From Lysobacteraceae bacterium (GTDB taxonomy: Bacteria; Pseudomonadota; Gammaproteobacteria; Xanthomonadales; Xanthomonadaceae), in contig JAGWUF010000001.1 in NCBI GenBank assembly GCA_028868545.1, positions 26,204 to 90,203 of the forward strand: 64,000 nucleotides of DNA. The letters run 5' to 3'. This document shows, piece after piece, positions 1 to 64,000 of this stretch (positions within the stretch are counted from its first letter, which is position 1; every line of letters starts with the position of its first letter). The notes below the pieces were generated by a model. It worked only from the letters and a program-made list of their open reading frames with translations, ran no database searches and had not been told where the DNA came from. A program made the position numbers and the translations under genes.

Positions 1-632
1 GGCTGCGCGGCCCGGTTGGCACCGCGATCGAGCTGCTGGCCGGCATCCCCTCGATCATCTACGGCATGTGGGGCTTTTTCATCCTGATGCCGGTGATGCG
101 CGAGCTGCTGATCCCGTGGATGGACGAACACCTGGGCCCGCTGCCGGTGATCGGTACGCTGTTCCGCGGCCCGCCGATCGGCGCCGGCATGCTGACATCG
201 GGCTTGGTGCTTTCGATCATGGTGATTCCATTCATCGCCTCGACCATGCGCGAGGTGTTCCTGACCGTGCCGACCCGGCTGAAAGAGTCGGCCTACGCGC
301 TGGGTGCCACCAAATGGGAAGTGAGTTGGGACATCGTGCTGCCCTACACCCGTTCGGCGGTGATCGGCGGCGTGTTCCTCGGCCTTGGCCGCGCATTGGG
401 TGAAACCATGGCGGTGGCCTTCGTGATCGGCAACAGCGTGACCTTCACCGCCTCGCTGCTGGAGCCTTCCACCACCATCGCCGCACTGATCGCCAACGAC
501 TTCGGCGAAGCCACCGAAACCTATCGCTCCGCGTTGTTGTTGCTGGGCTTCGTGCTGTTCATGGTCACCTTCGTGGTGCTGGCGCTGGCACGCATGATGC
601 TCAGCAGCCTGGCGCGCAAGGAGGGCAACTGA
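1..632 (+). CDS. pstC: Phosphate ABC transporter permease PstC (5'-truncated by window edge)
   Basis: Frame is open from the window start (ELLAGIPSIIYG...); EAA-loop-like segment LKESAYALGAT and GRALGETMAV motif; stop overlaps the pstA start. Confidence 0.95.
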   Translation, partial: LRGPVGTAIELLAGIPSIIYGMWGFFILMPVMRELLIPWMDEHLGPLPVIGTLFRGPPIGAGMLTSGLVLSIMVIPFIASTMREVFLTVPTRLKESAYALGATKWEVSWDIVLPYTRSAVIGGVFLGLGRALGETMAVAFVIGNSVTFTASLLEPSTTIAALIANDFGEATETYRSALLLLGFVLFMVTFVVLALARMMLSSLARKEGN

Positions 633-1495
633 TGAACACCGCATCCGCATCCTTGCTGCGTCGCCGGAAACTGGTCAATGCCGTTGCGACCACGCTGGCC
701 TCTGCCGCCGCCGTGTTCGGGCTGCTGTTCCTCGGCTGGATCCTGTGGACGCTGGTGGCCAAGGGCATTGGCCACTTGAATCTGGCCCTGCTCATCCAGG
801 ATCAGCCCGCACCGATGGAATCCGGCGGCCTGCGCAATGCCATCGTCGGCAGCCTGCTGATGTGCGGCATCGGCGTGCTGATCGGCACCCCGCTGGGGAT
901 TGCCGCCGGCACCTGGCTGGCCGAAGTGGGCGGACACAGCCGGCTGGGGCTGGCGGTACGCTTCGTCAACGACATCCTGATGTCGGCGCCGTCGATCGTG
1001 CTGGGCCTGTTCGTGTATGCCGCCTTCGTGATGAACACCAACGGCAAGTTCTCGGCGTTCGCCGGCGGGCTGTCGCTGGCCTTCATCGTGTTGCCGGTGG
1101 TGGTTCGCACCACCGACGAAATGCTGCAGCTGGTGCCGGTACAGATGCGCGAAGCGGCGTTGTCGCTGGGCGTGCCGCAATGGAAGGTGACCTTGCAGGT
1201 GCTGTATCGCAGCGCCCTGCCCGGCATCGTCACCGGCATCCTGCTGGCGCTGGCACGCATCAGTGGCGAAACCGCGCCACTGCTGTTCACCGCCTTCGGC
1301 AACGAATTTTTCAGCCTCGACATCACCGGCGCCATGAGTGCGGTGCCGCTGACCATGTACAAATTCGCCGGCTCCGGCTTCGAAAACTGGGAACAGCTGG
1401 CCTGGGCCGGCGCCCTGCTGATCACCTTGTTCGTGCTGGCCATCAGCCTGCTGGCCCGTGCCATCCTCCTGCGCAATCGCGTTACCCATGAATGA
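632..1495 (+). CDS. pstA: Phosphate ABC transporter permease PstA
   Basis: Hydrophobic permease with [19 protein letters not shown] and [13 protein letters not shown] motifs; lies between pstC and pstB. Confidence 0.95.
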
Positions 1496-2327
1496 CTTCC
1501 GGACCATTCCGATGCATGACGCCCATTTCAACACCGTGCACGCGCTGCAAGATGCCGCCACGGCCACCCCACCACCCGTGAAGCTGTCCGCACGCGGCCT
1601 GAATTTCTGGTACGACAAGTTCCATGCGGTGAAGAACATCGACCTGGATGTGCCCGAGAAACGCGTGACCGCGCTGATCGGCCCGTCCGGCTGCGGCAAG
1701 TCCACCCTGCTGCGCGTGTTCAACCGCATCTATGCCCTGTACCCGAAGCTGGTCGCCACCGGCGATATCCGGCTGGATGGCGAAAACATCCTGGCCCCGG
1801 ACTATTCCGTGAACCGCCTGCGCAGCAAGGTCGGCATGGTGTTCCAGAAGCCGGTACCGTTCCCGATGACCATCTACGAAAACGTGGCCTACGGCATTCG
1901 TCATCACGAAAGATTGTCGAAGGCGGAGATGGATGCGCGGGTGGAGGAGGCACTGCGTCAGGCAGCGCTGTGGGACGAAGTGAAGGACAAGCTGAAAGAC
2001 AGCGGGCTGGGCCTGTCCGGCGGCCAGCAGCAGCGCCTGTGCATCGCCCGTGCGGTGGCACTCAAGCCGGACGTGCTGTTGCTGGACGAACCCACTTCGG
2101 CGCTGGATCCGATTTCCACCGGCCGGATCGAACAACTGATCGAAGATCTCAAGCAGTCGTTCACCATCATGATCGTCACCCACAACATGCAGCAGGCCGC
2201 ACGCGTGTCCGATTACACCGCCTTCATGTACCTGGGCGATCTGATCGAACACGGCGCCACCGAGCAGATTTTCTCCACCCCGGTCAAGCAGCAGACCGAG
2301 GACTACATCACCGGGAGGTTCGGCTGA
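1488..2327 (+). CDS. pstB: Phosphate ABC transporter ATP-binding protein PstB
   Basis: Walker [10 protein letters not shown], signature [14 protein letters not shown], Walker [13 protein letters not shown]-terminal [10 protein letters not shown]. Start could be 1488 or 1512. Confidence 0.96.
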
Positions 2328-3031
2328 TGAACGAACAGCACAATCACATCGTCAAAAGCCACGACGAAGAACAGACTGCCCTGCGCGACAGCCTGATCCG
2401 CATGGGGCAGCTGGCGGCCAGCCAGCTGGATGCAGCGCTGGATGCGGTGGCCCGCCGCGACGAGGCGGCCGCGCGCCGGATCATCGCCGCCGACGATGCC
2501 ATCGATCAGCTGGAGCAGCAGATCAACCACGACGTGATCCGCCTGATCCAGCGCGGCCCGCTGGCCAGCGACCTGCGCGTCATCCTCGCCGGCTTGCGCG
2601 TGGCCTCGGACATCGAACGCGTCGGCGATTATGCGGCGAACATCGCCAAGCGCTCGCTGGTGCTGAACCAGTCGCCGCCGCTGGCACAGACCCGCGGACT
2701 GAATGCGCTCGGCCGGTTGGCGGCGCAGCAGTTGCGCGATGTCCTGCAGGCCTATCTGCAGCGCGACGGCGAGGCCGCCCAACACGTGCGGGAGCGCGAT
2801 GCCGAGCTGGACACGCTCTACACCGGCATGTTCCGCGAACTTTTGACTTACATGATGGAAGACCCGCGCGCCATCACTGTCTGCACCCACCTGCTGTTCA
2901 TGGCCAAGAACCTGGAGCGCATCGGCGACCACGCCACCAATATCGCGGAAAACCTGTGGTTCCTGCTGCATGGCGATGCCCCCCTGCCGCCGCGCGACAA
3001 ACGCGACGACAGTTCGGCCGCTTCCAGCTGA
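2327..3031 (+). CDS. phoU: Phosphate signalling regulator PhoU
   Basis: Two PhoU repeats (DIERVGDYAANIA; NLERIGDHATNIAE); ATG overlaps the pstB TGA. Confidence 0.95.
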   Translation: MNEQHNHIVKSHDEEQTALRDSLIRMGQLAASQLDAALDAVARRDEAAARRIIAADDAIDQLEQQINHDVIRLIQRGPLASDLRVILAGLRVASDIERVGDYAANIAKRSLVLNQSPPLAQTRGLNALGRLAAQQLRDVLQAYLQRDGEAAQHVRERDAELDTLYTGMFRELLTYMMEDPRAITVCTHLLFMAKNLERIGDHATNIAENLWFLLHGDAPLPPRDKRDDSSAASS

Positions 3032-3037
3032 ATGCAG

Positions 3038-3091
3038 AACCCGCCGGGAATCGCGTCGCATCCGTTGGCGGGTTAGGATGGGCTTTCATCC
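3038..3091 (+). other. Two adjacent inverted repeats between phoU and the RiPP precursor gene
   Basis: AACCCGCC (3038-3045) pairs with GGCGGGTT (3067-3074); GGATG (3076-3080) pairs with CATCC (3087-3091). No U-tract follows. Confidence 0.5.
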
Positions 3092-3109
3092 CGACCCGCG
3101 AGGCAACCC

Positions 3110-3547
3110 ATGGCACAGCCCAACAAACCCTCTCTTCCGCTGATGCTGGCCGGTGCGGCCGTGGCGGCGGGTGCACTGTTCTCGATGCAGGCAATGGCGC
3201 ACGGCTATCTGCAGGACAGCGGCCAGGCCAAGCCCACCGCCAGCGAAGGCAAGTGCGGCGAAGGCAAATGCGGGGCGGGAATGAAGCAAGGCAAGGCACC
3301 GGCGAAGAACGCCAATGCCCCGGCTGCGCATCACGCATTCGGTGACCTCGACACCGACAAGGACGGCCGCATCTCGCGCAGCGAATTCGCCGCCGCGCAC
3401 GGCGGCAAGGACACCATGTTCCCGAAGATCGACAGCAATGGCGACGGCTTCATCAGCAAGGAAGAATTCGATGCCCACCATGCCGCCATGGGCAAGGCCA
3501 TGAGCGAAGGCAAATGCGGCGAGGGCAAGTGCGGCGGCAAGATGTAA
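3110..3547 (+). CDS. Secreted HvfA-like RiPP precursor (four EGKCG motifs) containing two EF-hand loops
   Basis: Signal peptide ending AMA; SEGKCGEGKCG near both ends; EF-hand loops DTDKDGRISRSE and DSNGDGFISKEE; directly upstream of DUF692 and DUF2063 genes. Confidence 0.85.
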   Translation: MAQPNKPSLPLMLAGAAVAAGALFSMQAMAHGYLQDSGQAKPTASEGKCGEGKCGAGMKQGKAPAKNANAPAAHHAFGDLDTDKDGRISRSEFAAAHGGKDTMFPKIDSNGDGFISKEEFDAHHAAMGKAMSEGKCGEGKCGGKM

Positions 3548-3553
3548 GCCGGC

Positions 3554-4378
3554 ATGGTTGAACCGCTGCCCCAGCGCAGCGCGGGCTTGGGCCTGCGCCG
3601 TGCGCTGCTGGATGAATTGATCGGGGCGCCTGCGGGCGCCTTCGATTTTCTGGAATGCGCGCCGGACAACTGGATCGGCGTCGGTGGCGCGCTCGGCGAG
3701 CAGCTGGAAACGCTGACGGCGCGGTATCCGCTCAGCTGCCACGGCCTGTCGCTGTCGCTGGGCGGCCCCGACCCGCTGGATCAGGCGTTCCTGCGCCAGA
3801 CCCGCGACTTCCTCGACCGCCACCGCTGCGCGCTCTACAGCGAACACCTGAGCTACTGTTCCGCCAACGGCCATCTCTACGACCTGCTGCCGCTGCCGTT
3901 CACCGACGAAGCGGTGACGCACGTCGCCGCACGCATCCGCCAGGTGCAGGACGCGCTGGGCCGCCGGATCGCGGTGGAAAACGTCAGCTACTACGCCGCG
4001 CCCTACCAGCAACTGTCCGAAATCGATTTCGTCGCTGCGGTGCTGGCCGAAGCCGGCTGCGACCTGCTGCTGGACGTGAACAACGTCTACGTCAACGCGA
4101 TCAACCACGGCTACGACGCGCGCGCCTTCATCAAGGCGATGCCGACGCAGCGCATCGCCAGCTACCACGTTGCCGGCCACTTCGACGAAGCCGACGACCT
4201 CAAGATCGACACCCACGGCACGGCGGTGAAGGACGACGTGTGGTCGCTGCTCGGCTACGCCTACGCCAGCCACGGCGTGCGCCCCACCCTGCTGGAACGC
4301 GACTTCAACTTCCCGCCGCTGCCGGTGCTGCTGGACGAAGTGGCGCGCATCCGCGCGCTGCAGGCGGCAGCGCCATGA
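3554..4378 (+). CDS. DUF692-family multinuclear non-heme iron oxidase (MNIO, HvfB/BufB-like)
   Basis: GLGLRR start, [57 protein letters not shown] and LLERD are all characteristic of DUF692. Confidence 0.93.
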
Positions 4379-5124
4379 GCGCGCTGCACGATCAGCTGCA
4401 CGCGCTGGCCGCGCACGTGCGCGACCCGGTCGCGCACGCCGGCCCGCCCGGCATCGAGGATCGGCGGCTGGCGGTCTATCGCGAGCTGGTGGCCAACAAC
4501 CTCGACGGCCTGCTGGCCGGCACCTTCCCGGTGATCCGCAGGACTCTGGGCGATGCCGACTGGCAGGCGCTGCTGCACCGCTTCCTCGTCGGCCACCGCA
4601 GCGAAACCCCGCTGTTCACCCGGCTGGGATTGGAGTTCATCGCCTTCCTCGAAGCCGCGGAAGAGCCCGCGCGGCCGTGGCTGACCGAGCTGGCGCATTA
4701 CGAATGGGCCGAGCTGGGCCTGCAGCTCAGCGATGCCGCGGCACCGCCGCACGTTCCCGACGGCGACCTGCTCGACGGCGTGCCGCTGCTGTCGCCGCTG
4801 GCCTGGCCGCTGGCCTACGTCTGGCCGGTGCACCGGCTCGGCCCGGACTGCCAGCCCGCCGAACCGCCGCCCGTTCCGACGCTGGTGCTGCTGCGCCGCG
4901 ATCCTGGCGGCCGCGTCCATTTCTCGCTGCTGTCGCCGCTGCTGTACCGGCTGCTGGCGCTGATTGGTGCCGACGACGGGCGCAGCGGCCACGCGCTGCT
5001 GCGCCAGCTGGCGGAGGAAGTCGGCCACCCGGATTTCGACGCGTTCCTCGGCGAAGCACTGCCGATGCTGGAACGGCTGCGCGCCGAGGGCGTGCTGCCG
5101 GGCACCGCGCCGCCGACGCGCTGA
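4375..5124 (+). CDS. DUF2063-family MNIO partner protein (HvfC/BufC-like)
   Basis: [13 protein letters not shown]...FPVIRRTLG and [10 protein letters not shown] motifs; ATGA overlap with the DUF692 stop. Confidence 0.88.
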
Positions 5125-5165
5125 AAGCGATGTGGGCCAGCAGGCCGCTCTGCTAGGCTTTGCCG

Positions 5166-5858
5166 ATGACCGATACGCAAGATGTACCCGCCTTCGCGGC
5201 GATGGCCGCGCGCTTCCGCGGCTACCTGCCGGTAGTGGTGGATGTGGAAACCGGCGGCTTCGACTGGAACAAGCACGCCCTGCTGGAAATCGCGGCGATT
5301 CCGCTTGAACTGGATGCGGCCGGCCACTACGTGCCGGGCGAAGTCGCGCACGCGCACATCGCCCCCGCGCCCGGCACCAGCATCGACCCGAAGTCGCTGG
5401 AGGTCACCGGCATCAAGATCGGCCATCCGCTGCGCGGCGAGGTGGACGAGCGCAGCGGGCTGGACGCGATCTTCGTGCCGGTGCGCGCGGCGCTGAAGAA
5501 GCACGGCTGCCAGCGCGCCATCCTGGTGGGCCACAACGCCCACTTCGACCTCAACTTCCTCAACGCCGCGGTCGCTCGCGTGCAGCACAAGCGCAACCCG
5601 TTCCACCCGTTCAGCGTGTTCGACACGGTGACGATGGCCGGCCTGGCCTACGGCCAGACCGTGCTGGCACGCGCGGCGATGGCTGCCGGGCTGGGCTGGG
5701 ACCCCAGCCAGGCGCACTCGGCGGTGTACGACACCGAACAGACCGCGAAGTTGTTCTGTGCGATCGCAAATGCATGGCATAGGCCAAATCCCGCAGCGCA
5801 GGGCGGTTCGTCCGCATCGAGCGCGGGGACAATCGGCGCCATGGATGGCGCCGATTAG
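5166..5858 (+). CDS. rnt: Ribonuclease T (DEDDh exoribonuclease) with an atypical C-terminal tail
   Basis: [37 protein letters not shown] and [12 protein letters not shown] motifs. About 25 extra residues follow the NAW terminus I would expect. Confidence 0.95.
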
Positions 5859-5915
5859 CCTACATGGACGTACTTGCGGCGTGTCCCAAGCCGATGTGGG
5901 CGGAGCGCCCTGCGC
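5796..5915. repeat. ~120-bp nested inverted-repeat element (MITE/REP-like or structured RNA) overlapping the rnt 3' end
   Basis: Arms 5796-5819 and 5892-5915 are inverted repeats matching at 20 of 24 positions; GGGACA/TGTCCC inner stem; perfect 12-bp palindrome AATCGGCGCCAT-GG-ATGGCGCCGATT at 5831-5856; GTAG on the minus strand at 5863-5860. Confidence 0.75.
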
Positions 5916-5924
5916 GTAATGGAC

Positions 5925-6194
5925 TCACGCCTGCTTCGCCTGTGATTTCGTCCTGAGCGTCCGCACGATTCCGTAGGCGCTGATCGCCATCCACACGGCT
6001 TCCAGCACGAACACCGACACGTTGAACTTGCCCAGCAGCGACACCAGCACGCCACCGGAACCGAATAGGTTCAGCAACTGATAGACGATGCCGGTGCCGG
6101 ACAGCTTGCCGGCCTGCAGCAGGAAGAACGCCACCAGCACCGCCAGCGTGCCGGCGATGCCTACCCAGTCGTACCACGCCAGATTCAACGCCAT
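5925..6194 (-). CDS. Small three-helix membrane protein (CBU_0592-like)
   Basis: MALNLAWYDWVGIAG..., 89 aa with three hydrophobic segments and a YQLLNLFGS motif; ATG overlaps the rlmB stop. Confidence 0.7.
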   Translation of the reverse strand: MALNLAWYDWVGIAGTLAVLVAFFLLQAGKLSGTGIVYQLLNLFGSGGVLVSLLGKFNVSVFVLEAVWMAISAYGIVRTLRTKSQAKQA

Positions 6195-6940
6195 CACGCG
6201 CTCCTTTGCCGCACGGCCTCGAACAGCGCCACGCCGCTGGCCACCGACACGTTGAGGCTCTCGAAGCCGCCCGGCATCGGGATCTTCACCAGCTGGTCGC
6301 AGTTCTCGCGGGTGAGCCGGCGCAGGCCCTCGCCCTCGCTGCCCATCACCAGCGCCACGTTGCCCTTGAGGTCGATGGCATACAGCGACGCATCCGCCTC
6401 GCCGGCCAGCCCGTAAATCCACACGCCCATTTTTTGCAGATCGCGCAATGTGCGCGAGAGGTTGGTCACGCTGAAGATCGGCAGCGTGTCCGCCGCGCCG
6501 GCCGAGGTCTTGCGCACGGTGGCGTTGACCTGCACCGCCTTGTCCTTCGGAATCACCACCGCGGTCGCGCCCGCCGCCGCCGCGCTGCGCAGGCAGGCGC
6601 CGAGGTTGTGCGGGTCCTGCACGCCGTCCAGCACGAGGATCAGCGCGCTTCCCCCCGCGGCTTCGACCAACCCCGGCAACTCGTGCTCATCCCAGGTCTT
6701 GGCCGCGGCGTAGCGCGCCGCCGCGCCCTGGTGGCGCACCCCGCCGGCCACGCCGTCCAGCGCCTGCTGCGCCACCCGGCGCACGTCGATGTCCTTGCGC
6801 CGCGCCTGCTGTTCGATTTCGACGATGCGCGGATTCTTGCCGCCGGCTTCCAGCAGCACTTCGCGCACGTGTTCGGCGTCGTGCTCCAGCGCGGAAGCCA
6901 CCGCGTTCAGGCCGACGATCCATTGGGAGGATTTGCTCAT
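6194..6940 (-). CDS. rlmB: 23S rRNA (Gm2251) 2'-O-methyltransferase RlmB
   Basis: SPOUT motifs LDGVQDPHNLGACLRSA, GSEGEGLRRLT and ESLNVSVA; RHQG motif; lies downstream of rnr. Confidence 0.96.
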   Translation of the reverse strand: MSKSSQWIVGLNAVASALEHDAEHVREVLLEAGGKNPRIVEIEQQARRKDIDVRRVAQQALDGVAGGVRHQGAAARYAAAKTWDEHELPGLVEAAGGSALILVLDGVQDPHNLGACLRSAAAAGATAVVIPKDKAVQVNATVRKTSAGAADTLPIFSVTNLSRTLRDLQKMGVWIYGLAGEADASLYAIDLKGNVALVMGSEGEGLRRLTRENCDQLVKIPMPGGFESLNVSVASGVALFEAVRQRSA

Positions 6941-6987
6941 GCGGGTATTTTGCCCTGAGGGCTTCCGCTTTGGCGGATTGTGCTTGT

Positions 6988-7085
6988 CTCCTCCTGCGAA
7001 CGCAGGGGGTTGAGAGGGGGTGCTTTCGCATGGCTCGACCAAGAGCACCCCTCCCCAGCCCTCCCCTGCTTTGCAAGGGAGGGGG
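6988..7085. repeat. Inverted pair of GC-rich REP-like palindromic units between rnr and rlmB
   Basis: Unit 1 (+) is CTCCTCCTGC-GAAC-GCAGGGGGTTGAGAGGGGGTG. Unit 2, read on the minus strand, is CCCCCTCCCTTGC-AAA-GCAGGGGAGGGCTGGGGAGGGGTG. The two face each other across a ~25-nt spacer. Confidence 0.7.
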
Positions 7086-7091
7086 AAAACC

Positions 7092-9503
7092 TCAGTACTT
7101 CTGCTTCTGCCGCTTCGCCGGCTTGCCGCGCTCCGGCAGCGCCGGCAGGCCGGCGTCTTCCTCGGCCAGACGGAAGTCGATCTTGCGCTCTTCCACGCTG
7201 GCCTTCAGCACCACGATGCGGACGCGGTCGCCGAGCCGGAACTCGCGGCCGCGGCGTTCGCCGGTGAGCGTCTTGCGCACCGCGTCGAAGTGGTAGAAGT
7301 CGCGCGGCAGCTGGGTGACGTGGACCAGGCCGTTGACCTTGGAATCGTCCAGCTCGACGAACAGACCGAAGCTGGTCACGCCGCTGATGGTGCCGTCGAA
7401 CTCCTTGCCGACGTGGCCTTCCATCCACGCCGCACGGTAGCGCTCGTCGACTTCGCGCTGGGCTTCGTCGGCGCGGCGCGAGCGTTCCGAACATTGCAGC
7501 GACAGGCTGGCCATTTCGTGCGGCGAGTATTCATACGCCTCCGGCCGGCCGCCGGCCAATGCGTGCTTAATCGCGCGGTGCACCAGCAGATCCGGGTAGC
7601 GCCGGATCGGCGAGGTGAAGTGCGCGTAGGCCTCCAGCGCCAGGCCGAAGTGGCCGATGTTGTCCGGCGCATACACCGCCAGCGACTGGCTGCGCAGGAT
7701 CACCGACTCCAGCAGCGCGGCGTCGGGGCGCTCGCGGATCTTCTCCAACAGCGCACGGAAATCCTTCGGCTTCACCTTGCCCCACGGCGGCAGGCGCAGC
7801 GCGAACTCCTTGAGGAATTCCTCCAGATCGGCGTACTTGGACTCCGGCGGCTTGTCGTGGTCGCGGTAGGGCGCGGGGACGCGCGCCTCCAGCAAGTACA
7901 GCGCGGCCTGCACGTTGGCCGCGATCATGCACTCCTCGATCAGCTTGTGGGCGTCGTTGCGCTGGAGCATGCCGGCCTGGGTCACCACGCCCTTGGCGTC
8001 CAGCACGAAGCGCACTTCGCTGCTCTCGAACTCGATCGCGCCACGCTTGGCGCGCGCCCTGTCGAGGACCTTGTACAGCTGGTGCAGGCGCTGCACCTGC
8101 GGCAGCAGCGCGCCGATCTTGGCCAGCGCGGCGTCGTGCTCGTCCTCCGGGATGCCCTCGCCCACCGCGTTCCACACGTCGGTGTAGGTCAGACGCGCGT
8201 GCGAGTGCATCACCGCCTCGTAGAACCGGCTCGACGTGACGATGCCGTCGCGGCCCACCTGCATGTCGCAGCAGAAGCACAGCCGGTCCAGCGCCGGATT
8301 GAGCGAGCAGATGCCGTTGCTCAGCGTCTCCGGCAGCATCGGCACCACGAAACCGGGGAAATACACCGACGTGGCACGCAATTGCGCTTCCTCGTCCAGC
8401 GGCGTTTCCGGCTGCACGTAATGCGACACGTCGGCGATCGCCACGATCAGACGGAAGCCGTCGGCGTTGGGTTCGCACCACACCGCATCATCGAAATCCT
8501 TGGCGTCCTCGCCGTCGATGGTGACCAGCGGCATCGCGCGCAGATCGACGCGCCCGGCGATGTCGGCGGGGGTCACCTGCAATGGGATGGCCGTGGCCTG
8601 GGCCAGTACCTCGGGCGAAAATTCGTGCGGAATGTCGTGGCCGTGGATCGCCGCTTCCACCGCCTGGCTGGCGGTGAGCTTGTCGCCCAGCACCGCCAGC
8701 ACCTTGCCGATCGGTGGCCGGTGCGCATCCTGCGCCGTGGTGATTTCCGCCACCACCAATTGCCCGGTTTTCGCACCGCCGCATGCCTCCTGCGGAATCA
8801 GCACATTGCGCTGGATGCGCTTGTCGTCGGGCACCACGTAGGCCACGCCCAGTTCTTCGGTGTAGCGGCCCAGCAGGCGGGTCAGGCGGCGTTCCAGCAC
8901 TTCGACGATGCTGGCTTCACCACGCCCGCGCCGATCCATGCCGGTGAGGCTGACCAGCACGCGGTCGCCGTGGCTGACCTTGCGCATCTCGTACGGCGGC
9001 AGGAACAAATCGTCGCCGCCGGCCTCCGGACGCAGGAAACCGAAGCCGTCGGGGTTGGCGATCACGCTGCCGGGGATCAGCTCGGCCTGCGCCGCCGGCA
9101 CGTAGCCGCCGCGCCGGTTCTGCAGCAGCTGACCGGCGCGCAGCATCGCGCCGAGGCGTTTTTGCAGCGCCTCGAAGCGGTCGGGCGCGGTCAGCGCCAA
9201 TTTCTGCGCCAGGGCCCGGTCGTCCATCGGGCCATCCTGCGCAGCCAGCACCTGCAGGATCATTTCGCGGCTGGCAATCGGGTGTTCGTAACGCTGCGCC
9301 TCACGCTGCGCGTGCGGATCGAAACGCGGCGCGGTTGGATGCGTGGCCACCGGCTTGCCCTTGCGCGGATGCGCAGGTGCCGGGGAGTCCGGCAACCACC
9401 CCGGCAATTTGCCTGCGCCCTTGCCTGGCTTGTTGCCGACATTGCCGGGACCCGCCCCCTTGCCGCCGCCACTGCTGCCGCGCTTGCTGGAAATTTTCTT
9501 CAT
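7092..9503 (-). CDS. rnr: Ribonuclease R
   Basis: RNB motifs VTIDGEDAKDFDDA, VAIADVSHYV and YAHFTSPIRRYPDL; N-terminal CSD (NPDGFGF) and C-terminal S1 domain. Start chosen at MKKISSKR. Confidence 0.97.
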   Translation of the reverse strand: MKKISSKRGSSGGGKGAGPGNVGNKPGKGAGKLPGWLPDSPAPAHPRKGKPVATHPTAPRFDPHAQREAQRYEHPIASREMILQVLAAQDGPMDDRALAQKLALTAPDRFEALQKRLGAMLRAGQLLQNRRGGYVPAAQAELIPGSVIANPDGFGFLRPEAGGDDLFLPPYEMRKVSHGDRVLVSLTGMDRRGRGEASIVEVLERRLTRLLGRYTEELGVAYVVPDDKRIQRNVLIPQEACGGAKTGQLVVAEITTAQDAHRPPIGKVLAVLGDKLTASQAVEAAIHGHDIPHEFSPEVLAQATAIPLQVTPADIAGRVDLRAMPLVTIDGEDAKDFDDAVWCEPNADGFRLIVAIADVSHYVQPETPLDEEAQLRATSVYFPGFVVPMLPETLSNGICSLNPALDRLCFCCDMQVGRDGIVTSSRFYEAVMHSHARLTYTDVWNAVGEGIPEDEHDAALAKIGALLPQVQRLHQLYKVLDRARAKRGAIEFESSEVRFVLDAKGVVTQAGMLQRNDAHKLIEECMIAANVQAALYLLEARVPAPYRDHDKPPESKYADLEEFLKEFALRLPPWGKVKPKDFRALLEKIRERPDAALLESVILRSQSLAVYAPDNIGHFGLALEAYAHFTSPIRRYPDLLVHRAIKHALAGGRPEAYEYSPHEMASLSLQCSERSRRADEAQREVDERYRAAWMEGHVGKEFDGTISGVTSFGLFVELDDSKVNGLVHVTQLPRDFYHFDAVRKTLTGERRGREFRLGDRVRIVVLKASVEERKIDFRLAEEDAGLPALPERGKPAKRQKQKY

Positions 9504-9532
9504 GCCACGATGGTACAGCCTGCAAAAAACTG

Positions 9533-9561
9533 TTGACAGCACCAGCCTATCCCCGGAAAAT
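9533..9561 (+). promoter_or_regulatory. Sigma70 promoter for tRNA-Leu
   Basis: TTGACA (9533-9538), 17 nt, GAAAAT (9556-9561), then a GC-rich discriminator. Confidence 0.7.
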
Positions 9562-9577
9562 GCGCGGCTCACCACCT

Positions 9578-9662
<85 letters not shown>

Positions 9663-9674
9663 CGTGATACAACG

Positions 9675-9700
9675 AAGGCCCGCGCAAGCGGGCTTTTTTG
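9675..9700 (+). terminator. Intrinsic terminator after tRNA-Leu
   Basis: AAGGCCCGC-GCAA-GCGGGCTTTTTT hairpin with T-tract. Confidence 0.85.
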
Positions 9701-9727
9701 TTGCCCTTGCCGAGGTCGGGCCCACCG

Positions 9728-10996
9728 ATGTTGATGCCGCCTCTTTCCGCGCCGCTGCTGGTCGGTTTCAGCGGCGGGCTGGATTCCACCGTGCTGCTGC
9801 AGCGCCTGGCCAGCACGCCGGCCGTGCGCGCACCGGGGCTGCGCGCCATCCATGTCCACCACGGGCTGTCCCCGCAGGCGGATGCCTGGGCAGCGCATTG
9901 CCAACGCGTCTGCGATGCCCTCGCGGTGCCGCTGCAGGTGGTACGGGTGGAAGTCGATGTCGCAGCGGGGCTGGGCCCGGAAGGTGCGGCACGCGCAGCA
10001 CGTCATGCCGCGTTCGAAGGCGCATTGCAGGCAGGCGAGATTCTGGCCCTGGCCCATCACCGGGACGATCAGGCCGAAACCTTCCTGCTGCGCGCCCTGC
10101 GCGGCGCCGGGGTGGACGGGCTGGCAGCGATGCGGCCCTGGCGCAGCTACGGCCACGGCTGGCTGTGGCGGCCCCTGCTGGGAGAATCACGCGCGGCGTT
10201 GCTGGCCAGCGCACGGCAGGCACAGTTGCACTGGCTGGACGACCCCGGCAATGCCAGCTCGGACTTCGACCGCAATTTTCTGCGCAATCAAGTCCTCCCG
10301 CTGTTGCGCCAACGCTGGCCACACGCCGCCGCAGCCTTGGCGCGCAGCGCCGCACTGAGTGCCGAAGCTGCAGATTTGCTGCACGAAGAGGATGCCGCCG
10401 CGCTGGCCGGCATCCGGATGTCGGGCGACACCGTGCAGATCGAAGCCCTGCTGGATTTGCCGCAGCCGCGCCGCGCACGCGTGCTGCGGCTCTGGATCGA
10501 TGACTTGCAACTGCCGCCGCTGCCGGCCAATGGCATCGCCCGCATCGAGGCCGACCTGTTGACGGCACGACAGGATTCGCAGGCCCGCTTCGACTGGGCG
10601 TCGGCACGGGTGCAGCGCTGGCGCGGCCTGCTGCATGCGGGCTTCATCCAGGCCGTGCTGCCGGCTGGTTTTTCGCAAGCCTGGGATGGCCGCCAACCGC
10701 TGCCTCTGCCTACCGGCGACTACCTGCGCCTGCTCGGAGCAGCACGGTTCGACGCCCCGTTGCGCGTGCACGCACGCCAGGGCGGCGAACGCATCGTGCT
10801 GCCCGGCAGGCGTCATTCGCATGCCCTCAAACATGTCCTGCAGGCCGCAAGCATGCCGCCGTGGCAACGCCTGCGCCTGCCCGTGCTGTCTGCGGGCGAT
10901 ACCGTGCTGGCGTGTGGCGATGGCATCGTCTCGGCAGCGCTGGCGCAGTGGTTGCTGCAGCACCGGGCGACGCTGCAATGGGTGCGGCTGGCGTAA
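9728..10996 (+). CDS. tilS: tRNA(Ile)-lysidine synthetase TilS
   Basis: PP-loop FSGGLDS, HVHHGL, LAHHRDDQAETFLLR, RPLL and RNFLR motifs; C-terminal TilS domain. Confidence 0.95.
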   Translation: MLMPPLSAPLLVGFSGGLDSTVLLQRLASTPAVRAPGLRAIHVHHGLSPQADAWAAHCQRVCDALAVPLQVVRVEVDVAAGLGPEGAARAARHAAFEGALQAGEILALAHHRDDQAETFLLRALRGAGVDGLAAMRPWRSYGHGWLWRPLLGESRAALLASARQAQLHWLDDPGNASSDFDRNFLRNQVLPLLRQRWPHAAAALARSAALSAEAADLLHEEDAAALAGIRMSGDTVQIEALLDLPQPRRARVLRLWIDDLQLPPLPANGIARIEADLLTARQDSQARFDWASARVQRWRGLLHAGFIQAVLPAGFSQAWDGRQPLPLPTGDYLRLLGAARFDAPLRVHARQGGERIVLPGRRHSHALKHVLQAASMPPWQRLRLPVLSAGDTVLACGDGIVSAALAQWLLQHRATLQWVRLA

Positions 10997-11005
10997 ACTG
11001 CAGGC

Positions 11006-11275
11006 ATGGCGAAGAAACCCGCATCCGTGCCCTCCCCTGTGCCTTCCCCCGTGGCCGACTTCGAGCAATCGATGCAGGCACTGGAGGCGTTGGTCGAAAA
11101 AATGGAGACCGGCGAGATGACGCTGGAGGAATCGTTGACGGCGTACGAACGTGGCGTCGGGCTGTATCGCCAATGCCAGGGCACGCTGGAACAGGCGGAA
11201 TTGCGGGTGCGCCTGCTCACCGACCCGGCCCGGCCCGAGGATGCCCGCGACTTCGATGACGGCGGCAATGCCTGA
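11006..11275 (+). CDS. xseB: Exodeoxyribonuclease VII small subunit
   Basis: [27 protein letters not shown]...C...L..AE pattern; upstream of ispA. Confidence 0.93.
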
Positions 11276-12152
11276 AGTGCACCTTGAGCAGTGGCGCACG
11301 CGCGTCGAAACCACGCTGAGCCACGCACTCCCGTCACCCGATGCGGCCCCCCGGCGCCTGCACGCCGCCATGCAGTACGCGGTGTTGAATGGCGGCAAGC
11401 GCATGCGTCCGTTGCTGGCGTACGCCACCGGCAGCGCTCTGGGCGCGGGGCTTTCCGCGCTGGATGCTGCCGCGGCGGCGGTGGAACTGATCCATTGCTA
11501 TTCGCTGGTGCACGACGACCTGCCGGCGATGGATGACGACGCCCTGCGCCGTGGCATGCCCACCGTGCATGTCGCCTTCGATGAAGCCACCGCCATTCTG
11601 GCCGGCGATGCACTGCAGACCCTGGCCTTTGCGGTGCTCGCCGACGCGCCGCTGCCTGCGGAGCAACGCGTGGCGATGCTGGCCGAACTGGCCCGCGCCT
11701 CCGGTGTTGCAGGCATGTGCGGGGGACAGGCGCTGGATATCGATGCCACCGGCACAACCATCACCGTGCTCGAACTCGAGCGTCTGCACGCCTTGAAAAC
11801 CGGTGCCCTGCTGCGCTGCGCGGTGCGGTTGGGGGCAATGGCCGCGGACGCGGATGCACACGCCCGTGCCTCGCTTGACCGGTATGCGGATGCGCTGGGA
11901 CTGGCGTTCCAGATTCGCGATGACCTGCTCGACATCGAGGGCGACGCCGCCACCCTGGGCAAGACCGCCGGCAAGGATCAGGCACAGAGCAAGGCCACGT
12001 TCCCGGCGCTGCTGGGGCTGGACGCAAGCAGGGCACGCCTGGCCGAACTGGCGGCCACCATGCAGGCCGCGCTGGACGAATTGGCCGGGCGCGGCCATGA
12101 CACCCTGGCACTGGCGGCACTGGCGCGCAAGGTCATCGAGCGCACGCACTGA
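11268..12152 (+). CDS. ispA: Farnesyl diphosphate synthase (polyprenyl synthetase)
   Basis: [38 protein letters not shown] and FQIRDDLLD motifs. Confidence 0.95.
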
Positions 12153-12210
12153 ACGGCGTTGCCCTGCGCAGCAATGCCCCGAGCGGCAATGCGCGGCTCA
12201 GGGATCAGGA

Positions 12211-13866
12211 TCAGGAAGTACGGCAAGCCGCCAGCAGATCCTTGTTCCTGTGGTACACGCTGGTCTGCACGTCGAAAGCACCCAGCACCGTGGCAAACAG
12301 GTTGTCGTGGCTGGCCGGCTGGCCAGCCACATTGCGAAGACAGGCCATGTCGATGCGGTCGCCGGCCGCAAATCCCGGCGACAGCCACAGCACCATCGGC
12401 ACATGCAGTTGCGGCCTGGGCGCAACTGCATACGGCGCACCATGCAGGTACAGGCCGTATTCGCCCAGTGATTCGCCGTGGTCGGACACATACAGCATCG
12501 CCGCATCGCGCGCGGTCTGCTGCTGCAACAGGTCGATCACCCGCCCCAGCACGGCATCGGAATACAGGATCGCGTTGTCGTAGGCATTGGCGATCTGGGC
12601 CTGACTGCAGCGGTTCAATTCCGGGGTCTTGCAAACTGGCGTCCAACGTTCGAAGGCCGGCGGATAGCGCTCGAAATAATTGGGGCCGTGGTTGCCCAGC
12701 ATGTGCAACACGAGGATGACATCGCCCTGCATCGCCTGCAGTTTCTCCGGCAGCCCCGCCAGCAGGATTTCGTCGAAACAGCGTCCCGCCGCGCACAGGC
12801 CAGGAGCATCGTCAGGCCCCATGGTCTGCGATTGCACGCCGATGCAGATGCCCTTGCAGCCGGACTGGTTGTCGCGCCACAGGACCTGCACGCCGGCACG
12901 CGCCGCCACATCCAGCACCGATTCATGGCCGCGAATCGCGTCGCGGTCGTAGTGTTCACGCCCCTGCAGGGAGAACATGCACGGCAGCGCCACCTCGGTA
13001 CTGGTGCCGCAGGCGGTGACATCGGGAAAATTCACCACCGCGCGCCGGGCCAGCTCCGGCGTGGTTTGCCGGGTGTAACCGTTCAGCCCCCAGTGGTCGC
13101 CGCGCACGGTTTCGCCCACCGCCACCACCAGCAGGCGCGGCTTGCGCGTCGCCGCATCCGCGGGCCGGTGTGCATCCGCACCCACCACCTGGCGCGTGCC
13201 GGGCCGGGGGTTTTTCGCCGGCTTGAGCACATTCACCAAGGACACGATGTAGTTGCCCGGGGTGATCTTGTAACGCAGCACCTTGTCCGTGCGCATCAAC
13301 GCGAACACGCCCTGCGAAGACACGCCCACCGCACCGGCAGCCAGCAACACCATGGCCAGCACGAAACCGAGGCGCAGCAGCAAGCCGCGCTGCCAGCTGC
13401 GCGACTTGGGGCGGGTCAGCAACACCAGCACCGCAGGCAGCACGCCCAGCAACAGGGTGTGCAGCAGCATGCCGAAGGTCAGCAATTCACGGCTTTCCGC
13501 CATGTCGGTCTGCAGCACGTTGCGGATCATCTCCGCATCGAGCACCACCGCATAGCGCGTCATGTACCAATGCGCCAGCGCCGTCACCACCAGCAGCAAG
13601 GCCAGCAACGGCCGTGCCAGCCGGCCCCAGCACAGCAGGCCGAGCAGGAAGGCATGCAGTGCGAACACCGCCACCCCCAGCGACAGCAGAACCTGCGTCG
13701 ACCCGGTGCCGACGCGTACCGCCGCCCAGAACGGGCCATTGCAGACCAGCAGGAAATACAGGCTGACCAGCGCGATCAGTGCTTCCGTCGAAATTCCTGG
13801 GCGCCACCAGGGGCCATCCGCGTGCGCCGTTGCGCGCATCACCGTGCCACGTCCGAAATTTGCCAC
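12211..13866 (-). CDS. eptA: Lipid A phosphoethanolamine transferase (EptA family)
   Basis: N-terminal membrane helices; VGETVR, CGTST (nucleophilic Thr), HMLGNHGP.Y, YDNAI and YVSDHGESLGE sulfatase-fold motifs. Start could be 13839. Confidence 0.9.
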   Translation of the reverse strand: MANFGRGTVMRATAHADGPWWRPGISTEALIALVSLYFLLVCNGPFWAAVRVGTGSTQVLLSLGVAVFALHAFLLGLLCWGRLARPLLALLLVVTALAHWYMTRYAVVLDAEMIRNVLQTDMAESRELLTFGMLLHTLLLGVLPAVLVLLTRPKSRSWQRGLLLRLGFVLAMVLLAAGAVGVSSQGVFALMRTDKVLRYKITPGNYIVSLVNVLKPAKNPRPGTRQVVGADAHRPADAATRKPRLLVVAVGETVRGDHWGLNGYTRQTTPELARRAVVNFPDVTACGTSTEVALPCMFSLQGREHYDRDAIRGHESVLDVAARAGVQVLWRDNQSGCKGICIGVQSQTMGPDDAPGLCAAGRCFDEILLAGLPEKLQAMQGDVILVLHMLGNHGPNYFERYPPAFERWTPVCKTPELNRCSQAQIANAYDNAILYSDAVLGRVIDLLQQQTARDAAMLYVSDHGESLGEYGLYLHGAPYAVAPRPQLHVPMVLWLSPGFAAGDRIDMACLRNVAGQPASHDNLFATVLGAFDVQTSVYHRNKDLLAACRTS

Positions 13867-13942
13867 GAGCCGTCCGTCACTGTTCCGAAGCCGGGTTGAC
13901 GGGCGACAGTAACATTCCAGTCACCTGCCGCCCACTCGAACA

Positions 13943-15289
13943 TCACCGCGCGCCGCGACGCTCCCCTTGGCGCGCGCCGCGCTGGCCTTCGCGTTGCCCC
14001 TCGCGCTGACCCTCGCGTTGCACCGGCTTCGGGCCGGTATGCGCATGCGCATGCGCTTCCGGCTTGCGCGGCTTGCCGTGCGGGCGGCGGTTGCGCGACG
14101 GCCGGGCCGCACGCGGGGTGTTGTCGAACGGCTTGGCATCGCTGCGGATGGCGCGCGACGGGGCAAACCCGGCAACGGTATCCATCACAATGTCGCGGCC
14201 CAGCAGCTTCTGGATCTGGCGCAGCAGATGCGCCTCTTCCGGTGCCACCAACGAAATGGCCTCGCCGCTGGCGCCATTGCGGCCGGTGCGACCGATCCGG
14301 TGCACGTAGTCTTCAGCCACCATCGGCAAGTCGTGGTTGATCACCAGCGGCAGCTGCGGAATGTCGAGGCCGCGTGCGGCCACGTCGGTGGCCACCAGGA
14401 TCCGGGTCTTGCCGGATTTGAACTCGTTCAAGGCCTTCTGCCGCGCGGCCTGGCTCTTGTTGCCGTGGATGGCCAGCGCCGGCAAACCGGCGGCCTCCAG
14501 CTGCTCGGCCAGACGGTTGCAACCGTGCTTGGTCTTGCCGAACACCAGCACCTGTTCGGTATGGCGCTCGGCCAGGATCTGGATCAGCAGGTCGCGCTTC
14601 TTGTTGCCGTCCACCGGATGCGCACGGTGCTGGATGGTTTCCACCACGGTGTTCTGCGCCGCCACCTGCACCTGTTGCGGGTTCTTCAGGAAATCCAGCG
14701 CCAGCGCCTTGATGCGCGGCTCGAAGGTGGCCGAGAACAACAGCGTCTGACGCTGGCTGGGCACATGCTTCATCACCCGCTGGATCGACGGCAGAAAGCC
14801 CATGTCCAGCATGCGGTCGGCCTCGTCCAGCACCAGCAGCTGCACCTCGCCCAGCTTGCAGGTGCCGCGCTCCAGATGGTCGATCAAGCGGCCCGGGCAG
14901 GCCACCAGCACGTCCACGCCGCGCCGGAAGGCGTCGATCTGTGGCTGCATGCCCACCCCGCCGAACAGGGCGGTGACATTCAGGCGCAGATACTTGGCGT
15001 AGCTGCGCAGGTTGTCACTCACTTGCACCGCCAGCTCGCGGGTGGGGGTGAGGATCAGCGCACGCGGGCGATGCAGGCCTTGCGGCTTGGGCAGCTCGGC
15101 CAGCTTCTGCAGCAGCGGCAGACCGAACGCGGCGGTCTTGCCGGTGCCGGTCTGGGCGCCGCCCAGCACGTCGTGGCCGGCCAGCACCAGCGGAATCGCC
15201 TGGGCCTGGATGGGGGTGGGGGTGGTGTACTGGTTGTCGGCAAGCGCACGCAGCAAGCCGGGCGCAAGGCCAAGGGTTTCAAACGACAT
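13943..15289 (-). CDS. rhlE: DEAD-box RNA helicase RhlE
   Basis: Q motif PTPIQ, AQTGTGKT, PTRELA, DEAD, SAT and HRIGRTGR motifs; basic C-terminal tail with REGQ repeats. Confidence 0.92.
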   Translation of the reverse strand: MSFETLGLAPGLLRALADNQYTTPTPIQAQAIPLVLAGHDVLGGAQTGTGKTAAFGLPLLQKLAELPKPQGLHRPRALILTPTRELAVQVSDNLRSYAKYLRLNVTALFGGVGMQPQIDAFRRGVDVLVACPGRLIDHLERGTCKLGEVQLLVLDEADRMLDMGFLPSIQRVMKHVPSQRQTLLFSATFEPRIKALALDFLKNPQQVQVAAQNTVVETIQHRAHPVDGNKKRDLLIQILAERHTEQVLVFGKTKHGCNRLAEQLEAAGLPALAIHGNKSQAARQKALNEFKSGKTRILVATDVAARGLDIPQLPLVINHDLPMVAEDYVHRIGRTGRNGASGEAISLVAPEEAHLLRQIQKLLGRDIVMDTVAGFAPSRAIRSDAKPFDNTPRAARPSRNRRPHGKPRKPEAHAHAHTGPKPVQREGQREGQREGQRGARQGERRGAR

Positions 15290-15630
15290 CGGGAACTCCG
15301 GGTAACAGAAATCCACGCGCAAGGCGTGGGCGAACCCGTGCGATTCCCTGGAACCACGCACGAGCCGGCAGATGGCACGACGCCGGAACTCCGGGCCGTG
15401 TCTGCGCGACGAAAGGCGTGTGGGGAAAACGAGCCGCGAAGGCGGCGGGCGTGACCGGGAAAACGATCAGGCGTGCGCAGAACGTGGCGAATGATACGCC
15501 AATGCCCCGCCGCTGCGCCGCGCAGCTGAACCTGGCGTTCACGATTGCCGCCCCGCCAGGCCCGCACGCAGTGGTTCCCGCGCCCCGGTGCGCATGGCAA
15601 TCTGCATCCTTCCCCAAACCGATTCGCCCC

Positions 15631-15978
15631 ATGAAAATCGAAGTACGCCTCGCCCAATGGCTGCTGGCCAGCGTGTTCCTGGTGATGGGCGGGTTCCGCC
15701 TGTGGCAGGCCCTGCACGGCGTCGCCACCCCCAACATGGCCTTGCTGCTGAGCACCGGCGAAGTGCTGCTGGGCATCTTGATTGCCGCCGGCTGGCAACT
15801 GCGGGGGATGACCCTGCTCGCCGCCACCCTGCTGCTGGTGGATGCCGCCCAGTCGCACCCGTTCTGGCACTACAGCGGTGCCGCGATGGGCCCGCAACTG
15901 CTGCAATTCATGAAGAACATGGGTCTGGTGGGCGGGCTGGTGCTGCTGTCCACGGCAGGCGGTGCGAGGCGACGGTGA
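15631..15978 (+). CDS. DoxX-family membrane protein
   Basis: Short hydrophobic protein with H.FW and FMKNMGLVGGL motifs typical of DoxX/YphA. Confidence 0.75.
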   Translation: MKIEVRLAQWLLASVFLVMGGFRLWQALHGVATPNMALLLSTGEVLLGILIAAGWQLRGMTLLAATLLLVDAAQSHPFWHYSGAAMGPQLLQFMKNMGLVGGLVLLSTAGGARRR

Positions 15979-15985
15979 GGGGGAG

Positions 15986-17359
15986 CTACACCTCCACCAC
16001 CATCCCCGGCCTGGCCAACGTGGCTTGCACGCCGTGGCGTTCGAAAATTTCGCCGGCCAGGGCTTCGCGGGCGAGGTCTTCGCCGTGCACCAGAACCAGC
16101 GGCGGGGATGGGGTGAAGCCGGCGTACCAGTGCAGCAGGCCTTGCTGGTCGGCGTGGGCGGACAGGCCGCCGACGGTGTGGCGGTGGGCATTCACGCGGA
16201 CGTCGTGGCCGTGGATGCGCACCCATTTGGCGCCATCCACCAGGCGCCGGCCAAGGGTGCCTTCGGCCTGATAGCCCACGAACACGATGCGGGTCTGCCG
16301 CTTGGGCAGGCATTGGCGCATGTGGTGCAGGATGCGGCCGCCGCTGGCCATGCCGTTGCCGGCAATCACTATCGCGCCGCCGTGGATGCGGTTGATCGCC
16401 ATCGATTCCTCGGCGGTTTCGGTCACGCGCAGGTTGGGCAGGCGGAATGGATTGGGCGAGCCGCGCCAGACTTCGCGGGCCTCGGCATCGAACAGCTCAT
16501 GGTGGTGGTCGTACACCTGCACCACCTTCGAGGCCATCGGGCTGTCCAGGAAAATTTTCCAGCGCGACATGTCCCAGTCCGCCCAATGGCGGGCAAACCA
16601 GTACAGCAATTCCTGCGTACGCCCCACCGCGAACGCCGGGATCAGCACATTGCCGTGGTCGTGCCAGGCCTGATCCAGGATTTCGGCCAACTCGATGATG
16701 GTGTCGCTGCGCTGCTTGTGGTTGCGGTTGCCGTAGGTGGATTCCATCAGCAGCAGGTCGGCCTGCCCGATCTGCACCGGGTCGCGCAGGATGGGCGTGC
16801 CAGGCATGCCGAGGTCGCCGGAGAACACCAGTTTGCGACCATCGGCCCACAGCTCGACGATGCTGGAGCCGAGGATGTGGCCGGCATCGCGGAAGGCGAT
16901 CTCCACGCCCTCCAGAATCTCGGTGCGCGCACCGTAGGGCAGCGGGCGCAACTGCGACAGCGCTTCACGCACGTCGTCGCGGGTGTACAGCGGCATTGCC
17001 TTGGGCTGGCCGGGCTTGCGCTTGCGGTTGCTGCGCTCGGCATCGTTCTCCTGCAGCGACGCCGAGTCCATCAGCATGATCGGCAGCAGGTCGACGGTGG
17101 CCGCCTGCGCATAGATCGGGCCATCGAAACCGGCCAGGGTCAGGCGCGGCACCCGACCGACGTGGTCGATATGCGCATGGCTGAGCACCAGCGCATCGAT
17201 CTGGCCGACTTCGAACGGAAATGGGGCGAAATTGCGCGCATCGGCTTCCGGGCTGCCCTGCACCATGCCGCAATCGATCAGGATGCGTTTGCCGGCCGCT
17301 TCGACCAGATGCATCGAGCCGGTGACCTCGCCGGCTGCGCCGTGGAAATGTACTTTCAT
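15986..17359 (-). CDS. Metallo-beta-lactamase/beta-CASP ribonuclease (COG1236-like)
   Basis: GAAGEVTGS, IDCG, SHAHIDH, DAGHILGS, FSGDLG, MESTYG and LSAHAD...LVHGE motifs. Confidence 0.9.
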   Translation of the reverse strand: MKVHFHGAAGEVTGSMHLVEAAGKRILIDCGMVQGSPEADARNFAPFPFEVGQIDALVLSHAHIDHVGRVPRLTLAGFDGPIYAQAATVDLLPIMLMDSASLQENDAERSNRKRKPGQPKAMPLYTRDDVREALSQLRPLPYGARTEILEGVEIAFRDAGHILGSSIVELWADGRKLVFSGDLGMPGTPILRDPVQIGQADLLLMESTYGNRNHKQRSDTIIELAEILDQAWHDHGNVLIPAFAVGRTQELLYWFARHWADWDMSRWKIFLDSPMASKVVQVYDHHHELFDAEAREVWRGSPNPFRLPNLRVTETAEESMAINRIHGGAIVIAGNGMASGGRILHHMRQCLPKRQTRIVFVGYQAEGTLGRRLVDGAKWVRIHGHDVRVNAHRHTVGGLSAHADQQGLLHWYAGFTPSPPLVLVHGEDLAREALAGEIFERHGVQATLARPGMVVEV

Positions 17360-17471
17360 GCGTCAACTCCATGCCCGTTCGTCGCAGCGTAACCCACCCC
17401 TGAACTTCCGGCAGGTGACGACCGCCGTCACAGTTCGGCATGCTATGCGGTTTCCACCTTCGGGAAATCCC

Positions 17472-18854
17472 ATGCGTCTGCTTTCTCTCGCCTGCGCGCT
17501 GGCACTGTGCGGTGTGGCCACCGTCGCTTGCGCCGCCGCACCTGCCACCAAGGCCGCCGCCAAGGTACCCGGCAGCGAGGCCATCGTCGGCAAGACCCTG
17601 CCCAATGGCCTGCAAATCATCATCTGGCCCGACCACGACATTCCCAACGCCAATTTCTACACCTTCTACAAGGCCGGCAGCCGCAACGAATACCCGGGCA
17701 TCACCGGGCTGGCGCATTTCTTCGAACACATGATGTTCAACGGCACCAGCCGCCGCCAACCCGGCGAGTTCGACCGCATCATGGAAGCCGCCGGCGGCAG
17801 CAACAATGCCAGCACCAGCAACGACCGCACGATCTACACCGACTGGTTCCCCAGCAGCGCCCTGGAAACGATTTTCGATCTGGAAGCCGACCGCATCGCG
17901 CACCTGGCATTCGATGACAAGGTGATCGAAAGCGAGCGCGGCGTGGTGTACAGCGAGCGTCGTTCCAGCGTGGACAACCAGCCGTTCGGTTCGCTGATCG
18001 AACAGATGCAGGCCACCGCCTTCACCGCCCACCCCTACCAGTTTCCCACCATCGGCTATCCGTCCGACATCGAGCACTGGACCAAGGCCGATCTGCAGCA
18101 GTTCTTCAAGACCTATTACGCGCCGAACAACGCCGTGCTGGTGATTGCCGGCGACGTGCAGCCGACGCAGGTGTTCGCGCTGGCCGACAAGTACCTGGCC
18201 CCGATTCCGTGCCAGCCGGCGCCGCGCGAGATCACCACGGTCGAACCCGAACAGCATGGCGAGCGCCGATTGATCCTGGAACGCCCGGATGCGCAAACCC
18301 CGATCGTGGCGTTTGCCTATCACACCGGCACCAATGAGGGCGGCAAGGACAGCCCGGTGCTGGACATGCTCAACACCATCCTGGCGCAAGGCGTGTCCTC
18401 GCGGCTGCATCAGCGGCTGGTGGAAAAGGAGCAGGCCGCCGTGAGCACGGGTGCCTTCGTGGAAAACGGCTACGACCCGGGCCTGTTGTGGGTGTACGCC
18501 ACGCTGGCCCCGCAAGGCGACCCGGCCAAGGCCGAGGCACTGCTGGATGACGAGCTGGCCAGGCTGGCACGCGATGGCGTGAGTGCGGCGGAGATGGACA
18601 AGGCGCGCAACCTCAACCTGTCCGCGTTCTGGCGCGGCATGGCCACCATCAATGGCAAGGCCCAGGCCTTGGGCGACTATCAGACCTTCCACGGCGATTA
18701 CCGCAAGTTGTTCGATGCGCCCGCCGTGCTGGCAGCCGTCAGTGCCGCCGACGTGCAGGCACTGGCACAAAAAATCCTGCGCAAATCCAACCGCACGGTG
18801 GGCTGGGTGCAGCCCACTCCGCAAGATTCGGCCCAGAAGGAGGCCACCCCATGA
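17472..18854 (+). CDS. Exported M16-family zinc peptidase, catalytic subunit
   Basis: Signal peptide; inverted zincin motif GLAHFFEHMMFNG; NAST; E-rich ERGVVYSERR. Confidence 0.9.
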   Translation: MRLLSLACALALCGVATVACAAAPATKAAAKVPGSEAIVGKTLPNGLQIIIWPDHDIPNANFYTFYKAGSRNEYPGITGLAHFFEHMMFNGTSRRQPGEFDRIMEAAGGSNNASTSNDRTIYTDWFPSSALETIFDLEADRIAHLAFDDKVIESERGVVYSERRSSVDNQPFGSLIEQMQATAFTAHPYQFPTIGYPSDIEHWTKADLQQFFKTYYAPNNAVLVIAGDVQPTQVFALADKYLAPIPCQPAPREITTVEPEQHGERRLILERPDAQTPIVAFAYHTGTNEGGKDSPVLDMLNTILAQGVSSRLHQRLVEKEQAAVSTGAFVENGYDPGLLWVYATLAPQGDPAKAEALLDDELARLARDGVSAAEMDKARNLNLSAFWRGMATINGKAQALGDYQTFHGDYRKLFDAPAVLAAVSAADVQALAQKILRKSNRTVGWVQPTPQDSAQKEATP

Positions 18855-20272
18855 GCCGCCCGCTGCGTCTGCTTGCCATCGCCCTGTTCGCCTGCGTCGG
18901 CATGACGGCCCATGCCGCAAGCCCCCTTGCCGGCACCACGCAAGCCACGATCAAACTGCCCGATTACACCCGCAGTACCCTGCCCAACGGCGCCACCGTG
19001 TTGCTGATGCCGCGCCACGACGTGCCGATGATCGCCGCCACCGTGCTGGTGCGTGGCGGCGCGCTGGCCGATGCGCCGGGCAAGGAAGGCACCGCGTCAC
19101 TGTTGTCGGATCTGCTGGAGAAAGGCGCGGGCGAGCGTGATGCGCTTGCGTTCGCACAGACGGTGGACGGCGCCGGCGGTTTTCTGAATGTCGGCTCCTC
19201 GCGTGAAGCGGTGGTGGCCAATGCGCAATTCCTGTCGAAGGATGCCGGCTTGATGCTGGGGCTGCTGGGCGACGCCCTGCTGCGCCCGCGGCTGGAGCAG
19301 GCCGAGTTCGACAAACTGAAAAAACGCGCCATCGACGGCATCGCCAGTGCCAAGGATGGCGACCCGCGCGGCCTGATCGGCGAGTACATGCATGCCTGGC
19401 TGTTCCAGCAGCAGCCGTACGCACGGCCGGACGGCGGCGACGAAACCAGCCTGGCCCGCATCACCCTGGAGGATCTCAAGGCCTTCCGTGCGCAGCAGAT
19501 GGGTGGCGACCGCCTGATCATCGCGATTGCCGGCGACTTCGACCCGGCCACGCTGGGCAAGCAAGTGGCTGCAGTTTTCGGCGGCTGGGGCAAGGCCACC
19601 GGTACGCTGCCGCAGGTGCAGGCCGCGCACTACCAGACCGGCCGCCGCGTGCTGCTGGTGGACAAGCCCGGTGCCACCCAGACCTATTTCACCCTGGCCA
19701 ACATCGGAACCGTCCACAATGACCCCGCCGAGGCCCCCCAGAACCTGGTGCAGACCGTGTTCGGCGGACGTTTCACCTCGATGATCAATACCGCCCTGCG
19801 AATCAAGTCCGGCCTGAGCTACGGGGCCGCCTCGGTACTGGAGCGCCCGCGCAGCCCCGGCGCGGTGTCGATCACCAGCTACACCAAGACCGAGTCCACC
19901 CAGGCCGCCATCGACCTGGCCATTGCCACCCTGGCCCAGCTGCACGCCACCCCGCTGGATGCACAGGCCATTGCCTCGGCCAAGCACTACGTCAGCGGGC
20001 AATTCGCACCTCGGCTGGAAACCGCGCCGCAACTGGCCGCGCAGCTGGCGCAACTGGCCTTGTATGGCGACAGCCGCGACAGCATCGACGGCTATCTGGG
20101 CCGGATCGCCACTGCCGATCCGGTGCAGGTCAATGCCGCGCGCAGCGTGTTTCCCAAACCCGAAGATCTGGTGATCGTGGCGATCGGGGATGCCGACAAG
20201 ATCCGCGGCATCCTGAAAACCTACGGACCGCTGACCGAGATGAAACTGACCGATCCGCGCTACTCGCCCTGA
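18851..20272 (+). CDS. Exported M16-family peptidase-like protein lacking HXXEH (partner subunit)
   Basis: Signal peptide; M16 fold (TLPNGATV, GTASLL..LL.KG, SMINTALRIKSGLSYG); no HXXEH motif; ATGA overlap with the upstream gene. Confidence 0.85.
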   Translation: MSRPLRLLAIALFACVGMTAHAASPLAGTTQATIKLPDYTRSTLPNGATVLLMPRHDVPMIAATVLVRGGALADAPGKEGTASLLSDLLEKGAGERDALAFAQTVDGAGGFLNVGSSREAVVANAQFLSKDAGLMLGLLGDALLRPRLEQAEFDKLKKRAIDGIASAKDGDPRGLIGEYMHAWLFQQQPYARPDGGDETSLARITLEDLKAFRAQQMGGDRLIIAIAGDFDPATLGKQVAAVFGGWGKATGTLPQVQAAHYQTGRRVLLVDKPGATQTYFTLANIGTVHNDPAEAPQNLVQTVFGGRFTSMINTALRIKSGLSYGAASVLERPRSPGAVSITSYTKTESTQAAIDLAIATLAQLHATPLDAQAIASAKHYVSGQFAPRLETAPQLAAQLAQLALYGDSRDSIDGYLGRIATADPVQVNAARSVFPKPEDLVIVAIGDADKIRGILKTYGPLTEMKLTDPRYSP

Positions 20273-20363
20273 TGGCCGTGGGCGACGCGACAGCCTGCCG
20301 ACCGGGGACGCTGCCGCGCTTCACCGGGCGGCACGCCACCCCTGGATTCACGACAGCTGCCCG

Positions 20364-21497
20364 ATGACCACCAACCTCCATCGCAGCCACGGCTGGCGGG
20401 ATGACACGGTCGCGCCCGACTGGCCCGCGCTGACCAGCGCCGACGTGCTTGCGCTGGCGGCGCAGTACCCGGTACTGCAGGCCAACCCCCGCATCGTCTG
20501 GCACAGCCCGCGTCCGTTCTCCTCGGCCGCACGAGTGTGGACGGCGCGTGGTGAACTCTTCATCAAGCGCCACCACTGCACGGTGCGCAGCGTTCAAGAC
20601 TTGCACGAAGAACACGCGTTCATCGCCCACCTGCTGGGGCAGGGTTTGCCGGTGCCCCGGGTGCTGCCTGCGGCCGATGGCGAAACCGCGATTGCGCAAG
20701 GCGGGTGGTCATACGAACTCCATGCCACCGCGGCAGGCGTGGATGTGTATCGCGATGCCGCCTCCTGGACACCGCCGCGCTGCCCCGGACACGCGCGCAG
20801 CGCCGGCCAGCTGCTGGCCCGCCTGCATCGTGCCGCGGCCACGTTCACTGCACCGGACCGCAGCACCGCGCTGCTGGTCAACGCTGCCACGTTGTTGTGC
20901 GCACCGGATCTGTTTGCCGCCATCGAAGCGCAATGCCTGGCCCGGCCGGCACTGGCCGACGCACTGCACGCCATCGATTGGCGCCGGCAACTTGCCTGCC
21001 TGCTGCCGCGGCATCGCCACCTGCAGCCGCTGCTGGCCGCCCAGCAACGTCTGTGGACGCATGGCGACTGGCATGTCTCCAACCTGTTCTGGGAGAGCGA
21101 CCAGGCCGACGCCCGAATCTGCAGCATTCTCGATTTCGGCCTGTGCGCACCCACCTTCGCGCTGTTCGATCTGGCCACCGCCATCGAGCGCAATGCCATC
21201 CTCTGGCTGCAACCGGATCCCGACAGCCCGTCGTTCCTGCCGGACATCGCCCGCAACCTGCTGGCAGGCTACGCCGAACTGTCGCCCCTGCTGCCCGCCC
21301 AGCGCGAGCTGCTTGCTGCACTGTTGCCACTGGTGCATCTGGATTTCGCCCTGTCCGAACTTCAATACTTCCACGCCGTGACCCGCAAACCGGACGATGC
21401 ACGCCTGGCCTGGGAGGGCTACCTGCTGGGCCATGCGCAGTGGTTCGACACGGCGCCGGGGCAGCGCCTGCTGGCTCTCATCCGCGGAACCGGATGA
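20364..21497 (+). CDS. APH/choline-kinase-fold phosphotransferase, candidate thiamine kinase
   Basis: Brenner-type HGDWHVSN catalytic motif and ILDFG metal-binding motif; next to the TPP riboswitch and uptake genes. The substrate is inferred from context. Confidence 0.75.
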   Translation: MTTNLHRSHGWRDDTVAPDWPALTSADVLALAAQYPVLQANPRIVWHSPRPFSSAARVWTARGELFIKRHHCTVRSVQDLHEEHAFIAHLLGQGLPVPRVLPAADGETAIAQGGWSYELHATAAGVDVYRDAASWTPPRCPGHARSAGQLLARLHRAAATFTAPDRSTALLVNAATLLCAPDLFAAIEAQCLARPALADALHAIDWRRQLACLLPRHRHLQPLLAAQQRLWTHGDWHVSNLFWESDQADARICSILDFGLCAPTFALFDLATAIERNAILWLQPDPDSPSFLPDIARNLLAGYAELSPLLPAQRELLAALLPLVHLDFALSELQYFHAVTRKPDDARLAWEGYLLGHAQWFDTAPGQRLLALIRGTG

Positions 21498-21554
21498 CCC
21501 ATGCACACTGCATTGCACTGGCCTCCTGCAACCGGCTGTGGTTCAATGCGCGCC

Positions 21555-21640
21555 ATGAAGCGGGGGTGCCTGGCGTTGCCGGGCTGAGAGAGTCCCTTGG
21601 AACCTGATCCGGTTTGCACCGGCGTAGGGAGCTTGATTCG
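21555..21640 (+). ncRNA. TPP (thi-box) riboswitch
   Basis: GGGGTGC...GCTGAGAG..CCCTTGGAACCTGATCCGGTTTGCACCGGCGTAGGGAG matches the canonical thi-box; AAGC/GCTT P1 stem. Confidence 0.95.
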
Positions 21641-21750
21641 AGCAGTCTGGCCATGCCTGTGCAGGGCCGTGCACATGCCATTGCGCATGTGGATGCCGTG
21701 GCATCGCCTGTTCGCCGTCGCTTCGTCCCCTTTCCCGACGATGGCTGACG

Positions 21751-23916
21751 ATGAAACTCTCCCCTACCCCGCTCCTGCTTGCCCTGTTGCCGTTGCTGGT
21801 GCACGCCAGCCCCGGCGACGACCACACCGAGACGGCTGACAGCAAGATCACCAAGCTGGCCACGGTGGAAGTCACCGCCGACGCAAAAGACGCCGCGCGC
21901 GACGCCGGCAGCAACGCCTGGGGCAAGGCCAGCCTGCATGACACCCCCGCTTCGATCCAGCGGATCGACCGCGACCAGATCGAGGCGCGCCGCATTCGTA
22001 CCTTGTCGGAACTGGCGCGCGAAGACGCCGCGCTGGGTGACAACTACGCCCCGGTGGGCTATTACCAGAACATCGCCATCCGTGGCTATCCACTGGATCT
22101 GGCCACCGGCTACCGCGGCAATGGCCTGCTGATCACCGGCGAGCAAATCCTGGCGCTGGAAGACAAGCAGCAGGTGGAAGTGCTGAAAGGGCTGGCGGGC
22201 CTGAGTGCCGGCGTGATCGAACCCGGCGGCACGGTGAACTTCATCAGCAAGCGTCCGGCCGACGTGCGCACGTTGACCTTCGGCACCGATGCGCGTGGTT
22301 CGCGCTATGCCGCGCTGGATATCGGCAGCTGGCTGACCCCCACGTTCGGGCTGCGCGCCAATCTGGCCTGGGACGCCGCGAATTCCTATGTCGAACACAG
22401 CAAGGGCCGCCGCAACCTCTTCGCGCTGGCGGCCGACTGGAAACTCTCCGATGCCACCACGCTGGAGCTCGATGCCAACCACCAATCCAGCGCGCAACGC
22501 TCGGCCTCCGGCTACATGCTGCTGGGTGGCAGCCAACTGCCGGCCCACCCGGAACCGGAAAAGCTGCTGGGCTACCAGCCCTGGCAGCAACCGGTGCGGA
22601 TCCACGCCTACAACGCCAGTGCGCGGCTGCACCACGCCTTCAGCGATGACTGGCAACTCCAGCTGAGCGCAGGCCGCAGCCACAGCGTGATCGACGACAA
22701 CGTCGCCTTCGCCTACGGCTGCTACTACACCGTCGCATGCGCCAGCGGCAATGTGCCCGGCAATTTCTTCGCCCCCGATGGCGATTACGACGTCTACGAC
22801 TACCGCAGCCCGGACGATACCCGCGTCTCCGATCAGGCCCGTGCGGTACTGACCGGACAATTCGGCGCCGGTGAAGTGCAACACGAACTCAGCCTGGGCG
22901 TCAGCGCCTTCCATCGCGGCATCACCCGGCGACCGTACGTGTACGACTACGTCGGCACCGCGAACATCAACGACCCCACGCCCCCCGTGTTCGCGCCCTC
23001 GCCCAACCAGCCCGGCAACCCGGTGCGTCGCTTCGACAGCTGGCAGCGCACGGCCTTTGCACTGGATCGCGTGCATCTGGGAGCGCAATGGCAAGTACTG
23101 GTGGGCGCCAATGCCGTGCGCATGCACGAGCGCGCCTGGAAGAAATCGGGCAAGTTGATTCGCAGCACCCGGATCGAGAAAACCCTGCCGCAACTGGCCC
23201 TGCTGTGGCAACCAAGTGCTGCACTCACGACGTATTTCAGTGCCAGTGAAGGCATCTCGCTGGGCAAGGAAGCCCCTTTCTGGACCAGCAACGACGGCGA
23301 GTTCCTGGCACCGCGGCTGTCGCGGCAGCTGGAAGCCGGCATCAAATACCGCTGGCACGATGCGCTGGATTTGAGCGCCGCGGTGTTTCGCATCCGCCAG
23401 CCGTTCCAGTTTGCCCAACCCGACACCAGCAACGCCGGTTACACCTTCGTGCAGTCGGGCGATGAAGTGCACAGCGGGCTGGAGCTATCGGCGTCGGGGC
23501 GGGTGCGGGAAAAGCTGGGCGTGAATGCCAGCGTCGCGCTGATCCGCGCCCGCGCCCAGGGCACCGGCACCCCTGCCTTCGAAGGCCACCAGGTGGCCAA
23601 CGTGCCCAGCCTGCGCAGCAGCCTGCAGCTGGATTATCGCCTGTTGCCGCAGCTGGATCTGCAAGCCGGCTGGCGGCATGTGTCGTCCAACCCCGCCACG
23701 CCCACCGGGCAGGTGCGCGCCGCCGCCTACGAGGTGTTCAATGCCGGCCTGCGCTGGCATGGGCAGTGGCGTGGCATGCCGCTGAACACGCAACTGGGTG
23801 TGGACAATCTGTTCAACCATCGCTATTGGCGTGACACCGGCAGCTCCGATGGCGACAGCTATCTGTTCCCCGGCGCGCCGCGCACCGTGTGGCTGACCGT
23901 GCAGGTCTCCCCCTGA
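21751..23916 (+). CDS. TonB-dependent receptor, putative thiamine outer-membrane transporter
   Basis: Signal peptide; TonB-box-like TVEVTA; plug motifs (VEVLKG, PGGTVN); beta-barrel C-terminus GVDNLFN..YW...PRTVWLTVQV; downstream of the TPP riboswitch. Confidence 0.9.
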   Translation: MKLSPTPLLLALLPLLVHASPGDDHTETADSKITKLATVEVTADAKDAARDAGSNAWGKASLHDTPASIQRIDRDQIEARRIRTLSELAREDAALGDNYAPVGYYQNIAIRGYPLDLATGYRGNGLLITGEQILALEDKQQVEVLKGLAGLSAGVIEPGGTVNFISKRPADVRTLTFGTDARGSRYAALDIGSWLTPTFGLRANLAWDAANSYVEHSKGRRNLFALAADWKLSDATTLELDANHQSSAQRSASGYMLLGGSQLPAHPEPEKLLGYQPWQQPVRIHAYNASARLHHAFSDDWQLQLSAGRSHSVIDDNVAFAYGCYYTVACASGNVPGNFFAPDGDYDVYDYRSPDDTRVSDQARAVLTGQFGAGEVQHELSLGVSAFHRGITRRPYVYDYVGTANINDPTPPVFAPSPNQPGNPVRRFDSWQRTAFALDRVHLGAQWQVLVGANAVRMHERAWKKSGKLIRSTRIEKTLPQLALLWQPSAALTTYFSASEGISLGKEAPFWTSNDGEFLAPRLSRQLEAGIKYRWHDALDLSAAVFRIRQPFQFAQPDTSNAGYTFVQSGDEVHSGLELSASGRVREKLGVNASVALIRARAQGTGTPAFEGHQVANVPSLRSSLQLDYRLLPQLDLQAGWRHVSSNPATPTGQVRAAAYEVFNAGLRWHGQWRGMPLNTQLGVDNLFNHRYWRDTGSSDGDSYLFPGAPRTVWLTVQVSP

Positions 23917-24488
23917 TGCCCCTGCACGAGATCATCGCTGCCTGCCTGAGCGCCTGCGCCGTGTGGCTGACCACCCGGCGCAGCCCGTGGTGCTTCCCGG
24001 TGGGGCTGGCGTCGATCTCGGTGTACATCTGGGTTTTCATCGAAGCCCGCCTGTATTCGGACGTGCTGCTGCAGTGCGCCTATGTGGCGATGCTGATTTC
24101 CGGCTGGATCCGCTGGCTGCGTCACCTCGACACCACCGGCCACGTCCGCGTGGCCGCGCTGACACCGCGCCTGGCAGGTTTGCACCTGCTGATCGGGCTG
24201 GCCGGCGGCGCCCTGCTGGGCTACACCATGCACACCTTCACCCGCGCCTCGCTGCCGTGGCTGGATGCCTTCCTGACCGCGTTCAGCCTGGTCGGGCAAT
24301 GGTGGCAGAACCGCCGCCACATCGCCGCCTGGGGCATGTGGATCGCGGTGGATCTGGTGTACATCGGCATGTACCTGCACAAGGATCTGCACGTCACGGC
24401 GTTGCTCTACGCCGGCTTCGTGTTGCTGGCGATGAAGGGCTGGCGCGACTGGCTGCGCGCTGCACGGGCCGAGCTGGCCACCGGTTGA
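23916..24488 (+). CDS. PnuC-family vitamin transporter (PnuT, thiamine, by context)
   Basis: LYSDVLLQ, PWLDAFLTAFSLVGQW and WGMWIAVD motifs; coupled to the TonB receptor by TGATG overlap. Confidence 0.9.
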   Translation: MPLHEIIAACLSACAVWLTTRRSPWCFPVGLASISVYIWVFIEARLYSDVLLQCAYVAMLISGWIRWLRHLDTTGHVRVAALTPRLAGLHLLIGLAGGALLGYTMHTFTRASLPWLDAFLTAFSLVGQWWQNRRHIAAWGMWIAVDLVYIGMYLHKDLHVTALLYAGFVLLAMKGWRDWLRAARAELATG

Positions 24489-24571
24489 CCCGATGCCGTC
24501 AACCGCACTCGCCTGCACTCGCCTGCAGGTGTATGGTCGGCATCCTCGATGGCATCGCAAGGCTTGCACCC

Positions 24572-24757
24572 ATGGACATCCACGATATCGCCCTGAACCT
24601 GTTCGCCCAGCTGGTACACGCCAATGGCAATCAGGCCCCCAGCCAGGACGCACGGATCGAACTGGGGCGCGAAGCCTATCGCTATGCCGAGGCTTACATC
24701 ACCGCCAAGGATCGGTACATCCGCGAACTGCCGGTCAGCAACGACCAGGGCTTCTGA
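24572..24757 (+). CDS. Small hypothetical protein (61 aa)
   Basis: MDIHDIALNLFAQLV...LGREAYRYAEAYITAKDRYIRELP; codon usage matches the host; fills the gap after pnuC. It appears in the ORF track only as the tail of a longer frame. Confidence 0.6.
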   Translation: MDIHDIALNLFAQLVHANGNQAPSQDARIELGREAYRYAEAYITAKDRYIRELPVSNDQGF

Positions 24758-24809
24758 TGCCCGGCATGACCGCGCTCAAGCTTGCCCCACCCCTCATCGG
24801 AGCCCAGGC

Positions 24810-25280
24810 ATGACCCGTCGGATCGCCTGCCTCGCCGCCCTGGCCCTGCTGTTGTCGGCGTGTTCCGGCGGCCCGGTGCGCCGCGTGTCGGAGCCCACCG
24901 CCAGCCTCCAGCAGCTCACCGTGCGTGCCGACGGCCAGTGGGACGTGCAACTGCGTCTGCAGAACTACAGCAGCATGGCCATGCGCTTCGACAAAACCGC
25001 ATTGGAGATCCGTTTCGACAACGGCCCGGCGGCACGGCTGGATCTGCAACCGGCGCTGGACATCGGTCCCGAATCGGCCGACGTGGTCAACGCCACCGTG
25101 GCCCCCCTGCCCGCCGGTCGTGCCCGCATCGCCAGCGCGCTGGCCGATGGCCACGGCCTCTCCTACACCCTGCATGGCAGCATCGTCGCCACCCCGCAGG
25201 ATCGCCAGCAGAAGTCCTGGGACATCCAGCGCGAGAGCGCGCTGTCGCCGGTGCCCGGGCTGCCGGGTGCACTGCGCTGA
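24810..25280 (+). CDS. LEA type-2 (WHy-domain)-like lipoprotein
   Basis: Lipobox LLLSAC; beta-rich pattern QLRLQNYS...RF..LEIRF...LSYTLHG. Confidence 0.7.
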   Translation: MTRRIACLAALALLLSACSGGPVRRVSEPTASLQQLTVRADGQWDVQLRLQNYSSMAMRFDKTALEIRFDNGPAARLDLQPALDIGPESADVVNATVAPLPAGRARIASALADGHGLSYTLHGSIVATPQDRQQKSWDIQRESALSPVPGLPGALR

Positions 25281-25387
25281 GGGCTGCCTGGCGATTCTCC
25301 GAGACTAGAGTTTTCGCTCAACATACGCAGTAGTACGCTGGAATTCCGGCAGGCCGATCACCGGCCTGCACCCGCCCGGACGCGCGC

Positions 25388-27181
25388 ATGAGCACCTACA
25401 AAGCCCCCCTCGACGATCTTCGTTTTGCCCTGTACGACGTCCTCGGTGCCGAGGCGCTGTTCGCCCGGCTCGGCCATGCCGATGCCAACCGCGAGCTGGT
25501 GGACGCGGTGCTGGACGAAGCCGCGCGCTTCAGCGAAACCGTGCTGGCCCCGCTCAACAAGATCGGCGACGAGATCGGCTGCAGCTACGACAAGACCACC
25601 GGCAACGTCACCCCGCCACCCGGCTTCAAGGACGCCTTCGACAAGTTCGTGGAAGGCGGCTGGACCGGCCTGACCAACGCGCCGGAGCACGGCGGCCAGG
25701 GCATGCCCGCGCTGCTGGGCGGCGTGCTCACCGAACTGGTGGACAGCGCCAACCTGGCTTGGGGCAATTTCCCGATGCTCAGCCACGGCGCGGTCAAATC
25801 GCTGGAAACCTACGGCGAGGACTGGCAGAAGACGGTGTTCCTGGAGCCGCTGGTGGCCGGCAAGTGGACCGGCACCATGTGCCTGACCGAGCCGCACTGC
25901 GGCACCGACCTCGGCCTGCTCAAGACCCGCGCCGAACCCATCGCCGACGACAAATACGCGATCACCGGCACCAAGATCTTCATCACCGCCGGCGAGCACG
26001 ACCTCGTCCCCAACATCCTCCACCTGGTGCTGGCCAAGCTGCCGGACGCGCCGGCGGGCGCCAAGGGCATCTCGCTGTTCGTGGTGCCGAAGTTCAAGGT
26101 CGCCCGCGACGGCAGCGTCGGCGAACGCAACGCGGTGCGTTGCGGCGCGATCGAACACAAGATGGGCATCCACGGTTCCGCCACCTGCGTGATGAACTTC
26201 GACGGCGCCGAGGGCTACCTGCTGGGCCAGCCGCACAAGGGCCTGCAGGCGATGTTCGTGATGATGAACTCGGCGCGGCTGGGCGTGGGCGTGCAGGGGC
26301 TGGCTCTGTCCGAGCGCGCTTACCAGAACGCGCTGCGCTACGCCCGCGAGCGGCTGCAGTCGCGCGCGCTGTCGGGCCCGAAATATCCCGACAAGCCGGC
26401 CGATCCGATCCTCGTCCAACCCGACGTGCGCCGCATGCTGCTGAACCAGAAGGCGCTGATCGAAGGCGGCCGGCTGCTGTCGCTGCACGCCTATTCACTG
26501 CTGGACGTGGCGGAAAAGGCGACCGACGCAGCCGAGCGCGAGCGCGCCGACACCCTGGTCAGCTTCCTCACCCCGATCTCCAAGGCCTGCCTGACCGAAT
26601 GGAGCATCGAGAACACCTACAACGCGCTGCAGTGCTTCGGCGGCCACGGCTACATCGCCGAGCACGGCATGGAGCAATACGCGCGCGACGCGCGCATCAC
26701 CACGCTGTACGAGGGCACCACCGGCATCCAGTCGCTGGACCTGATCGGCCGCAAGACCGCATCGACGCAGGGTGCGGGACTGAAGCTGTTCATCGCCGAG
26801 GTGGAAGCGTTCGCCAGGCAGCACGAGGGCGACGCCGCGTTGGCCGAGTTCATCGCGCCGCTGCGCGCCAAGTGCGGCGAATGGGGCAAGCTCACCATCG
26901 AAACGCTGACCCGCGCCGCCGGCAACCCGGAGGAGCTGGGCGCGGCCAGCACCGACTACCTGTTCTATTCGGGCTACGTGGTGCTGGCCTACTGGTGGGC
27001 GCGCAGCGTCGCCGCCGCCAATACCTCCGAGCGCCCGCAGGCGTTCAAGGACGCCAAGCGCGACACCGCCCGCTACTACTTCGCCCGCATCCTGCCGCGC
27101 ACGCTGGCGCACAAGGCAGCGATCGAAGCCGGCGCCGAACCGCTGATGGCGATGCCGGACGCAGGCTTCGGAACCTCCTGA
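25388..27181 (+). CDS. Acyl-CoA dehydrogenase
   Basis: WTGTMCLTEPHCGTDLG, ITGTKIFIT.GEHD, EHKMGIHGSATC and LYEGTTGIQSLDL motifs. Confidence 0.95.
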   Translation: MSTYKAPLDDLRFALYDVLGAEALFARLGHADANRELVDAVLDEAARFSETVLAPLNKIGDEIGCSYDKTTGNVTPPPGFKDAFDKFVEGGWTGLTNAPEHGGQGMPALLGGVLTELVDSANLAWGNFPMLSHGAVKSLETYGEDWQKTVFLEPLVAGKWTGTMCLTEPHCGTDLGLLKTRAEPIADDKYAITGTKIFITAGEHDLVPNILHLVLAKLPDAPAGAKGISLFVVPKFKVARDGSVGERNAVRCGAIEHKMGIHGSATCVMNFDGAEGYLLGQPHKGLQAMFVMMNSARLGVGVQGLALSERAYQNALRYARERLQSRALSGPKYPDKPADPILVQPDVRRMLLNQKALIEGGRLLSLHAYSLLDVAEKATDAAERERADTLVSFLTPISKACLTEWSIENTYNALQCFGGHGYIAEHGMEQYARDARITTLYEGTTGIQSLDLIGRKTASTQGAGLKLFIAEVEAFARQHEGDAALAEFIAPLRAKCGEWGKLTIETLTRAAGNPEELGAASTDYLFYSGYVVLAYWWARSVAAANTSERPQAFKDAKRDTARYYFARILPRTLAHKAAIEAGAEPLMAMPDAGFGTS

Positions 27182-27191
27182 CCTGTCGCGA

Positions 27192-27243
27192 TTCCTTCTC
27201 CCCGCCGTGCGGGGAGAAGGTGCCCGCAGGGCGGATGAGGGGC
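27192..27243 (+). repeat. 52-bp palindromic dispersed repeat, intergenic copy
   Basis: TTCCTTCTCCCCGC-CGT-GCGGGGAGAAGG-TGCCC-GCA-GGGC-GGATGAGGGGC; nearly identical to 53406-53456. Confidence 0.9.
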
Positions 27244-27291
27244 ACCGTCGATACACAAACCGTCATCGAAGGCGTATAAGCTGGTTTCCCG

Positions 27292-28005
27292 ATGGAGACC
27301 GACAGCGCGACCGTTCGCCCGGTGCATCCCGGCCCAGATCCCGCAGCCCCACTTGCGGACAGCCAACTGCTCCCTGCGCGCCTGCATGCGTCCCATGGCG
27401 TGCGCCTGCTTGGCCTGGACGCCCACGGCCGCGCCTTGGACTGGCTGAGCTGGCAGGACGCGACCTGCCTGTATGCGCGTGATGCGGTGGCATGGACGCT
27501 GGGCGAGCCGTGCCTGGAAGTGCATGGCGGCATCAATCGTCTGCGCGGCGTGCGCAGCATCCTGCAACTGCACCCCATCATCGCCGCCCGCGGCCACGCC
27601 CGGCCGCAGGCCATCGACCCCACGCCCGCTCTGACCAACCCGGCCTTGTTCACCCGCGACCAGTTCCTGTGCCTGTACTGCGGCCGCCAGTGCAATCGGC
27701 ACACGCTGACCCGCGATCATGTGCATCCCACCTCCAAGGGCGGGCGCGATGTCTGGGAAAACGTGGTCACCGCCTGCGTGCACTGCAACTCGCGCAAGGG
27801 CAACCGCACCCCGCAGCAAGCCGGGATGCCACTGCTGGCGGTGCCCTATCGGCCCAGCTGGATCGAGCATCTGATCCTCTCCAACCGCAATATCCTGGCC
27901 GACCAGATGGCCTTCCTGAAAGCCCAGCTGCCGAAGAACCCGCGGCAAGCACCGACACCGCACGCACTGCCGGCCCTGGATCACGCCGTGACCTTCTGCC
28001 ATTGA
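27292..28005 (+). CDS. HNH endonuclease (McrA-like)
   Basis: CLYCG zinc knuckle, TRDHVHP.SKGG, and W.NVVTAC..CNSRKG. Confidence 0.9.
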   Translation: METDSATVRPVHPGPDPAAPLADSQLLPARLHASHGVRLLGLDAHGRALDWLSWQDATCLYARDAVAWTLGEPCLEVHGGINRLRGVRSILQLHPIIAARGHARPQAIDPTPALTNPALFTRDQFLCLYCGRQCNRHTLTRDHVHPTSKGGRDVWENVVTACVHCNSRKGNRTPQQAGMPLLAVPYRPSWIEHLILSNRNILADQMAFLKAQLPKNPRQAPTPHALPALDHAVTFCH

Positions 28006-28055
28006 CGCGGGGCCGCGGCTTGGCAACACTGCGGTCGAGAGCAAGGGGGTAGACG

Positions 28056-29060
28056 ATGGCGCTGACGCTGGGCATGACCGGGATGGACCGCAAGATCGAA
28101 GCCGATGTTCAAACGGCTTTCAAGATCGCCAATGCCGAAGCCGGGCACCAATGGACTCTGGTCGAAGGCGACAATGCCGACTATGTCCTGATCGACATGG
28201 ACAGCCTGTACGGTCCGATGAGTTGGCTGCGCCTGCATTCGATGGGACGCAGAGTCATCGGGCTTTCGTCGACGGACCGCCAGCAGACCGACTTTCGGCT
28301 GCCGCATCCGATCACGGCCAGTGACCTGTCGGTGCTGCTCGGCGAAATCGCTTCCGGTCTTCCCCAGCAGCCGGCCACCCATGCTGCGCCGCAAGCCGCC
28401 GCCGCATCCACCCCGGAGCCGGTTCCCGAACCGATTCCGGAGCCCGCACCGACCCCGGTTCCCGAACCCGAGCCTGAGCCGGTCTCGGTACCGGAGCCCA
28501 TCGTGCCGGCCACGCCGATTGTGCGCACCCTGCAGTACTGGCTGAACGCCCGCAGCCTGCCCAGGCGGGTGCGCTTGCAGCGCGGCGAGAACCCCCCGTT
28601 GCTGATCGACGCGGCTGCCGGTTCGTGGCATGGCTCGGCCACCTTGAAACCGCTGGCGCCCTGTTTCGAGGCAGAGTTGACCGAGGCGGATTTCGAAGTG
28701 CTCGATGCCGACGCCTGGGTTGCGCAGGCCGCCAAGCTGGGGGAAGCACAGCCGCTCGCGCGCCTGCAATGGCTGGGTGGGCTGTTGACGGTCGCCGCGA
28801 CCGAGGGCAAATACATGCTGAAGAAATGGCCGCAGACCGAACGCGAATACCCCAAGCATTTCCGCATCGCCACCGTGATGATGAAGGGGCCGGCCACCGT
28901 CGTCGAAATCGCCGATGCCAGCGGCGTGAGTGCCGAGGAAGTCAACACGTTCATCAACGCCAATCTGGCCACCGGTTACGCCGAGCCGGCGGGAGATGCC
29001 CCGCCGTCACCGGCAGCACCCAAACCCGCTGGCCTGTTCGGCCGCATGCGCGGACATTGA
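28056..29060 (+). CDS. Hypothetical protein with receiver-like N-terminus, Pro/Glu linker and winged-helix-like C-terminus
   Basis: ADYVLIDMDS strand; PEPVPEPIPEPAPTPVPEPEPEP linker; YMLKKWP...HFRIATVMMKGPATVVEIADASG C-terminus. Confidence 0.7.
   Translation: MALTLGMTGMDRKIEADVQTAFKIANAEAGHQWTLVEGDNADYVLIDMDSLYGPMSWLRLHSMGRRVIGLSSTDRQQTDFRLPHPITASDLSVLLGEIASGLPQQPATHAAPQAAAASTPEPVPEPIPEPAPTPVPEPEPEPVSVPEPIVPATPIVRTLQYWLNARSLPRRVRLQRGENPPLLIDAAAGSWHGSATLKPLAPCFEAELTEADFEVLDADAWVAQAAKLGEAQPLARLQWLGGLLTVAATEGKYMLKKWPQTEREYPKHFRIATVMMKGPATVVEIADASGVSAEEVNTFINANLATGYAEPAGDAPPSPAAPKPAGLFGRMRGH
28412..28499 (+). repeat. Degenerate 6/12-bp tandem repeats encoding the Pro-Glu linker
   Basis: Repeated CCGGAGCC / CCCGAACC / CCTGAGCC units. 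Confidence 0.7.
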
Positions 29061-29248
29061 GCCACGCGCACCTGCTGCGCACCCCCGTGCATTTGCACCG
29101 GCGCGGGGACTTTATCGCTCAAAGCATGTAAACTTGCGCCTCGTTTCAACGTGGCAGCAGGTTCCCGCCAGCACGTCGGCCAGGCCGATCCAGTGGCACC
29201 CGACGCGCCGCGCTCCGTGCACGACCAGCGCGTCTGCACGCCATCCAT

Positions 29249-29358
29249 GGTGGCCCCGTCGGCCCCTCGCGACGCTAGGTCGAAAACCCCGCCAGGGCCG
29301 GAAGGCAGCAACGGTATCGACTGACGCGGGTGCCGAGGCCAGCCGGCGGGGCCGCCAC
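29249..29358 (+). ncRNA. ffs: Signal recognition particle RNA (4.5S)
   Basis: Terminal stem GGTGGCCCCGTCGG/CCGGCGGGGCCGCC enclosing the helix-8 motif GCCAGGGCCGGAAGGCAGCAACGGT (GGAA tetraloop, CAG/AGCA loops). Confidence 0.9.
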
Positions 29359-29379
29359 CTTTCCGGCCACGCAGCCGGA

Positions 29380-30123
29380 TCAGTAGCCCTTGTTCCAGGC
29401 CTGTGCGTAGGCCGCTTGCAGGCGGGCAAACGCGGCATCCACCTGTTCCACGCTGCGTTCGCCACGCAGCTTGCGCAACGAGCGCAACAACCGCTGCAGG
29501 TTGGCCTCGCGCCAGCCGGTGGCGGGAATGCGCAGACGCGACTGGTCGAAGTCGATCATCCAGCCACGTCCCTGTGCATCGAACAAAAGATTGTGCGCAT
29601 TGAGGTCGGCATGATCCAGACCGGCACGATGGAAACGTGCCACCAGCCGTCCCGCCTCTTCCCACGGCGCATCTTCGGCCGCGGCCAATGCCGCCAGCGG
29701 TCGCACATCATGCAGGCGTTGCATCAGGATGGCAGCGCGGTAATGCACGCCCTCACGCCAGTACATGGCGGCATACGGCAACGGCACCGGCAATTGCCTG
29801 GCACGCAATTGCCGCAGCAGGCGGAATTCGGCGAAGCTGCGTACGCGGTTGATGCCGCGCCACAGATGGCGGTCGTGGCTGAACCGGGCGATCAAGCCAC
29901 CGCGCAGGTATTGCCGCAGCAGCGCGTCGCCCTGCCCAAGGTCGATGAACCAGGCCCCGCCCCGCCCGCCTTCGACAACCGCCTGCGCCGAAGGCCCCCA
30001 ATGCGCCGGGTCGAACCAGGCCGGCTCGGGTTGCCGAACCTGCGTGCGGTCGAACAGAATTGCACCGTATCCGCGCCCATCGCGGAACGGCGTCAGATGC
30101 TCGTTGGCGTCGAACCCGGTCAT
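29380..30123 (-). CDS. kdkA: 3-deoxy-D-manno-octulosonic acid (Kdo) kinase
   Basis: [33 protein letters not shown] and IDFD motifs. Start chosen at MTGFDA. Confidence 0.93.
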
Positions 30124-30144
30124 TCCTGCGAGTGTAGCAACCGC

Positions 30145-31200
30145 GTGCAAAAAAGTGCCCGACTTCCACGTTCGATCTGCCTGCTGCGCCTGTCGGCGCT
30201 GGGCGATGTCACCCATGTCCTGCCGCTGGTGCACACCTTGCGCGCAGGTTTGCCCGATGCCGATCTGACCTGGGTGATCGGCAAGGCCGAGCGCCGCCTG
30301 CTGGACGGCCTGCCGGGTGTGCGCTTTGTCGAGTTCGACAAGAAAGCCGGCCTGGCCGGCATGCGTGCGCTGCGCCGCGAACTGAGCCAACGCTTCGATG
30401 CCTTGCTGCAACTGCAACTGTCCGCACGCGCCAACCTGCTGTCGGCATTCATTCCGGCGCAGCGCCGGATCGGTTACGACCACGCACGCAGCAAGGAAGG
30501 CCACGGCCTGTTCGTCAACGAACGCATTGCCGAGCACGCCGGCGGGCATGTGCTGGACACCATCGGCCGCTTCCGCGAGCCGCTGGGGCTGCCCGCCCAG
30601 CCGGTGGCGTGGAAGCTGCCGGTGCCCGCCGATGCCCATGCCTGGGCGCATGCACAGTGGGATGAGGATGGCCGCGACACCTTGTTGATCTCGCCGTGTT
30701 CCAGCCACGCACTGCGCAACTGGCGCGCCGACCGCCATGCCGCGCTGGCCGACCACGCCATTGCGCAGGGCTGGCGGGTGGTGCTGTGCGGCGGGCGCAG
30801 CGTGCTGGAGCGCGAGACCGGCGATGCCATCCTGGCCGCGATGACGGCGCGCAGCAGCGTGCTGGACCTGATCGGCAAGGACACCCTCAAGCAGTTGCCG
30901 GCGCTGCTGGCGCGCGCCGACCTGGTGGTGACGCCCGATTCCGGCCCCATGCACATCGCCAACGCGATGGGCACCAAGGTGCTGGGCCTGCACGCGGCCA
31001 CCAACCCCGAACGCAGCGGGCCGTATTCCGATCGCCGCTATTGCGTGAACCGTCATGACGACGCCGCGCGCAAATACCGCGGCAAACCAGCGTCGGAGCT
31101 GAAATGGGGAACGAAGATCGAGACCGACGGGGTGATGGATCTGGTCAGCGTGGCGGATGCCATCGCCGCATTCGAGCGCTACCGCAGCGACGCGACGTGA
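30145..31200 (+). CDS. GT9 LPS core glycosyltransferase (heptosyltransferase/OpsX-like)
   Basis: [28 protein letters not shown] and DSGPMHIA motifs; divergent from kdkA; GTG start inferred. Confidence 0.88.
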
Positions 31201-31608
31201 TCAGGCGCCGTTGCCGCTGCCGTAATCCTGGTACGATTTTTCCTCGACATAGGCCGAGCCCAGCGCCAGGTTGATGTCCTTCTTCACCCGCGCGCGGATG
31301 TCGTTTTCGAAATAGACGCTGCGCGCCAGCTTCACGAATCCGGCGTCGAAGGCCTGCGCCTTTTCCTTCAGCCGGATGTCGTCCTCGATCACCCACAGGC
31401 GTTCGTTGACCGCCTTCAACTCGGCGCGCAGCGTGGCGATGTCCTGTGCCGCCGCCGGGTGCGCCGCCCAGGTTTTTTCCAGTGCCGCCAGCTCGTTGCG
31501 CACATTGGCCAGCTTGGCCGCATCGTGCATGCGCTCGGACTTGATCTGGAGGATGGCGATCTTGTCCAGCAACTCGCCGAACGACACGGGGACCAGGATC
31601 TCGGACAT
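31201..31608 (-). CDS. DUF6165-like coiled-coil protein
   Basis: VPVSFGELLDKIAILQIK...LKAVNERLWVIED.IR...F..LARSVY..ND.RA..K..IN...GS...EEKSY pattern. Confidence 0.8.
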   Translation of the reverse strand: MSEILVPVSFGELLDKIAILQIKSERMHDAAKLANVRNELAALEKTWAAHPAAAQDIATLRAELKAVNERLWVIEDDIRLKEKAQAFDAGFVKLARSVYFENDIRARVKKDINLALGSAYVEEKSYQDYGSGNGA

Positions 31609-31659
31609 CGGGGCAGCACCTGCAAACGGGCGGCCAGTGTACCCGCCTGCGCAGCCAGC

Positions 31660-31688
31660 TTGCCGCCCGACCACCGCCCCGGTATCAT
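31660..31688 (+). promoter_or_regulatory. Sigma70 promoter for tRNA-Ser
   Basis: TTGCCG (31660-31665), 17 nt, TATCAT (31683-31688). Confidence 0.65.
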
Positions 31689-31703
31689 TTGCGGCCCACT
31701 TCC

Positions 31704-31794
<91 letters not shown>

Positions 31795-31835
31795 GACATG
31801 CAAGCGCCCCCTGCTGGGGGCGTTTTCATGTCTGC
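31795..31835 (+). terminator. Intrinsic terminator after tRNA-Ser
   Basis: GCGCCCCC-TGCT-GGGGGCG followed by TTTT, within an outer GACATG/CATGTC stem. Confidence 0.75.
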
Positions 31836-31927
31836 AAGGATGCAACGCACAGGCCCGCATTGCCGCCACGTCCGGTTCCATCGCATCATTGCGTTTCCAT
31901 CACCAACACCGGACGAAATGCCACCGC

Positions 31928-32632
31928 ATGATCGAATTCGGACACCTCACCCATGTCGGCCTGCGCCGCGAGCTGAACGAAGACACCTACTACGGCGACA
32001 GCGACCTGGGGCTGTGGCTGGTGGCAGATGGCATGGGTGGCCATGAGTATGGCGAAGTGGCCGCGGCGATGGCGCGCGAGATCATCGTGACCGCCGTGCG
32101 TGCCGGCAACACCCTGAGCCAGGCCATCACCCTGGCTGATGAGGAAATCATCCGCTGTTCCAAACGCCGGGGCGACAGCCTGCCGATGGGCACCACCGTG
32201 GTGGCCGCGCGGGTGGATGGCAACCACTTCGAAGTGGCCTGGGTGGGGGATAGCCGGGTGTACCTCTGGCGTGATGGCGACTTGATCCAGATTTCCCACG
32301 ACCACAGCTACGTGCAGGAACTGATTGCGCAAGGTGCCATCAGTGCCGCCCAGGCCCGCAACCATCCGCATCGCAACGTGGTCACGCAGGCCTTGGGCGT
32401 GACCGCCCCCGATCAGCTGAACGTGGAAACCCTGGGTGGCGAGCTGCGCGCGGGCATGCAGCTGCTGCTGTGCAGCGATGGCCTGACCGAAGAAGTGGAT
32501 GACCGCCAGATTGCCCGGATCCTGGCCCATGCCGAATGCAGTGCGCAGGAATGCGTGGACGGACTGGTGGCCGCCGCGCTGGATGGTGGCGGCTCCGACA
32601 ACATCACCGCGGTGCTGGTGCGACGCAATTGA
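31928..32632 (+). CDS. PP2C/PPM-family Ser/Thr protein phosphatase
   Basis: THVGLRR..NED, VADGMGGH, VGDSRVY, LCSDGLT and GGSDNIT motifs. Confidence 0.93.
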   Translation: MIEFGHLTHVGLRRELNEDTYYGDSDLGLWLVADGMGGHEYGEVAAAMAREIIVTAVRAGNTLSQAITLADEEIIRCSKRRGDSLPMGTTVVAARVDGNHFEVAWVGDSRVYLWRDGDLIQISHDHSYVQELIAQGAISAAQARNHPHRNVVTQALGVTAPDQLNVETLGGELRAGMQLLLCSDGLTEEVDDRQIARILAHAECSAQECVDGLVAAALDGGGSDNITAVLVRRN

Positions 32633-32645
32633 GGGGGGCCGACCC

Positions 32646-33362
32646 TCACACCCGATCCAGCTCCAGCCACAGGCAGCGGCCCGTTTTTTTCTGCAGGCCC
32701 GCCAGGCGTGCGGCGTGTGCCTCGGCTTCGTCCCCGGCGATGCGCACGCGCGGACGCGGGCCGGCATCGCCGCCGTCGGCACCCACCGTCACCACCGCAA
32801 CCGCAGCCACATGCGTGGCGGGCTCGCTCTCGAACCCGATCTCGCTCTGCCCCGAGGTCAGGGCCAGATAGACCTCCAGCAGGAGCTGTGCGTCCAGCAA
32901 GGCGCCGTGCAGGGTGCGCTGGGCGTTGTCCACGTCCAGCCGCTTGCACAGGGCATCCAGCGAGTTGCGCTGCCCCGGGTAACGCTTGCGCGCCATCAGC
33001 AGGGTGTCTTCCACCGTGCAGCGATCCTGCACCTTGCCGCGGCCGTCCAGCCGCGCCAGTTCCGCATCCAGGAAACCCAGATCGAAGGCGGCGTTGTGGA
33101 TGATCAGCTCGGCGCCGTCGATGAAGGCCAGGAACTCGTCGGCAATGTCGGCAAACCGCGGCTTGTCGGCAAGGAAATCCAGGGTAAGCCCGGTGACTTC
33201 CTGCGCGCCTTGTTCGAACTCGCGATCCGGATTCAGATAGCAATGGAACGTGCGCCCGCTGGGGCGGCGCTGCAGCAGCTCCACGCAGCCGATTTCCACC
33301 ACCCGGTTGCCCTTGCGCCATTCCAGCCCGGTGGTTTCGGTATCGAGAACAATTTGCCGCAT
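32646..33362 (-). CDS. dnaQ: DNA polymerase III epsilon subunit
   Basis: LDTETTG, IHNAAFD, NSLDALC and HGALLDA exonuclease motifs; TGATG overlap with rnhA. Confidence 0.96.
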   Translation of the reverse strand: MRQIVLDTETTGLEWRKGNRVVEIGCVELLQRRPSGRTFHCYLNPDREFEQGAQEVTGLTLDFLADKPRFADIADEFLAFIDGAELIIHNAAFDLGFLDAELARLDGRGKVQDRCTVEDTLLMARKRYPGQRNSLDALCKRLDVDNAQRTLHGALLDAQLLLEVYLALTSGQSEIGFESEPATHVAAVAVVTVGADGGDAGPRPRVRIAGDEAEAHAARLAGLQKKTGRCLWLELDRV

Positions 33363-33820
33363 CAGCCTGCCTGCTCCTTGAAGATGATGGCCTGGGCGCG
33401 GGCCAGCTGATCCACGCGTTCGTTGTCCGGGTGCCCGGCGTGCCCCTTGACCCAGCGCCAATCCACCGTGTGTCGACGCGATGCGACTTGCAGACGTTCC
33501 CACAGGTCGCGGTTCTTGACCGGGTCGCCGCCGGCGGTTTTCCAGCCGCGCCGCACCCAGCCGGCCAACCATTCGGTGATGCCCTGGCGCACGTATTGCG
33601 AATCGGTGGTGAGCACCACATCGCAGGCTTCCTTCAGGTTTTCCAGCGCCACGATGGCAGCCATCAATTCCATCCGGTTGTTGGTGGTGGCGGCCTCGCC
33701 GCCGGATAGTTCACGCTCGATCCCGCGCCAGCGCAGCAACGCCGCCCAGCCGCCCGGCCCGGGGTTGCCCAGGCAGGCGCCATCGGTATGCACTTCAACC
33801 TGCTTGCGATCGGCCGTCAC
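33362..33820 (-). CDS. rnhA: Ribonuclease HI
   Basis: [27 protein letters not shown] and WVKGHAG..NERVD motifs; GTG start inferred. Confidence 0.96.
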
Positions 33821-34479
33821 GCCGGCGTCCCCGCCTGCAAATGCAACTGCGGTTTGCGCTGTGGGGTCAGCGGCAAGCGGCGTTTTTCCGCACGCAGCAA
33901 AAACGCTGCGCGCAGGCCCACGCCGTCTTGCAGGCGCGGATCCGGACCAACCTCCCACACCGGGCCGACCCCCTGGGTCAGCGAGTCCGGGGCCAACCCG
34001 GCTGCACGCAGGCGCTTGCGCCAGGTCACCGGCTCGTGCACGCGCAGGCCCTGCCCGCGCCAGCGCCAGCGATACGGCGACAGCGGATTGAATGCCAGCA
34101 GCCACAGCCAGCCACCCGGCAGCAGGACGCGGGCGCATTCCTCCAGCAGCGCGCCGGGCGCGCAGGCGGATGTTTCCGGATGCTGCACGATCACCACTGC
34201 GCAGGTTTCACTGGCCAGCGGCAGCGGCAGACCACACTGCAGCCCCCCCGTGAACACCCCACGCTGCGGATGCAGCCGCAACGGAACCGCCCCCTGCTCT
34301 GCTGCAAGCGGCGCCGCATTCGCCGTACCCAACCACAACGCCACTTGCCCGGGCCGCTGCTGCAGGCCCGCAGCCACGCAGCCGGCCTCGCTGGCCAGCA
34401 CGGCCTGGCCGGCAGCGCCGGCAAACCAGGCGTCGGCAGCAATCAGCTCGGATTGACGTTGGAACACGGGCGGCGGCAT
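33817..34479 (-). CDS. Class I SAM-dependent methyltransferase-like protein (YafS type)
   Basis: LPLASE....V..QH...[14 protein letters not shown]...FNPLS pattern; conserved position between rnhA and gloB. Confidence 0.75.
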
Positions 34480-34524
34480 GGTGTGATTCTGCGGGAAAGC
34501 CCGCGCTTCGTCACGGCTGGACAA

Positions 34525-35325
34525 ATGCCTCAGGAAACGCTTCTCGAACCGCGTCTCGAACCTGGCCTCGAACCGCTTCCCGCCTTCGATGACAATTACA
34601 TCTGGCTGCTGCGCGATGCCGCCGGGCGCGCGTTGATCGTCGATCCAGGCGACGCCGCGCCGGTGCGGGCCGCACTGGGCGACGGCCCGCCGCCGCATGC
34701 CATCCTCATCACCCACCATCACGGCGACCATATCGGCGGCGTGGCCGAACTGCTGGCGCGCTGGCCGGACACGCCGGTATTCGCGCCGCGGGACGAGCGC
34801 ATCGCCAGCGCCAGCCAGCGGGTGGCGGATGGCGACGAGGCGGCCGTCGGGCCGTGGCACTTCCGCGTGCTGGCCGTCCCCGGCCATACCCGCAGCCACG
34901 TGGCCTACCACGGCGAAGGCCTGCTGTTCTGCGGCGACACCTTGTTCAGTCTTGGCTGCGGGCGAATGTTCGAGGGCACGGCGGCGCAGATGCACGCCTC
35001 GCTGGCGCGCCTCGCCGCGCTGCCGGGCGATGCGCAAGTCTGCTGCGCGCACGAATACACGCAGGCCAACGCCGCGTTCGCGCTGGCGGTGGAGCCGGAC
35101 AACCCGGCGCTGCAGGCACGCGTCGCGCACGTGCGTGCCCTGCGCGCTGCAGGCCAGCCCAGCCTGCCCGCCACCTTGGCCGACGAATGCGCCTGCAATC
35201 CGTTCCTGCGTTGCCATGCACCGAGCGTTCACCGTGCCGCCGAACGACATGCCGGAAAGCCGCTGGCGAATGAAACCGAAGTCTTCGCCGTTCTGCGCAG
35301 CTGGAAAAACGACTTCCGCGGCTGA
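34525..35325 (+). CDS. gloB: Hydroxyacylglutathione hydrolase (glyoxalase II)
   Basis: PAFDDNYIW, THHHGDHIGG, PGHTRSH, FCGDTLF..GCGR.FEG, CAHEYT and NPFLR motifs. Confidence 0.95.
   Translation: MPQETLLEPRLEPGLEPLPAFDDNYIWLLRDAAGRALIVDPGDAAPVRAALGDGPPPHAILITHHHGDHIGGVAELLARWPDTPVFAPRDERIASASQRVADGDEAAVGPWHFRVLAVPGHTRSHVAYHGEGLLFCGDTLFSLGCGRMFEGTAAQMHASLARLAALPGDAQVCCAHEYTQANAAFALAVEPDNPALQARVAHVRALRAAGQPSLPATLADECACNPFLRCHAPSVHRAAERHAGKPLANETEVFAVLRSWKNDFRG
34543..34578 (+). repeat. Three 12-bp tandem repeats at the 5' end of gloB
   Basis: CTCGAACCGCGT / CTCGAACCTGGC / CTCGAACCGCTT, encoding LEPR-LEPG-LEPL. Confidence 0.8.
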
Positions 35326-35408
35326 ACTGCACTGGTCGGCAACGCGCGCGCAGGGCAAACTAGAGCATTCGCTCGACGCGCCCCGCGCGCACCACACAAG
35401 GAGACACC

Positions 35409-36197
35409 ATGGGATTCCTGCAAGGCAAGCGCGCGCTGGTCACCGGCATCGCCAGCCAGCGTTCGATCGCCACCGGCATTGCCGATGCCTTCCACCGCGA
35501 AGGCGCCGAGCTGGCGCTGACCTACCAGAACGAAAAGCTCAAGTCGCGCGTCGAAGACGCCGCCGCCGGCTACGGCAGCAAGATCGTGCTGCCGCTGGAC
35601 GTGGCCGACGACGCCCAGATCGACAACTGCTTCGCCGAACTGGGCAAGCACTGGAGCGACGGCTTCGACATCCTCGTGCATTGCATCGCGTTCGCCCCGC
35701 GCGAAGCGATCGAGGGCGACTTCCTCGACGGCATCGACCGCGAGCGCTACCACATCGCCCACGACATCAGCGCCTATTCGCTGGCCGCGCTGGGCAAGGC
35801 CGCGCGCCCGCTGATGAAGGGCAGAGGCGGCAGCATCCTCACCCTCACCTACCTCGGCGCGGAACGCGCGCTGGCCAACTACAACACGATGGGCGTGGCC
35901 AAGGCCTCGCTGGAAGCCACCGTGCGCTACATGGCGATGGCGCTGGGCCCGGAGGGCACCCGCGTCAACGCGATCTCGGCCGGCCCGATCCGCACCCTCG
36001 CAGCTTCCGGCGTCGCCAACTTCCGCAAGATGCTGAGCAGCTTCGAAGCCGCCGCGCCGCTGCGCCGTGCGGTCACCATCGAGGACGTGGGCAACACCGC
36101 CGCGTTCCTGTGCTCGGACCTTGCCAACGGCATCACCGGCGAGATCACCTACGTCGACGCCGGCTACAACATCATGGGGATGAGCGGGATCGACTGA
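35409..36197 (+). CDS. fabI: Enoyl-ACP reductase FabI
   Basis: [38 protein letters not shown] and [14 protein letters not shown] motifs. Confidence 0.96.
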
Positions 36198-36220
36198 CTT
36201 CCCGACCTCGTGCTGCAAAG

Positions 36221-36247
36221 AAAACGCCCGGCAAGCCGGGCGTTTTT
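36221..36247. terminator. Bidirectional intrinsic terminator between fabI and ppiD
   Basis: AAAACGCCCGG-CAAG-CCGGGCGTTTT between convergent genes. Confidence 0.85.
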
Positions 36248-36283
36248 CATGCGGAAACCGCGATCCGGGTGACCACCGGCCGG

Positions 36284-38254
36284 TTACAACCGGTCTTCGG
36301 CCACCTTGATCTGGTAGTGCCCGCGTGCCGCCCGCACGAACGCCTCCTGCGCCTGCATCCCCGCGCCCTGCGAGACCTGCTGGCGCAACTGGGTGCGTTC
36401 CTGCGCGGTCACCTGGCCGATGTCGGCATCGCGCACGCCGCGCAGCGCGAACACCATGTAACTGCCATCGAGAAGCACCTTGCCCACCGGTACCTTGTTG
36501 TCGCCGCGCGAACGCGGCAGGCGGAAGAAGGCCTCCACCGCCGCAGCGGAGGGCTGCGGGGCGCGGCGCGCAAGATCATCGACATCCACCACCGGCAAGC
36601 CCGCCTCCTGCGCAGCCACCGCCAGACCCTTGGCCTGTGCGGCCTTCACCAGGGCATCGGCGGCGGCCTCGGCAGCCTTGCGCTGGCGGTCGGCATGCAC
36701 CGCAACCACCACCGCATCGCGCACCTGCGCCAACGGCATGGCGCGCTCGGGCTCATGCGCGATCACCCGAATCAGCACCGTGTGCTCGGGGCTGATCTCG
36801 ATCGGGTCGCTGGCAGTGCCATCCTGCATCAGGTTGTCCGAAAACGCGGCGCGCAACACTTTCTGGTCACCCGCAATGCCCGGGCCACCCGCGCGGGTGA
36901 AGGCCGGCGTGGTCTGCACTTGCAACCCCAGGGCCCTGGCCGCCGGCTCCAGCGAGGTGGGGTTCTTGTACACCGCGTCCACCAGCTTGCCGGTCAGCTC
37001 GTTGAAGGCTTGTTCGCGGCCGGTCTGCTGCAGATCCTTTTCCAGCTCGGCCCGCATCTCTTCGAAGCTGCGCTGTGCACCTTGCTGGATCTGGTTGACC
37101 TTGATCACGTGCCAGCCGAAATCACTCTTGATCGGGCCACGCACTTCACCGGCCTGCATGGCGAAGGCGGCATCATCAAACCCGCCCGGCATGCCGCCCT
37201 TGCTGATCCAGCCCAGATCGCCGCCCTTGGCCTTGGAGCCGGTGTCATCGGAATTGGCGCCGGCCAGCGCGGCGAAATCCGCACCCGGCGCCCGCGCCAG
37301 TTCGGCCAGCTGCCTGGCCTTGGCTTCGGCAGCCTTCTTGTCCGCCGCGCTGGCAGTACCGGCCACCGCGATCAGGATATGCGAGACCTCGCGCTTGTCA
37401 TTGGTGGCCGACTTTGCCAGCTGCTCCTGGTAACGCTTGTGCAGGGCGGCTTCGTCCACCGCCGGGGCAGCCAGTTTGCTGCCGTCCACTTCCACGTATT
37501 CCAGCCGCACGCTTTCCGGTGCACGGAACTGGCTCTGGTGCGCGTTGTACCAGGCATCGACCTGCGCCGGGGTGACCTCGGCGGTGTCGGCCGGCGGCGC
37601 CGGCAAACTCACGTAGCTGACGTCGCGATGCTCGCCCAGCAGGCGCATCAGGCGATCCAGCTCGCCATCGGTGACGAAAGCCGACAACGCGATGCGCGAC
37701 GGAACCAGCTCGTCCATCAGCCCCTCGCGCACCTTCGCTTCGAAGCTGCGCGGCGTCATCGGCGGGTTCTGGGTGGACAACAGCATCTGGTAGCGATCCG
37801 TGTTGAACGCGCCATCGACCTGGAAGTCCGGAATCTTGCCGATCGCATCGGCCACCTGCGCATCGCTGATGACGATGCCGTCACGCTTGACCGCCAGCTG
37901 CATCAGGCGATCATCGATCAGGGTGTCGAGGATCTTGCGCTTGTTGTCCACCGACTCGAACGCCTTGGGGTCGAAATTCTCGCCCTGCTGCGAACGCATG
38001 CGCATGCGTGCCGTCTCCAGCCGCTCCTTGTAGCTCTGGGCGTCGATGTCCTCGATCTTCCACAAGTAGGTGATCGGCCACACCTGCGGCGCCGACTGCC
38101 ACCACGACGGCGGCTCCGCGATGCGGGCGACATAGCTTTCCACCCGTTGCGACATGTACGACTCCATCCCGAAGAAGGCGAATGGAACCGTCACGATCGT
38201 GAGGATGGTGCCGGCAATCCAGCCGGTGGTCTTGTCGCGGAGTTTCTGCAGCAT
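36284..38254 (-). CDS. ppiD: Periplasmic peptidyl-prolyl isomerase/chaperone PpiD
   Basis: N-terminal anchor [10 protein letters not shown]; SurA-like domain; parvulin motifs SHILI, GGDLGW and [10 protein letters not shown]. Confidence 0.93.
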
Positions 38255-38344
38255 GGGCAAACCGGCAATGAGGCGTAGCCGCTTAGTCTACCGCGGGACA
38301 ACGCCAGCCGGCACAACCCGCGGCATTTGGATGCCGCGCACAGC

Positions 38345-38373
38345 AAAAAGCCCCGCATCGCTGCGAGGCTTCT
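38345..38373 (-). terminator. Intrinsic terminator after tRNA-Asp
   Basis: Minus strand reads AGAAGCCTCGCAGCGATGCGGGGCTTTTT. Confidence 0.75.
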
Positions 38374-38382
38374 GCTTCAAAC

Positions 38383-38459
38383 TGGCGGAGTGGACGGGAC
38401 TCGAACCCGCGACCTCCGGCGTGACAGGCCAGCATTCTAACCGACTGAACTACCACTCC
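38383..38459 (-). tRNA. tRNA-Asp (GTC)
   Basis: Minus strand reads GGAGTGGTAGTTCAGTCGGTTAGAATGCTGGCCTGTCACGCCGGAGGTCGCGGGTTCGAGTCCCGTCCACTCCGCCA. Confidence 0.97.
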
Positions 38460-38473
38460 GCTGTGAGCCCGCA

Positions 38474-38502
38474 ATCATACGCAGGCTTTTCGACGCGTGC
38501 AA
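38474..38502 (-). promoter_or_regulatory. Sigma70 promoter for tRNA-Asp
   Basis: On the minus strand: TTGCAC, 17 nt, TATGAT. Confidence 0.75.
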
Positions 38503-38624
38503 GGTTTTTCCGCAGGAAATTTTCACGCCCGGCCCCGAACCGGATCACGGCAACTGCCGGCCCGGATGGCTGCAGTCCTTTGCCGCTAGAATTGCGCCCA
38601 CGAAATTTCACATCGGGAATGCCC

Positions 38625-39347
38625 ATGTCCTCACTTGCCTATCGTCGCGTCCTGCTGAAGTTGTCCGGCGAGGCGTTGATGGGGGAGGAGGATTACGGCA
38701 TCGACCCCAATGTGCTGGTGCGTCTGGCGCGCGAGGTGATCGAGGCCAGCGAGGCCGGCGCCCAGATCGCGCTGGTGATCGGCGGCGGCAACATCTTCCG
38801 CGGCGCCGGGCTGGCCGCCGGCGGCATGGACCGCGTCACCGGCGACCACATGGGCATGCTGGCCACCGTCATCAATGCGCTGGCGATGCAGGACGCGCTG
38901 GAAAAACTGGGCGGCAAGGCGCGGGTGATGAGCGCGCTGAAGATCAACGATGTCTGCGAGGACTACATTCGTCGCCGGGCCATCCGCCACCTGGAGAAGG
39001 GCCGGCTGGTGATCTTCGCGGCCGGCACCGGCAACCCGTTCTTCACCACCGATTCGGGTGCTGCCTTGCGCGCCATCGAGATCGGCGCCGACATCCTGCT
39101 CAAGGCCACCAAGGTGGACGGGGTCTATGACAAGGATCCGAAGAAACACGCCGATGCCGTCAAGCTGGACAACCTGAGCTACGACGAGGTCATCGCCCGC
39201 AATCTGCAGGTGATGGATACCGCCGCCTTCGCGCTGTGCCGCGACGCCGGCCTGCCGCTGCGGATTTTCGACATGGCCGAACCGGGCGTGCTGCTGCGGA
39301 TCCTGCACGGCGAACGCGTCGGCACGCTGGTGCAGGGCCGCAGCTGA
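38625..39347 (+). CDS. pyrH: UMP kinase
   Basis: [26 protein letters not shown] and [10 protein letters not shown] motifs. Confidence 0.97.
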
Positions 39348-39413
39348 GCCGCGCCGGGCACCTGCATTGCCGCTTATAATCGGCGGTTTGCAGACCTTGC
39401 CCGGAGCCCCGCC

Positions 39414-39971
39414 ATGCTGAACGAAATCAAGAAAGACGCCCAGGCCCGCATGGCCAAGAGCATCGAGGCGTTGCGCCATGCCCTGGTCAAGGTGCGCACC
39501 GGCCGCGCCAACACCGGCCTGGTGGACAGCATCAAGGTGAACTATTACGGCTCGGACATGCCGCTGTCGCAGGTGGCCAGCGTGTCGGTGGGCGATGCCC
39601 GCTCCATCATCATCACGCCGTGGGAAAAGCAGATGGTGGGTGCAGTGGAAAAAGCCATTCTCGCCTCCGACCTGGGCCTGACCCCGAACACTGCGGGCAC
39701 CACCATCCGCCTCAACATCCCGGCATTGACCGAAGAGCGCCGCAAGGATCTGACCAAGGTCGTGCATGGTGAAGGCGAAGACGCCAAGGTGGCGGTGCGC
39801 AACATCCGCCGCGACGCCAACCACCAGGTCAAGGAGCTGCTGAAGGACAAGCAGATCACCGAGGACGAAAGCACCCGCACCGAGGCCGAGATCCAGAAAA
39901 TCACCGATGCGGCGATCAAGGACGTGGACGATGTCATCAAAACGAAAGAGCAGGAATTGATGTCGGTCTGA
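39414..39971 (+). CDS. frr: Ribosome recycling factor
   Basis: [22 protein letters not shown] and VRNIRRDAN motifs. Confidence 0.97.
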
Positions 39972-39988
39972 GGCCTGCGAGCCTGCCC

Positions 39989-40741
39989 GTGCCGACCCAC
40001 GCCACACCCGTGCCGCGCCACCTTGCCATCATCATGGATGGCAATGGCCGCTGGGCCCAGAAGCGGCATCGTCCCCGCATCATCGGCCATCGCGCCGGTG
40101 CGCAGGCGGTCAAGCGTTGCGTGGAATTCTGCCTGCAGCAGGGCATCGAGGCACTGACCCTGTTCGCCTTTTCCAGCGAAAACTGGAACCGCCCGGCCGA
40201 GGAAGTGGGCGGGCTGATGAAGCTGTTCCTCGGCGCGCTGGAACGCGAGGTGGACGAGTTGCACCGGCTGGGGGCGCGGCTGCGCTTCATCGGTGAACGC
40301 AGCCGCTTCGACCCGGCGATCCTGGCCCGCATGGATGCCGCCGAACGCCTCACTGCCGCCAATGTCCGCCTGCACCTGAACATCGCCGCCAGCTACGGTG
40401 GTCGTCAGGACATTGCGGCGGCGGCGCGTTCGCTGGCCGAAGACGTGGCCGCCGGCCGCCTGCTGCCGGCACAGGTCGACGAAGCCGCCCTCGGCGCTCG
40501 CATTGCCCTGGCCGACCTGCCCGCACCCGATCTGTTCATCCGTACCGGTGGCGAACTGCGCATCAGCAATTTCCTGCTGTGGCAGCTGGCCTATGCCGAG
40601 CTGTGGTTCACCGATACCCTGTGGCCCGATGTGGATGGCGCGCTGCTGCAACACGCGCTGGATGATTACGCTGGCCGCGAACGCCGCTTCGGCCTGACCA
40701 GTGCCCAGGTTCGCCCCGCCCAACCCGGATCTCCTGCATGA
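39989..40741 (+). CDS. uppS: Undecaprenyl diphosphate synthase
   Basis: HLAIIMDGNGRWA, FAFSSENW.R, SYGGR, DLFIRTGGE.RISNFLLWQ and RERRFG motifs. Confidence 0.96.
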   Translation: MPTHATPVPRHLAIIMDGNGRWAQKRHRPRIIGHRAGAQAVKRCVEFCLQQGIEALTLFAFSSENWNRPAEEVGGLMKLFLGALEREVDELHRLGARLRFIGERSRFDPAILARMDAAERLTAANVRLHLNIAASYGGRQDIAAAARSLAEDVAAGRLLPAQVDEAALGARIALADLPAPDLFIRTGGELRISNFLLWQLAYAELWFTDTLWPDVDGALLQHALDDYAGRERRFGLTSAQVRPAQPGSPA

Positions 40742-41589
40742 CCAAGATTCGCGTACTGACCGCCTTGGTCATGGCTCCGGCCGTCATCGCCGCAGTCTTG
40801 TTGCTGCCCACCGGCTGGCTGATGCTGCTCAGTGCGGTTGTGTTCCTGTTGGCGCTGTGGGAATGGCTGCGGCTGGCCGATCTGGAAGACACGCTTGCCC
40901 GCAGCATCCTGCTGGCTGCCAACCTGGGCCTGATGGTGGCCCTGGTCTGGGGCTCGAAATCCAATGTGGTGCGCTCTCTGCCTCTGTTTCAGCTGGCCGT
41001 CGTCATCGGTGCCGCATGGTGGTGCTGCGCGTTGCTGTGGCTGCGGCATTTCGATTTTGCCTCCGGCTCGCAAACAGGCGCACGCCTGATCAAGCTGGGC
41101 GCGGCCACCCTGGCGGTGGTGCCCGCATGGTGTGCTCTGGCCGTGATCCATGCCGGGAAGCCGCATGGGCCGCAGTGGTTGCTGCTGGTGCTGCTGTTGA
41201 TCTGGGCCGCCGACAGTGGTGCCTATTTCACCGGCCGGAAATTCGGCGGACGGTGGTTCAATGGCCGGAAACTGGCCCCGCGCATCAGCCCCAACAAGAC
41301 CCTGGAGGGCATGCTGGGCGGAATCGCACTGGCCATGGTGGTGGCCGTCGGCGGTGCCCTGCTGCTGCAGGCACCCCTGGGCAAGCTCCCCGGCATCCTG
41401 CTGGTCGCGGCGGTCACCGTGCTGTTCTCGGTGGCCGGTGATCTGTTCGAAAGCCTGCTCAAGCGGCACGCCGACGTGAAGGATTCGGGCACCTTGATCC
41501 CCGGTCACGGCGGCGTGCTGGATCGGGTGGACAGCCTGCTGGCCGCCCTGCCGATTTTCGCGCTGGGCAAGGTCTGGATGGGCTTCTGA
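40738..41589 (+). CDS. cdsA: Phosphatidate cytidylyltransferase
   Basis: [43 protein letters not shown] motifs. Confidence 0.96.
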
Positions 41590-41591
41590 CG

Positions 41592-42755
41592 ATGCAACGG
41601 GTTGCTGTCCTGGGCGCCACGGGTTCGATCGGCACATCGGCGCTGGATGTCATCGCACGCCACCCGGACAGCCTGCGTGCCAGCGTGCTGGCCGCCGGCA
41701 ACAAGGTCGATGCCCTGCTGGCCCTGTGCCGGTTGCATCACCCGGAGCACGCGGTGATTGCCGACACTGCAGGTTACGCCGCACTGCGCGACGGCCTGCG
41801 CGCGGCCGGCCTGCAGACCCAGGCCCATGCCGGCAGCGCGGCGCTCGATGCGCTGGTGGCCGCGGATGCCTGTGACACCGTGGTCGCGGCGATCGTGGGG
41901 GCCGCCGGCCTGCCTTCCACGCTGGCGGCGGCACGGGCCGGCAAACGCCTGCTGCTGGCCAACAAGGAATCGCTGGTGCTGGCAGGCGAACTGCTGATCG
42001 AAGCCGCACGCACCGGCGGTGCCCGCATCATCCCGATCGACAGCGAACACAACGCCATCTTCCAGTGCCTGGCCGACGGCAACCCGGCCGCACGCATCAC
42101 CCTCACCGCCTCCGGCGGGCCGTTCCGCGGCTGGACGCGGGCGCAACTGGCCAACGTGACTCCGGCACAGGCCGTGGCGCACCCGAAATGGTCGATGGGG
42201 CCGAAGATCTCGGTGGACTCGGCCAGTCTGATGAACAAGGGACTGGAGGTCATCGAAGCCCACCACCTGTTCGGCCTGCCCGGTGCGCAGATCCGGGTGC
42301 TGGTGCACCCGCAATCGCTGGTGCATTCACTGGTGGACTTCGTCGATGGCAGCACGCTGGCGCAGCTGGGCCTGCCGGACATGCGCACTGCGCTTGCCGT
42401 GGGCCTGGGCTGGCCGCAGCGCATCGCCTCGGGCGTGGCCGCGCTGGATCTGCTGGCACAGGGTGGCAAGCTGGAATTCGAAGCGCCGGATCTTGCCGCC
42501 TTCCCCTGCCTGACGCTGGCGTTTGCCGCGATGGCCGCCGGCGGCACCGCCCCGGCCGTGCTCAATGCGGCCAATGAGGAAGCCGTTTCAGCCTTTCTTC
42601 AGGGCCGAATTGGTTTTCTGGACATTCCCGATGCCGTTGCCGCCGTTCTGGATGCCATGCCGCCCGCGCCCGCCGACACCCTCGATACCCTGCTGGACGC
42701 CGACGCACGGGCACGCGCACTGACGCAGGCGCGCATCGCGCAGGTCGCGTCATGA
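41592..42755 (+). CDS. dxr: 1-deoxy-D-xylulose 5-phosphate reductoisomerase
   Basis: [44 protein letters not shown] motifs. Confidence 0.97.
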
Positions 42756-44110
42756 GCGGCTTTTTCGGGTCGGTCTGGTGGCTGCTGGTGGCACTGGGGG
42801 TGCTGGTCACCTTCCACGAGTTTGGCCATTTCTGGGTCGCGCGACGCTGCGGGGTGAAGGTGCTGCGCTTCTCGGTGGGCTTCGGCAACCCGCTGTGGAC
42901 GCACATCGGCAAGGACGGCACCGAGTACGTGCTCGCCGCCATTCCGCTGGGCGGCTATGTGCGGATGCTGGACGAGCGCGAGGGCGACGTTCCGGCCCAG
43001 CAGCGCCACCTGGCCTTCAACAACAAACCGGTGCTGCAACGCATCGCGATCGTGGCCGCCGGGCCGTTCGCGAACCTGCTGCTGGCGTTTCTGCTGCTGT
43101 GGGGGATGCTGGTGATCGGTCGTCCCGACTATGCGCCGGTGGTCGGCCAGGCCACCGCCCTTGCCGCGCAAGCCGGCTTGCAGCCGGGCGATCGCGTGCT
43201 GTCGGTGGGCGATCGCGCCACGCCGACCTGGAGCGAACTGGTGATGGCGCTGAACGTGGATGCGCTGGATCGCAAGCCGGTTCTCCTCCAGCTGCAGCGC
43301 AAGGATGGCAGCACCGCCGAGCGCACCCTGCCGCTGCAGGTCTTGCCGACCACGGTGGATGAATTGCACGCACTGGCCGCGATCGGGCTGGTGCCCCGGC
43401 ACCTGCTGCTGCCGGCCCTGGTGGGCAGCGTGCGCGAGAACAGCCCGGCCTGGGGCGTGCTGGCCGAGGGTGACCGCATCACCGCGATCGATGCGCACAC
43501 CGTTTCCAGTTTCGAGGACATCGCCCCGCTGGTGGCCAGGCTGGGTGCGCGCGGCGGGCCGGGCATGGTGGAAGTGGAGCGCGATGGCGAGCGGCTGGCG
43601 CTGGAATTGACACCCACCCGGCTCGCCGGCAAGGACGGCCAGTCGCACTTCATCCTGGGCATCACCAATGCCACGCCGGTGGAACCCCCGCACGACGCAT
43701 TGCTGCGCTTGGGGCCGCTGGCCGCCGTCCCCGCGGCCATCCGCGAAACCGGCTACCAGGCCCGCCAGATCGTGGACATGGTGGCGCGTGCGGTTGCCGG
43801 CAAGGTGTCGGTGCAGAACACCGTTTCCGGCCCGATCACCATTGCCCGTGCCGCAAACGACTTCGCGCAGCGCGGGCCGGCCTGGTTCCTGAACTTCCTG
43901 GCCCTGCTGTCGGTCAGTCTGGCCTTGATCAACCTGTTGCCCATCCCTGTCTTGGACGGGGGTCACTTGCTGTATTACCTTATCGAGCTGATCATCCGCC
44001 GCCCCGTGGGCGAGCGGGTCATGGTCGTGGGCCAGTACCTCGGTCTTGCAATGATTGCCGGATTGATGGGATTGGCCTTCTACAACGACATCCTGCACCT
44101 GATGTCGTAA
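42752..44110 (+). CDS. rseP: Intramembrane metalloprotease RseP
   Basis: HEFGH zinc motif, [11 protein letters not shown] domains, [12 protein letters not shown]. Confidence 0.96.
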
Positions 44111-44200
44111 ACCGCTTTCTCCCCCCCGCTGCGCAAGCAGCAACCGGGTGCCCCGTGCGGGGCGTCCACCACTGGCAGCACCCACCTCAGGATGTTCCGA

Positions 44201-46672
44201 ATGACCCGACCCTTGTCCCGCCGCCTGCTCTCCCTTGCCCTGGCCTCGGCATTGTCCCTGCCAGTCTGGGCGCAGGCGACGTTCACCCCGTTCACGGTCA
44301 GCGACATCCGCATCGATGGCCTGCAGCGCATCGGCGCCGGCACCGTGTTCACCTATCTGCCGGTGGAACGTGGCGATACGCTCGACCAGGGCAAGGCCGC
44401 CGAAGCGGTGCGTGCGCTGTACAAGACCGGGTTCTTCGAGGATGTGCGCATCGACCACCAGGGCAGCATCCTGGTGATCAGCGTGACCGAACGCCCGGCC
44501 ATCAACAAGCTCACCCTGTCCGGCAACAAGGATCTGAAGACCGAGGATCTGACCAAGGGCCTGAAGGACATCGGCCTGGCCGAAGGCGAAACCTACAACC
44601 CGCTGAACCTGGACCGGGTCACGCAGGAATTGACGCGCCAGTACAACAACCGCGGCAAGTACAACGTGCAGATCACCCCCAGCGCCGAGAAGCTGGATCG
44701 CAACCGCGTCAACCTGACCATCACCATCAAGGAAGGCAAGGCCGCCAAGATCCGCCACATCAATCTGATCGGCAACGAGACCTTCACCGACAAGGACATC
44801 ACCAAGGACTGGGAATCCCATACCAGCAACTGGATGTCCTGGTACAAGCGCGATGACCAGTATTCGCGCGAAAAGCTGTCCGGCGACATCGAAAAGCTCA
44901 ATGCCTGGTATCTGAACCGCGGCTACGTGGATTACAGCCTGGATTCCACCCAGGTGGCGATCGGCGGCGACCGCAAGGACATGTTCATCACCGCCGGCAT
45001 GACCGAGGGGCAGGTGTACAACTTCGCCGACGTCACCGTCTCCGGCGAGACCGTGCTGCCGAAGTCGGAAATCGAGGCCATCGTGTCCTTCATCCGGCCG
45101 GGCAACACCTTCTCGCGCGCCGCACTGGAAATGGCATCCAATGCCATCAGCCTGCGCCTGGCCAACATCGGCTATGCCTTTGCCAAGGTCAACCCGGTGC
45201 CCAACATCGACCGCGACCAGCGCACGGTGGCGATCGACTTCCAGGTGCAGCCCGGACCGCGGGTGAACGTGCGCCGGATCGTGTTCAAGGGCAACTCCCG
45301 CACCGCCGACCCGGTGTTGCGTCGTGAAATGCGCCAGTTCGAAGGCGCGTGGTATTCACAGGCCGCGATCGACCGCGGCAAGGTGCGTCTGGATCGTCTG
45401 GGCTACTTCGAAACCGTGGATGTGGACACCCAGCCGGTGGCCGGCTCCGACGACCAGGTCGACGTGACCTACACGGTCAAGGAAACCACCTCCGGCAGCA
45501 TTTCCGCCGGCGTGGGCTACTCGCAGCTGTCCGGCCTGAATCTGTCCTTGCAGCTGTCGGAAAACAACTTCCTCGGCACCGGCAATCGTGTCTCCATGGC
45601 ACTGACCAAGAGCGCCTACCAGAAGCGCTACGACTTCACCTACATCAATCCGTATTTCACCGATGACGGCTTGTCGCTGGGCTACAACCTGTGGTGGCGC
45701 ACATTCGATTATTCCAACTTCAATGTCGCCCAGTACTCCACCAACAGCGGCGCGTTCCAGGTCTTCATGGGGCTGCCGCTCAGCGAGAGCGACTCGGTGC
45801 AGCTGATGTTCGGCATCGACTCCAACCAGATCCTGGCCTTCGAAGGCAGCACGCCACCGCCGATGGTGGATTACGTGAAGGCGGTGGGCAAAAGCACCTT
45901 CCACAGCTGGCGCACCCAGCTGAGCTGGGGCCGCGACACCCGCAACAACTATTTCACGCCGGTGATCGGCGGCACCCAGAACCTGTCCGCCGAAATCACG
46001 CTGCCGGGCTCGACCGTCGAATATTTCAAGCTGCAATACGACATCGCCAAATACTGGCCGCTCAGCCAGTCTCTGGTGCTGAAGACCGGCCTGAACCTCG
46101 GGTACGGCGGCTCCTACGGCAAGGATTACACCCGCAACCTGTGCTTCACCGCACCGTTGCCGCCGGTGCCGCCCACCACTGACAACCCCAACCCGACCCA
46201 GCCGCCGGCACCGCCACCGCCCACCGTGCCCTGCCTGCCCACCTCGCCGGATTACAAGAAGACCGTCACCGCCACCGGCCTGCCGTTCTTCGAGAACTTC
46301 TACGCCGGCGGCATCGCTTCCAGCGGCAAGGTGCGCGGCTTCATGGACAACACCCTCGGCCCGGCCTACACCTCGACCTATGGCTACAAGCAGCCACTGG
46401 GTGGCTCGGTGCTGGTGGCCGGTTCGGTGGAGGCCATCTTCCCGAAGCTGTTCGACAGCCCGGCCGCACGGGTGTCGGCGTTCCTCGATTTCGGCAACGT
46501 CTACGACGGCTGGAAACACTTCAGCAGCAGCGAACTGCGCGCTTCCACCGGCGTGGCCCTGCTGTGGCGTTCGCCGATGGGCCCGCTGTCGATCAGCTAT
46601 GCGATCCCGTTGCGCAAGAAGCCCGGCGACCAGATCGAACGCCTGCAGTTCAACTTCGGTACCCAGCTGTAA
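44201..46672 (+). CDS. bamA: Outer membrane protein assembly factor BamA
   Basis: Signal peptide; POTRA repeats (IRIDGLQRI, V.ERP.I); PFFENFYAGG...VRGF; C-terminal QFNFGTQL. Start could be 44192. Confidence 0.97.
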   Translation: MTRPLSRRLLSLALASALSLPVWAQATFTPFTVSDIRIDGLQRIGAGTVFTYLPVERGDTLDQGKAAEAVRALYKTGFFEDVRIDHQGSILVISVTERPAINKLTLSGNKDLKTEDLTKGLKDIGLAEGETYNPLNLDRVTQELTRQYNNRGKYNVQITPSAEKLDRNRVNLTITIKEGKAAKIRHINLIGNETFTDKDITKDWESHTSNWMSWYKRDDQYSREKLSGDIEKLNAWYLNRGYVDYSLDSTQVAIGGDRKDMFITAGMTEGQVYNFADVTVSGETVLPKSEIEAIVSFIRPGNTFSRAALEMASNAISLRLANIGYAFAKVNPVPNIDRDQRTVAIDFQVQPGPRVNVRRIVFKGNSRTADPVLRREMRQFEGAWYSQAAIDRGKVRLDRLGYFETVDVDTQPVAGSDDQVDVTYTVKETTSGSISAGVGYSQLSGLNLSLQLSENNFLGTGNRVSMALTKSAYQKRYDFTYINPYFTDDGLSLGYNLWWRTFDYSNFNVAQYSTNSGAFQVFMGLPLSESDSVQLMFGIDSNQILAFEGSTPPPMVDYVKAVGKSTFHSWRTQLSWGRDTRNNYFTPVIGGTQNLSAEITLPGSTVEYFKLQYDIAKYWPLSQSLVLKTGLNLGYGGSYGKDYTRNLCFTAPLPPVPPTTDNPNPTQPPAPPPPTVPCLPTSPDYKKTVTATGLPFFENFYAGGIASSGKVRGFMDNTLGPAYTSTYGYKQPLGGSVLVAGSVEAIFPKLFDSPAARVSAFLDFGNVYDGWKHFSSSELRASTGVALLWRSPMGPLSISYAIPLRKKPGDQIERLQFNFGTQL

Positions 46673-46687
46673 GCAGTGCGTACCGGC

Positions 46688-47707
46688 ATGATGGCCACGA
46701 TGCTCCCGGCTTCCGCGCTGGCTGACCGATTCGGGCTGGTGCTGCGCGGCGAAGATCGCCAGGTACATGGTGTCGGCACTCTGGCCGATGCCACGCCGGA
46801 ACAGGTGAGCTTCCTTGCCAACCCGCGTTATCGCGCGCAACTTGCGCAGACGCGGGCCGGCGTGGTGGTGCTGCGCGCGGCCGATGCGGCCGGCTTCGAT
46901 GGCACCGCACTGATCGCAGCTGACCCCTACGTCGCCTACGCGAAAATCGCCGCGCTGTTCGAACCCAAACCTGTCCGCACGCCCGGCATCCATTCCAGTG
47001 CATGGGTGGATCCGTCGGCCCGCGTCGATCCGGACGCGCATGTCGGCCCGCACGCCAGCATCGGCGCACGCAGCCGCATCGGCGCGCATGCCGTGATCGG
47101 CCCCGGTTGCGTGATCGGCGAGGATTGCAGCGTCGGCGAAGGCTGCGAGCTGGTGGCGCGGGTCACGCTGGTCACCCGCGTGCGGCTGGGCCAGCGCGTG
47201 CTGGTGCATCCCGGCGCGGTGCTGGGGGCCGACGGTTTCGGCATCGCGATGGATGCCGGCCACTGGATCAAGGTGCCGCAACTGGGCGGCGTGACGGTGG
47301 GCGACGATTGCGAGATCGGCGCCAACACCACCATCGATCGCGGCGCACTGGAAGACACCGTGCTGGAAGCCGACGTGCGCCTGGACAACCAGATCCAGAT
47401 CGGCCACAACGTGCATATCGGCGCGCACACCGCCATGGCCGGCTGCTCGGCGGTGGCCGGCAGCGCGAAGATCGGCCGCCACTGCCTGATCGGCGGCGGT
47501 GCCGGCGTGCTCGGCCACCTGGAGGTTTGCGACCGCGTGGTCATCACCGCGATGTCGCTGGTCACCCATGCCATTCGCGAGCCCGGCGAGTATTCTTCCG
47601 GCACGCCGTTGATGGACAACCGCAGCTGGCGCAAGAGCGCCGCCCGCTTCAAGCAACTCGACCGCATTGCCCGGCAAGGCGCAGGCGGCGACAAGGACAA
47701 CGCATGA
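46688..47707 (+). CDS. lpxD: UDP-3-O-acylglucosamine N-acyltransferase
   Basis: Hexapeptide repeats; GADGFG; EIGANTTIDRGAL.DT; DNQIQIGHNV. Confidence 0.96.
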   Translation: MMATMLPASALADRFGLVLRGEDRQVHGVGTLADATPEQVSFLANPRYRAQLAQTRAGVVVLRAADAAGFDGTALIAADPYVAYAKIAALFEPKPVRTPGIHSSAWVDPSARVDPDAHVGPHASIGARSRIGAHAVIGPGCVIGEDCSVGEGCELVARVTLVTRVRLGQRVLVHPGAVLGADGFGIAMDAGHWIKVPQLGGVTVGDDCEIGANTTIDRGALEDTVLEADVRLDNQIQIGHNVHIGAHTAMAGCSAVAGSAKIGRHCLIGGGAGVLGHLEVCDRVVITAMSLVTHAIREPGEYSSGTPLMDNRSWRKSAARFKQLDRIARQGAGGDKDNA

Positions 47708-48174
47708 CCGAATCCACCGCCCCCGTGACCCTGCCGGTCACCAGCGCCGAAATCGAGCAATTGCTGCCGCACCGCTACCCGTTCCTGCTGGTGGATCGCG
47801 TGGTCGAATTCGAAAAGGACAAACGCGTGCTGGCGTACAAGAACGTCAGCTGCAACGAGCCCTTCTTCACCGGCCACTTCCCCGGCAACCCGGTGATGCC
47901 GGGCGTGCTGGTGGTGGAAGCACTGGCCCAGGCCGGCGGCCTGCTCACCCAGCTCTCGCGCGATCCGGGCATCGGCGAAGGCCAGGTGTTCTATCTGGTG
48001 AAGGTGGACAACGCCAAGTTCAGCCGCATGGTGATCCCGGGTGACCGGCTGGAACTTGATGTGGAATTGAAGCGCCGCATCCGCAACATGGCGCAGTACG
48101 TGGGCGTGGCACGGGTGGATGGCGAGCAGGTCGCCTGCGCCGAAATCCTGTGCGCGGCGGCGGCCCGCCAATGA
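47704..48174 (+). CDS. fabZ: 3-hydroxyacyl-ACP dehydratase
   Basis: [24 protein letters not shown] and MPGVL..EALAQ motifs. Confidence 0.97.
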
Positions 48175-48962
48175 GCGACGGCGCGCCGCTGATCCACCCG
48201 ACCGCGGTGATCCACCCGCAGGCGCGGCTGGGCACGGGCGTGCAGGTGGGTGCGTATGCGGTGATCGGCGCGGAGGTGGTGATCGGCGACAACACCCGCA
48301 TCGGCCCGCATTGCGTGGTCGACGGCCCCACCACCATCGGGTGCGACAACGTGTTCCATGGCCAGGCGGCGGTGGGTACCGCACCGCAGGACAAGAAATA
48401 CCGCGGCGAGCGGGTCGAGCTGGTGATCGGCGACGGCAACCAGGTGCGCGAATTCGTCACCATCAATCGCGGCACCGGCGACGGCGGCGGCATCACCCGC
48501 GTGGGTGACCGCAACTGGATCCTGGCCTATACCCACATCGCCCACGACTGCAGCGTCGGCAGCGACTGCGTGTTTTCCAACAACGCCACCCTGGCCGGAC
48601 ACGTGACGGTGGGCAACTTCGTCATCATCAGCGGCTTCGCCGGCATTCACCAGTTCTGCCGGATCGGCGATTACGCCTTCATCGGCATGGGCGCGTTCGT
48701 CAATGGCGACGTGCCGCCGTACCTGATGGTGGCGCAGGAAAAATATGCGCGTCCGCGCGGCATCAATGCCGAAGGCCTGAAACGGCGCGGCTTCGACGCC
48801 AGCCGCGTGGCCGCGATCAAGCGCGCCTACCGGGCGCTGTACATGGGCGAGGCGAAATTGGACGAGGCCAAGACGGAGCTGGCCGAGATCGCCGGCAGCA
48901 GCCTGGATGTGCGTGCATTCTTGGACTTCATCGAGGCCGGCGAGCGGCCGTTGCTGCGGTGA
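48171..48962 (+). CDS. lpxA: UDP-N-acetylglucosamine acyltransferase
   Basis: [34 protein letters not shown] and HQFCRIG motifs. Confidence 0.97.
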
Positions 48963-49013
48963 TTTCCAGTGTGGTTGCCGCCTGCACGGCCCGACTTGTC
49001 CGCGAGATGCAAC

Positions 49014-50156
49014 ATGACGGTTCGCATCGCCCTTTGCGCCGGCGAAACCTCCGGCGACCAGCTGGGTGCCGGCCTGATCGAAGCCCTGCGCGAGCGCTTC
49101 CCCGACGCGCAGTTCGCCGGCATCGGCGGTGATGCCATGCGTGTGGCGGGCATGGAGACCTGGTGCGATGCCAGCGAACTGGCGGTGATGGGCCTGGTGG
49201 AAGTACTCAAGCATTTGCCGCGCCTGCTCAAGCTGCGCAAGGCCTTCCGCCAGCGCGTGCTGGACTGGAAACCCGATGTCTTCATCGGCATCGACGCGCC
49301 CGACTTCAACCTCGGTGTGGAACGCTGGCTGAAACGGCGCGGCGTGCGCACCGTCCACGATGTCAGCCCCTCGATCTGGGCCTGGCGCGAGAATCGTGCG
49401 CTGAAGATCGGCGCAAGCACCGACCGCGTGCTCTGCCTGTTCCCGATGGAGCCGCCGATCTACGCCCGGCACGGGGTCGATGCCGCCTTCATCGGCCACC
49501 CGCTGGCCGATGCGATCCCGCTGCATCCCGATCGCGCTGCCGCGCGCGCCGCTCTCGGCGAGTCCAGCGACGCGCCGATCCTGGCGCTGCTGCCCGGCAG
49601 CCGGCTGGGCGAAATCCGCGGCATGCTGCCCGACTTTGCCGAAGCCGCGCGCCGGCTGGCCGCGGATGTTCCCGGCCTGCGCGTGCTGGTGCCGGCGGCG
49701 AATGCGCAGTGCCGTGCCGCCATTGACGCCATCCTCGGCGATGCGCCGGTATTCCGCGTCATCGACGGACAAGCGCAGCAGATCATGATCGCCAGCGACG
49801 TGGTGCTGCTGGCCTCTGGCACCGCCGCGCTGGAGGCGATGCTGTGCAAGCGGCCGATGGTGGTGGGCCACCGCATCGCGCCGCTGACCTACCGCATCGT
49901 CAAACTGTTCGGCCTGCTGAAATCCCGTTTCGTCAGCCTGCCCAACGTGCTGGCCGATGAAGCGCTGATTCCCGAGCTGCTGCAGGACGACTGCACGCCG
50001 GCCAACCTGCACGCCGCGCTGCTGCACTGGTTCCGCAATGCCGATGCGGTGGCCGCGCTGCAACCGCGCTTCCATGCCATCCACGCCATGCTGCGGCGCG
50101 ACGCCTCGCGGCGTGCGGCCGATGCCATCGCCGAATTGTTGCCGCCATGCACCTGA
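49014..50156 (+). CDS. lpxB: Lipid-A-disaccharide synthase
   Basis: [39 protein letters not shown] and LPNVL motifs. Confidence 0.96.
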
Positions 50157-50755
50157 TCGCCGGCGTCGACGAAGCCGGACGCGGGCCGCTGGCCGGGCCG
50201 GTGGTGGTGGCCGCGGTGATCCTCGACCCGGCGCGACCGATCAGCGGGTTGGACGATTCCAAGAAGCTCAGCGAGAAAAAGCGCGATGCGCTGTATCCGC
50301 TGATCATCGAACGCGCGCTGGCCTGGCATATCGAATTCGTCGAAGCCGACGAGATCGACCGCCTCAACATCCTGCAGGCCACCCTGGCCGGCATGCGGCG
50401 GTCGCTGCACGGCCTTGCAGTCGCGCCCGCGCACGCGCTGATCGACGGCAACCGCCTGCCCGACGGCCTGCCCTGCCCGGCCACCGCGATCATCGGCGGG
50501 GACGCCAGCGCGCCGGCGATTTCCGCCGCTTCGATCCTCGCCAAGGTCGCCCGCGACGCGCGCATGCGCGAGCTGCATGCACAGCATCCGCAGTACGGCT
50601 TCGACCGCCACAAGGGTTATCCCAGCCCGCTGCACTTGGCCGCGCTGCAGGCACATGGCCCTTGCCCGCAGCATCGGCGCAGCTATGCGCCGGTTCAGCG
50701 CGCACTGCGTGAACAATTCAGGGAAGAACCGGCCCACCCCACTTCCGGCACGTGA
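50147..50755 (+). CDS. rnhB: Ribonuclease HII
   Basis: [35 protein letters not shown] and HKGY motifs. Confidence 0.97.
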
Positions 50756-50871
50756 AACTCATTCGCGTGTGGCGTAGATTCGGCCTGCATTGACAGATGC
50801 GGCCGCGTGTACGGATCAGCCGACGCCGGCACGCCGCCTCCTTCCCGTCTGTCGGCTATGCGAGGTACGTC

Positions 50872-51507
50872 ATGCTCATGCGTACAGTCAAACATTCACC
50901 CACAGCGTTGCCATGGCAACGACATCCAGGCAAGAGCCTGCGTCGCCATGCCGGCAGCCACCTGCTCGACTCCGCAGAGGTGGCGCAATTCGACCGGCTG
51001 GTGCACCAGATCCACCCGCAGGCGCACCACGTCGACGCCGACCGCATCGCCACGCTGGCGCGCTGGCTGCTGGATCTTCCCGAGGCGCAGGCCGGCACCC
51101 TCCTCAACGAGCGCCTGGCCCGCATCGAGCTGCTGCGGGCAACGCTGGTGGATCCGGACTGGGCGCCTGGCCATGACAGCCGGGAGCCGATCGGCAAACT
51201 GCTGGCCTATATCGACCAGCGCGACGGCCAGGGCATGATCCCCGCCAGTATTCCGCTGCTGGGCCTGCTCGACGACGCGCTGCTGCTGGAACTGGCATGG
51301 CCTGCCCTGCAGGTTGAAGCCGAGGACTACCGCGACTTCTGCGACTACCGCGACGTTGCGCAGCCGCAGGGCGATGGTGCACAACGCCGCGACGCCTGGA
51401 TCCGCGAACGACTGGAGGCACTGGCGCTGTATCGGCACCACGCCCAAGTCAACGCCAGCCACTATGCCGACAGCGGACAGCCGCGCCAGTCGTTCAGGAT
51501 CAGCTGA
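50872..51507 (+). CDS. Hypothetical protein with a DUF1232/YkvA-like motif
   Basis: LLAYID....MIPASIPLLGLLDDALL resembles the IPD.IP..G.LDD signature; GAGG lies 6 nt before the ATG. Confidence 0.6.
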   Translation: MLMRTVKHSPTALPWQRHPGKSLRRHAGSHLLDSAEVAQFDRLVHQIHPQAHHVDADRIATLARWLLDLPEAQAGTLLNERLARIELLRATLVDPDWAPGHDSREPIGKLLAYIDQRDGQGMIPASIPLLGLLDDALLLELAWPALQVEAEDYRDFCDYRDVAQPQGDGAQRRDAWIRERLEALALYRHHAQVNASHYADSGQPRQSFRIS

Positions 51508-51608
51508 GCACACGCTTCCGCCTGTGCCGGGCATGGCCGCCGCGGTGTCAAGTCCTTGTTCGGAACACCGCTGCGGCCTAACCTGCCGGCTCAATCCACG
51601 GAAGCGCG

Positions 51609-54600
51609 ATGCCAGCTCGTTTCGTCCACCTGCACCTGCACACCGAGTTCTCGCTCGCGGATTCCACCATACGCGTGCCCGAGAAGCCGGACTATGCGCG
51701 CCCCGAAAAGGCCGGCGATCGGCCCAACCTGCTCAGCCGTGCGCTGGAGCTGCAGCTGCCGGCGCTGGCGGTGACCGACCGCAACAACCTGTTCGCGCTG
51801 GTCAAGTTCTACAAGGCGGCGGAAAGCGTGGGCATCAAGCCGATTGCGGGTGCCGACGTGCTGGTGGCCGACGGCGGCGACGCACCTTCGCAACTCACCC
51901 TGCTGTGCCGCGACCAGGACGGTTATCTCAGCCTGTCGCGCCTGCTCAGCCGCGCTTGGCTGGAAGGCCAGCGCGGCGACTGCGTGGCGATCGATCCGGA
52001 GTGGCTGCGCGACGACCACGCCGGCCTGTTCGCGATCGCCGGCCGCCAGAGCCTTGCCGGGCGGCTGGTGCAGGCCAATCGCCACGACGTGGCCGAAGCG
52101 CAGCTGGCGGAATGGCGGCGGGTGTTCGGCGACGACCTGCACCTGGAACTGACCCGCACCGGCCGCGACGGCGAGGAGGCGTTCAACCAGTTCGCCCTGC
52201 ACGCATCGTCCAAGCTCGGCCTGCCGGTGGTGGCCAGCAACGACGTGCGCTTCCTCGATGCCGCCGGCTTCGGCGCGCACGAGGCGCGGGTGTGCATCGC
52301 CAGCGGTCGCGTGCTCGATGATGCCCGCCGCCCGCGCGACTACAGTGCGCAGCAGTACCTGCGTTCGACCGAAGAGATGGTCGCGCTGTTCGCCGACGTG
52401 CCCGATGCGCTGGACAACACGGTGGCGCTGGCGCAGCGCTGCAACCTGCAGCTGAAGCTGGGCACCTACTTCCTGCCGGCCTATCCGGTGCCGTCCGCCG
52501 AGACGCTGGACAGCTGGATCCGCAGCGAGGCGCGCCGCGGCCTGGAAGCGCGGCTGCAGAAGAATCCATTGGCGCCCGGCAAGACCCGCGAGGACTACGC
52601 CGCGCGGCTGGAATTCGAGCTGGACACCATCATCAAGATGGGCTTCCCCGGCTACTTCCTGATCGTGGCCGACTTCATCCAGTGGGGGAAAAATCAGGGC
52701 ATCCCGATCGGCCCCGGCCGCGGTTCCGGCGCCGGCTCGCTGGTGGCGTGGGCGCTGCAGATCACCGATCTCGACCCGCTGCCGTACAATCTGCTGTTCG
52801 AACGCTTCCTCAACCCGGAACGCGTGTCGATGCCCGACTTCGACATCGACTTCTGCATGGATCGGCGCGACGAAGTCATCGACTACGTCGCCCGCAAGTA
52901 CGGCCGCGACCGCGTCTCGCAGATCATCACCTACGGCACCATGGCCGCCAAGGCGGTGCTGCGCGACACCGGCCGCGTGCTCGGCTTCGGCTACGGCATG
53001 GTCGATGGCATCGCCAAACTCATTCCCAACATCCTCGGCATCGCGCTGAAGGATGCGCTGGGCCGGGGCAAGGGCGGGATGGACGGCGAGATGGCTTCGC
53101 CCGAGCTGATCCAGCGCTACGAAAGCGAAGACGACGTCCGCGACCTGATCGACCTGGCGCTGCAGTTGGAAGACCTCACCCGCAACGCCGGCAAGCACGC
53201 CGGCGGCGTGGTGATCGCGCCGACGCCGCTGTCGGATTTCTGCCCGCTGTACGCCGAACACGACCACGGCACGCTGGGCAAGAACCCGGTCACCCAGTTC
53301 GACAAGGACGACGTGGAAGCGGTGGGGCTGGTGAAGTTCGACTTCCTCGGCCTGCGCACGCTGACCATCATCGACTGGGCGGTGAAGGCGATCAACAAGA
53401 GGCTCTTCCTTCTCCCCGCAAGCGGGGAGAAGGTGCCCGAAGGGCGGATGAGGGGCGTCGTGGACGGCAAACTCGACATCGCCGCAATCCCGCTCGACGA
53501 CGCCTCCGTCTATCGCAACGTGTTCGCCAACGGCAATACCGGCTCGGTGTTCCAGTTCGAATCCTCCGGCATGCGGCGCGCGCTGAAGGACGCGAAACCC
53601 GACCGCTTCGAGGATCTGATTGCGCTGAACGCGCTCTATCGCCCCGGCCCGATGGAGATGATCCCCTCGTTCGTGGCGCGCAAACACGGCAAGGAGCACT
53701 TCCACTACCCCGACCCGCGCACCAAGGACATGCTGCAAGAGACCTACGGCATCATGGTCTACCAGGAGCAGGTCATGCAGATGGCGCAGATCGTCGGCGG
53801 CTACTCGCTGGGCGGCGCCGACCTGCTGCGCCGCGCGATGGGCAAGAAGGTGCCGGCCGAAATGGCCAAGCACCGCGAGATTTTCCGCGAGGGCGCGGCC
53901 AAGGGCGGGGTCAGCGCGGCCAAGGCCGACGAGATCTTCGACCTGATGGAGAAGTTCGCCGGCTACGGCTTCAACAAGTCGCACGCGGCCGCTTATTCGC
54001 TGGTGGCCTACCAGACTGCGTGGCTGAAGCAGCACTACCCGGCCGAATTCATGGCCGCCACCTTGTCCTCCGACATGGACAAGACCGAAAAGGTGGTCGG
54101 CTTCCTCGACGAAGCCCGCGGCCTCGGTCTGACCGTGCTGCCGCCGGACGTGAACGCCTCCGGCTACATGTTCGAGGCCACCACCCCGGACACCATTCGC
54201 TATGGCCTCGGCGCGGTGAAGGGCGTCGGCCAGGGCGTGTGCGAGGCGATCGTGGTGGCCCGCGACGGCGCCGGCCCGTTCCGCGACCTGCTCGACTTCT
54301 GCCAGCGCGTCTCCGCCGCCGGCCTCAACAAGCGCACGCTGGAAGCGCTGATCCACGCCGGCGCGATGGACGCCCTCGCCATCAACCGCGCCTCGCTGGC
54401 GCTGCAACTGCCGGAGGCGATGAAAGCCACCGACCAGATGGCGAAGAACCGCGAAGCCGGCATGTTCGACATGTTCGGCGGTGGCGGCGGCGGCGACATC
54501 CGCGTGGATCTGCCGGAAACCACCGAGTGGCCGCTGGCGCAGCTGCTGCAGGGCGAACACGACACGCTGGGCCACTATCTCAGCGGCCACCCGATGGATC

Positions 54601-55226
54601 CCTGGCGCGACGACGTGATGAAACTGGTGGGGCATGACCTGTCGGCGATCCCCGGTATCTGGGAAAGCGGCGCGCGCGGCCATCGCCCGCAGGAAGGTCG
54701 CAGCTGGCGGCCGATGGTGCAGACCGTGCTGGCCGGCCAGGTGGTCGGCGTGCGCAAGCGCGGCGAGTCGCAGGCATTCGTGCAGCTGGAAGATGGCCGT
54801 GGCCGGATCGAATGCGGGTTCTTCAACGAGCAGTGGCAGGAATTCGCCCCGCTGCTGACCCGCGACCAGATCCTGGTGGTGGAGGGTGGCCTGCGCGAAG
54901 ACGAATTCAACGGCGGCTATTCGCTGCGCGTCAGTCGCTGCTGGAACTTCACCCAGTTGTGCAACCAGCAGGCGCAGCGCATTTCGATCCGCATCGACCT
55001 GCGCCACCCGCAGGCGCTGGGCCGGCTCGAGGACATCCTGAAAACCCGTGCCGGCCCCACCCCGGTGCTGCTGGAAGCCATCACCGCCACCGGCATCGGC
55101 CGGCTGACGATCAATGGCGGACGTGGCCTGCGGATGGACGACAGCCTGCCCGGCCTGCTGCGCAGCCTGCCCGGCATCAGCACCGTCAACGTGCAGTTGG
55201 CGCGGCCGTGGGCGACGGCGAACTGA
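51609..55226 (+). CDS. dnaE: DNA polymerase III alpha subunit, carrying an in-frame repeat insertion
   Basis: PHP HLHLHTEFSL, GPGRGSGAGS, RVSMPDFDID, KFDFLGL, YQEQVMQ and FNKSHAAAY motifs; C-terminal OB fold. Confidence 0.98.
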   Translation: MPARFVHLHLHTEFSLADSTIRVPEKPDYARPEKAGDRPNLLSRALELQLPALAVTDRNNLFALVKFYKAAESVGIKPIAGADVLVADGGDAPSQLTLLCRDQDGYLSLSRLLSRAWLEGQRGDCVAIDPEWLRDDHAGLFAIAGRQSLAGRLVQANRHDVAEAQLAEWRRVFGDDLHLELTRTGRDGEEAFNQFALHASSKLGLPVVASNDVRFLDAAGFGAHEARVCIASGRVLDDARRPRDYSAQQYLRSTEEMVALFADVPDALDNTVALAQRCNLQLKLGTYFLPAYPVPSAETLDSWIRSEARRGLEARLQKNPLAPGKTREDYAARLEFELDTIIKMGFPGYFLIVADFIQWGKNQGIPIGPGRGSGAGSLVAWALQITDLDPLPYNLLFERFLNPERVSMPDFDIDFCMDRRDEVIDYVARKYGRDRVSQIITYGTMAAKAVLRDTGRVLGFGYGMVDGIAKLIPNILGIALKDALGRGKGGMDGEMASPELIQRYESEDDVRDLIDLALQLEDLTRNAGKHAGGVVIAPTPLSDFCPLYAEHDHGTLGKNPVTQFDKDDVEAVGLVKFDFLGLRTLTIIDWAVKAINKRLFLLPASGEKVPEGRMRGVVDGKLDIAAIPLDDASVYRNVFANGNTGSVFQFESSGMRRALKDAKPDRFEDLIALNALYRPGPMEMIPSFVARKHGKEHFHYPDPRTKDMLQETYGIMVYQEQVMQMAQIVGGYSLGGADLLRRAMGKKVPAEMAKHREIFREGAAKGGVSAAKADEIFDLMEKFAGYGFNKSHAAAYSLVAYQTAWLKQHYPAEFMAATLSSDMDKTEKVVGFLDEARGLGLTVLPPDVNASGYMFEATTPDTIRYGLGAVKGVGQGVCEAIVVARDGAGPFRDLLDFCQRVSAAGLNKRTLEALIHAGAMDALAINRASLALQLPEAMKATDQMAKNREAGMFDMFGGGGGGDIRVDLPETTEWPLAQLLQGEHDTLGHYLSGHPMDPWRDDVMKLVGHDLSAIPGIWESGARGHRPQEGRSWRPMVQTVLAGQVVGVRKRGESQAFVQLEDGRGRIECGFFNEQWQEFAPLLTRDQILVVEGGLREDEFNGGYSLRVSRCWNFTQLCNQQAQRISIRIDLRHPQALGRLEDILKTRAGPTPVLLEAITATGIGRLTINGGRGLRMDDSLPGLLRSLPGISTVNVQLARPWATAN
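53406..53456 (+). repeat. 51-bp palindromic dispersed repeat inserted in frame within dnaE
   Basis: TTCCTTCTCCCCGC-AA-GCGGGGAGAAGG-TGCCC-GAA-GGGC-GGATGAGGGGC. It starts on a codon boundary and encodes FLLPASGEKVPEGRMRG (aa 600-616). It differs from 27192-27243 only in the two hairpin loops. Confidence 0.92.
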
Positions 55227-55283
55227 CCCCCCGTCGCCCCCTACGCCTCGGTACGGTGGCTCGGCTGCGCTAAACTTGACCGG

Positions 55284-56243
55284 ATGAATCCGAACTATCT
55301 CGACTTCGAGCAGCCCATCGCCGATCTGGAAAGCAAAATCCAGGAACTGCGACAGGCCAGCAACGGCCCGGCGCTCAACATCGACAAGGAAGTGCGGGCA
55401 CTGCAGGACAAGCTGCGCAAGCGCACCGCGCACATCTTCCGCGATCTCACCCCGTGGCAGGTGTCGCAGTTGTCGCGCCACCCGCAGCGGCCGTACACGC
55501 TGGATTACGTCAAGGTCATCTGCGACGAATTCCAGGAACTGGCCGGCGACCGCGCGTTCGCCAACGACCAGGCCATCGTCGGCGGCCTGGCCCGCATCGA
55601 CGGTCGCCCGGTGATGGTGATCGGCCACGAGAAAGGCCGCGACAACAAATCCAAGGTGCGCCGCAACTTCGGCATGCCCAAGCCCGAGGGCTACCGCAAG
55701 GCGCTGCGCCTGATGAAGCTGGCCGAACGCTTCGGCCTGCCCATCCTCACCTTCATCGACACCATGGGTGCGTGGCCCGGCATCGACGCCGAGGAACGCG
55801 GCCAGTCGGAGGCCATCGCCCGCAACCTGCTGGAAATGGCCGAACTGCGCGTCCCCATCGTGTGCACGGTGATCGGCGAAGGCGGCAGCGGCGGTGCACT
55901 GGCCATTGGTGTGGGCGACTGCACGATCATGCTGGAATACAGCACCTATTCGGTCATCACCCCGGAGGGCTGCGCCTCGATCCTGTGGCGCGATGCCGGC
56001 AAGGCCAAGGACGCCGCCGAGCAGCTGGGCATGACCGCGCGGCGCCTGCTGGGGCTGGGGCTGGTGGACAAGGTGGTGCGCGAGCCCACCGGCGGTGCGC
56101 ACCGCAACCCGGTGCAGATGGCCAAGCGCCTGAAAGCGGTGCTGCTGAACACCCTCGATACGCTGGATGCCATTCCCTCCGCCGACCTGCTGGAACGCCG
56201 CTACCGCCGTCTGCGCAGCTACGGCGCATACGAGGCGCACTGA
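55284..56243 (+). CDS. accA: Acetyl-CoA carboxylase carboxyltransferase alpha subunit
   Basis: [40 protein letters not shown] and [10 protein letters not shown] motifs. Confidence 0.97.
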
Positions 56244-56345
56244 TCGCAAACCGGCGATACCGCCACGCCGCATCCCTGCTGCACTGCACTTTCGGCTAAG
56301 GTGGCGCGGCGTGCAATCGGCGCGCCAATCCGTGGGGAGAGTTTG

Positions 56346-57080
56346 ATGATCAAACGACTCGGAGCCGAGTGCATCGGCACGTTCTGGCTGGTGCTGGGCG
56401 GTTGTGGCAGCGCGGTGCTGGCGGCGAAATTCGGCGGTGATGGCAACCCGCTCGGCATCGGCCTGCTCGGGGTGGCACTGGCCTTCGGTCTGACCGTGCT
56501 GACCGGCGCGTATGCCTTCGGCCACATTTCCGGCGCGCACTTCAACCCGGCGGTGAGCGTCGGCCTGTGGGCCGGCGGCCGCTTCCCGGGCCGCGACCTG
56601 CTGCCCTACGTCATCGCGCAAACCCTCGGTGCAATCTTTGCTGCGTGGATCCTGTACCAGATCGCCAGTGGCGCACCGGGTTTCAGCATCGATGCCAATG
56701 CTGCCGGCGCCTTCGCCAGCAACGGCTTCGGTGACCATTCCCCGGGCGGCTACAGCATCGCGGCAGTCTTCCTGTGCGAAGTGGTGATGACCGCGATGTT
56801 CCTGGTCATCATCATGGGGGCCACCCACAGCAATGCCCCGGCTGGCTTTGCGCCCATCGCGATTGGCCTGGGCCTGACCTTGATCCACCTGATCAGCATT
56901 CCGGTCAGCAACACCTCGGTGAACCCGGCACGCTCCACCGGCGTGGCGCTGATCGTCGGTGGCACACCGCTGTCGCAGGTCTGGCTGTTCTGGCTGGCCC
57001 CGATCCTGGGCGGCATGCTGGGCGGGGTGATCTACAAATGGCTGGGCCCGGAGCGGCCGGCTATTACCGGCAACGGTTGA
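56346..57080 (+). CDS. aqpZ: Aquaporin Z
   Basis: Two NPA boxes ([12 protein letters not shown]; SVNPARS); [17 protein letters not shown]; [10 protein letters not shown]. Confidence 0.95.
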
Positions 57081-57093
57081 TCGCAGCAGATGA

Positions 57094-57126
57094 AACAAAG
57101 GCCGCGCAGTATGCGGCCTTTGTTTT
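57094..57126. terminator. Bidirectional terminator between aqpZ and rlmKL
   Basis: AACAAAGGCCGC-GCAGTAT-GCGGCCTTTGTTTT. Confidence 0.8.
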
Positions 57127-57134
57127 GCGTGGCA

Positions 57135-59264
57135 TCACCGCCGCGTCAGTCGCCACGCGCGGTGGATGCGGGCATTGCGGGCGAAATCCGGCGGAATGGT
57201 CGAAGCGCTGATGTCCTCGACCTGCGCGAATTCGGCCAGCGCGGCTTCGTCCAGCCGGAAGCGGCGGAAGTTGTTGCTGAAGTACAGCACGCCGCCCGGC
57301 GCCAGCCGCGCCACCGCCGCGCGCAGCAGGCGCACGTGGTCGCGCTGCACGTCGAAGTCGTCGGCGCGCTTGGAGTTGGAGAAGGTGGGCGGGTCGCAGA
57401 AAATCACGTCGTACTCGCCGCTGTCAGCTTCCAGCCATTTCAGCGCATCGGCCTGGGCAACGCGGTGGCGGGTGCCGCCAATCCCGTTGCCGCGCAGGTT
57501 GTCGGCCAGCCACTCCAGATACGTTGCCGACAGATCGACGCTGGTGGTCTGTGCGGCGCCCTGCACCGCCGCCTGCACGGTGGCCACGCCGGTGTAGCAG
57601 AACAGGTTGAGGAAACGCTTGCCGCGCGCCTCCAGCGCCATCTTCGCGCGCAGCGGGCGGTGATCGAGGAACAACCCCGTATCGAGGTAATCGAACAGGT
57701 TGACCTGCAGCTTCGCCGCGCCCTCCTCCACGGTGAGGAACTGGCCGCGATGGTCGAAATGTCCGTACTTGGAACCACCCTTGCCGGTGCTGCGGGTCTT
57801 CACCGCCACCCGTTCCTTGGGCACACCGAACACCTCGCGCACGCCCAGCAGCAGATCGCTCAGGCGCTTGCGGGTGGTGGCTTCCGGGATCTCGGCGGGC
57901 GCGGCGTATTCCTGCACGTGCAGCCAGGTTTCGCCGTCGACGGTGGTGTACACGTCCACCGCGCAGGCGTATTCGGGGATGTCGGCATCGTAGGCGCGGA
58001 AGCAGCCGATCTGTTCCTGCTGCCGCCAGCGCGCCAGCTTGTCGAGGTTCTTGCGCAGGCGGTTGGCGACCATCTGCGCGCCTTCCGGCAGCGCCCGCTT
58101 CTCGATGCCTTCGCGCTGCGGCGGCGCGATCGGATCCACCGCGATCAGGCTGCATTCGATCGCGCCGTTGAACAGCTGGTAGCTCTTCTTCGCGCGCAGC
58201 CCGGTGGCCCGGGCCAGTTCGCCGTCGCCGCACAGCAGCGCCGCGCGCCACTGCGGCGCCACCCGCTTGAGCGCATCGCCCAAGGCGCGGTACAGCGCCG
58301 GATCGGCGGCCAGCCGCGCGTCGTAGGGCGGGTTGCAGACCACCGCGCCGCGCGGGCCGGTCTGCACCGGCAATGCGGCCACGTCGCACACACTGAAATC
58401 GATGGCCTCCAGCACGCCCGCCTGTTCGGCATTCTCGCGGGCGGCGCGGATCGCGTGCGGGTCCAGGTCGCTGCCGTGGATGCAAGGCCGCAGCGCCGCC
58501 TGCCCGCGCTGCGCGCGCGCCTGCGCATCGTCCACCAGCGCGCGCCATGCCGCCGCATCGAAGCCCTGCCAGCGGGTGGGTGGCAGGCCAGCGTGGCGCA
58601 CCAGGCCGGGAGCCACATCGGCGGCCATCAGCGCGCCCTCGATCAGCAGGCTGCCGCTGCCGCACATCGGATCCAGCAGATCGCCGCCTTCGGCATAGAC
58701 CTGCGGCCAGCCGGCACGCAGCAGCACGGCGGCAGCCACGGTTTCCTTCAATGGTGCAACGCCCTGCACCTTGCGCCAGCCGCGCCGGTGCATCGGCCCG
58801 CCGGACAGGTCGATGGACAGGATCGCGCGGCCCTTGCGCAGCACCAGGCTGATGCGCACGTCGGGCGCGTCCAGATCCACGTCCGGCCGCTGGCCGCTGC
58901 TGGCGCGCAGGGTATCGACGATGGCGTCCTTGACCCGCTGCGCGGCGTAGCGGGCGTGGGTGATGGCCTCGCCGGAGACGTGGGCGTCGATGGCGATGCT
59001 GTGCATCGGGCCGACGTGCGCCGTCCAGTCGATCGCGGCGGCGCCGGCATACAGCGCGTGCTCGTCGGCGCAGTCGAACTCGGCGATGGGCCACAGGATG
59101 CGGCTGGCGAGGCGCGACCACAGCACCGCGCGCTGCGCGTCCGCCTGCGATCCTTCCACGTTGGCGCCGGCGATGGTGGCGGTGGCTTTCGCGCAGCCAA
59201 GGGCGACCAGCTCGTCGGCCAGCAGGTATTCCAGGCCCTTGCCGCAGGACGCGAAGAATTTCAT
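57135..59264 (-). CDS. rlmKL: Bifunctional 23S rRNA m2G2445/m7G2069 methyltransferase RlmKL
   Basis: THUMP domain; APLKET.AAA; DPMCGSG; CNPPY; second methyltransferase domain with [17 protein letters not shown] and [10 protein letters not shown]. Confidence 0.95.
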
Positions 59265-59268
59265 GGCG

Positions 59269-59793
59269 TCACAGCGCCACCAACAGCGCGGCAAAGGCTT
59301 CGGCGCTGGCCTGCACGTGGTCGGACAGACGGTGGGAATCGTTGACCAACAGCAGCCGTGCATTGCGCGCGCCGGCCCATTCCACCACCTGCGCGGCCGG
59401 AATCAGCTCGTCGTGCCAGCCGTGGATGATCGAAGTCGGCACGCTGGCGGCCTGCATCGGCGGTGCGCCCTCCATCACCACCGGCGGGGCCATCAGGAAC
59501 AGCCCGGCCACCGGTACCTGCAGCGACACCACACCGCTGATGTAAGCACCCAGACTCGACCCGGCCAGCACCAGCGGGCCACGCGCAACGGCGGCCTGGG
59601 CCAGCGCCTGCAGGCGGGCGATGCGCGCGGCCACATCGCCCAGCGGGGTGACTTCGCGGCGGGCGTCGAGGTCGGTGTAATCGGGGCGTTCGTGGCTCCA
59701 GCCCAGGCGCTCGGCCACGTCGGCCAGTGCGGTCACCTTGGTCGCATCGGGGCCGCTTTCGAAGCCGTGCGAGAGAATGCAATGTCCTTTCAT
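59269..59793 (-). CDS. Small alpha/beta hydrolase (YqiA/UPF0227-like)
   Basis: HGFESGP oxyanion region, GSSLG nucleophile elbow, HGWHDE and SHRL. Confidence 0.85.
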
Positions 59794-59799
59794 GGGCGA

Positions 59800-59809
59800 A
59801 TGCTAGCAT
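59800..59809. promoter_or_regulatory. Palindromic bidirectional -10 element (ATGCTAGCAT)
   Basis: Reads TAGCAT on both strands, each exactly 6 nt before the ATG of one of two divergent genes (59793 on minus, 59816 on plus). Confidence 0.65.
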
Positions 59810-59815
59810 CGCCGC

Positions 59816-60379
59816 ATGTTCGCCCTCGCCCTGCATCCGCATCCGCTGCCCTATGTGCTGGCACTCGATCACCGCCCGTTGGCGGCCATCGACACCGTGG
59901 TCATCCACTGCACCGAACTGCCGGATCTGGCCACCGCGCGCGACTACGGCGAACGCGTGCTCTACCCGTCAGGCACCGGCAACAGCGGGCATTTCTACAT
60001 CGACCGCGACGGCCGCATCGAGGAATACGTGCCGCCCGACCGCGTGGCCCACCATACCCACGGCTGGAACGCACGCAGCATCGGCATCGAGCTGGTCAAC
60101 ACCGGCCGCTACCCGCGCTGGCTGGATTCGCGCCACCAGGCGATGGCCGAACCCTACCCGGACATGCAGATCACCGCCCTGATCGCCCTGCTGCAATGGC
60201 TGGAGGGCAAGGTGGGCACGCTGCGCGGCATCGCCGGGCACGAGGATCTGGATCTGGGGGAAGTGGACGCCAGCGACGCAGCCGGCGTGACCGTGCGCCG
60301 CAAACGCGACCCGGGGCCGTTGTTCCCATGGCCAACGGTACTGAGTGAAGTGGGGCTGCAACGTATAATCGCGGGATGA
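59816..60379 (+). CDS. N-acetylmuramoyl-L-alanine amidase (Amidase_2/AmpD-like)
   Basis: VVIHCTE, SGHFYIDRDG, AHH...WNARSIGIELVN, GHEDL and RKRDPG motifs; no evident signal peptide. Confidence 0.9.
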   Translation: MFALALHPHPLPYVLALDHRPLAAIDTVVIHCTELPDLATARDYGERVLYPSGTGNSGHFYIDRDGRIEEYVPPDRVAHHTHGWNARSIGIELVNTGRYPRWLDSRHQAMAEPYPDMQITALIALLQWLEGKVGTLRGIAGHEDLDLGEVDASDAAGVTVRRKRDPGPLFPWPTVLSEVGLQRIIAG

Positions 60380-61251
60380 ACGCCCCCGTCTCCGAACTGA
60401 TCGAACTGCTCTCGCTGGAACGGCTGGAAGACAACCTGTTTCGCGGCCAGAGCCGTGACATCGGCACCAAATACGTGTTCGGCGGGCAGGTGCTGGGGCA
60501 GGCGTTGTCGGCGGCGCAGGCCACCTTGACCCAGCCACGCCACGCGCATTCGCTGCACGCCTATTTCCTGCGCGCCGGCAATATCGAGGCACCGATCGTC
60601 TACCACGTGGATCGCACCCGCGACGGTGGCAGTTTCTCGGTGCGCCGGGTCACCGCCATCCAGCACGGCAACGTGATTTTCTTCTGCGCCGCCTCGTTCC
60701 AGGATCAGGAGACCGGCGGCGAGCATCAACTGTCGATGCCGGAAGTCCCCAAGCCCGAGGATCTGGAACCCGCGCCGATCATCCCGCCGGAAAAATTGGC
60801 GCTGCTGCCGACCAAGGTGCAGCGCTGGCTGGATCGTGCCGGCCCGTTCGAATTCCGCCACGTGTATCCGCGCGATGAGCTGAACCCGCCCAAGCGCCCG
60901 CCGTTCCAGCAGGTCTGGTTCCGCCTGACCGAACCCGTGGGCGACGCGCCGGAACTGCACCGCGCCCTGCTGGCCTACGCCTCCGACTTCCACCTGCTGG
61001 GCACCGCCACCTTCCCGCACGGCATCAGCTACTACCAGCCGAACGTGCTGATGGCCTCGCTGGATCATGCGCTGTGGTTCCATCGCCCGTTCCGTGCCGA
61101 CGAGTGGCTGCTGTATGCGATCGACAGCCCCAGCGCGCAGGAAGGACGCGGGCTGGCACGCGGCATGGTATTCGACCGCAACGGCCGGCTGGTGGCCAGC
61201 ACCGCGCAGGAAGGGTTGATCCGCGTGCTGGCCGATGGCGTTTCCGCGTGA
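60376..61251 (+). CDS. tesB: Acyl-CoA thioesterase II
   Basis: VFGGQVLGQAL, HSLHAYFLR, RDGGSFS.RRV, LAYASD and ASLDHALWFH motifs. Confidence 0.95.
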   Translation: MNAPVSELIELLSLERLEDNLFRGQSRDIGTKYVFGGQVLGQALSAAQATLTQPRHAHSLHAYFLRAGNIEAPIVYHVDRTRDGGSFSVRRVTAIQHGNVIFFCAASFQDQETGGEHQLSMPEVPKPEDLEPAPIIPPEKLALLPTKVQRWLDRAGPFEFRHVYPRDELNPPKRPPFQQVWFRLTEPVGDAPELHRALLAYASDFHLLGTATFPHGISYYQPNVLMASLDHALWFHRPFRADEWLLYAIDSPSAQEGRGLARGMVFDRNGRLVASTAQEGLIRVLADGVSA

Positions 61252-62060
61252 GAAAGGTGTTTTCCAGCCAGCGCCTCGAGAATGTGGAGTCGGTGGCCGA
61301 CCTGCTGCGCAGCGAGGGCATCGAGGTCAAGATCGAAAACGGTCGCACCTGGAAAGGCCATCGTCGCGGCAATTTCAGCTACGACAATCGCAGGGCGCCG
61401 TCACAGGTACCGGCGGTCTGGATCGTGCGCGCCGAAGACCAGCCACGCGGTCGCCAGCTGCTGCGCGAGATGGGCTTGCTGGAAAGCACCCGCGAGACAT
61501 TGCCCAGCTTCCTGCCCTTCACGCGTCACGGCGCTGCCGCAGGCAGCGGCAATCTCTGGAAAAGCAAACATCTGCGCATCGGCCTGCTGGCCTTGATTGG
61601 CCTGGGTATCGGCCTGATTGCCTTCACCGCGCGCAAGCAGGCAAACCCGCCCGTCGCGGTTGCGAAACCGGCGCCCTCGCCGCTGGCGAAAGCCCCGACC
61701 TTGCCGGTGCCTGAAACCATCACCGAGCTGGATGTGCATCGCGTCGACGTGCCCACCGCGCTGGCGGTGCTGCTGTTGAGCGAAGCCCTGCACAAGCGCA
61801 AACCCGCCGTGGCCTGTCTCGAAGTGGATGGCAAGGATCCCGCGCCTGCGGTGCTGCAAGCCTTGCCGAAACTGCCGCGCACCCGCGTGTTCGCAGCCTC
61901 GGCCTGCCCGGCGAAAGGCGGCTTCGGCATGGCCGTGCACGACTACATGACCGACGGCAGCGGCCGCGGCCAGGTGCAGCTGGGCCTGGACGCGGAAGAT
62001 GCGCAGCTGGTGGATGTCGAGCGCAGCGGTGCCAAGTGGCAGGTGCTGCGCCGGCACTGA
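61248..62060 (+). CDS. Hypothetical single-pass membrane protein with a DUF2007-like N-terminus
   Basis: MRKVFSSQRLENVE.VA.LL..EGI, a central transmembrane helix IGLLALIGLGIGLIAF and a Pro-rich linker; GTGA overlap with tesB. Confidence 0.65.
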   Translation: MRKVFSSQRLENVESVADLLRSEGIEVKIENGRTWKGHRRGNFSYDNRRAPSQVPAVWIVRAEDQPRGRQLLREMGLLESTRETLPSFLPFTRHGAAAGSGNLWKSKHLRIGLLALIGLGIGLIAFTARKQANPPVAVAKPAPSPLAKAPTLPVPETITELDVHRVDVPTALAVLLLSEALHKRKPAVACLEVDGKDPAPAVLQALPKLPRTRVFAASACPAKGGFGMAVHDYMTDGSGRGQVQLGLDAEDAQLVDVERSGAKWQVLRRH

Positions 62061-62071
62061 GCCCGCAAGCG

Positions 62072-62097
62072 ACACGGCCCGCGCAGTGGCGGGCCGT
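62072..62097. terminator. Hairpin between convergent genes
   Basis: CACGGCCCGC-GCAGTG-GCGGGCCGTG; no clear U-tract. Confidence 0.55.
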
Positions 62098-62114
62098 GGC
62101 ATGTCAATCGTGTC

Positions 62115-62639
62115 TCACTTCTTCGCAGGCGGTGCCGGCGGCGCAGGGGGCGCGGGCGGCGGCATCTGGCCCATGCCGCCATGCCGCATGCCCTGTCGCA
62201 TGCCATGCATCATCGGACCACACACCTCGTGCAGTTTGGCGAATTCCGCGCGGCTCAGCTGGCCGTTCTTGTCGGTATCGGCCTTGTCGAAGCATTCGGC
62301 CTGGCGCGCCGCACGGCGTGCCTGCATGTCTTCGGGGGTTCTGTCGCCTGCGTCCTGCCCATGCATGCGCCCGCCCGCGGCACTCTTGCGCCACGCCGCC
62401 AATTCATCGGCGCTCAGCTTGCCGTCCTTGTTGGTGTCGATCTGGTCGAACTTCTCGGCCAGCCGCGGGAACTTGGCCGCTTCCTCCTTGCTGATCATGC
62501 CATCGCCATTGGCATCCATCCGCAGCATCGGCGCATTCGGCTTGGCTTGCGGTGCAGGCGGCCCGGCCACTTGCGCCAGTGCCATCGTGGAGGCCAGCCC
62601 GGCGGAGACCGCCAGCGTCATCAACAACAATTTGTTCAT
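62115..62639 (-). CDS. Secreted EF-hand calcium-binding protein
   Basis: Signal peptide ending ALA; loops DANGDGMISKEE, DTNKDGKLSADE and DTDKNGQLSRAE; Met/Gly/Pro-rich tail. Confidence 0.85.
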   Translation of the reverse strand: MNKLLLMTLAVSAGLASTMALAQVAGPPAPQAKPNAPMLRMDANGDGMISKEEAAKFPRLAEKFDQIDTNKDGKLSADELAAWRKSAAGGRMHGQDAGDRTPEDMQARRAARQAECFDKADTDKNGQLSRAEFAKLHEVCGPMMHGMRQGMRHGGMGQMPPPAPPAPPAPPAKK

Positions 62640-62751
62640 GGTGTCCTCTCCTCCCGGTACCGCCCGGGGTTGCAGCCGAAAACGCATCGAAGCCCCCCCG
62701 GGTTGACGCCGAACCCCTGCCCGCTGCTGAACGTGGCGCTATGCTGCCGCC

Positions 62752-63471
62752 ATGGGTGGCAACGACGACAACCTGAAACTGTTCCACAGCGCCCCGCACC
62801 CCTGCGGCTACTGGCCCGGACGCGAAGCGCGCGACCTGGTGCTGGATCCACGCGACCCGCGCCTGGCCGCGTTGTACCCGATGGCACTGCAATGGGGCTT
62901 CCGCCGCAGCGGCGACATCGTCTACCGTCCCAGCTGCGGTGGCTGCCGCGCCTGCGTGCCGGTACGGTTGCCGGTGGCGCGCTTCACACCGGATCGCAGC
63001 CAGCGTCGCTGCCTGGCGCGCAACGCCGACATCGAAACGCACGTGGTGCTGCCGGCTTGCCTCGACGAATACCTGGCGCTGTACCAACGCTACCTGGGCA
63101 CCCGCCATCGCGGCGGCGGCATGGACGGCCACGGCGCGCACGAGTTCGAACAATTCCTGATCGGCAGCTGGAACGACAGCCGCTTCCTCGAATTGCGCCA
63201 GACCGGCAGCCATCGGCTGCTGGCGGTGGCCGTCACCGACCTTGCCGACGATGCGCTTTCGGCGGTCTACACTTTCTACGACCCGGACGAAGCCCAGCGC
63301 AGCCTCGGCACGCTGGGCGTGCTCAAGCAGATCGAATGGGCCCGCCGCGATAACCGCGCCCACCTGTACCTGGGCTACTGGATCGCCGGCCACCCGAAGA
63401 TGGACTACAAGCACCGCTTCCGCCCGCTGGAAGCCTTCGACGGGCGCGGCTGGGGCCTGCTGGCCGACTAG
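62752..63471 (+). CDS. ATE1-like aminoacyl-tRNA protein transferase (Bpt/arginyltransferase family)
   Basis: [27 protein letters not shown]...RSLG and YLGYWI...KM.YK motifs. Confidence 0.9.
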
Positions 63472-63803
63472 TCGCCCTTGGGCGTGGTTCCCGCCGGTGG
63501 CGTCATTCCCGGCTCCACGCTCGGGCTGCGCTTGCGGTCGTAGAAACCGAAGTCCGAATCACTGCGCGCGGACACGATCATCCGCACCATGTTGCCCGGC
63601 ACCATCAGTTCCAGCTCGACCACACGCCCGTCCGGGGCATGCCCTTCCAGCGTCATTTCGATGAATGCACCGCCGGTATCCACTTCCTTGCAGGGCACGA
63701 ACGGCCCCACCGGGCCGGCCTGCAGATAGGGCTTGATGGCATCCCCCAACGCCTCCAGCGCTTGTGGCAAAAAGAACACGGCATAGCCGGAGGTGTCGCT
63801 CAT
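63468..63803 (-). CDS. Conserved-looking hypothetical protein (111 aa)
   Basis: [27 protein letters not shown]...; GAGGA Shine-Dalgarno upstream; codon usage matches the host. Confidence 0.7.
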
Positions 63804-63814
63804 CGAGTATTCCT

Positions 63815-64000
63815 CAGTTGTGGATCAAGCGGGTGGCAAGAGTGGTCTGCAACAAACGGTTGCTGCCGGCCTGATCACTGTAGCCGGTGCTGCCGGACAG
63901 GCGGTATTGCCTGCACTCACGCGATTGCCCACGGCGTCGTACCCGAAGCTGGCCACATTACCACCGGCCAGTGCGCATGGGTGAGGCGGAAAACTCCGTC
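63815..64000 (-). pseudogene. Probable degraded RHS/YD-repeat fragment (continues beyond the window)
   Basis: Minus strand gives DGVFRLTHA, then after a frame change GGNVASFGYDAVGNRVSAG, then after another change GSTGYSDQAGSNRLLQTT...stop. YDAVGNR and SNRL are typical YD-repeat words. Confidence 0.5.

Follow-up and report, generated by a model that had tools for sequence, protein, structure and literature searches.

We are fairly confident that positions 3110 to 5124 of the window, the whole 64,000-nucleotide stretch of DNA that was analyzed, hold an hvfABC-type RiPP operon, of the kind called "oxazolin" or EGKCG captophorin, from a Thermomonas-like member of Lysobacteraceae, and that its precursor is an EfhP-family protein. 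By analogy with related systems, the four cysteines of the precursor are most likely converted to copper-binding rings by the adjoining iron enzyme pair. Sequence comparison places the precursor in a "sandwich" subtype, a large group that has EGKCG doublets on both sides of an EF-hand pair and is distinct from the EfhP subtype. The three genes are in the tight order A-B-C, with the ATG of hvfC overlapping the stop codon of hvfB (ATGA), and the locus contains the following features.

2336-3031, + strand: phoU, last gene of pstCAB-phoU (Pfam PhoU, 3.1e-46); outside the system, a conserved synteny anchor
3074-3079, + strand: TAGGAT, a -10-like box and candidate cassette promoter, 30 nt before the ATG
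3100-3103, + strand: GAGG Shine-Dalgarno sequence, 5' of the precursor ATG
3110-3547, + strand: precursor gene, HvfA-family, EfhP-like, "sandwich" subtype, 145 aa (ORF, profiles, alignment, AF2)
3110-3199, + strand: predicted Sec signal peptide and start of the leader motif (sequence inspection)
3242-3274, + strand: N-terminal SEGKCGEGKCG doublet (Cys49, Cys54), predicted HvfBC substrate (NF050137 stretch, aa 38-56)
3326-3508, + strand: EF-hand pair domain, ~aa 73-133 (Pfam EF-hand families, AF2, Foldseek)
3350-3385, + strand: EF loop 1, DTDKDGRISRSE, aa 81-92, canonical
3431-3466, + strand: EF loop 2, DSNGDGFISKEE, aa 108-119, canonical
3503-3535, + strand: C-terminal SEGKCGEGKCG doublet (Cys136, Cys141), immediately following the last EF helix
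3554-4378, + strand: hvfB, MNIO (DUF692) maturase (Pfam, NCBIfam)
4375-5124, + strand: hvfC, DUF2063 and RRE-type partner protein (PME type 1) (Pfam, NCBIfam)
5160-5858, + strand: rnt (RNase T), downstream neighbor (Pfam RNase_T, 3e-18); outside the system

All three genes scored above curated family cut-offs, which bears out the proposal of an HvfABC-type MNIO RiPP cassette made in an earlier sequence-only reading. Every feature seen in that reading, namely three linked genes, SEGKCGEGKCG at 3242-3274 and 3503-3535, EF loops, and His patches, lies where it had been placed, and the set of precursor and maturase features is, judged from the sequence, far beyond chance. The hvfB product matched PF05114 (1.8e-104) and the HvfB model NF003818 (427.9 bits, cut-off 360). 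Its closest solved structure is 3BWW (5.1e-72), with which its LDVNN and DTHG motifs align, and the HvfB ligand motifs are present (H63, H98, E142, D174, N176/N177, H205, D219, H221, and E248). The HvfB site-3 residues N175, D242, and H244 are essential (bioRxiv 10.64898/2026.07.17.739211), and all three Asn/Asp/His equivalents occur in the window HvfB. The hvfC product matched PF09836 (DUF2063; 3.5e-23), PF22106 (NGO1945_C; 1.6e-26), and the HvfC model NF050145 (268.1, cut-off 142). Two stretches of the precursor matched the NCBIfam family KCGExKCG_twice (NF050137; 36.1 bits, cut-off 19.5). We consider the precursor a family member rather than an HvfA orthologue because it scored 25.7 against the HvfA equivalog model NF050188, below the cut-off of 95.

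HvfB and HvfC equivalogs are common to the window, HvfABCX (oxazolin) of nontypeable Haemophilus influenzae, and FonABC (fontiphorin), and the signal peptide and AEGKCGEGKCG-type doublets of the window precursor are like those of HvfABCX and FonABC. The product of the HvfABC/EGKCG class is a Cu(I)-binding 5-thiooxazole (-4 Da, absorbance at ~302-305 nm), which by analogy would be expected for the window as well. However, the 95-aa HvfA peptide carries three doublets one after another and lacks a folded domain, whereas the window precursor has an EF-hand domain. The hvf operon includes, in addition, the DoxX-like gene hvfX, whereas a search for a DoxX/HvfX gene gave no PF07681 match across the window's genome, which is 96% complete. 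DoxX-like genes are a frequent rather than a defining accessory and occur "in various combinations" (PMC12452194). Bufferins (BufA1/BufA2 with BufBC) resemble the window in having an MNIO with a DUF2063 partner and a Sec-exported Cys precursor; their modification is a thiooxazole and their role is copper protection. The BufB model NF050167 nevertheless scored 280.1 on the hvfB product, below its cut-off of 310, and the window precursor has no DUF2282 or BufA2 match. For methanobactin (MbnABC), the MbnB equivalog TIGR04159 scored 50.6, below its cut-off of 325, and the partner in the window is a DUF2063 protein, not MbnC.

The precursor begins with features of a signal peptide recognized by inspection: K6, a hydrophobic stretch from L9 to A22, and the sites AGA/L and AMA/H, at which AxA cleavage after A22 or A30 is possible. 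In earlier papers the equivalent segment of EfhP was described as a transmembrane helix. The leader motif conserved in the HvfA family spans F24-S-M-x-A-M-A-H-G-Y33, and F24, M26, A30, G32, and Y33 each reach at least 90% conservation in an alignment of 111 homologues. The FxMxxLxxGY motif is also found in HvfA-like proteins that have no EF-hands (L116 and L120). EGKCG occurs at aa 46-50, 51-55, 133-137, and 138-142, giving Cys49, Cys54, Cys136, and Cys141, and the two 33-nt blocks that encode SEGKCGEGKCG differ at four positions, all of them synonymous.

Between the doublets, Pfam EF-hand_5 matched two stretches (1.7e-13), and both loops have canonical residues at positions 1, 3, 5, 6, 8, and 12. 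D81, D83, D85, D108, D112, G113, and E119 are invariant in the 111-homologue alignment. The His patches are AHHA at aa 73-76 and AHHAAMG at aa 122-128; within the subtype, H97 never varies and H123/H124 show at least 90% conservation, and the EfhP-type consensus lacks these His residues. The proposal that a folded EF-hand pair lies between two modifiable Cys doublets agrees with the AF2 model, in which ~aa 73-133 have a pLDDT of 92-95 and both arms have values near or below 50 (below 50 at the N-terminal doublet). Foldseek matches of the EF core were polcalcin Phl p 7 (TMt 0.70) and calmodulin lobes. Likenesses to XopAW, SPARC, and lanmodulin were rejected as matches to EF-hands in general that fall far short of the cut-offs, with the LanM equivalog NF053806 scoring 21.1 against a cut-off of 135. 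Position 2 of the precursor EF loops is Thr or Ser; lanmodulin loops have Pro at position 2.

The sequence-only reading knew of no characterized EF-hand-containing MNIO product. This is corrected by EfhP (PA4107) of Pseudomonas aeruginosa, a two-EF-hand Ca2+ binder (Kd 13.7 uM) with a predicted periplasmic location (PMC9132961), whose gene shares an operon with DUF692 and DUF2063 genes (PMC4053335) and which has four EGKCG repeats (PMC11559002). The EF-hand/EGKCG class was catalogued in 2025 (PMC12452194). An already characterized protein of this architecture had been named as grounds for rejecting the idea, and that is largely what EfhP represents, since it is characterized and operonic and its class is catalogued. 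Even so, the repeats of EfhP relatives are N-terminal only, and EF-hand members are not known to carry the Cys modification.

Our comparison with EfhP used relatives from other Pseudomonas species and published loop positions, from which the P. aeruginosa layout was inferred. EfhP homologues of Pseudomonas, Stenotrophomonas, and Pantoea share with the window a signal peptide, a (P)LxQGY leader motif, and EGKCGEGKCG doublets, as well as two canonical EF-hands, a 27-residue loop spacing, and downstream DUF692 and DUF2063 genes. In the EfhP type, however, the repeats are all N-terminal and the C terminus is a Cys-free ..ANGKxxPxxLF.. tail, which the window precursor lacks, whereas the window subtype has its second doublet after the EF pair and conserved H97 and DAHHA. 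The EfhP-type layout was found in 119 of 120 proteins among the matches listed (the remaining one has no scorable EF pair) and also at 30 loci. The two subtypes have different consensus cores, and in an HvfB tree the EfhP-type maturases form one clade (12/13; support 93/92) apart from the sandwich-subtype maturases. The tree was midpoint-rooted only, and we make no claim on which subtype is ancestral. In the journal and preprint text searched on the EF-hand/EGKCG class, a C-terminal EGKCG block is not mentioned.

The position of the cassette in Lysobacteraceae is fixed between phoU and rnt. A PhoU gene lies immediately 5' of the precursor at 28 of 30 same-family loci, and the sandwich architecture with hvfB/hvfC linkage was likewise seen at 28 of 30 such loci, also in named genera; rnt is the conserved 3' neighbor at the loci of named Lysobacteraceae. 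In the window, pstA and pstB are upstream of phoU. The conserved adjacency raised the possibility of a functional tie to phosphate uptake, which we set aside because the phoU synteny is limited to Lysobacteraceae and because the conserved -10-like box suggests that the cassette has its own promoter. EfhP-type and non-Lysobacteraceae loci have no phoU adjacency. The box reads TAGGAT in nine of ten same-genus upstream regions and TAGCAT in the remaining one, in spacers that otherwise diverge. A strict sigma-70 scan found no promoter at the cassette, and a terminator scan gave a single terminator-like match, inside hvfB, a number within shuffle expectation. A regulatory RNA in the phoU-precursor spacer was rejected because the spacer folds no better than shuffles (z = -0.14) and an Rfam search near the cassette had no match.

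Homology to HvfABC and FonABC suggests how the system would work. HvfC would dock the precursor leader in the cytoplasm, diiron HvfB would oxidize Cys49, Cys54, Cys136, and Cys141 to 5-thiooxazoles (-4 Da per Cys), and Sec would afterwards export the modified precursor. In the periplasm, the EF-hand pair would bind two Ca2+ with micromolar affinity, as expected from EfhP. We infer that the EF domain stays loosely folded until it reaches the periplasm, since cytoplasmic Ca2+ is sub-micromolar, and that the precursor would thus be both modifiable and exportable. One Cu(I) would be bound by the two N,S heterocycles of each doublet, so that the Ca2+-loaded core would have two Cu(I) sites attached to it. 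Consistent with this, every EGKCG Cys of HvfA and FonA is converted to a 5-thiooxazole and the minimal substrate of FonBC is two repeats (PMC12668002), and about one Cu(I) per pair of modifications fits the HvfA data (PMC11252979). By analogy, the protein most likely serves to buffer copper in the periplasm, possibly with a link to Ca2+ status. A tentative idea, which we regard as improbable, is that the sandwich subtype is a two-metal device, in which Ca2+ occupancy of the EF pair and the cluster of H97 and H123-H124 beside the C-terminal doublet together adjust how the two thiooxazole arms capture Cu(I) or hand it on.

The two doublets are not equally conserved. In the alignment of 111 homologues, the C-terminal EGKCGEGKCG (residues 133-142) shows at least 90% conservation, and no other Cys element of the subtype is conserved as well; every one of the 190 proteins scored as sandwich has a C-terminal Cys motif, as do three further C-only members. 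The N arm holds from zero to six Cys across the subtype, at 5-49 residues from loop 1, and the three C-only members (L018, L027, and L092) have no N-terminal Cys and still keep hvfBC. One interpretation of this pattern is that the C-terminal doublet is the sole physiologically relevant modified site, the N-terminal doublet being dispensable and evolutionarily labile. We think this unlikely, given that the N-terminal doublet of the window is a perfect EGKCGEGKCG that satisfies the minimal-substrate rule and lies near the leader motif, and that the 190 scored proteins have Cys on both sides.

The same variability bears on the proposal that Ca2+-driven EF folding joins the N- and C-terminal doublets into one Ca2+-gated metal site. 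In its favor, helix 1 of an EF-hand pair starts near the point where helix 4 ends; here a single predicted folded domain is flanked by both doublets, and 118 of the 120 closest homologues have Cys both before and after the EF pair. However, AF2 predicts that the N-terminal doublet and linker (aa 25-72) are disordered, the N arm varies in Cys number and distance and is Cys-free in three members, a single doublet is a full substrate (PMC12668002), and by analogy with oxazolin a single doublet is likely a self-contained Cu(I) site (PMC12668002, PMC11252979). A joint site is therefore unlikely in our view, and one Cu(I) site at each doublet is the preferred reading.

Alternatively, the Cys could stay unmodified, and the protein could simply sense or buffer Ca2+ in the periplasm, with its thiols serving to bind Fe or Cu or to sense these metals or the redox state. 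The authors of the EfhP studies proposed dual Ca2+/Fe sensing via the EGKCG cysteines (PMC11559002), and Ca2+ binding by EfhP was measured with modification not mentioned (PMC9132961). A natural control argues against this alternative. In the same-genus genome G280, the orthologous EF-hand gene adjoins rnt with no hvfBC, and its product has no Cys and no EGKCG; the sole MNIO of that genome belongs to a BufA2/BufB cluster. Loss of hvfBC in G280 thus went with loss of every Cys of the EF-hand protein, and elsewhere the Cys motifs co-occur with hvfBC. In addition, HvfB and HvfC of the window score above the equivalog cut-offs with ligand motifs intact, and all tested EGKCG motifs of HvfA and FonA are modified (PMC12668002), which makes unmodified Cys quite improbable. 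A methanobactin-like oxazolone/thioamide, as the sequence-only reading had supposed, was the first structure assigned to the HvfA modification (PMC11252979) and survives in NCBIfam names, but it is outdated and very improbable here, given the MbnB equivalog score of 50.6 against 325 and the reassignment to 5-thiooxazole by alkylation-assisted HMBC in two groups, including the original authors (PMC12668002; bioRxiv 10.64898/2026.07.17.739211).

The find is real but largely expected, with the C-terminal doublet layout as an undescribed twist, and the gain is incremental because the class was already catalogued and annotated. If modification is demonstrated, HvfBC-type enzymes would be seen to decorate both ends of a folded functional protein, beyond short repeat peptides. 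A copper-binding function would then be suggested for EfhP, with bearing on its modification-blind Ca2+-binding measurements. The Lysobacteraceae subtype offers hosts that are not pathogens and, in G280, a natural Cys-free, maturase-free variant as a clean comparison. If the tuning of Cu(I) by Ca2+ and His proves true, Lysobacteraceae would have a periplasmic Ca2+/Cu cross-talk protein with a mechanism unlike those of oxazolin and EfhP.

The three-gene cassette encodes a 145-aa HvfA-family precursor that carries an EF-hand pair between two Cys doublets, followed by the MNIO HvfB and the DUF2063 protein HvfC. The sequence-only reading located and described the ORFs, Cys blocks and EF-hand loops correctly. 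The cassette and its flanks, and the RNA features assigned by Rfam elsewhere in the window, are as follows:

2336-3031, phoU, upstream flank
3110-3547, precursor ORF, 145 aa, co-directional with the next two genes
3554-4378, hvfB ORF, 274 aa
4375-5124, hvfC ORF, 249 aa, its ATG overlapping the hvfB stop
5160-5858, rnt, downstream flank
9578-9659 (+), 31704-31791 (+) and 38386-38459 (-), three tRNAs
21552-21647 (+), TPP riboswitch
29256-29352 (+), small SRP RNA

The surroundings are housekeeping genes (pstA, pstB, phoU, rnt, a SpoU-family methyltransferase, RNase R and tilS).

HvfB matches MbnB_TglH_ChrH/DUF692 in Pfam (1.8e-104) and scores 427.9 against the NCBIfam HvfB equivalog (curated cut-off 360), while the HvfC product carries DUF2063 and NGO1945_C in Pfam and scores 268.1 against the HvfC equivalog (cut-off 142). 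The closest structure to HvfB is the Histophilus somni DUF692 protein 3BWW (5.1e-72). All ligand motifs are kept, including the Asn, Asp and His of iron site 3 (N176, D219 and H221), whose equivalents in the H. influenzae enzyme are essential (bioRxiv 10.64898/2026.07.17.739211). The precursor has two EF-hand stretches (EF-hand_5, 1.7e-13, Pfam) and two stretches matching the HvfA-family domain model KCGExKCG_twice (36.1, cut-off 19.5); its score against the HvfA equivalog model, 25.7, is below the cut-off of 95 (NCBIfam). It is the only EGKCG protein in its genome, which has a single MNIO and in which no DoxX gene was found.

The four precursor cysteines (Cys49, 54, 136 and 141) lie in two SEGKCGEGKCG blocks (nt 3242-3274 and 3503-3535) that differ at four nucleotides, all synonymous, and both EF loops (aa 81-92 and 108-119) are canonical. 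AlphaFold2, given 111 aligned homologues, models the EF pair (approximately aa 73-133) as a confident core (pLDDT 92-95), which resembles the polcalcin Phl p 7 (TM 0.70 on target) and calmodulin lobes in Foldseek; pLDDT is below 50 for the N-terminal arm (aa 25-72) and near 50 for the C-terminal doublet. After the signal peptide, a FxMxxLxxGY motif (F24-Y33) is shared with HvfA-like proteins that lack EF-hands (loci L116 and L120), so the precursor can be read as starting with the leader and doublet of an HvfA, with an EF pair placed ahead of another doublet.

This class is already catalogued and has a studied relative, and the finding is therefore not the uncharacterised novelty that was first supposed. 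Many homologues are named "HvfA family ... RiPP metallophore" in public annotation. Pseudomonas aeruginosa EfhP (PA4107) shares an operon with DUF692 (PA4106) and DUF2063 (PA4105) genes (PMC4053335), is predicted to be periplasmic and binds Ca2+ with a Kd of 13.7 uM (PMC9132961). Its authors speculated that its four EGKCG repeats sense iron (PMC11559002), and PMC12452194 refers to it for a possible Ca2+ role.

Two subtypes can be distinguished. Cys motifs flank the EF pair on both sides in 118 of the 120 closest database homologues; among fetched loci, 72 have this sandwich layout, 30 have Cys motifs only on the N-terminal side and three only on the C-terminal side. When a Pseudomonas EfhP homologue was used as the query, all 119 scorable proteins among the 120 matches listed showed the N-only layout, and for P. 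aeruginosa EfhP itself this layout is deduced from relatives and the published loop positions (88-99 and 115-126). The sandwich core consensus is ..AAH..(EF2)..DAHHAxM.. followed by EGKCGEGKCG, and that of the EfhP type is ..DASFARTD..(EF2)..QFDANGKPFP.., without Cys after EF-hand 2. In a midpoint-rooted tree of 79 HvfB sequences, 12 of the 13 maturases linked to N-only precursors fall in one clade (support 93/92) among sandwich-linked ones.

Many one-doublet Pseudomonas EfhP homologues (L058-L074 and L112; P. fluorescens group) lack hvfB and hvfC within 3 kb, and Pseudomonas sp. ANT_H12B has both an EF-hand match (L114) and a separate mini-HvfA without EF-hands (L122; leader and one doublet), which together raise the question of maturation in trans. 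Larger proteins with KCGEGKCG and more than two EF-hand-like loops occur on Bacteroidota and uncultured MAG contigs (L104:2851-3795, with a lipoprotein-like N-terminus and internal duplication, and L115:2560-3261). No HvfB match was found within 3 kb of either; they may represent a different architecture or a contig binned into the wrong genome.

The reading that we favor, and consider probable for its chemistry and architecture and less secure for its physiology, is that HvfC would engage the leader and, still in the cytoplasm, HvfB would turn all four Cys into 5-thiooxazoles, after which the modified precursor would be exported via Sec, load Ca2+ onto its EF pair in the periplasm and hold one Cu(I) site per doublet. 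For HvfA, two groups have replaced the earlier oxazolone/thioamide assignment with 5-thiooxazole (PMC12668002; bioRxiv 10.64898/2026.07.17.739211). The related FonBC needs at least two EGKCG repeats in its substrate (PMC12668002), and the oxazolin data are consistent with approximately one Cu(I) for every two modifications (PMC11252979). Modification at sites distant from the leader is usual in this family, whose precursors have up to 506 residues and 58 Cys (PMC12452194). Alternatively, Ca2+-driven folding of the EF pair could bring both ends into one site, as the sequence-only reading proposed. This is less likely because the N-terminal arm is predicted to be disordered and is variable: it carries 0-6 Cys and lies 5-49 residues from loop 1.

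Full-length precursor matches were found in all nine sampled same-genus genomes and many genera of the family; across 400 genomes sampled from the whole class, only a handful of other families had one. Named hosts include Thermomonas, Pseudoxanthomonas, Lysobacter, Luteimonas, Vulcaniibacterium, Dokdonella, Chiayiivirga, Thiogranum and a few Pseudomonas. Among 30 family loci, phoU lies directly upstream of the precursor in 28, and hvfB/hvfC lie downstream in 28. The phoU-precursor spacers are divergent except for a TAGGAT box approximately 30-40 nt 5' of the ATG (window 3074-3079; equivalents in L005-L013 and L043), kept in 9/10 same-genus spacers, and this conservation suggests a promoter dedicated to the cassette. 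In most relatives, TAGGAT is also preceded at 17-18 nt by a CTGGCC-like box, which the window lacks.

What is new is modest: the sandwich layout, the His residues conserved in it, and a natural control. The control is G280, a same-genus genome with two relevant loci:

L012:1459-1821 (-), Cys-free EF-hand orthologue
L123:190-2704, bufferin cluster

The orthologue is kept beside rnt, with no hvfBC at the locus, and its product has a His-rich C-terminal tail and neither Cys nor EGKCG. The only MNIO of G280 belongs to the BufA2/BufB/DUF2063/DoxX bufferin cluster elsewhere in the genome. Thus, the Cys motifs are retained only together with HvfBC, and the EF core persists alone. In G280, one copper-peptide system looks to have been replaced by another.

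What the first reader, a model, noticed from the sequence alone, without database searches (positions are those of the whole stretch)
3110..5124. MNIO (DUF692) RiPP cassette whose precursor places an EF-hand pair between two EGKCGEGKCG motifs
Seen in sequence: a precursor, a DUF692 gene and a DUF2063 gene are tightly linked. The precursor has a signal peptide, SEGKCGEGKCG at ~3242-3274 and ~3503-3535, two EF-hand loops between them, and His/Met patches (AHHA, AHHAAMG). Established knowledge: in the Haemophilus HvfABC system an MNIO converts the Cys of EGKCG repeats into oxazolone-thioamide groups that bind copper, and Caulobacter bufferin clusters use the same MNIO/DUF2063 gene pair. Inference: this precursor is a folded chimeric scaffold with four modifiable Cys split across the termini of a Ca2+-binding domain, so Ca2+-dependent folding could bring the two metal-binding ends together. 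I do not know of a characterised EF-hand-containing MNIO product.
Basis: partly seen in the sequence, partly recalled or inferred. Interest (0 to 1): 0.75.

Follow-up and report, generated by a model that had tools for sequence, protein, structure and literature searches.

The report
EF-hand copper-peptide precursor with maturase genes
This is a real three-gene cassette for an exported calcium-binding protein whose cysteine repeats are probably turned into copper-binding groups, but proteins of this type are already described (including Pseudomonas aeruginosa EfhP); only the split placement of the repeats looks undescribed.

Summary
Window 3110-3547 encodes a 145-aa precursor: a signal peptide, SEGKCGEGKCG at aa 45-55 and 132-142, and two canonical EF loops (aa 81-92, 108-119). 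An HvfB-type MNIO (3554-4378) and an HvfC partner (4375-5124) follow directly.

The novelty claim does not hold. EGKCG|EF-hand chimaeras next to MNIO/DUF2063 genes were described in 2025 (PMC12452194). P. aeruginosa EfhP, a characterised Ca2+ sensor, belongs to the same family. I retrieved its locus: four EGKCG repeats, the same EF-loop spacing, and neighbours 71% (HvfB) and 52% (HvfC) identical to those here.

The chemistry cited is outdated. HvfA-type products are now assigned 5-thiooxazoles, not oxazolone-thioamides.

One point looks new. In EfhP all four repeats lie N-terminal to the EF pair. Here, and in 119 of 120 close homologues and 52 genome loci (mostly Lysobacteraceae), the repeats flank it. 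I did not find this split arrangement in the papers I read.

AlphaFold2 folds only the EF pair and leaves both repeat tails disordered. The Ca2+-driven "clamp" idea therefore remains untested. Overall this is a minor variant of a known kind, of moderate-to-low interest.

The parts
3074..3079 (+). TAGGAT, a -10-like element 31 nt upstream of the precursor start (candidate own promoter)
   Evidence: TAGGAT or TAGCAT stands at a similar distance upstream of the start in 12 of 13 aligned phoU-hvfA intergenic regions; it is not evident in L015. The consensus scan found no sigma-70 site and no terminator after phoU. This is an inference only.
3100..3103 (+). GAGG ribosome-binding site, 6 nt before the ATG
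   Evidence: Read directly from the sequence.
3110..3547 (+). Precursor gene (HvfA-family, EfhP-like), 145 aa
   Evidence: EF-hand Pfam hits. NF050137 scores 36.1 bits against a cut-off of 19.5. BLASTP to P. aeruginosa EfhP gives 38% identity, E 2e-19.
3110..3199 (+). Predicted Sec signal peptide (aa 1-30: K6, a hydrophobic core, then A-M-A before HG)
   Evidence: Sequence inspection. A28 and A30 are conserved in 105 and 113 of 120 homologues. No SignalP run was available. The literature disagrees on whether this segment is a cleaved signal or a membrane anchor in EfhP-type proteins.
3242..3274 (+). N-side SEGKCGEGKCG (Cys49, Cys54), predicted sites of 5-thiooxazole formation
   Evidence: A double EGKCG repeat is the minimal substrate of the related FonBC enzyme (PMC13097082).
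3350..3385 (+). EF-hand loop 1, DTDKDGRISRSE (aa 81-92)
   Evidence: D81, D83, D85 and S89 are invariant and E92 is present in 119 of 120 homologues. Nine of 12 residues match EfhP loop I.
3431..3466 (+). EF-hand loop 2, DSNGDGFISKEE (aa 108-119)
   Evidence: D108, D112, G113 and E119 are invariant. Nine of 12 residues match EfhP loop II.
3503..3535 (+). C-side SEGKCGEGKCG (Cys136, Cys141), predicted sites of 5-thiooxazole formation
   Evidence: Conserved in at least 112 of 120 homologues. Absent from EfhP.
3554..4378 (+). hvfB, an MNIO (DUF692) maturase, 274 aa
   Evidence: PF05114 scores 1.8e-104. NF003818 scores 427.9 bits against 360. PDB 3BWW matches at 5e-72 with motifs aligned. R15, R16, D250 and F251 match the Lys-Cys-type FonB residues. 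It is the only MNIO gene found in the genome.
4375..5124 (+). hvfC, a DUF2063/NGO1945_C partner protein, 249 aa; its start overlaps the hvfB stop (ATGA)
   Evidence: NF050145 scores 268.1 bits against 142. PDB 3DEE matches at 1.2e-5.

Best explanation
The locus is a minimal hvfABC-type ('captophorin') RiPP cassette. Its precursor belongs to the EfhP / Buf_EGKCG|EF-hand family.

Proposed mechanism:
1. In the cytoplasm, the HvfB-HvfC complex converts the four Cys of the two EGKCGEGKCG units into 5-thiooxazoles (loss of 4 Da per Cys, absorbance near 305 nm).
2. The Sec pathway exports the protein, and the signal peptide is probably cleaved after AMA30.
3. In the periplasm, the central EF-hand pair binds Ca2+ with micromolar affinity and folds, as shown for EfhP.
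4. The two flexible modified tails bind Cu(I).

The result is one protein that couples a Ca2+-responsive domain to copper-binding groups.

Basis of each step:
- Shown here: the gene identities, the motifs, their conservation and their linkage.
- Inferred from characterised relatives: the modification chemistry, export, and Ca2+ and Cu binding.
- Speculative: any cross-talk between the Ca and Cu sites.
For: - Family models for all three genes pass curated cut-offs.
- HvfB keeps the MNIO motifs of PDB 3BWW. It also keeps R15, R16, D250 and F251, the residues that define EGKCG-type specificity in FonB.
- A double EGKCG repeat suffices as substrate for the related FonBC enzyme.
- Cys motifs and maturase genes go together. 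All 52 genome loci whose EF protein has Cys on both sides carry hvfB and hvfC downstream. All 15 Cys-less EF proteins lack them.
- A Thermomonas MAG locus (L025) without hvfBC has also lost every EGKCG motif but keeps the EF pair.
- The P. aeruginosa EfhP locus is homologous: precursor 38% identical, HvfB 71%, HvfC 52%, with identical 15-residue loop spacing.
- EfhP binds Ca2+ with a Kd of 13.7 uM, and mutating loop positions 1 and 12 abolishes binding.
- H. influenzae, N. gonorrhoeae and F. thermophila EGKCG products carry 5-thiooxazoles and bind Cu.
- AlphaFold2 folds residues 75-131 as a calmodulin-lobe-like EF pair.
Against: - No EF-hand member has had its modification demonstrated in the papers I could read.
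- The EfhP laboratory proposes Fe sensing by the unmodified Cys.
- No DoxX gene was found in this genome, which is 96% complete. No copper-homeostasis gene is adjacent; the neighbours are pstB-phoU and rnt.
- Signal peptide versus uncleaved membrane anchor is unresolved.
- Metal specificity is unknown.
Confidence: 0.7

Rival explanations
1. Ca2+-gated copper clamp. Ca2+-dependent folding of the EF pair brings the N-side and C-side thiooxazole pairs together. They then form a shared Cu site, so copper affinity depends on calcium, or calcium affinity on copper.
For: - The split arrangement is strongly conserved (119 of 120 homologues; 52 loci).
- In an EF-hand pair the start of the first helix and the end of the last helix lie at the same pole, away from the loops (established knowledge; not measured here).
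- The C-side repeat starts directly after the exiting helix (helix 117-131).
- In most relatives an EGGCG motif abuts EF loop 1.
- N-side and C-side Cys counts are often equal: 3+3 in 40 and 2+2 in 20 of 120 homologues.
Against: - AlphaFold2 gives both tails pLDDT below 50 and no contact between them.
- EfhP has all repeats on one side, so the family functions without a sandwich.
- In this protein a 25-residue linker separates the N-side pair from loop 1.
- The equal Cys counts come from related sequences, so they are not independent evidence.
Confidence: 0.2
2. Two independent modules. The protein acts mainly as a periplasmic Ca2+ sensor or buffer like EfhP, and the EGKCG tails are a separate copper buffer. 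Alternatively, the EF domain only keeps the otherwise aggregation-prone Cu-loaded peptides soluble. The position of the repeats has no functional meaning.
For: - Repeat number and position vary widely within the family: 1-6 Cys on the N side and 1-9 on the C side.
- EfhP-type and split-type proteins share the same enzymes.
- Lineages without hvfBC keep the EF pair alone (L025 and P0047).
- Cu-loaded EGKCG peptides aggregate in vitro (PMC13097082).
Against: - A C-side pair is conserved almost universally in Lysobacteraceae.
- A Cys or His position directly abuts EF loop 1, which suggests more than a random arrangement.
Confidence: 0.45
3. The Cys motifs are not modified. As free thiols they sense or bind iron or an Fe-S cluster, or they form disulfides. 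This is the hypothesis raised for EfhP.
For: The mBio 2024 paper proposes dual Ca2+/Fe sensing through the four EGKCG Cys of EfhP, and efhP deletion alters iron-uptake regulation.
Against: - The motifs are tightly linked to HvfB and HvfC and are lost together with them.
- All tested EGKCG substrates of HvfB-type enzymes are fully converted to 5-thiooxazoles.
- HvfB here is 71% identical to the EfhP-adjacent enzyme and passes the HvfB equivalog cut-off.
Confidence: 0.08

Closest known systems
Pseudomonas aeruginosa EfhP (PA4107) with PA4106 (DUF692) and PA4105 (DUF2063)
   Same: - N-terminal signal or anchor segment, EGKCGEGKCG units, and two canonical EF loops exactly 15 residues apart.
- The precursor is 38% identical (E 2e-19).
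- The downstream HvfB-family MNIO is 71% identical and the HvfC 52%.
- Both precursors pass NF050137.
   Different: - EfhP has all four EGKCG repeats on the N side (aa 48, 53, 71, 76) and a Cys-free C-terminal tail. Here there are two on each side of the EF pair.
- By my reading of a supplementary table in PMC12452194, the EfhP cluster also has an adjacent DoxX gene. None was found in this genome.
- The genomic neighbourhood differs: here the cassette lies between phoU and rnt.
[quoted passage not shown] 2025, PMC12452194)
   Same: This is the same class: a short EGKCG segment plus two EF-hand_5 domains, encoded upstream of MNIO and DUF2063 genes. The EGKCG part is predicted to be unstructured.
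   Different: The paper describes the EF hands as fused to the C-terminus of an N-terminal EGKCG domain. It does not mention a second EGKCG pair after the EF hands.
Haemophilus influenzae HvfABC (oxazolin); Fontimonas FonABC (fontiphorin); captophorins in general
   Same: - EGKCG repeats and an HvfB-type MNIO with a DUF2063 partner.
- The same specificity residues: R15, R16, D250 and F251 here, R15, R16, D249 and F250 in FonB.
- The expected product chemistry (5-thiooxazole) and Cu(I) binding.
   Different: - Those precursors are pure repeat peptides without a folded domain.
- The HvfA equivalog model is not met (25.7 bits against 95).
- There are only four modifiable Cys here, against six in oxazolin and seven in fontiphorin.
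Bufferins (Buf1 DUF2282, Buf2) with BufBC
   Same: Sec-exported MNIO/DUF2063-modified copper-binding proteins. Their MNIOs fall in the same sequence cluster.
   Different: - The precursor folds and Cys contexts differ.
- The BufB equivalog cut-off is not met (280 bits against 310).

Membership tests
HvfA-family EGKCG precursors (NCBIfam NF050137; Buf_EGKCG/oxazolin; Lys-Cys captophorins) | Tandem E-G-K-C-G repeats, at least two in a row | tested here: met
   NF050137 scores 36.1 bits against a cut-off of 19.5, with two stretches. EGKCGEGKCG occurs at aa 46-55 and 133-142.
HvfA-family EGKCG precursors (NCBIfam NF050137; Buf_EGKCG/oxazolin; Lys-Cys captophorins) | Gene immediately upstream of an MNIO gene and a DUF2063 partner gene | tested here: met
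   A 6-nt gap to hvfB and an ATGA overlap between hvfB and hvfC.
HvfA-family EGKCG precursors (NCBIfam NF050137; Buf_EGKCG/oxazolin; Lys-Cys captophorins) | N-terminal Sec signal peptide | tested here: inconclusive
   The n/h/c regions and an A-x-A site are visible and conserved. No signal-peptide predictor was available, and the literature is split between signal peptide and membrane helix.
HvfA-family EGKCG precursors (NCBIfam NF050137; Buf_EGKCG/oxazolin; Lys-Cys captophorins) | Cys converted to 5-thiooxazole; product binds Cu(I) | not testable with these tools
   Needs co-expression, mass spectrometry, UV and NMR.
HvfA proper (equivalog NF050188, H. influenzae oxazolin) | Score over the equivalog cut-off | tested here: not met
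   25.7 bits against a cut-off of 95. It is a family member but not an HvfA orthologue.
HvfB-family MNIO maturase (NF003818; Pfam PF05114) | Equivalog score; conserved metal-binding and catalytic motifs; EGKCG-specificity residues | tested here: met
   427.9 bits against 360. The HG, EH, EN, DxxN, HxxxH, DxH and ERDF motifs align with PDB 3BWW. R15, R16, D250 and F251 correspond to FonB R15, R16, D249 and F250.
HvfC-family partner (NF050145; DUF2063 + NGO1945_C) | Equivalog score; two-domain architecture | tested here: met
   268.1 bits against 142. PF09836 covers aa 9-92 and PF22106 aa 140-236.
EfhP-type Buf_EGKCG|EF-hand_5 chimaera | Two canonical 12-residue EF loops (D1, D/N3, D5, G6, S9, E12) forming a pair | tested here: met
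   Pfam EF-hand_5, EF-hand_1, EF-hand_7 and EF-hand_6 all score over their cut-offs. The loops at aa 81-92 and 108-119 have the same 15-residue spacing as EfhP loops 88-99 and 115-126. The AlphaFold2 EF pair has pLDDT about 90.
EfhP-type Buf_EGKCG|EF-hand_5 chimaera | Sequence homology to EfhP along the whole length | tested here: met
   BLASTP gives 38% identity over 136 columns, E 2e-19.
EfhP-type Buf_EGKCG|EF-hand_5 chimaera | As described in the literature: all EGKCG repeats N-terminal, with the EF hands at the C-terminus | tested here: not met
   Here there are two repeats N-terminal and two C-terminal. EfhP has its repeats at aa 48, 53, 71 and 76 and none after the EF hands.
EfhP-type Buf_EGKCG|EF-hand_5 chimaera | Micromolar Ca2+ binding with a conformational change | not testable with these tools
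   Shown only for EfhP.
Lanmodulin (NF053806) and XopAW (NF041410) | Score over the curated cut-off | tested here: not met
   LanM scores 21.1 bits against 135 and XopAW 42.5 against 120. This is generic EF-hand similarity only.
Bufferin system (BufB NF050167) | Equivalog score of the MNIO | tested here: not met
   280.1 bits against a cut-off of 310.

The most novel reading that the evidence does not exclude
The split arrangement is functional rather than incidental. Thiooxazole pairs on both ends of a Ca2+-switched EF-hand pair would form a Cu(I) site shared between the termini, assisted by the conserved His97, His123, His124 and Met127 and by the Cys-or-His position abutting loop 1. This would give a periplasmic protein whose copper binding is gated by calcium, or calcium binding by copper. 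Such coupling is not known for any RiPP-derived metallophore.
Probability: 0.15. Interest if true: 0.7.

Novelty: new variant of a known kind. Interest (0 to 1): 0.35.

Why it matters
The locus adds nothing categorically new. It belongs to the widespread HvfABC/captophorin systems and to the EF-hand subgroup already catalogued.

Two points could still be useful to specialists:
- **EfhP and the RiPP literature.** EfhP, a virulence-linked Ca2+ sensor of P. aeruginosa, has so far been studied as an unmodified recombinant protein. It and its relatives sit next to maturases that almost certainly modify their Cys. The environmental relatives show that Cys motifs and maturase are kept and lost together, which argues that published EfhP biochemistry may be missing the native modification.
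- **A natural comparison.** The split-repeat form that dominates in Lysobacteraceae can be compared with the all-N-terminal EfhP form to test whether calcium and copper binding are coupled.

Tried and rejected
- **Whole-library phmmer with the precursor.** The list was dominated by long multi-EF-hand proteins and added only about 20 short family members. It was not useful for a census.
- **NF050137 over the 14 control genomes.** No hits. P. aeruginosa apparently is not among the controls; PF05114 rang only in Caulobacter. This route could not reach EfhP.
- **Supplement of PMC9132961 searched for EGKCG strings.** Nothing found.
- **Cluster look-up of 10 representatives.** It named only Luteimonas and Pseudoxanthomonas.
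- **Genome-contig scan.** The best 80 loci did not include Pseudomonas. EfhP was finally reached through a degenerate DNA pattern of its published loop I in metagenome contigs.
- **Promoter and terminator scan and RNA fold of the phoU-hvfA spacer.** No consensus sigma-70 site and no terminator. The fold was no better than shuffled sequence (z -0.14).
- **Lanmodulin-like or XopAW-like identity.** Rejected, because both scores are far below their cut-offs.
- **Distance between the domain's termini.** I could not measure it, because model coordinates are not returned by the tool.
Full report
**1. Observation**

The ORF at window 3110-3547 (+) encodes a 145-aa protein. Its parts are:
- an N-terminal signal-like segment: K6, a hydrophobic core, then A-M-A before HG at aa 28-32;
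- SEGKCGEGKCG at aa 45-55 (nt 3242-3274) and again at aa 132-142 (nt 3503-3535);
- two 12-residue EF loops, DTDKDGRISRSE (aa 81-92) and DSNGDGFISKEE (aa 108-119);
- AHHA at aa 73 and aa 122.

The two repeat-coding DNA segments are 29/33 identical, and all four differences are synonymous. The next gene (3554-4378) starts 6 nt after the stop. The third gene (4375-5124) overlaps the second by ATGA.

**2. Identity of the three genes**

- **Precursor.** Pfam finds EF-hand_5 (1.7e-13) and three further EF-hand models over their cut-offs. NCBIfam's HvfA-family domain model NF050137 scores 36.1 bits against 19.5 and matches both repeat units. The H. influenzae HvfA equivalog model is not met (25.7 against 95).
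- **Gene 2.** PF05114 scores 1.8e-104, and the HvfB equivalog 427.9 bits against 360. It matches the Haemophilus-type DUF692 structure 3BWW at 5e-72 with the metal-binding motifs aligned. It has R15, R16, D250 and F251, the positions that mark EGKCG-type substrate specificity and the catalytic base in FonB.
- **Gene 3.** DUF2063 plus NGO1945_C, and the HvfC equivalog at 268.1 bits against 142.
- **Genome context.** The genome is a 2.65-Mb, 96%-complete assembly whose closest relatives are named Thermomonas. This is its only MNIO gene, and no DoxX gene was found.

**3. How common is the architecture?**

- A word-indexed search found 1072 related protein clusters. Of the best 120, 119 have two EF loops with Cys motifs on both sides.
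- The most frequent Cys counts (N side + C side) are 3+3 (40 proteins), 2+2 (20) and 3+2 (18).
- Invariant or nearly invariant positions are G32-Y33 just after the predicted cleavage site, the Ca2+-ligand positions of both loops, H97, H123, H124 and M127, and the EGKCG units.
- In a sample of the same taxonomic family, 77 of 201 genomes (33 of 64 genera, 5 of 5 in the own genus) have a match at E <= 1e-8.
- In 80 named genome loci, the order pstB-phoU-precursor-hvfB-hvfC-rnt recurs through Thermomonas, Pseudoxanthomonas, Luteimonas, Lysobacter and Vulcaniibacterium.
- All 52 loci whose EF protein has Cys on both sides have hvfB and hvfC downstream. The 15 Cys-less EF proteins have neither.
- One Thermomonas MAG locus (L025) lacks hvfBC, with rnt following directly. 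Its protein has lost every EGKCG motif but keeps the EF pair and the DAHHAAM helix. This natural co-loss ties the Cys motifs to the maturase.

**4. What is already known**

- Leprevost et al. 2025 (PMC12452194) built a Buf_EGKCG/oxazolin profile. [quoted passage not shown] They suggest roles in Cu and Ca2+ homeostasis and cite EfhP.
- Sarkisova et al. 2014 (PMC4053335) noted that efhP (PA4107) appears to be in an operon with PA4106 (DUF692) and PA4105 (DUF2063).
- Kayastha et al. 2022 (PMC9132961) measured Ca2+ binding (Kd 13.7 uM). They showed that loop positions 1 and 12 are required and that the protein is probably periplasmic.
- Burch-Konda et al. 2024 (PMC11559002) mention four EGKCG repeats in EfhP and propose Fe sensing.
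- The modification in oxazolin (HvfA) has been revised to 5-thiooxazole and the class named captophorins (PMC13097082). The Rosenzweig laboratory now also writes 5-thiooxazole.
- A double EGKCG repeat is the minimal substrate for FonBC.

**5. Direct comparison with EfhP**

I retrieved P. aeruginosa-type efhP loci from metagenome contigs using a degenerate DNA pattern of the published loop I.
- The 155-aa protein (L086:2429-2896) has loops at aa 88 and aa 115, as published.
- Its EGKCG repeats are at aa 48, 53, 71 and 76, and its C-terminal tail has no Cys.
- The downstream genes are 71% (HvfB) and 52% (HvfC) identical to those of the window.
- They pass the same NCBIfam models.
- BLASTP between the two precursors gives 38% identity, E 2e-19.

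The window's protein is therefore a homologue of EfhP with a different repeat placement. The second N-side pair of EfhP aligns with a region where most Lysobacteraceae proteins keep one 'HEGGCG' motif abutting loop 1. This protein has AAHHAF there, and 17 of 120 homologues have His in the Cys column. A new pair sits after the last helix.

**6. Structure**

AlphaFold2 with a 50-sequence alignment gives a confident EF pair (residues about 75-131, pLDDT 87-93; helices 77-80, 90-97, 101-107 and 117-131). Both EGKCG segments are disordered, with pLDDT below 50. Foldseek's best matches are calmodulin lobes and polcalcins, with TM-score up to 0.7 on the target. The entering helix of EF1 is very short. 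The loops are 15 residues apart, against 24 in calmodulin.

**7. Mechanism**

The best-supported reading has four steps:
1. HvfBC makes 5-thiooxazoles on the four Cys in the cytoplasm.
2. The protein is exported by the Sec pathway.
3. The EF pair binds Ca2+ in the periplasm.
4. The modified tails bind Cu(I).

The gene identities and linkage are shown here. The chemistry and metal binding are inferred from relatives. However, no result here supports it, and EfhP works with all repeats on one side. I give the clamp idea about 0.2.

**8. Regulation and context**

No terminator follows phoU, and no consensus sigma-70 promoter was found. A TAGGAT or TAGCAT element stands upstream of the start in nearly all aligned intergenic regions (31 nt upstream here), which suggests the cassette has its own promoter. 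The constant position next to pst-phoU may only reflect vertical inheritance. Dokdonella, Thiothrix and Pseudomonas loci lack it.

**9. Verdict**

The claimed novelty is largely removed by the 2014-2025 literature. What remains is a conserved sub-architecture (repeats flanking the EF pair) that I did not find described, and no EF-hand member has yet been shown to be modified.

Noticed in passing
window 1-5858, and loci L005-L058: The order pstB-phoU-precursor-hvfB-hvfC-rnt is conserved across Thermomonas, Pseudoxanthomonas, Luteimonas, Lysobacter and Vulcaniibacterium. The cassette always sits directly after the phosphate-transport operon. Whether this reflects phosphate-linked regulation or only inheritance is unknown.
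   Followed up: partly
window 3074-3079; the same position in L005-L019: A conserved TAGGAT or TAGCAT element lies roughly 30-75 nt upstream of the precursor start (31 nt here) in nearly all aligned intergenic regions. In several Thermomonas loci a CTGGCC motif lies about 18 nt further upstream. This is a possible dedicated promoter.
   Followed up: partly
L025:4001-4351 (Thermomonas sp. MAG D1-2020); also protein P0047: L025 lacks hvfB and hvfC, with rnt following directly. Its EF-hand protein has lost all EGKCG motifs but keeps both EF loops and the DAHHAAM helix. P0047 likewise has no Cys. The EF module seems to be kept for its own sake.
   Followed up: partly
window 3326-3340 (aa 73-77, AHHAF): Most homologues have 'HEGGCGM', a third N-side Cys, directly before EF loop 1. 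Here the Cys column holds His, as in 17 of 120 homologues. This hints at a metal-ligand position next to the Ca2+ site.
   Followed up: no
window 3203-3208 (aa 32-33, G-Y): G32 and Y33, just after the predicted signal-peptide cleavage site, are invariant in the alignments. EfhP has GQGLQ at this place. This could be the recognition element for HvfC or for export.
   Followed up: no
window 3386-3430: The two EF loops are only 15 residues apart (24 in calmodulin), exactly as in EfhP, and the entering helix of EF1 is reduced to about 4 residues in the model. The pair is unusually compact.
   Followed up: partly
window 3242-3274 vs 3503-3535: The two repeat-coding segments are 29/33 nt identical and all four differences are synonymous. 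This fits a recent duplication, gene conversion, or strong codon constraint.
   Followed up: no
window 5925-6170 (-): A small hydrophobic ORF of roughly 85-90 aa (from the internal 'MALNLAWYDW...' start) lies between rnt and the rlmB-like gene, followed by an RNase R-like gene at 7092-9605 (-). I did not examine it.
   Followed up: no
supplementary table of PMC12452194: In PAO1 the authors' Buf_EGKCG profile flagged one protein (NP_251974.1), which sits next to a different MNIO/DUF2063/DoxX set. It apparently did not flag EfhP, although EfhP passes NCBIfam NF050137. The mapping of accession numbers to PA numbers is my inference.
   Followed up: partly

Follow-up and report, generated by a model that had tools for sequence, protein, structure and literature searches.

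What does a bacterium make with a cassette in which a putatively exported protein carries a pair of EF hands between two copies of a cysteine motif, and which metals would such a protein bind? This question is raised by a 64,000-nucleotide stretch of DNA from a Lysobacteraceae bacterium (the whole stretch is called the window here), in which a precursor gene is tightly linked to a DUF692 gene and a DUF2063 gene (Table 1). The first-pass annotation had read the three genes as an MNIO RiPP cassette of the HvfABC type, with two SEGKCGEGKCG motifs, two EF-hand loops between them and His/Met patches. All of these features are present, the patches being AHHA at residues 72-75 and AHHAAMG at residues 122-128 of the precursor.

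Table 1. Features of the cassette, with nucleotide positions in the window.
Feature	Position (nt)	Strand	Size or residues	Remarks
hvfA-type precursor gene	3110..3547	+	145 aa	EfhP-family EF-hand protein, EGKCG flanking the EF pair; ORF and translation
Sec-type signal peptide region	3110..3199	+	aa 1-22 or 1-30	Sequence reading
N-terminal S-EGKCG-EGKCG	3242..3274	+	aa 45-55	Predicted MNIO target; Cys49 and Cys54
Folded EF-hand pair	3326..3511	+	aa ~73-134	Pfam and AF2
EF loop I	3350-3385	+	aa 81-92	D81-E92, DTDKDGRISRSE
EF loop II	3431-3466	+	aa 108-119	D108-E119, DSNGDGFISKEE
C-terminal S-EGKCG-EGKCG	3503..3535	+	aa 132-142	Predicted second MNIO target block; Cys136 and Cys141
hvfB, MNIO (DUF692) maturase	3554..4378	+	274 aa	Pfam and NCBIfam
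hvfC, DUF2063 + RRE-type partner (PME-type 1)	4375..5124	+	249 aa	Pfam and NCBIfam

The two downstream genes bear out the assignment to the HvfABC type, as both exceed the cut-offs of the corresponding NCBIfam equivalogs. HvfB exceeds the cut-off of 360 on NF003818 with 427.9 bits, matches Pfam PF05114 (MbnB_TglH_ChrH) at 1.8e-104 and aligns with a DUF692 protein of H. somni (PDB 3BWW, E 5.1e-72), conserved motifs such as LLERDF included; on the BufB equivalog (NF050167) it reaches 280.1 bits, below the cut-off of 310. It is the sole MNIO of the genome, encoded 7 nt downstream of the precursor gene (3547 to 3554). The start of hvfC overlaps the hvfB stop by 4 nt (ATGA), and HvfC scores 268.1 bits against a cut-off of 142 (NF050145), exceeds the Pfam cut-offs for DUF2063 (3.5e-23) and NGO1945_C (1.6e-26), and matches PDB 3DEE (E 1.2e-5).

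The precursor exceeds the cut-off of the NCBIfam model for the HvfA family (NF050137, KCGExKCG_twice; 36.1 bits against 19.5, in two matched stretches) but scores 25.7 bits on the HvfA equivalog NF050188, for which the cut-off is 95; it is therefore a member of the HvfA family, though not an HvfA orthologue. At the DNA level the two SEGKCGEGKCG stretches share 91% identity over 32 nt (3242-3273 versus 3503 onward; repeat family D1), and the second ends 4 residues before the end of the protein. In a six-frame scan of the whole 2.65-Mb genome, which is 96% complete, KCGEGKCG occurs twice, both times inside the precursor ORF, and no further substrate with this motif was found.

Between the motifs, Pfam detects EF-hand_5 (1.7e-13; 49.8 bits, cut-off 25.9), and EF-hand_1, EF-hand_6 and EF-hand_7 likewise exceed their cut-offs. 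That the two loops form a folded domain, as first proposed, agrees with their canonical sequences and with a confident AlphaFold2 fold: pLDDT exceeds 90 for residues ~78-130, with block means of 87-96 for residues 81-130, helices span residues 77-80, 90-96, 101-107 and 117-134, and the two Cys tails are disordered or predicted with low confidence. Foldseek returned no PDB match at E <= 0.001, owing to the disorder of half of the model; the weaker matches were all ordinary EF-hand pairs, polcalcin Phl p 7 being the best (target TM-score 0.70). NCBIfam matches of the precursor to XopAW, LanM, transaldolase and deiodinase models lie far under their cut-offs and were set aside as EF-loop similarity.

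Cysteines flank the EF pair on both sides, a layout that we call a sandwich, in 118 of the 120 top database homologues. When 58 homologues were aligned, E46, G47, C49-C54 and E133-C141 were almost invariant and H97 was invariant, while H124 and the Met that follows were conserved beside the C-terminal block. This architecture is beyond chance, given a motif that is unique in the genome and its conservation in more than 100 database proteins. The two arms vary in detail: database homologues have 1-4 Cys on the N side and 1-6 on the C side, and the loci found in genomes have 0-6 and 0-8, so that one side may be missing, as on the N side of one locus (L051) and on the C side of the whole EfhP clade. 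On the N side, the linker is 26 residues long in the window protein, within a range of 5 to 49; the spacer between the loops has 15 residues in the window precursor and in 116 of 118 homologues. The gene order phoU-hvfA-hvfB-hvfC-rnt is kept across Lysobacteraceae genera, and of 200 genomes sampled from the family 99 carry the locus, as do all 5 from the genus, the window genome among them. In an HvfB tree, proteins of the EfhP type are nested within the sandwich subfamily, their clade being the sister of the Thermomonas/Pseudoxanthomonas clade in which the window falls.

EGKCG motifs joined to EF hands beside a DUF692 gene, which the first-pass annotation had singled out, are thus found in databases and are not unique to the window. 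Chimeras of EGKCG and EF hands next to MNIO genes have been described (PMC12452194), and "HvfA family" is the name under which NCBI already lists such proteins. The window precursor falls within the published definition of a Buf_EGKCG|EF-hand_5 chimera: a hydrophobic N-terminal segment, an EGKCG domain that is short and unstructured, and a pair of EF-hand_5 domains, encoded directly upstream of MNIO and PME-type 1 (DUF2063) genes. Its C-terminal EGKCG block goes beyond that definition, in which the EF hands are C-terminal and no later EGKCG block is mentioned. The supplementary text of PMC12452194, as far as available, likewise holds no description of a second EGKCG block C-terminal of the EF hands, and the sandwich layout is not stated as a subfamily rule in the EfhP or MNIO/captophorin literature that we found. 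Besides copper homeostasis, PMC12452194 also raises a role of the chimera in Ca2+ homeostasis or signalling.

A homologue has moreover been studied at the bench. One locus in our set (L082) is EfhP (PA4107) of P. aeruginosa, identified by an exact match to the published efhP primer and by the published loop numbering; the window precursor is 38% identical to it over 136 aa (E 7e-19), and the EfhP locus clears the NCBIfam HvfA and HvfB models that the window cassette clears. Both proteins have a Sec-type N-terminus with an aligned leader-like motif, two EGKCGEGKCG motifs and two canonical DxDxDG loops with an identical 15-residue spacer, matching Table 1 of PMC9132961, and in both cases hvfB and hvfC homologues follow directly (PA4106, DUF692; PA4105, DUF2063). 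They differ in that both Cys pairs of EfhP are N-terminal (residues 47-56 and 70-79); a Cys-free tail (…ANGKPMPAGLF…) replaces the C-terminal EGKCG block, and the conserved AHHAxM is missing. Both the Ca2+ binding and the physiology of EfhP have been characterised (PMC4053335, PMC9132961, PMC11559002): the protein binds Ca2+ selectively with a Kd of 13.7 uM, changes conformation on binding and is predicted by SignalP 5 to be periplasmic. Its phenotypes, namely Ca2+-dependent virulence, regulation of Fe uptake and H2O2 resistance, have been explained by Ca2+ sensing without PTM, and Fe sensing has been suggested for its four EGKCG repeats (PMC11559002). The earlier remark that no characterised EF-hand-containing MNIO product was known therefore needs qualifying: a homologue has been, for Ca2+, but it is one with both Cys pairs at the N-terminus, and it has been characterised as a Ca2+ sensor only. 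Because the architecture is described in PMC12452194 and EfhP has been studied, it is not an unknown one, and the window cassette is an ordinary further member of a catalogued family with one undescribed detail, the sandwich layout.

What the MNIO would do to the cysteines can be judged from related systems. The oxazolone-thioamide chemistry at first ascribed to the EGKCG cysteines is outdated, the HvfB product now being assigned as 5-thiooxazole (PMC13097082; from the original laboratory, 10.64898/2026.07.17.739211). The products of HvfA, FonA and NgoA are Cu-binding 5-thiooxazoles, and FonBC modified a two-repeat but not a one-repeat peptide, tolerating only small residues after the Cys (PMC13097082). 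The window cassette resembles these "captophorin" systems (HvfABC/oxazolin of H. influenzae, FonABC/fontiphorin and NgoABC/gonophorin) in its HvfB and HvfC equivalogs, its EGKCG target and its Sec signal peptide; by extension, its product may share their 5-thiooxazole chemistry and Cu(I) binding. It differs in that the HvfA, FonA and NgoA precursors consist of repeats without a folded domain, and in that many such clusters include DoxX, which a search did not find in the window genome; as this genome is 96% complete, the absence of DoxX is not proven. The bufferins of Caulobacter vibrioides (BufA1/BufA2 with BufBC(D)), which carry thiooxazoles and buffer periplasmic copper, share with the window cassette an MNIO with a DUF2063-RRE partner and a small, folded, Sec-exported precursor. 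Their precursors have another fold (DUF2282 / 6-12 Cys) and another Cys context, and Pfam found no DUF2282 match in the window precursor, which places it outside the bufferins.

The surroundings of the cassette say little about copper. Its neighbours, pst-phoU and rnt, are housekeeping genes, and neither a metal regulator nor a copper gene is adjacent to it; nothing in the context therefore points to copper. Neither a sigma-70-like promoter nor a terminator was found around the cassette in a scan of 2800-5400, where the one terminator-like site lies inside hvfB and shuffled sequences yield more, and the phoU-hvfA spacer has no greater tendency to fold than its shuffles (z -0.02). Two RNA libraries, both from one study, contain contigs identical to hvfA from 3100 or 3110 to 3535, although RNA-library contigs can contain DNA; in the RNA-library runs X17 and X18 only short or chimeric fragments that stem from relatives were found.

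On this evidence, and by analogy with the characterised systems, the locus is probably an hvfABC-type ("captophorin"/oxazolin-class) RiPP cassette whose EfhP-family, secreted two-EF-hand precursor is modified and binds Cu. If it works as its homologues do, an HvfB-HvfC heterodimer would bind the precursor in the low-Ca2+ cytoplasm. The contact would probably be a conserved leader-like segment, F24-x-M-x-x-M-x-x-G32-Y33, which overlaps the end of the signal peptide and aligns with HvfA precursors with and without EF hands (Y33 is invariant and G32 almost invariant among the 58 aligned homologues). Using O2, the enzyme would turn Cys49, Cys54, Cys136 and Cys141 into 5-thiooxazoles, a shift of -4 Da per Cys and -16 Da in all. 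These predicted targets, two on each side of the EF pair as the first reading had them, each lie within a double EGKCG repeat, the minimal unit for FonBC. Processing of the C-terminal block by the MNIO is an assumption, since this block lies ~100 residues from the putative leader and behind a foldable domain. Sec would then export the precursor, and a signal peptidase would cut it after A22 or A30. In the periplasm, to judge from EfhP, its EF pair would bind two Ca2+ and adopt a compact fold with two flexible thiooxazole tails, and these, like HvfA, FonA and the bufferins, would bind Cu(I). With Cu(I) on its tails, the protein would buffer or sense periplasmic copper while reporting or depending on Ca2+.

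Several steps of this scheme could be read differently. The signal peptide proposed at the outset stands as a Sec-type N-terminus (K6, then a hydrophobic stretch, L9-F24), but its cleavage site, as read from the sequence, is ambiguous between AGA22|LF and AMA30|HGY; the former aligns with the site in relatives and is for that reason at least as likely. Were the hydrophobic segment instead an uncleaved signal anchor, the EF pair and the Cys tails would be held on the periplasmic face of the inner membrane. PMC12452194 does term the segment a predicted transmembrane helix, TMHMM and SignalP 4 predicted the same for EfhP, and a run of 16 residues is long for a signal peptide. We nevertheless consider a tether unlikely: a renewed prediction for EfhP with SignalP 5 gave a cleaved signal peptide, small-residue sites exist at AGA22 and AMA30, relatives with a longer N-terminus show clear AxA sites ahead of the F-x-M...G-Y motif, and bufferin precursors undergo cleavage and Sec export. 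As to the metal in the loops, conserved ligand positions 1, 3, 5, 9 and 12, together with the example of EfhP, suggest that the window protein binds Ca2+ selectively and at micromolar levels. A lanthanide-binding protein in the manner of lanmodulin, likewise a periplasmic protein with a compact EF-hand array, would fit the unusually short spacing of the loops (15 residues versus 24 in calmodulin) and the weak profile matches to LanM (PDB 6MI5, 5.2e-7; NCBIfam NF053806, 21.1 bits). This is extremely improbable, as the LanM cut-off is 135 bits, the near-identical loops of EfhP bind Ca2+ selectively, and the window protein carries Cys motifs and has two loops where LanM has four. Pro at loop position 2 is typical of LanM, whereas the window protein has T or S there.

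The published view of EfhP would make the window protein a pure Ca2+ sensor, its cysteines unmodified or sensing Fe or redox state, with hvfBC acting elsewhere or dispensable. Besides the EfhP phenotypes and the proposed Fe sensing, many EfhP-like genes of the P. fluorescens group fit this view in having no hvfBC within 6 kb. It is very unlikely to hold here, where the genome's single MNIO directly follows the one gene with KCGEGKCG, different genera retain the gene order A-B-C, and the Cys motifs are the exact sequence modified by characterised HvfB-family enzymes. The first-pass annotation had gone furthest in the other direction, proposing that Ca2+-dependent folding joins the two ends of the protein; the N- and C-terminal thiooxazole pairs would then form one Cu site, and Cu binding would depend on calcium. 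In favour of such a clamp are the retention of both Cys blocks in 118 of 120 close homologues, the conformational change of EfhP on Ca2+ binding, and the invariant H97 with the conserved H124 and Met; moreover, EF-hand pair domains generally have their first and last helix packed next to each other. Yet the number of Cys per side varies, down to none, as does the length of the N-side linker. In the AlphaFold2 model a helix of 4 residues leads into the domain and one of 18 leads out of it, so that the points at which the two Cys motifs leave it are unequally far from the loops; both tails are disordered or modelled with low confidence, and EGKCG peptides seem to aggregate and to take up Cu stochastically. 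These observations leave the claim unsupported, and we find the clamp quite unlikely. We are similarly sceptical of its form for the sandwich subfamily, in which the Ca2+-loaded EF pair would scaffold both thiooxazole pairs, H97 and AHHAxM into one defined Cu(I) site, with EfhP a derived protein that has lost the second arm. If this scaffold did exist, it would mean calcium-switched capture of periplasmic copper by a protein of direct Ca/Cu cross-talk.

The probable reading as a modified, copper-binding member of the EfhP family brings together two literatures that have remained unconnected: work on EfhP, a Ca2+ sensor with puzzling EGKCG repeats, and work on MNIO enzymes and captophorins, with their copper thiooxazoles, concern one family. 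As a member of this family the window cassette is clean and minimal; it comes from a non-pathogenic, Thermomonas-like wastewater bacterium and has one MNIO, one substrate and Cys blocks that flank the EF pair. Either this cassette or an orthologue in a Thermomonas or Pseudoxanthomonas that can be cultivated would lend itself well to studying whether an EF-hand member is modified, whether the enzyme gains access to a core behind a foldable domain, and whether Ca2+ and Cu binding affect each other. Answers from such systems would alter how the phenotypes of EfhP are read.

The first-pass annotation had described an MNIO/DUF2063 cassette whose precursor holds an EF-hand pair between two EGKCGEGKCG motifs, and the ORF translations, together with Pfam and NCBIfam scores, confirm it. 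The precursor, HvfA, exceeds the Pfam cut-offs for EF-hand_5, _1, _6 and _7 and scores 36.1 bits on the NCBIfam HvfA-family domain model (KCGExKCG_twice; cut-off 19.5); the two stretches of hvfA encoding its Cys motifs are 91% identical as DNA. The product of hvfB, the maturase gene, matches Pfam MbnB_TglH_ChrH at 1.8e-104, scores 427.9 bits on the NCBIfam HvfB equivalog (cut-off 360) and hits the H. somni DUF692 structure 3BWW (E 5.1e-72) with conserved motifs aligned. The product of hvfC, the partner gene, scores 268.1 bits on the HvfC equivalog (cut-off 142). As translation of the whole 2.65-Mb genome in six frames places KCGEGKCG in the hvfA ORF alone, and HvfB is the only MNIO encoded in that genome, the cassette is real and goes beyond a chance pattern. 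The Metapseudomonas resinovorans genome (G002, locus L067) carries three full-length MNIO genes and one weak, stop-interrupted match.

Features of the hvfA-hvfB-hvfC cassette (window numbering; aa, precursor residues)
Feature	Position	Strand	Remarks
hvfA-type precursor ORF	3110-3547	+	145 aa, ORF translation
Sec-type N-terminus of precursor	K6, then hydrophobic run L9-F24	+	from sequence
First S-EGKCG-EGKCG	aa 45-55, nt 3242-3274	+	from sequence
EF loops	D81-E92 and D108-E119	+	two canonical 12-residue loops between the Cys motifs
Second S-EGKCG-EGKCG	aa 132-142, nt 3503-3535	+	stop four residues later
hvfB	3554-4378	+	starts seven nt downstream of hvfA
hvfC	4375-5124	+	DUF2063 + NGO1945_C; ATGA overlap with hvfB

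A search of 5.8 billion proteins (E <= 1e-3) gave 1,072 matches to the precursor, many of them from Thermomonas and other Lysobacteraceae. In 118 of the best 120, the EF pair is flanked by Cys at either end, with one to four on the N side and one to six on the C side. EGKCG dominates in these 118 (548 of about 650 Cys contexts), and most end 3-4 residues past the last Cys. In 77 of the 118, loop I is preceded at a distance of exactly 5 residues by an additional Cys within HEGGCGM; the window protein and the sequences closest to it instead read AAHHAFG at this place, with two His and no Cys motif (alignment A1, proteins P0001-P0123). Invariant positions of the alignment include Y33, the loop ligands, F93, H97 and F104, and H124 and both EGKCG pairs are near-invariant.

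Scanning a single genome for each species gave 80 loci. The order phoU-hvfA-hvfB-hvfC-rnt is kept in Thermomonas, Pseudoxanthomonas, Lysobacter, Luteimonas, Vulcaniibacterium and others, and the longer arrangement of pstC-pstA-pstB-phoU, hvfA-hvfB-hvfC and rnt (window 1-5858) is kept across many Lysobacteraceae genera (L003-L016, L026, L038, L041, L043, L047, L055). Within the window's family, a precursor homologue is present in 99 of 200 sampled genomes and 40 of 64 genera (E <= 1e-12), and in all five sampled genomes of the window's genus, its own included. Given this breadth and conserved synteny, the cassette has the appearance of a long-established part of the chromosome passed on by vertical descent, not of a mobile gene cluster.

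The scan loci fall into two types. In the 'sandwich' type, found in Lysobacteraceae, Rhodanobacteraceae, a few Pseudomonas, Thiobacillus and others, Cys blocks flank the EF pair on both sides. In the 'N-only' type, seen in Pseudomonas, Stenotrophomonas, a single Lysobacter MAG (L044) and a single Pantoea-labelled genome, between one and three EGKCG pairs precede the EF pair, and a Cys-free tail (…ANGKxMPxGLF…) follows it. A maximum-likelihood HvfB tree gathers 13 of the 14 N-only loci in a single clade (support 92/93). This clade has as its sister group (99/99) the Thermomonas/Pseudoxanthomonas sandwich clade to which the window belongs, and lies nested among further sandwich lineages; the fourteenth locus, L057, which was paired with an hvfB upstream of its gene, lies elsewhere. 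Because of this nesting, the sandwich would be the older and broader form under midpoint rooting, which does not establish the root.

The closest studied relative of the window protein is EfhP (PA4107), a Ca2+ sensor of P. aeruginosa (38% identity, E 7e-19). Using the published EfhP EF loop I sequence as query, we retrieved a P. aeruginosa-type locus, L082, which includes an exact copy of the published efhP deletion primer; in its ORF the loops span 88-99 and 115-126, the positions given in Table 1 of PMC9132961, and EGKCGEGKCG stands at aa 47-56 and 70-79. Homologues of hvfB and hvfC follow, in agreement with the report that efhP is apparently operonic with PA4106 (DUF692) and PA4105 (DUF2063) (PMC4053335). 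EfhP passes the NCBIfam HvfA-family model and PA4106 the HvfB equivalog. EfhP binds Ca2+ selectively (Kd 13.7 uM), exposing a hydrophobic surface, is periplasmic by SignalP 5 prediction, and influences virulence, H2O2 resistance and Fe-uptake regulation (PMC4053335, PMC9132961, PMC11559002). Its 'four repeats of EGKCG' were noted and a role in Fe sensing was suggested, with no reference to the MNIO (PMC11559002).

Other scan loci depart from the cassette layout. At loci of the P. fluorescens group (L017, L018, L020, L021, L024, L027-L031, L033) and at L079 and L081 there are two kinds of orphan gene: EfhP-like genes with EGKCG repeats, usually one pair, and two EF hands, for which no hvfB or hvfC lies within the fetched flanks, which reach up to 6 kb per side and at some loci run off the contig; and very short HvfA-like ORFs (73-90 aa) with one EGKCGEGKCG, no EF hand and no maturase nearby. 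In Bacteroidota and unclassified MAGs, L058, L063 and L074 have 4-5 EF loops with KCG repeats on both sides and no hvfBC in their flanks; the N-termini of L058 and L063 resemble lipoprotein signals (…LSSCG and …LNSCG), that of L074 is plainly hydrophobic, and L063 is an internal tandem duplication.

Residues F24-S-M-Q-A-M-A-H-G-Y33 align with a motif, F-x-M-x-x-[LM]-x-x-G-Y, that HvfA precursors have in common whether or not they carry EF hands. Where relatives have a longer signal peptide, the motif comes after a clear AxA site, which makes putative cleavage at AGA22/L the family-consistent choice, with AMA30/H as an alternative; AGA22/L also aligns with the PrediSi-predicted EfhP site at residue 29. 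The AxA at aa 28-30 (window 3176-3199 covers aa 23-30) is specific to Lysobacteraceae, other lineages having D/Q/P-L-S at the aligned place. Cleaved at AGA22/L, the mature protein would keep the F24-Y33 motif, a candidate for the element that HvfC recognises.

An AlphaFold2 model built from a 58-sequence alignment is confident over the EF-hand pair (block-mean pLDDT 87-96, aa 81-130), with helices at 77-80, 90-96, 101-107 and 117-134 and with short strands within each loop. Residues 1-72, first Cys block included, fall below pLDDT 50, and the C-terminal Cys block reaches about 54. In its folded part the model is similar to ordinary two-EF-hand domains (top match polcalcin Phl p 7, target TM-score 0.70). 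The inter-loop spacer is 15 residues, as in 116 of the 118 homologues, versus 24 in calmodulin. The first reading proposed that Ca2+-dependent folding could bring the two ends of the precursor together. We consider this improbable: the number of Cys per side varies freely, one side can be missing (the N side in L051, the C side in the EfhP clade), the N-side linker can be as short as 5 or as long as 49 residues, and in the model the N side enters through a 4-residue helix adjoining loop I while the C-side block follows an 18-residue helix. Taken together, the comparisons speak against a site that both Cys blocks must form jointly.

The oxazolone-thioamide chemistry first invoked for the cassette has since been revised, the HvfB product now being assigned as 5-thiooxazole (Gadgil et al., PMC13097082; then the Rosenzweig laboratory, 10.64898/2026.07.17.739211). 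FonBC requires two EGKCG repeats, leaving a one-repeat peptide unmodified, and its products bind Cu(I), apparently in a disordered manner and with aggregation (PMC13097082). By analogy with the homologues described above, the precursor would be modified in the cytoplasm and exported by Sec; in the periplasm, Ca2+ would fold the EF pair and the thiooxazole tails would bind Cu(I). With Ca2+ at cytoplasmic levels, little metal should occupy the pair, so the domain is perhaps loose there, which may let the enzyme reach both Cys blocks and Sec export the chain.

The window genome (66.5% GC, 117 contigs, 96% complete) is Thermomonas-like by best matches, and several studies' metagenomes from wastewater, bioreactors, sludge and soil contain near-identical DNA. 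RNA-library contigs from two runs of one sludge study are identical to 3110-3535 and 3100-3535, thus covering hvfA alone, and end inside the last EGKCG repeat; hvfB and hvfC appear there as short, diverged pieces only. This is a weak hint of hvfA transcription, as DNA carry-over is possible in such libraries. Other high-depth contigs of these runs join EGKCG repeats differently and are probably hvfA-like genes of other organisms. DoxX was not found in the genome, no copper or regulator genes flank the cassette, and no promoter or terminator is predicted in the 78-nt phoU-hvfA spacer. The window encodes one more secreted EF-hand protein, at 62115-62639 (-), with three EF loops (Pfam EF-hand_5 1.8e-19). 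Its tail (…CGPMMHGMRQGMRHGGMGQMPPPAPPAPPAPPAKK) is rich first in Met/His and then in Pro, so that here too EF hands are combined with a tail of abundant soft-metal ligands. The flanking genes read, from their translations, as tesB-like and aminoacyl-transferase-like.

The cassette is thus a correctly recognised, ordinary member of a catalogued family. A Buf_EGKCG/oxazolin profile was built in 2025, and a second precursor type was described, comprising a predicted transmembrane helix, a short unstructured EGKCG domain and two C-terminally fused EF-hand_5 domains; the MNIOs of EF-hand_5 precursors are coloured in the networks, and a possible role in Ca2+ homeostasis or signalling besides copper homeostasis is proposed, citing EfhP (PMC12452194). 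Many such proteins are named 'HvfA family oxazolone/thioamide-modified RiPP metallophore' by NCBI and UniRef. The text and text supplements of PMC12452194 make no mention of a C-terminal EGKCG block. What is added to this record is small: a bilateral Cys layout as the rule of the subfamily, the conserved gene order, and the position of EfhP nested inside that subfamily. Whether EF-hand members are MNIO-modified copper binders for which Ca2+ matters is a question worth asking of the family and is not specific to this window.

What the first reader, a model, noticed from the sequence alone, without database searches (positions are those of the whole stretch)
5796..5915. ~120-bp nested-stem element supplies the RNase T C-terminus and stop codon
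Seen in sequence: 24-nt terminal inverted arms (5796-5819 and 5892-5915; 4 differences, 3 of them G-U compatible), an inner GGGACA/TGTCCC stem, a perfect 12-bp palindrome (5831-5856), and an unpaired core AGCCTACATGGACGTACTTGCGGCG with GTAG on the minus strand. The rnt frame runs into the element and ends at its TAG (5856-5858), adding a low-complexity tail. Recalled and needing verification: Xanthomonas genomes carry a multi-copy intergenic repeat with the same core (...CATGGATG...TACATGGACGTACTTGC.GCGTGTCCC...) but different arm sequences. Inference: a conserved loop with co-varying stems suggests a mobile structured element (MITE/REPIN-like, possibly RAYT-dependent) or a structured ncRNA. 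It is a second case in this window of a repeat drawn into coding sequence.
Basis: partly seen in the sequence, partly recalled or inferred. Interest (0 to 1): 0.62.

Follow-up and report, generated by a model that had tools for sequence, protein, structure and literature searches.

The report
TwoAYGGAY-type folded repeat ending rnt
The 120-base hairpin at the end of the RNase T gene is one of five copies in this genome of a widespread folded non-coding repeat of the known but unexplained "TwoAYGGAY" type, and it supplies the gene's last codons and stop codon only because the original stop was lost.

Summary
Window 5796-5915 folds into a long outer stem (P1) closing two hairpins (P2 and P3). 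The rnt frame runs into the element and stops at TAG 5856-5858.

It is not specific to rnt. The genome holds five copies with an almost identical ~60-nt core and unrelated but complementary arms. A covariance model built here finds the element in 35 of 151 genomes of the same family and in 33 of 150 other gammaproteobacterial families, at 1 to 30 or more copies.

Both hairpin loops read A-N-G-G-A-Y closed by a C-G pair. With the very long P1, this is the defining architecture of the TwoAYGGAY RNA motif (RF01731). Rfam's own model does not score these copies, but my model does hit genuine RF01731 members.

The element behaves as mobile DNA: sites without it, near-identical copy bursts and apparent in-place inversion. 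It is also constrained on one strand: 54 G·T against 4 A·C mismatches in P1, and a core conserved far above synonymous sites. Dependence on a RAYT transposase is not supported.

The loops match the CsrA/RsmA binding consensus. This is untested, and I put it at about 30%. The RNase T tail is unconserved and probably incidental. This scan has met the same family before on other DNA.

The parts
5796..5830 (+). P1 5' arm. The outer 24 nt (5796-5819) are followed by an internal loop and then the inner GGGAC. In this genome it is read as rnt codons.
   Evidence: The arm sequence differs in every copy but is always complementary to its 3' partner.
5831..5856 (+). P2 hairpin: AATCGGCGCC / GGCGCCGATT with the hexaloop AUGGAU closed by C-G.
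   Evidence: There are compensatory changes at three P2 pairs within the genus and at nine in the class-wide alignment. The loop positions A, G, G, A are invariant.
5856..5858 (+). TAG stop codon of rnt. It spans the last base of P2 and the first two bases of the junction.
   Evidence: The same stop is used in G005 (L126).
5858..5881 (+). P3 hairpin: GCC-UAC[AUGGAC]GUA, a 5-nt bulge CUUGC, then GGC. This is the second AYGGAY loop, also closed by C-G.
   Evidence: Compensatory UAC/GUA to UGC/GCA change in L040. Class-wide double changes at P3 pairs. The block is nearly invariant across gammaproteobacterial orders.
5883..5915 (+). P1 3' arm: GTCCC, an internal loop, then the 24-nt outer arm 5892-5915.
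5166..5858 (+). rnt (RNase T, PF00929). The conserved part ends at ...ANAW (about 5777). The last ~25 codons come from the flank and the element.
   Evidence: The exact 230-aa product, tail included, is called in two independent public assemblies.
5925..6176 (-). Convergent downstream gene for a small membrane protein with no Pfam match. The element lies between the two converging 3' ends.

Best explanation
Window 5796-5915 is a resident copy of a dispersed, structured, non-coding repeat. The repeat belongs to the superfamily that includes the TwoAYGGAY RNA motif.

Shown:
- The unit is about 120-130 nt. A 27-34 bp outer stem (P1) of free sequence closes a three-way junction.
- The junction holds a conserved ~58-nt core with two hairpins (P2 and P3), each ending in a C-[A-N-G-G-A-Y]-G hexaloop.
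- Arms and core entered the rnt / membrane-protein spacer together. Relatives with an unoccupied site have only ~10-20 nt there and no palindrome.
- The element has stayed at this locus across much of the genus. It stands in either orientation with the same boundaries.
- In this species and in G005, translation reads ~25 codons through the 5' arm and P2 to a UAG in the core. This gives an unconserved tail.
- Selection acts on one strand. P1 mismatches are overwhelmingly G·T on the strand that carries the AYGGAY loops. The core is 86-97% identical between species whose rnt four-fold sites are 56-75% identical, while the arms drift at about the four-fold rate and stay complementary.

Inferred:
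- The orientation differences arose by inversion through recombination between the arms.
- The ancestral rnt stop codon was lost in this species and in G005.
- The active form is a single strand of that polarity, most likely RNA.
- The two GGA hexaloops lie 23 nt apart. Both match the CsrA/RsmA recognition consensus (A/U)CANGGANG(U/A) and the SELEX ligand RUACARGGAUGU. I propose that they clamp one CsrA/RsmA dimer and that P1 acts as a stabilising scaffold. I put this binding step alone at about 30%.
- The element spreads, or once spread, through an unidentified enzyme that is not RAYT.

The confidence given below covers the identification and the behaviour of the element, not the CsrA step.
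For: - Fold and copies: z = -7.1. Five copies in the genome with different complementary arms.
- Covariation.
- Distribution: 35 of 151 genomes of the family, 1 to 30 or more copies, with over 20 near-identical copies in G155. 33 of 150 other gammaproteobacterial families. The same P3 block occurs in Marinobacter, Spongiibacteraceae and Exilibacterium.
- Link to TwoAYGGAY: the published description (two AYGGAY terminal loops, P1 'often very large, e.g. 24 base pairs') fits. My model R1 hits sequences that pass Rfam's RF01731 threshold (L202, L199) at E about 1e-10.
- Unoccupied sites, both orientations and variable tails at rnt.
- Strand asymmetry: 118 G·T against 28 A·C over 72 elements. With one representative per arm cluster it is 54 against 4, and 23 clusters against 0.
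- Core against four-fold sites.
- Loops: A, G, G, A and the closing C-G are invariant while position 2 takes all four bases.
- CsrA: a csrA gene is present in this genome. All 24 high-quality element-positive genomes of the class sample have csrA, against 82 of 98 element-negative ones.
- Placement: no copy lies in a divergent (promoter-only) spacer, 0 of 36.
Against: - Rfam's RF01731 model gives no hit on these copies even at E<=10.
- No promoter-like site lies near the element.
- In co-directional spacers the element is sense to the flanking genes 10 times and antisense 10 times. The G·T bias persists in the antisense copies. So read-through mRNA cannot be the only selected form, and an ssDNA intermediate would explain the asymmetry equally well.
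- CsrA needs only the GGA loops. It does not explain the ~30-nt invariant P3 block.
- One genome with 23 copies (G285, 88% complete) has no detectable csrA.
- The csrA association is weak: about p = 0.02 by my own hand estimate from those counts, with no correction for phylogeny.
- Copies were found by core similarity, so core conservation is partly a result of how they were selected. Interrupted or decayed copies do exist (G007, G001, G002, G014).
- A September 2026 preprint that discusses TwoAYGGAY at length could not be read. Its text contains neither 'CsrA' nor 'RsmA'.
Confidence: 0.72

Rival explanations
1. The element is a purely selfish DNA element. The two identical hairpin loops and the invariant P3 block are recognition sites for an unidentified transposase or recombinase that acts on a single-stranded DNA intermediate of fixed polarity. 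There is no RNA or host function. The match to the CsrA consensus is coincidental.
For: - Bursts of near-identical copies and composite repeat clusters, with tandem copies of the 3' half alone in G155.
- Patchy distribution.
- Unoccupied sites, inversion and nested insertions.
- The strand asymmetry does not depend on the direction of the flanking genes.
- A 30-nt block is invariant across orders, which is typical of an enzyme recognition site.
Against: - No candidate enzyme was found. Y1_Tnp is absent from three high-copy genomes and is never adjacent to an element.
- No target-site duplication was found.
- Low-copy resident elements at orthologous loci keep 86-97% core identity while their arms drift at the neutral rate. 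That is not expected for dead copies unless they are repeatedly overwritten.
- The free second loop position combined with invariant A, GGA and a C-G closure is a specific fit to CsrA.
Confidence: 0.3
2. The element is a REP or REPIN mobilised by a RAYT (Y1/HUH transposase). On the minus strand it reads GTAG, 4 nt, then the P2 palindrome, as REPs do.
For: - GTAG lies 5' of the P2 hairpin on the minus strand.
- There is a weak antisense match to Ysr224 through CCAUGUAGGC plus a hairpin.
- The location is intergenic, at gene 3' ends.
- This genome has two Y1_Tnp genes.
Against: - No R1 hit lies within 1.5 kb of any of 15 Y1_Tnp genes in 9 genomes, this one included.
- G155 (30 or more copies, 99% complete), G293 (28 copies) and G285 (23 copies) have no Y1_Tnp match.
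- REPINs have conserved arms and a variable centre. This element is the reverse.
- Copy numbers of 1-7 in this genus are far below those of REP families.
Confidence: 0.05
3. The element is a dedicated cis-regulatory or terminator structure of rnt, or a functional C-terminal extension of RNase T that selection keeps for the protein's sake.
For: - Its position at the rnt 3' end.
- The extended ORF is identical in two independent assemblies.
- G005 has the same tail.
Against: - The other four copies lie beside unrelated housekeeping genes: lpd-type oxidoreductase/LOG, an aminotransferase, GH3/PNP, and yidC/mnmE.
- RNase T tails after ANAW run from 2 to 30 residues and are unrelated across 30 congeners. 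Several orthologues with the element in the opposite orientation end at ANAWPR* before it.
- No U-tract follows the hairpin.
Confidence: 0.03

Closest known systems
TwoAYGGAY RNA motif (Rfam RF01731; Weinberg et al. 2010, PMC2864571)
   Same: - Two hairpins whose terminal loops read AYGGAY, enclosed by a P1 stem that is 'often very large'.
- Multi-copy within genomes of Gammaproteobacteria.
- My model built from the present elements hits bona fide RF01731 members at E about 1e-10. One intermediate sequence (L204) carries the same GCCUACAGGGAUGUAUUUACGGCGUG block.
- Function unknown.
   Different: - Rfam's 168-position model gives no hit on these copies even at E<=10.
- P3 here sits on an extra GCC/GGC helix with a 5-nt bulge.
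- Loop position 2 also takes A and G.
- The group found by R1 is wider than what RF01731 detects: 33 against 9 of the same 150 families.
CsrA/RsmA-binding RNAs (CsrB, RsmY/Z; RsmU of Xanthomonas campestris, PMC7694677)
   Same: - GGA is presented in hairpin hexaloops that match (A/U)CANGGANG(U/A). The two sites lie 23 nt apart, which from my own knowledge of Mercante 2009 and Duss 2014 falls within the range bridged by one CsrA dimer.
- Some copies lie in 3' UTRs, as RsmU does.
   Different: - Only two sites per unit.
- No GacA-type promoter, and no promoter of any kind detected.
- Dispersed, mobile and found in either orientation.
- Binding is untested.
- The comEA 3' UTR, which is the RsmU locus, carries no copy in four genomes of related genera or in this one.
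REP / BIME / REPIN elements and their RAYT transposases (PMC3116915, PMC3733652)
   Same: - Short GC-rich palindromic repeats at gene 3' ends that avoid promoter spacers.
- GTAG next to a hairpin on one strand.
- Clustering into mosaic arrays in some genomes (G155).
- Occasionally drawn into coding sequence.
   Different: - Conserved centre with free arms, the reverse of REP or REPIN.
- No RAYT association.
- A three-way junction rather than a simple hairpin.
Yersinia sRNA Ysr224 (Rfam RF02770)
   Same: The Ysr224 consensus aligns with the minus strand of the element through CCAUGUAGGC plus a GCGCC-AUCC-N-UGGCGC hairpin (24.8 bits here and 30.9 bits in L076). Ysr224 may therefore be the antisense strand of a related element.
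   Different: The scores are far below the family's gathering score of 70 bits. The polarity is opposite. This was not examined further.

Membership tests
TwoAYGGAY RNA motif (RF01731) | Two terminal loops carrying AYGGAY | tested here: met
   The P2 loop is AUGGAU and the P3 loop is AUGGAC in the window. A, G, G, A are invariant in 28 genus copies. Loop tallies over 72 elements are.
TwoAYGGAY RNA motif (RF01731) | A closing P1 stem that is often very long (about 24 bp) | tested here: met
   P1 has 24 outer plus 5-6 inner pairs here. The median is 29 paired positions over 72 elements.
TwoAYGGAY RNA motif (RF01731) | Score at or above Rfam's gathering threshold (43 bits) with the RF01731 model | tested here: not met
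   No RF01731 hit at E<=10 in the region or in the whole genome.
TwoAYGGAY RNA motif (RF01731) | Detectable homology to accepted members | tested here: met
   R1 scores L202 (RF01731 43.8 bits) at 52.7 bits, E = 1.6e-10, and L199 (44.6 bits) at 49.9 bits, E = 8e-10. L204 is an intermediate.
REP/REPIN-RAYT system | The cognate RAYT (Y1_Tnp) gene is present and flanked by the repeats | tested here: not met
   0 R1 hits in 15 Y1_Tnp loci with 1.5-kb flanks. There is no Y1_Tnp in G155, G293 or G285 despite 23 to 30 or more copies.
REP/REPIN-RAYT system | Conserved REP arms in inverted orientation around a variable spacer | tested here: not met
   The arms are unrelated between copies and the centre is conserved.
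REP/REPIN-RAYT system | A GTAG (or CGTC) tag next to the palindrome | tested here: inconclusive
   GTAG lies 4 nt 5' of the P2 hairpin on the minus strand. However, it is part of the conserved P3 stem on the other strand.
CsrA/RsmA-binding RNA | GGA motifs in hairpin loops matching CANGGANG | tested here: met
   Both loops match. The closing C-G is 30/30 in the class-wide alignment and 71/72 for P2. Loop position 2 is free.
CsrA/RsmA-binding RNA | Physical binding by CsrA/RsmA | not testable with these tools
   Only indirect evidence: csrA is present in the genome, and it co-occurs with the element in 24 of 24 high-quality element-positive genomes against 82 of 98 element-negative ones.
CsrA/RsmA-binding RNA | Expressed as a discrete RNA from its own (GacA/UvrY-type) promoter | tested here: not met
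   No sigma-70-like promoter in 5500-6300. No conserved upstream sequence among the genus copies. RNA-seq was unavailable.
MITE (non-autonomous DDE-type element) | Target-site duplication and terminal inverted repeats shared with an autonomous IS | tested here: inconclusive
   Direct repeats abutting P1 occur no more often than short chance matches would give (34 of 72 none, 26 of 72 a single base, none above 4 nt). The true element ends are uncertain. No parent IS was found.

The most novel reading that the evidence does not exclude
The TwoAYGGAY superfamily could be a mobile carrier of a two-site CsrA/RsmA clamp. On this reading, a transposable hairpin found in about one fifth of gammaproteobacterial families plants high-affinity CsrA-binding modules in 3' UTRs and gene spacers. 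Resident copies are then kept by the host as CsrA titrators or as recruitment sites for neighbouring mRNAs. That would give this orphan motif a function and add a mobile layer to the Csr/Rsm regulon.
Probability: 0.25. Interest if true: 0.75.

Novelty: new member of a known kind. Interest (0 to 1): 0.4.

Why it matters
TwoAYGGAY has been an orphan motif since 2010. This work adds four points:
- A much larger group of elements in Gammaproteobacteria shares its architecture and escapes Rfam's model. My model finds it in 33 of 150 sampled families, against 9 for RF01731.
- These elements behave as mobile DNA.
- They are nevertheless under strand-specific structural constraint, with a core conserved well above neutral sites.
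- Their loops are an exact fit to the CsrA/RsmA site, which gives a cheap, direct bench test.

For this locus the practical message is about annotation. The last ~25 residues of RNase T here are repeat-derived and should not be read as a functional domain.

Tried and rejected
- Rfam at gathering and at E<=10: only weak, sub-threshold antisense hits to asX3 and Ysr224, and nothing for RF01731.
- Literature search for the core as a text string: only unrelated primers.
- RAYT/REPIN: rejected.
- RsmU, the RsmA-binding sRNA from the comEA 3' UTR of Xanthomonas campestris, as a family member: rejected. No copy lies in the comEA 3' UTR in the five genomes checked. The single R1 hit is about 1.2 kb away.
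- Core inserted into a pre-existing palindrome: rejected for the rnt locus, because unoccupied sites have no palindrome.
- Target-site duplication: none found.
- Own promoter: none found.
- The preprint 10.64898/2026.09.22.753630 mentions TwoAYGGAY 52 times, including in its abstract. It could not be opened. Indirect term counts show no 'CsrA', 'RsmA', 'RAYT', 'IS200', 'bridge RNA', 'tyrosine recombinase', 'RNA-binding' or 'Xanthomonas', and one 'transposase'. Two further searches were wasted on ranking limits.
- Organism name: the tools did not reveal it.

Full report
**1. The observation**

- The sequence at 5796-5915 is as described.
- The 24-nt arms pair with one G·G mismatch and three G·U wobbles.
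- GGGACA (5826-5831) pairs with TGTCCC (5882-5887).
- 5831-5856 is a 10-bp hairpin with the loop AUGGAU.
- The 25-nt 'core' (5857-5881) is unique in the window.
- As RNA, the + strand folds at -84.8 kcal/mol (z = -7.1). The - strand folds at -69.4 kcal/mol (z = -4.3).
- The rnt ORF (PF00929) ends at TAG 5856-5858.
- The 'unpaired core' in fact forms a second hairpin: GCC-UAC[AUGGAC]GUA-CUUGC-GGC.

**2. It is a repeat family with a conserved centre and free arms**

- The genome (2.65 Mb, 117 contigs, 66.5% GC) has five copies of the ~60-nt centre. Each lies between long arms that are unrelated between copies but complementary within a copy.
- Twenty of 24 congeneric genomes have 1-7 copies.
- An alignment of 28 copies (A1) with a hand-drawn three-way structure gives 91% of cells paired and 16 of 31 pairs with changes on both sides. 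It exceeds all 500 shuffles and all slid controls.
- A class-wide alignment fitted to the model (A2) gives 94% paired and 28 of 31 pairs with double changes, including P3 pairs. The C-G pair closing each loop is present in 30 of 30 sequences. Because A2 is fitted to the model, it leans towards the structure.

**3. Distribution**

- The covariance model R1 finds the element in 35 of 151 genomes and 21 of 64 genera of the same family.
- It also finds the element in 33 of 150 other families of the class.
- An exact-pattern scan for the P3 block returned copies in Marinobacter bryozoorum, a Spongiibacteraceae MAG, Exilibacterium and other gammaproteobacterial MAGs. All have long free P1 arms.
- In G155, more than 20 copies share identical 82-nt sequences. 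They sit in composite repeat clusters, each followed by tandem copies of the 3' half alone.

**4. What it is called**

- Two earlier notes of this scan pointed to the TwoAYGGAY motif.
[quoted passage not shown] That fits exactly.
- Rfam's RF01731 model nevertheless gives no hit on these copies, even at E<=10.
- In the reverse direction, R1 hits sequences that pass RF01731's threshold (L202, L199) at E about 1e-10. L204 is a clear intermediate that carries the same P3 block.
- I therefore treat the element as a divergent member of a TwoAYGGAY superfamily that Rfam's model under-detects: 9 against 33 of the same 150 genomes.

**5. Behaviour at the rnt locus**

- Across 30 congeners, RNase T is conserved up to ...ANAW. 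It then carries tails of 2-30 unrelated residues.
- Only G000 and G005 end in the element-derived ...[12 protein letters not shown].
- G189, G003 and G009 have about 10-20 nt between the converging stop codons and no palindrome. The arms therefore arrived together with the core.
- The element is sense to rnt in G000, G005, G023, G001 and G002. It is antisense in G007, G191, G006, G004 and G012.
- Where this was checked (G005 against G004), the boundaries coincide and the arms are homologous at 81-84%. The simplest reading is in-place inversion between the arms.
- The same flip is seen downstream of the lpd-type gene.
- In the antisense species RNase T ends at ANAWPR* before the element. In G005 that TGA has been changed by substitutions.
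- The exact 230-aa product of this window, tail included, is called in two independent public assemblies.

**6. Constraint**

- Between species whose rnt four-fold degenerate sites are 56-75% identical, the core is 86-97% identical. The arms are 47-84% identical.
- In P1, mismatches on the loop-bearing strand are G·T far more often than A·C. The counts are 118 against 28 over 72 elements.
- With one element per arm cluster and the 28 inner columns only, the counts are 54 against 4. Twenty-three clusters lean towards G·T and none the other way.
- A single strand of that polarity is therefore what is being selected.
- The bias also holds in copies that lie antisense to both neighbouring genes.
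- Interrupted or decayed copies exist too (G007, G001, G002, G014). The constraint is therefore not universal, and part of the apparent core conservation comes from how copies were selected.

**7. Context**

- Of 36 copies with both neighbouring genes called by a crude GC3 filter, 16 lie between convergent genes. Ten are co-directional and sense, 10 are co-directional and antisense, and none lie between divergent genes. Orthologous copies are not independent of one another.
- The neighbours of this genome's copies are housekeeping genes: rnt; lpd-type oxidoreductase/LOG; an aminotransferase; GH3/PNP; yidC/mnmE.
- No promoter-like site or terminator flanks the window copy.

**8. Mechanism**

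*RAYT or REPIN.* This reading fails.
- No element lies within 1.5 kb of any of 15 Y1_Tnp genes.
- G155, G293 and G285 have many copies but no Y1_Tnp match.
- No target-site duplication was found.

*CsrA/RsmA.* Both loops are C-[A-N-GGA-Y]-G with a free second position, and the two GGA motifs lie 23 nt apart. From established knowledge of RsmE/CsrA (SELEX consensus RUACARGGAUGU; structural consensus A/UCANGGANGU/A; one dimer bridging two sites), this is an exact fit. P3 in some copies reads UACAUGGAUGUA.
- csrA is present in this genome.
- In the class sample every high-quality genome with the element has csrA (24 of 24), against 82 of 98 without the element. The four element-positive genomes that lack csrA are 67-88% complete.
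- This is a falsification test that the idea passed. It is not proof.
- CsrA does not explain the invariant P3 block, and independence from gene orientation is awkward for a 3'-UTR role.
- RsmU, the known RsmA-binding 3'-UTR RNA of Xanthomonas, is not a member of the family.
- I put CsrA binding at about 30%. I also put at about 30% the rival reading that the core is only a recognition site for an unknown enzyme acting on ssDNA.

**9. Limits**

- No expression data were available.
- The September 2026 preprint with 52 mentions of TwoAYGGAY could not be read.
- Statistics over related genomes overstate independence.

**10. Verdict**

- The RAYT idea is not supported.
- The element belongs to a motif class already described, and this scan has met it before on other DNA.
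- The RNase T tail is an incidental read-through.
- Interest is moderate. It rests on the testable CsrA hypothesis and on the breadth of the superfamily.

Noticed in passing
L109:3000-4100 (G155:C12), and L089-L108: In G155 the element lies inside composite repeat clusters. A conserved ~110-nt upstream module with a T-run precedes it. One to three tandem ~70-nt units follow, each made of the 3' half alone (bulge, junction and 3' arm) plus a tail.
   Followed up: partly
L133:1320-1402 (G001), L112 (G007), L131 (G002); also G000:C45:18171-18220: A different ~50-85-nt palindromic repeat has inserted into the P3 loop, right after CATGG, of the rnt-linked copy in three congeners. Its first ~49 nt recur elsewhere in G000, G001 and G002.
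   Followed up: partly
window 5827-5927 minus strand; L076:1480-1567: Rfam's Yersinia sRNA Ysr224 (RF02770) aligns weakly (24.8 and 30.9 bits) with the antisense strand of the element. Ysr224 may be a transcript across a related repeat.
   Followed up: no
L113 (G190), downstream of rnt: The same rnt / membrane-protein spacer holds a different repeat (CCCTCTCCCTCCGGGAGAGGGG TTGGGGTGAGGG type) in G190. The spacer therefore seems to be a recurrent landing site for repeats.
   Followed up: no
L121 (G014), downstream of rnt: A degenerate remnant, TTGCGGCGTGTGACCCAAGCC, resembles the 3' part of the core and inner arm. It suggests decay of an old copy.
   Followed up: no
window 3110-5124: The genes just upstream of rnt carry MbnB_TglH_ChrH (PF05114) and HvfC_N/HvfC_C (PF09836, PF22106) domains according to the calls in public assemblies.
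   Followed up: no
window 21552-21647, 29256-29352, 9578-9659, 31704-31791, 38386-38459: Rfam hits at gathering score elsewhere in the window: a TPP riboswitch, the small SRP RNA and three tRNAs.
   Followed up: no
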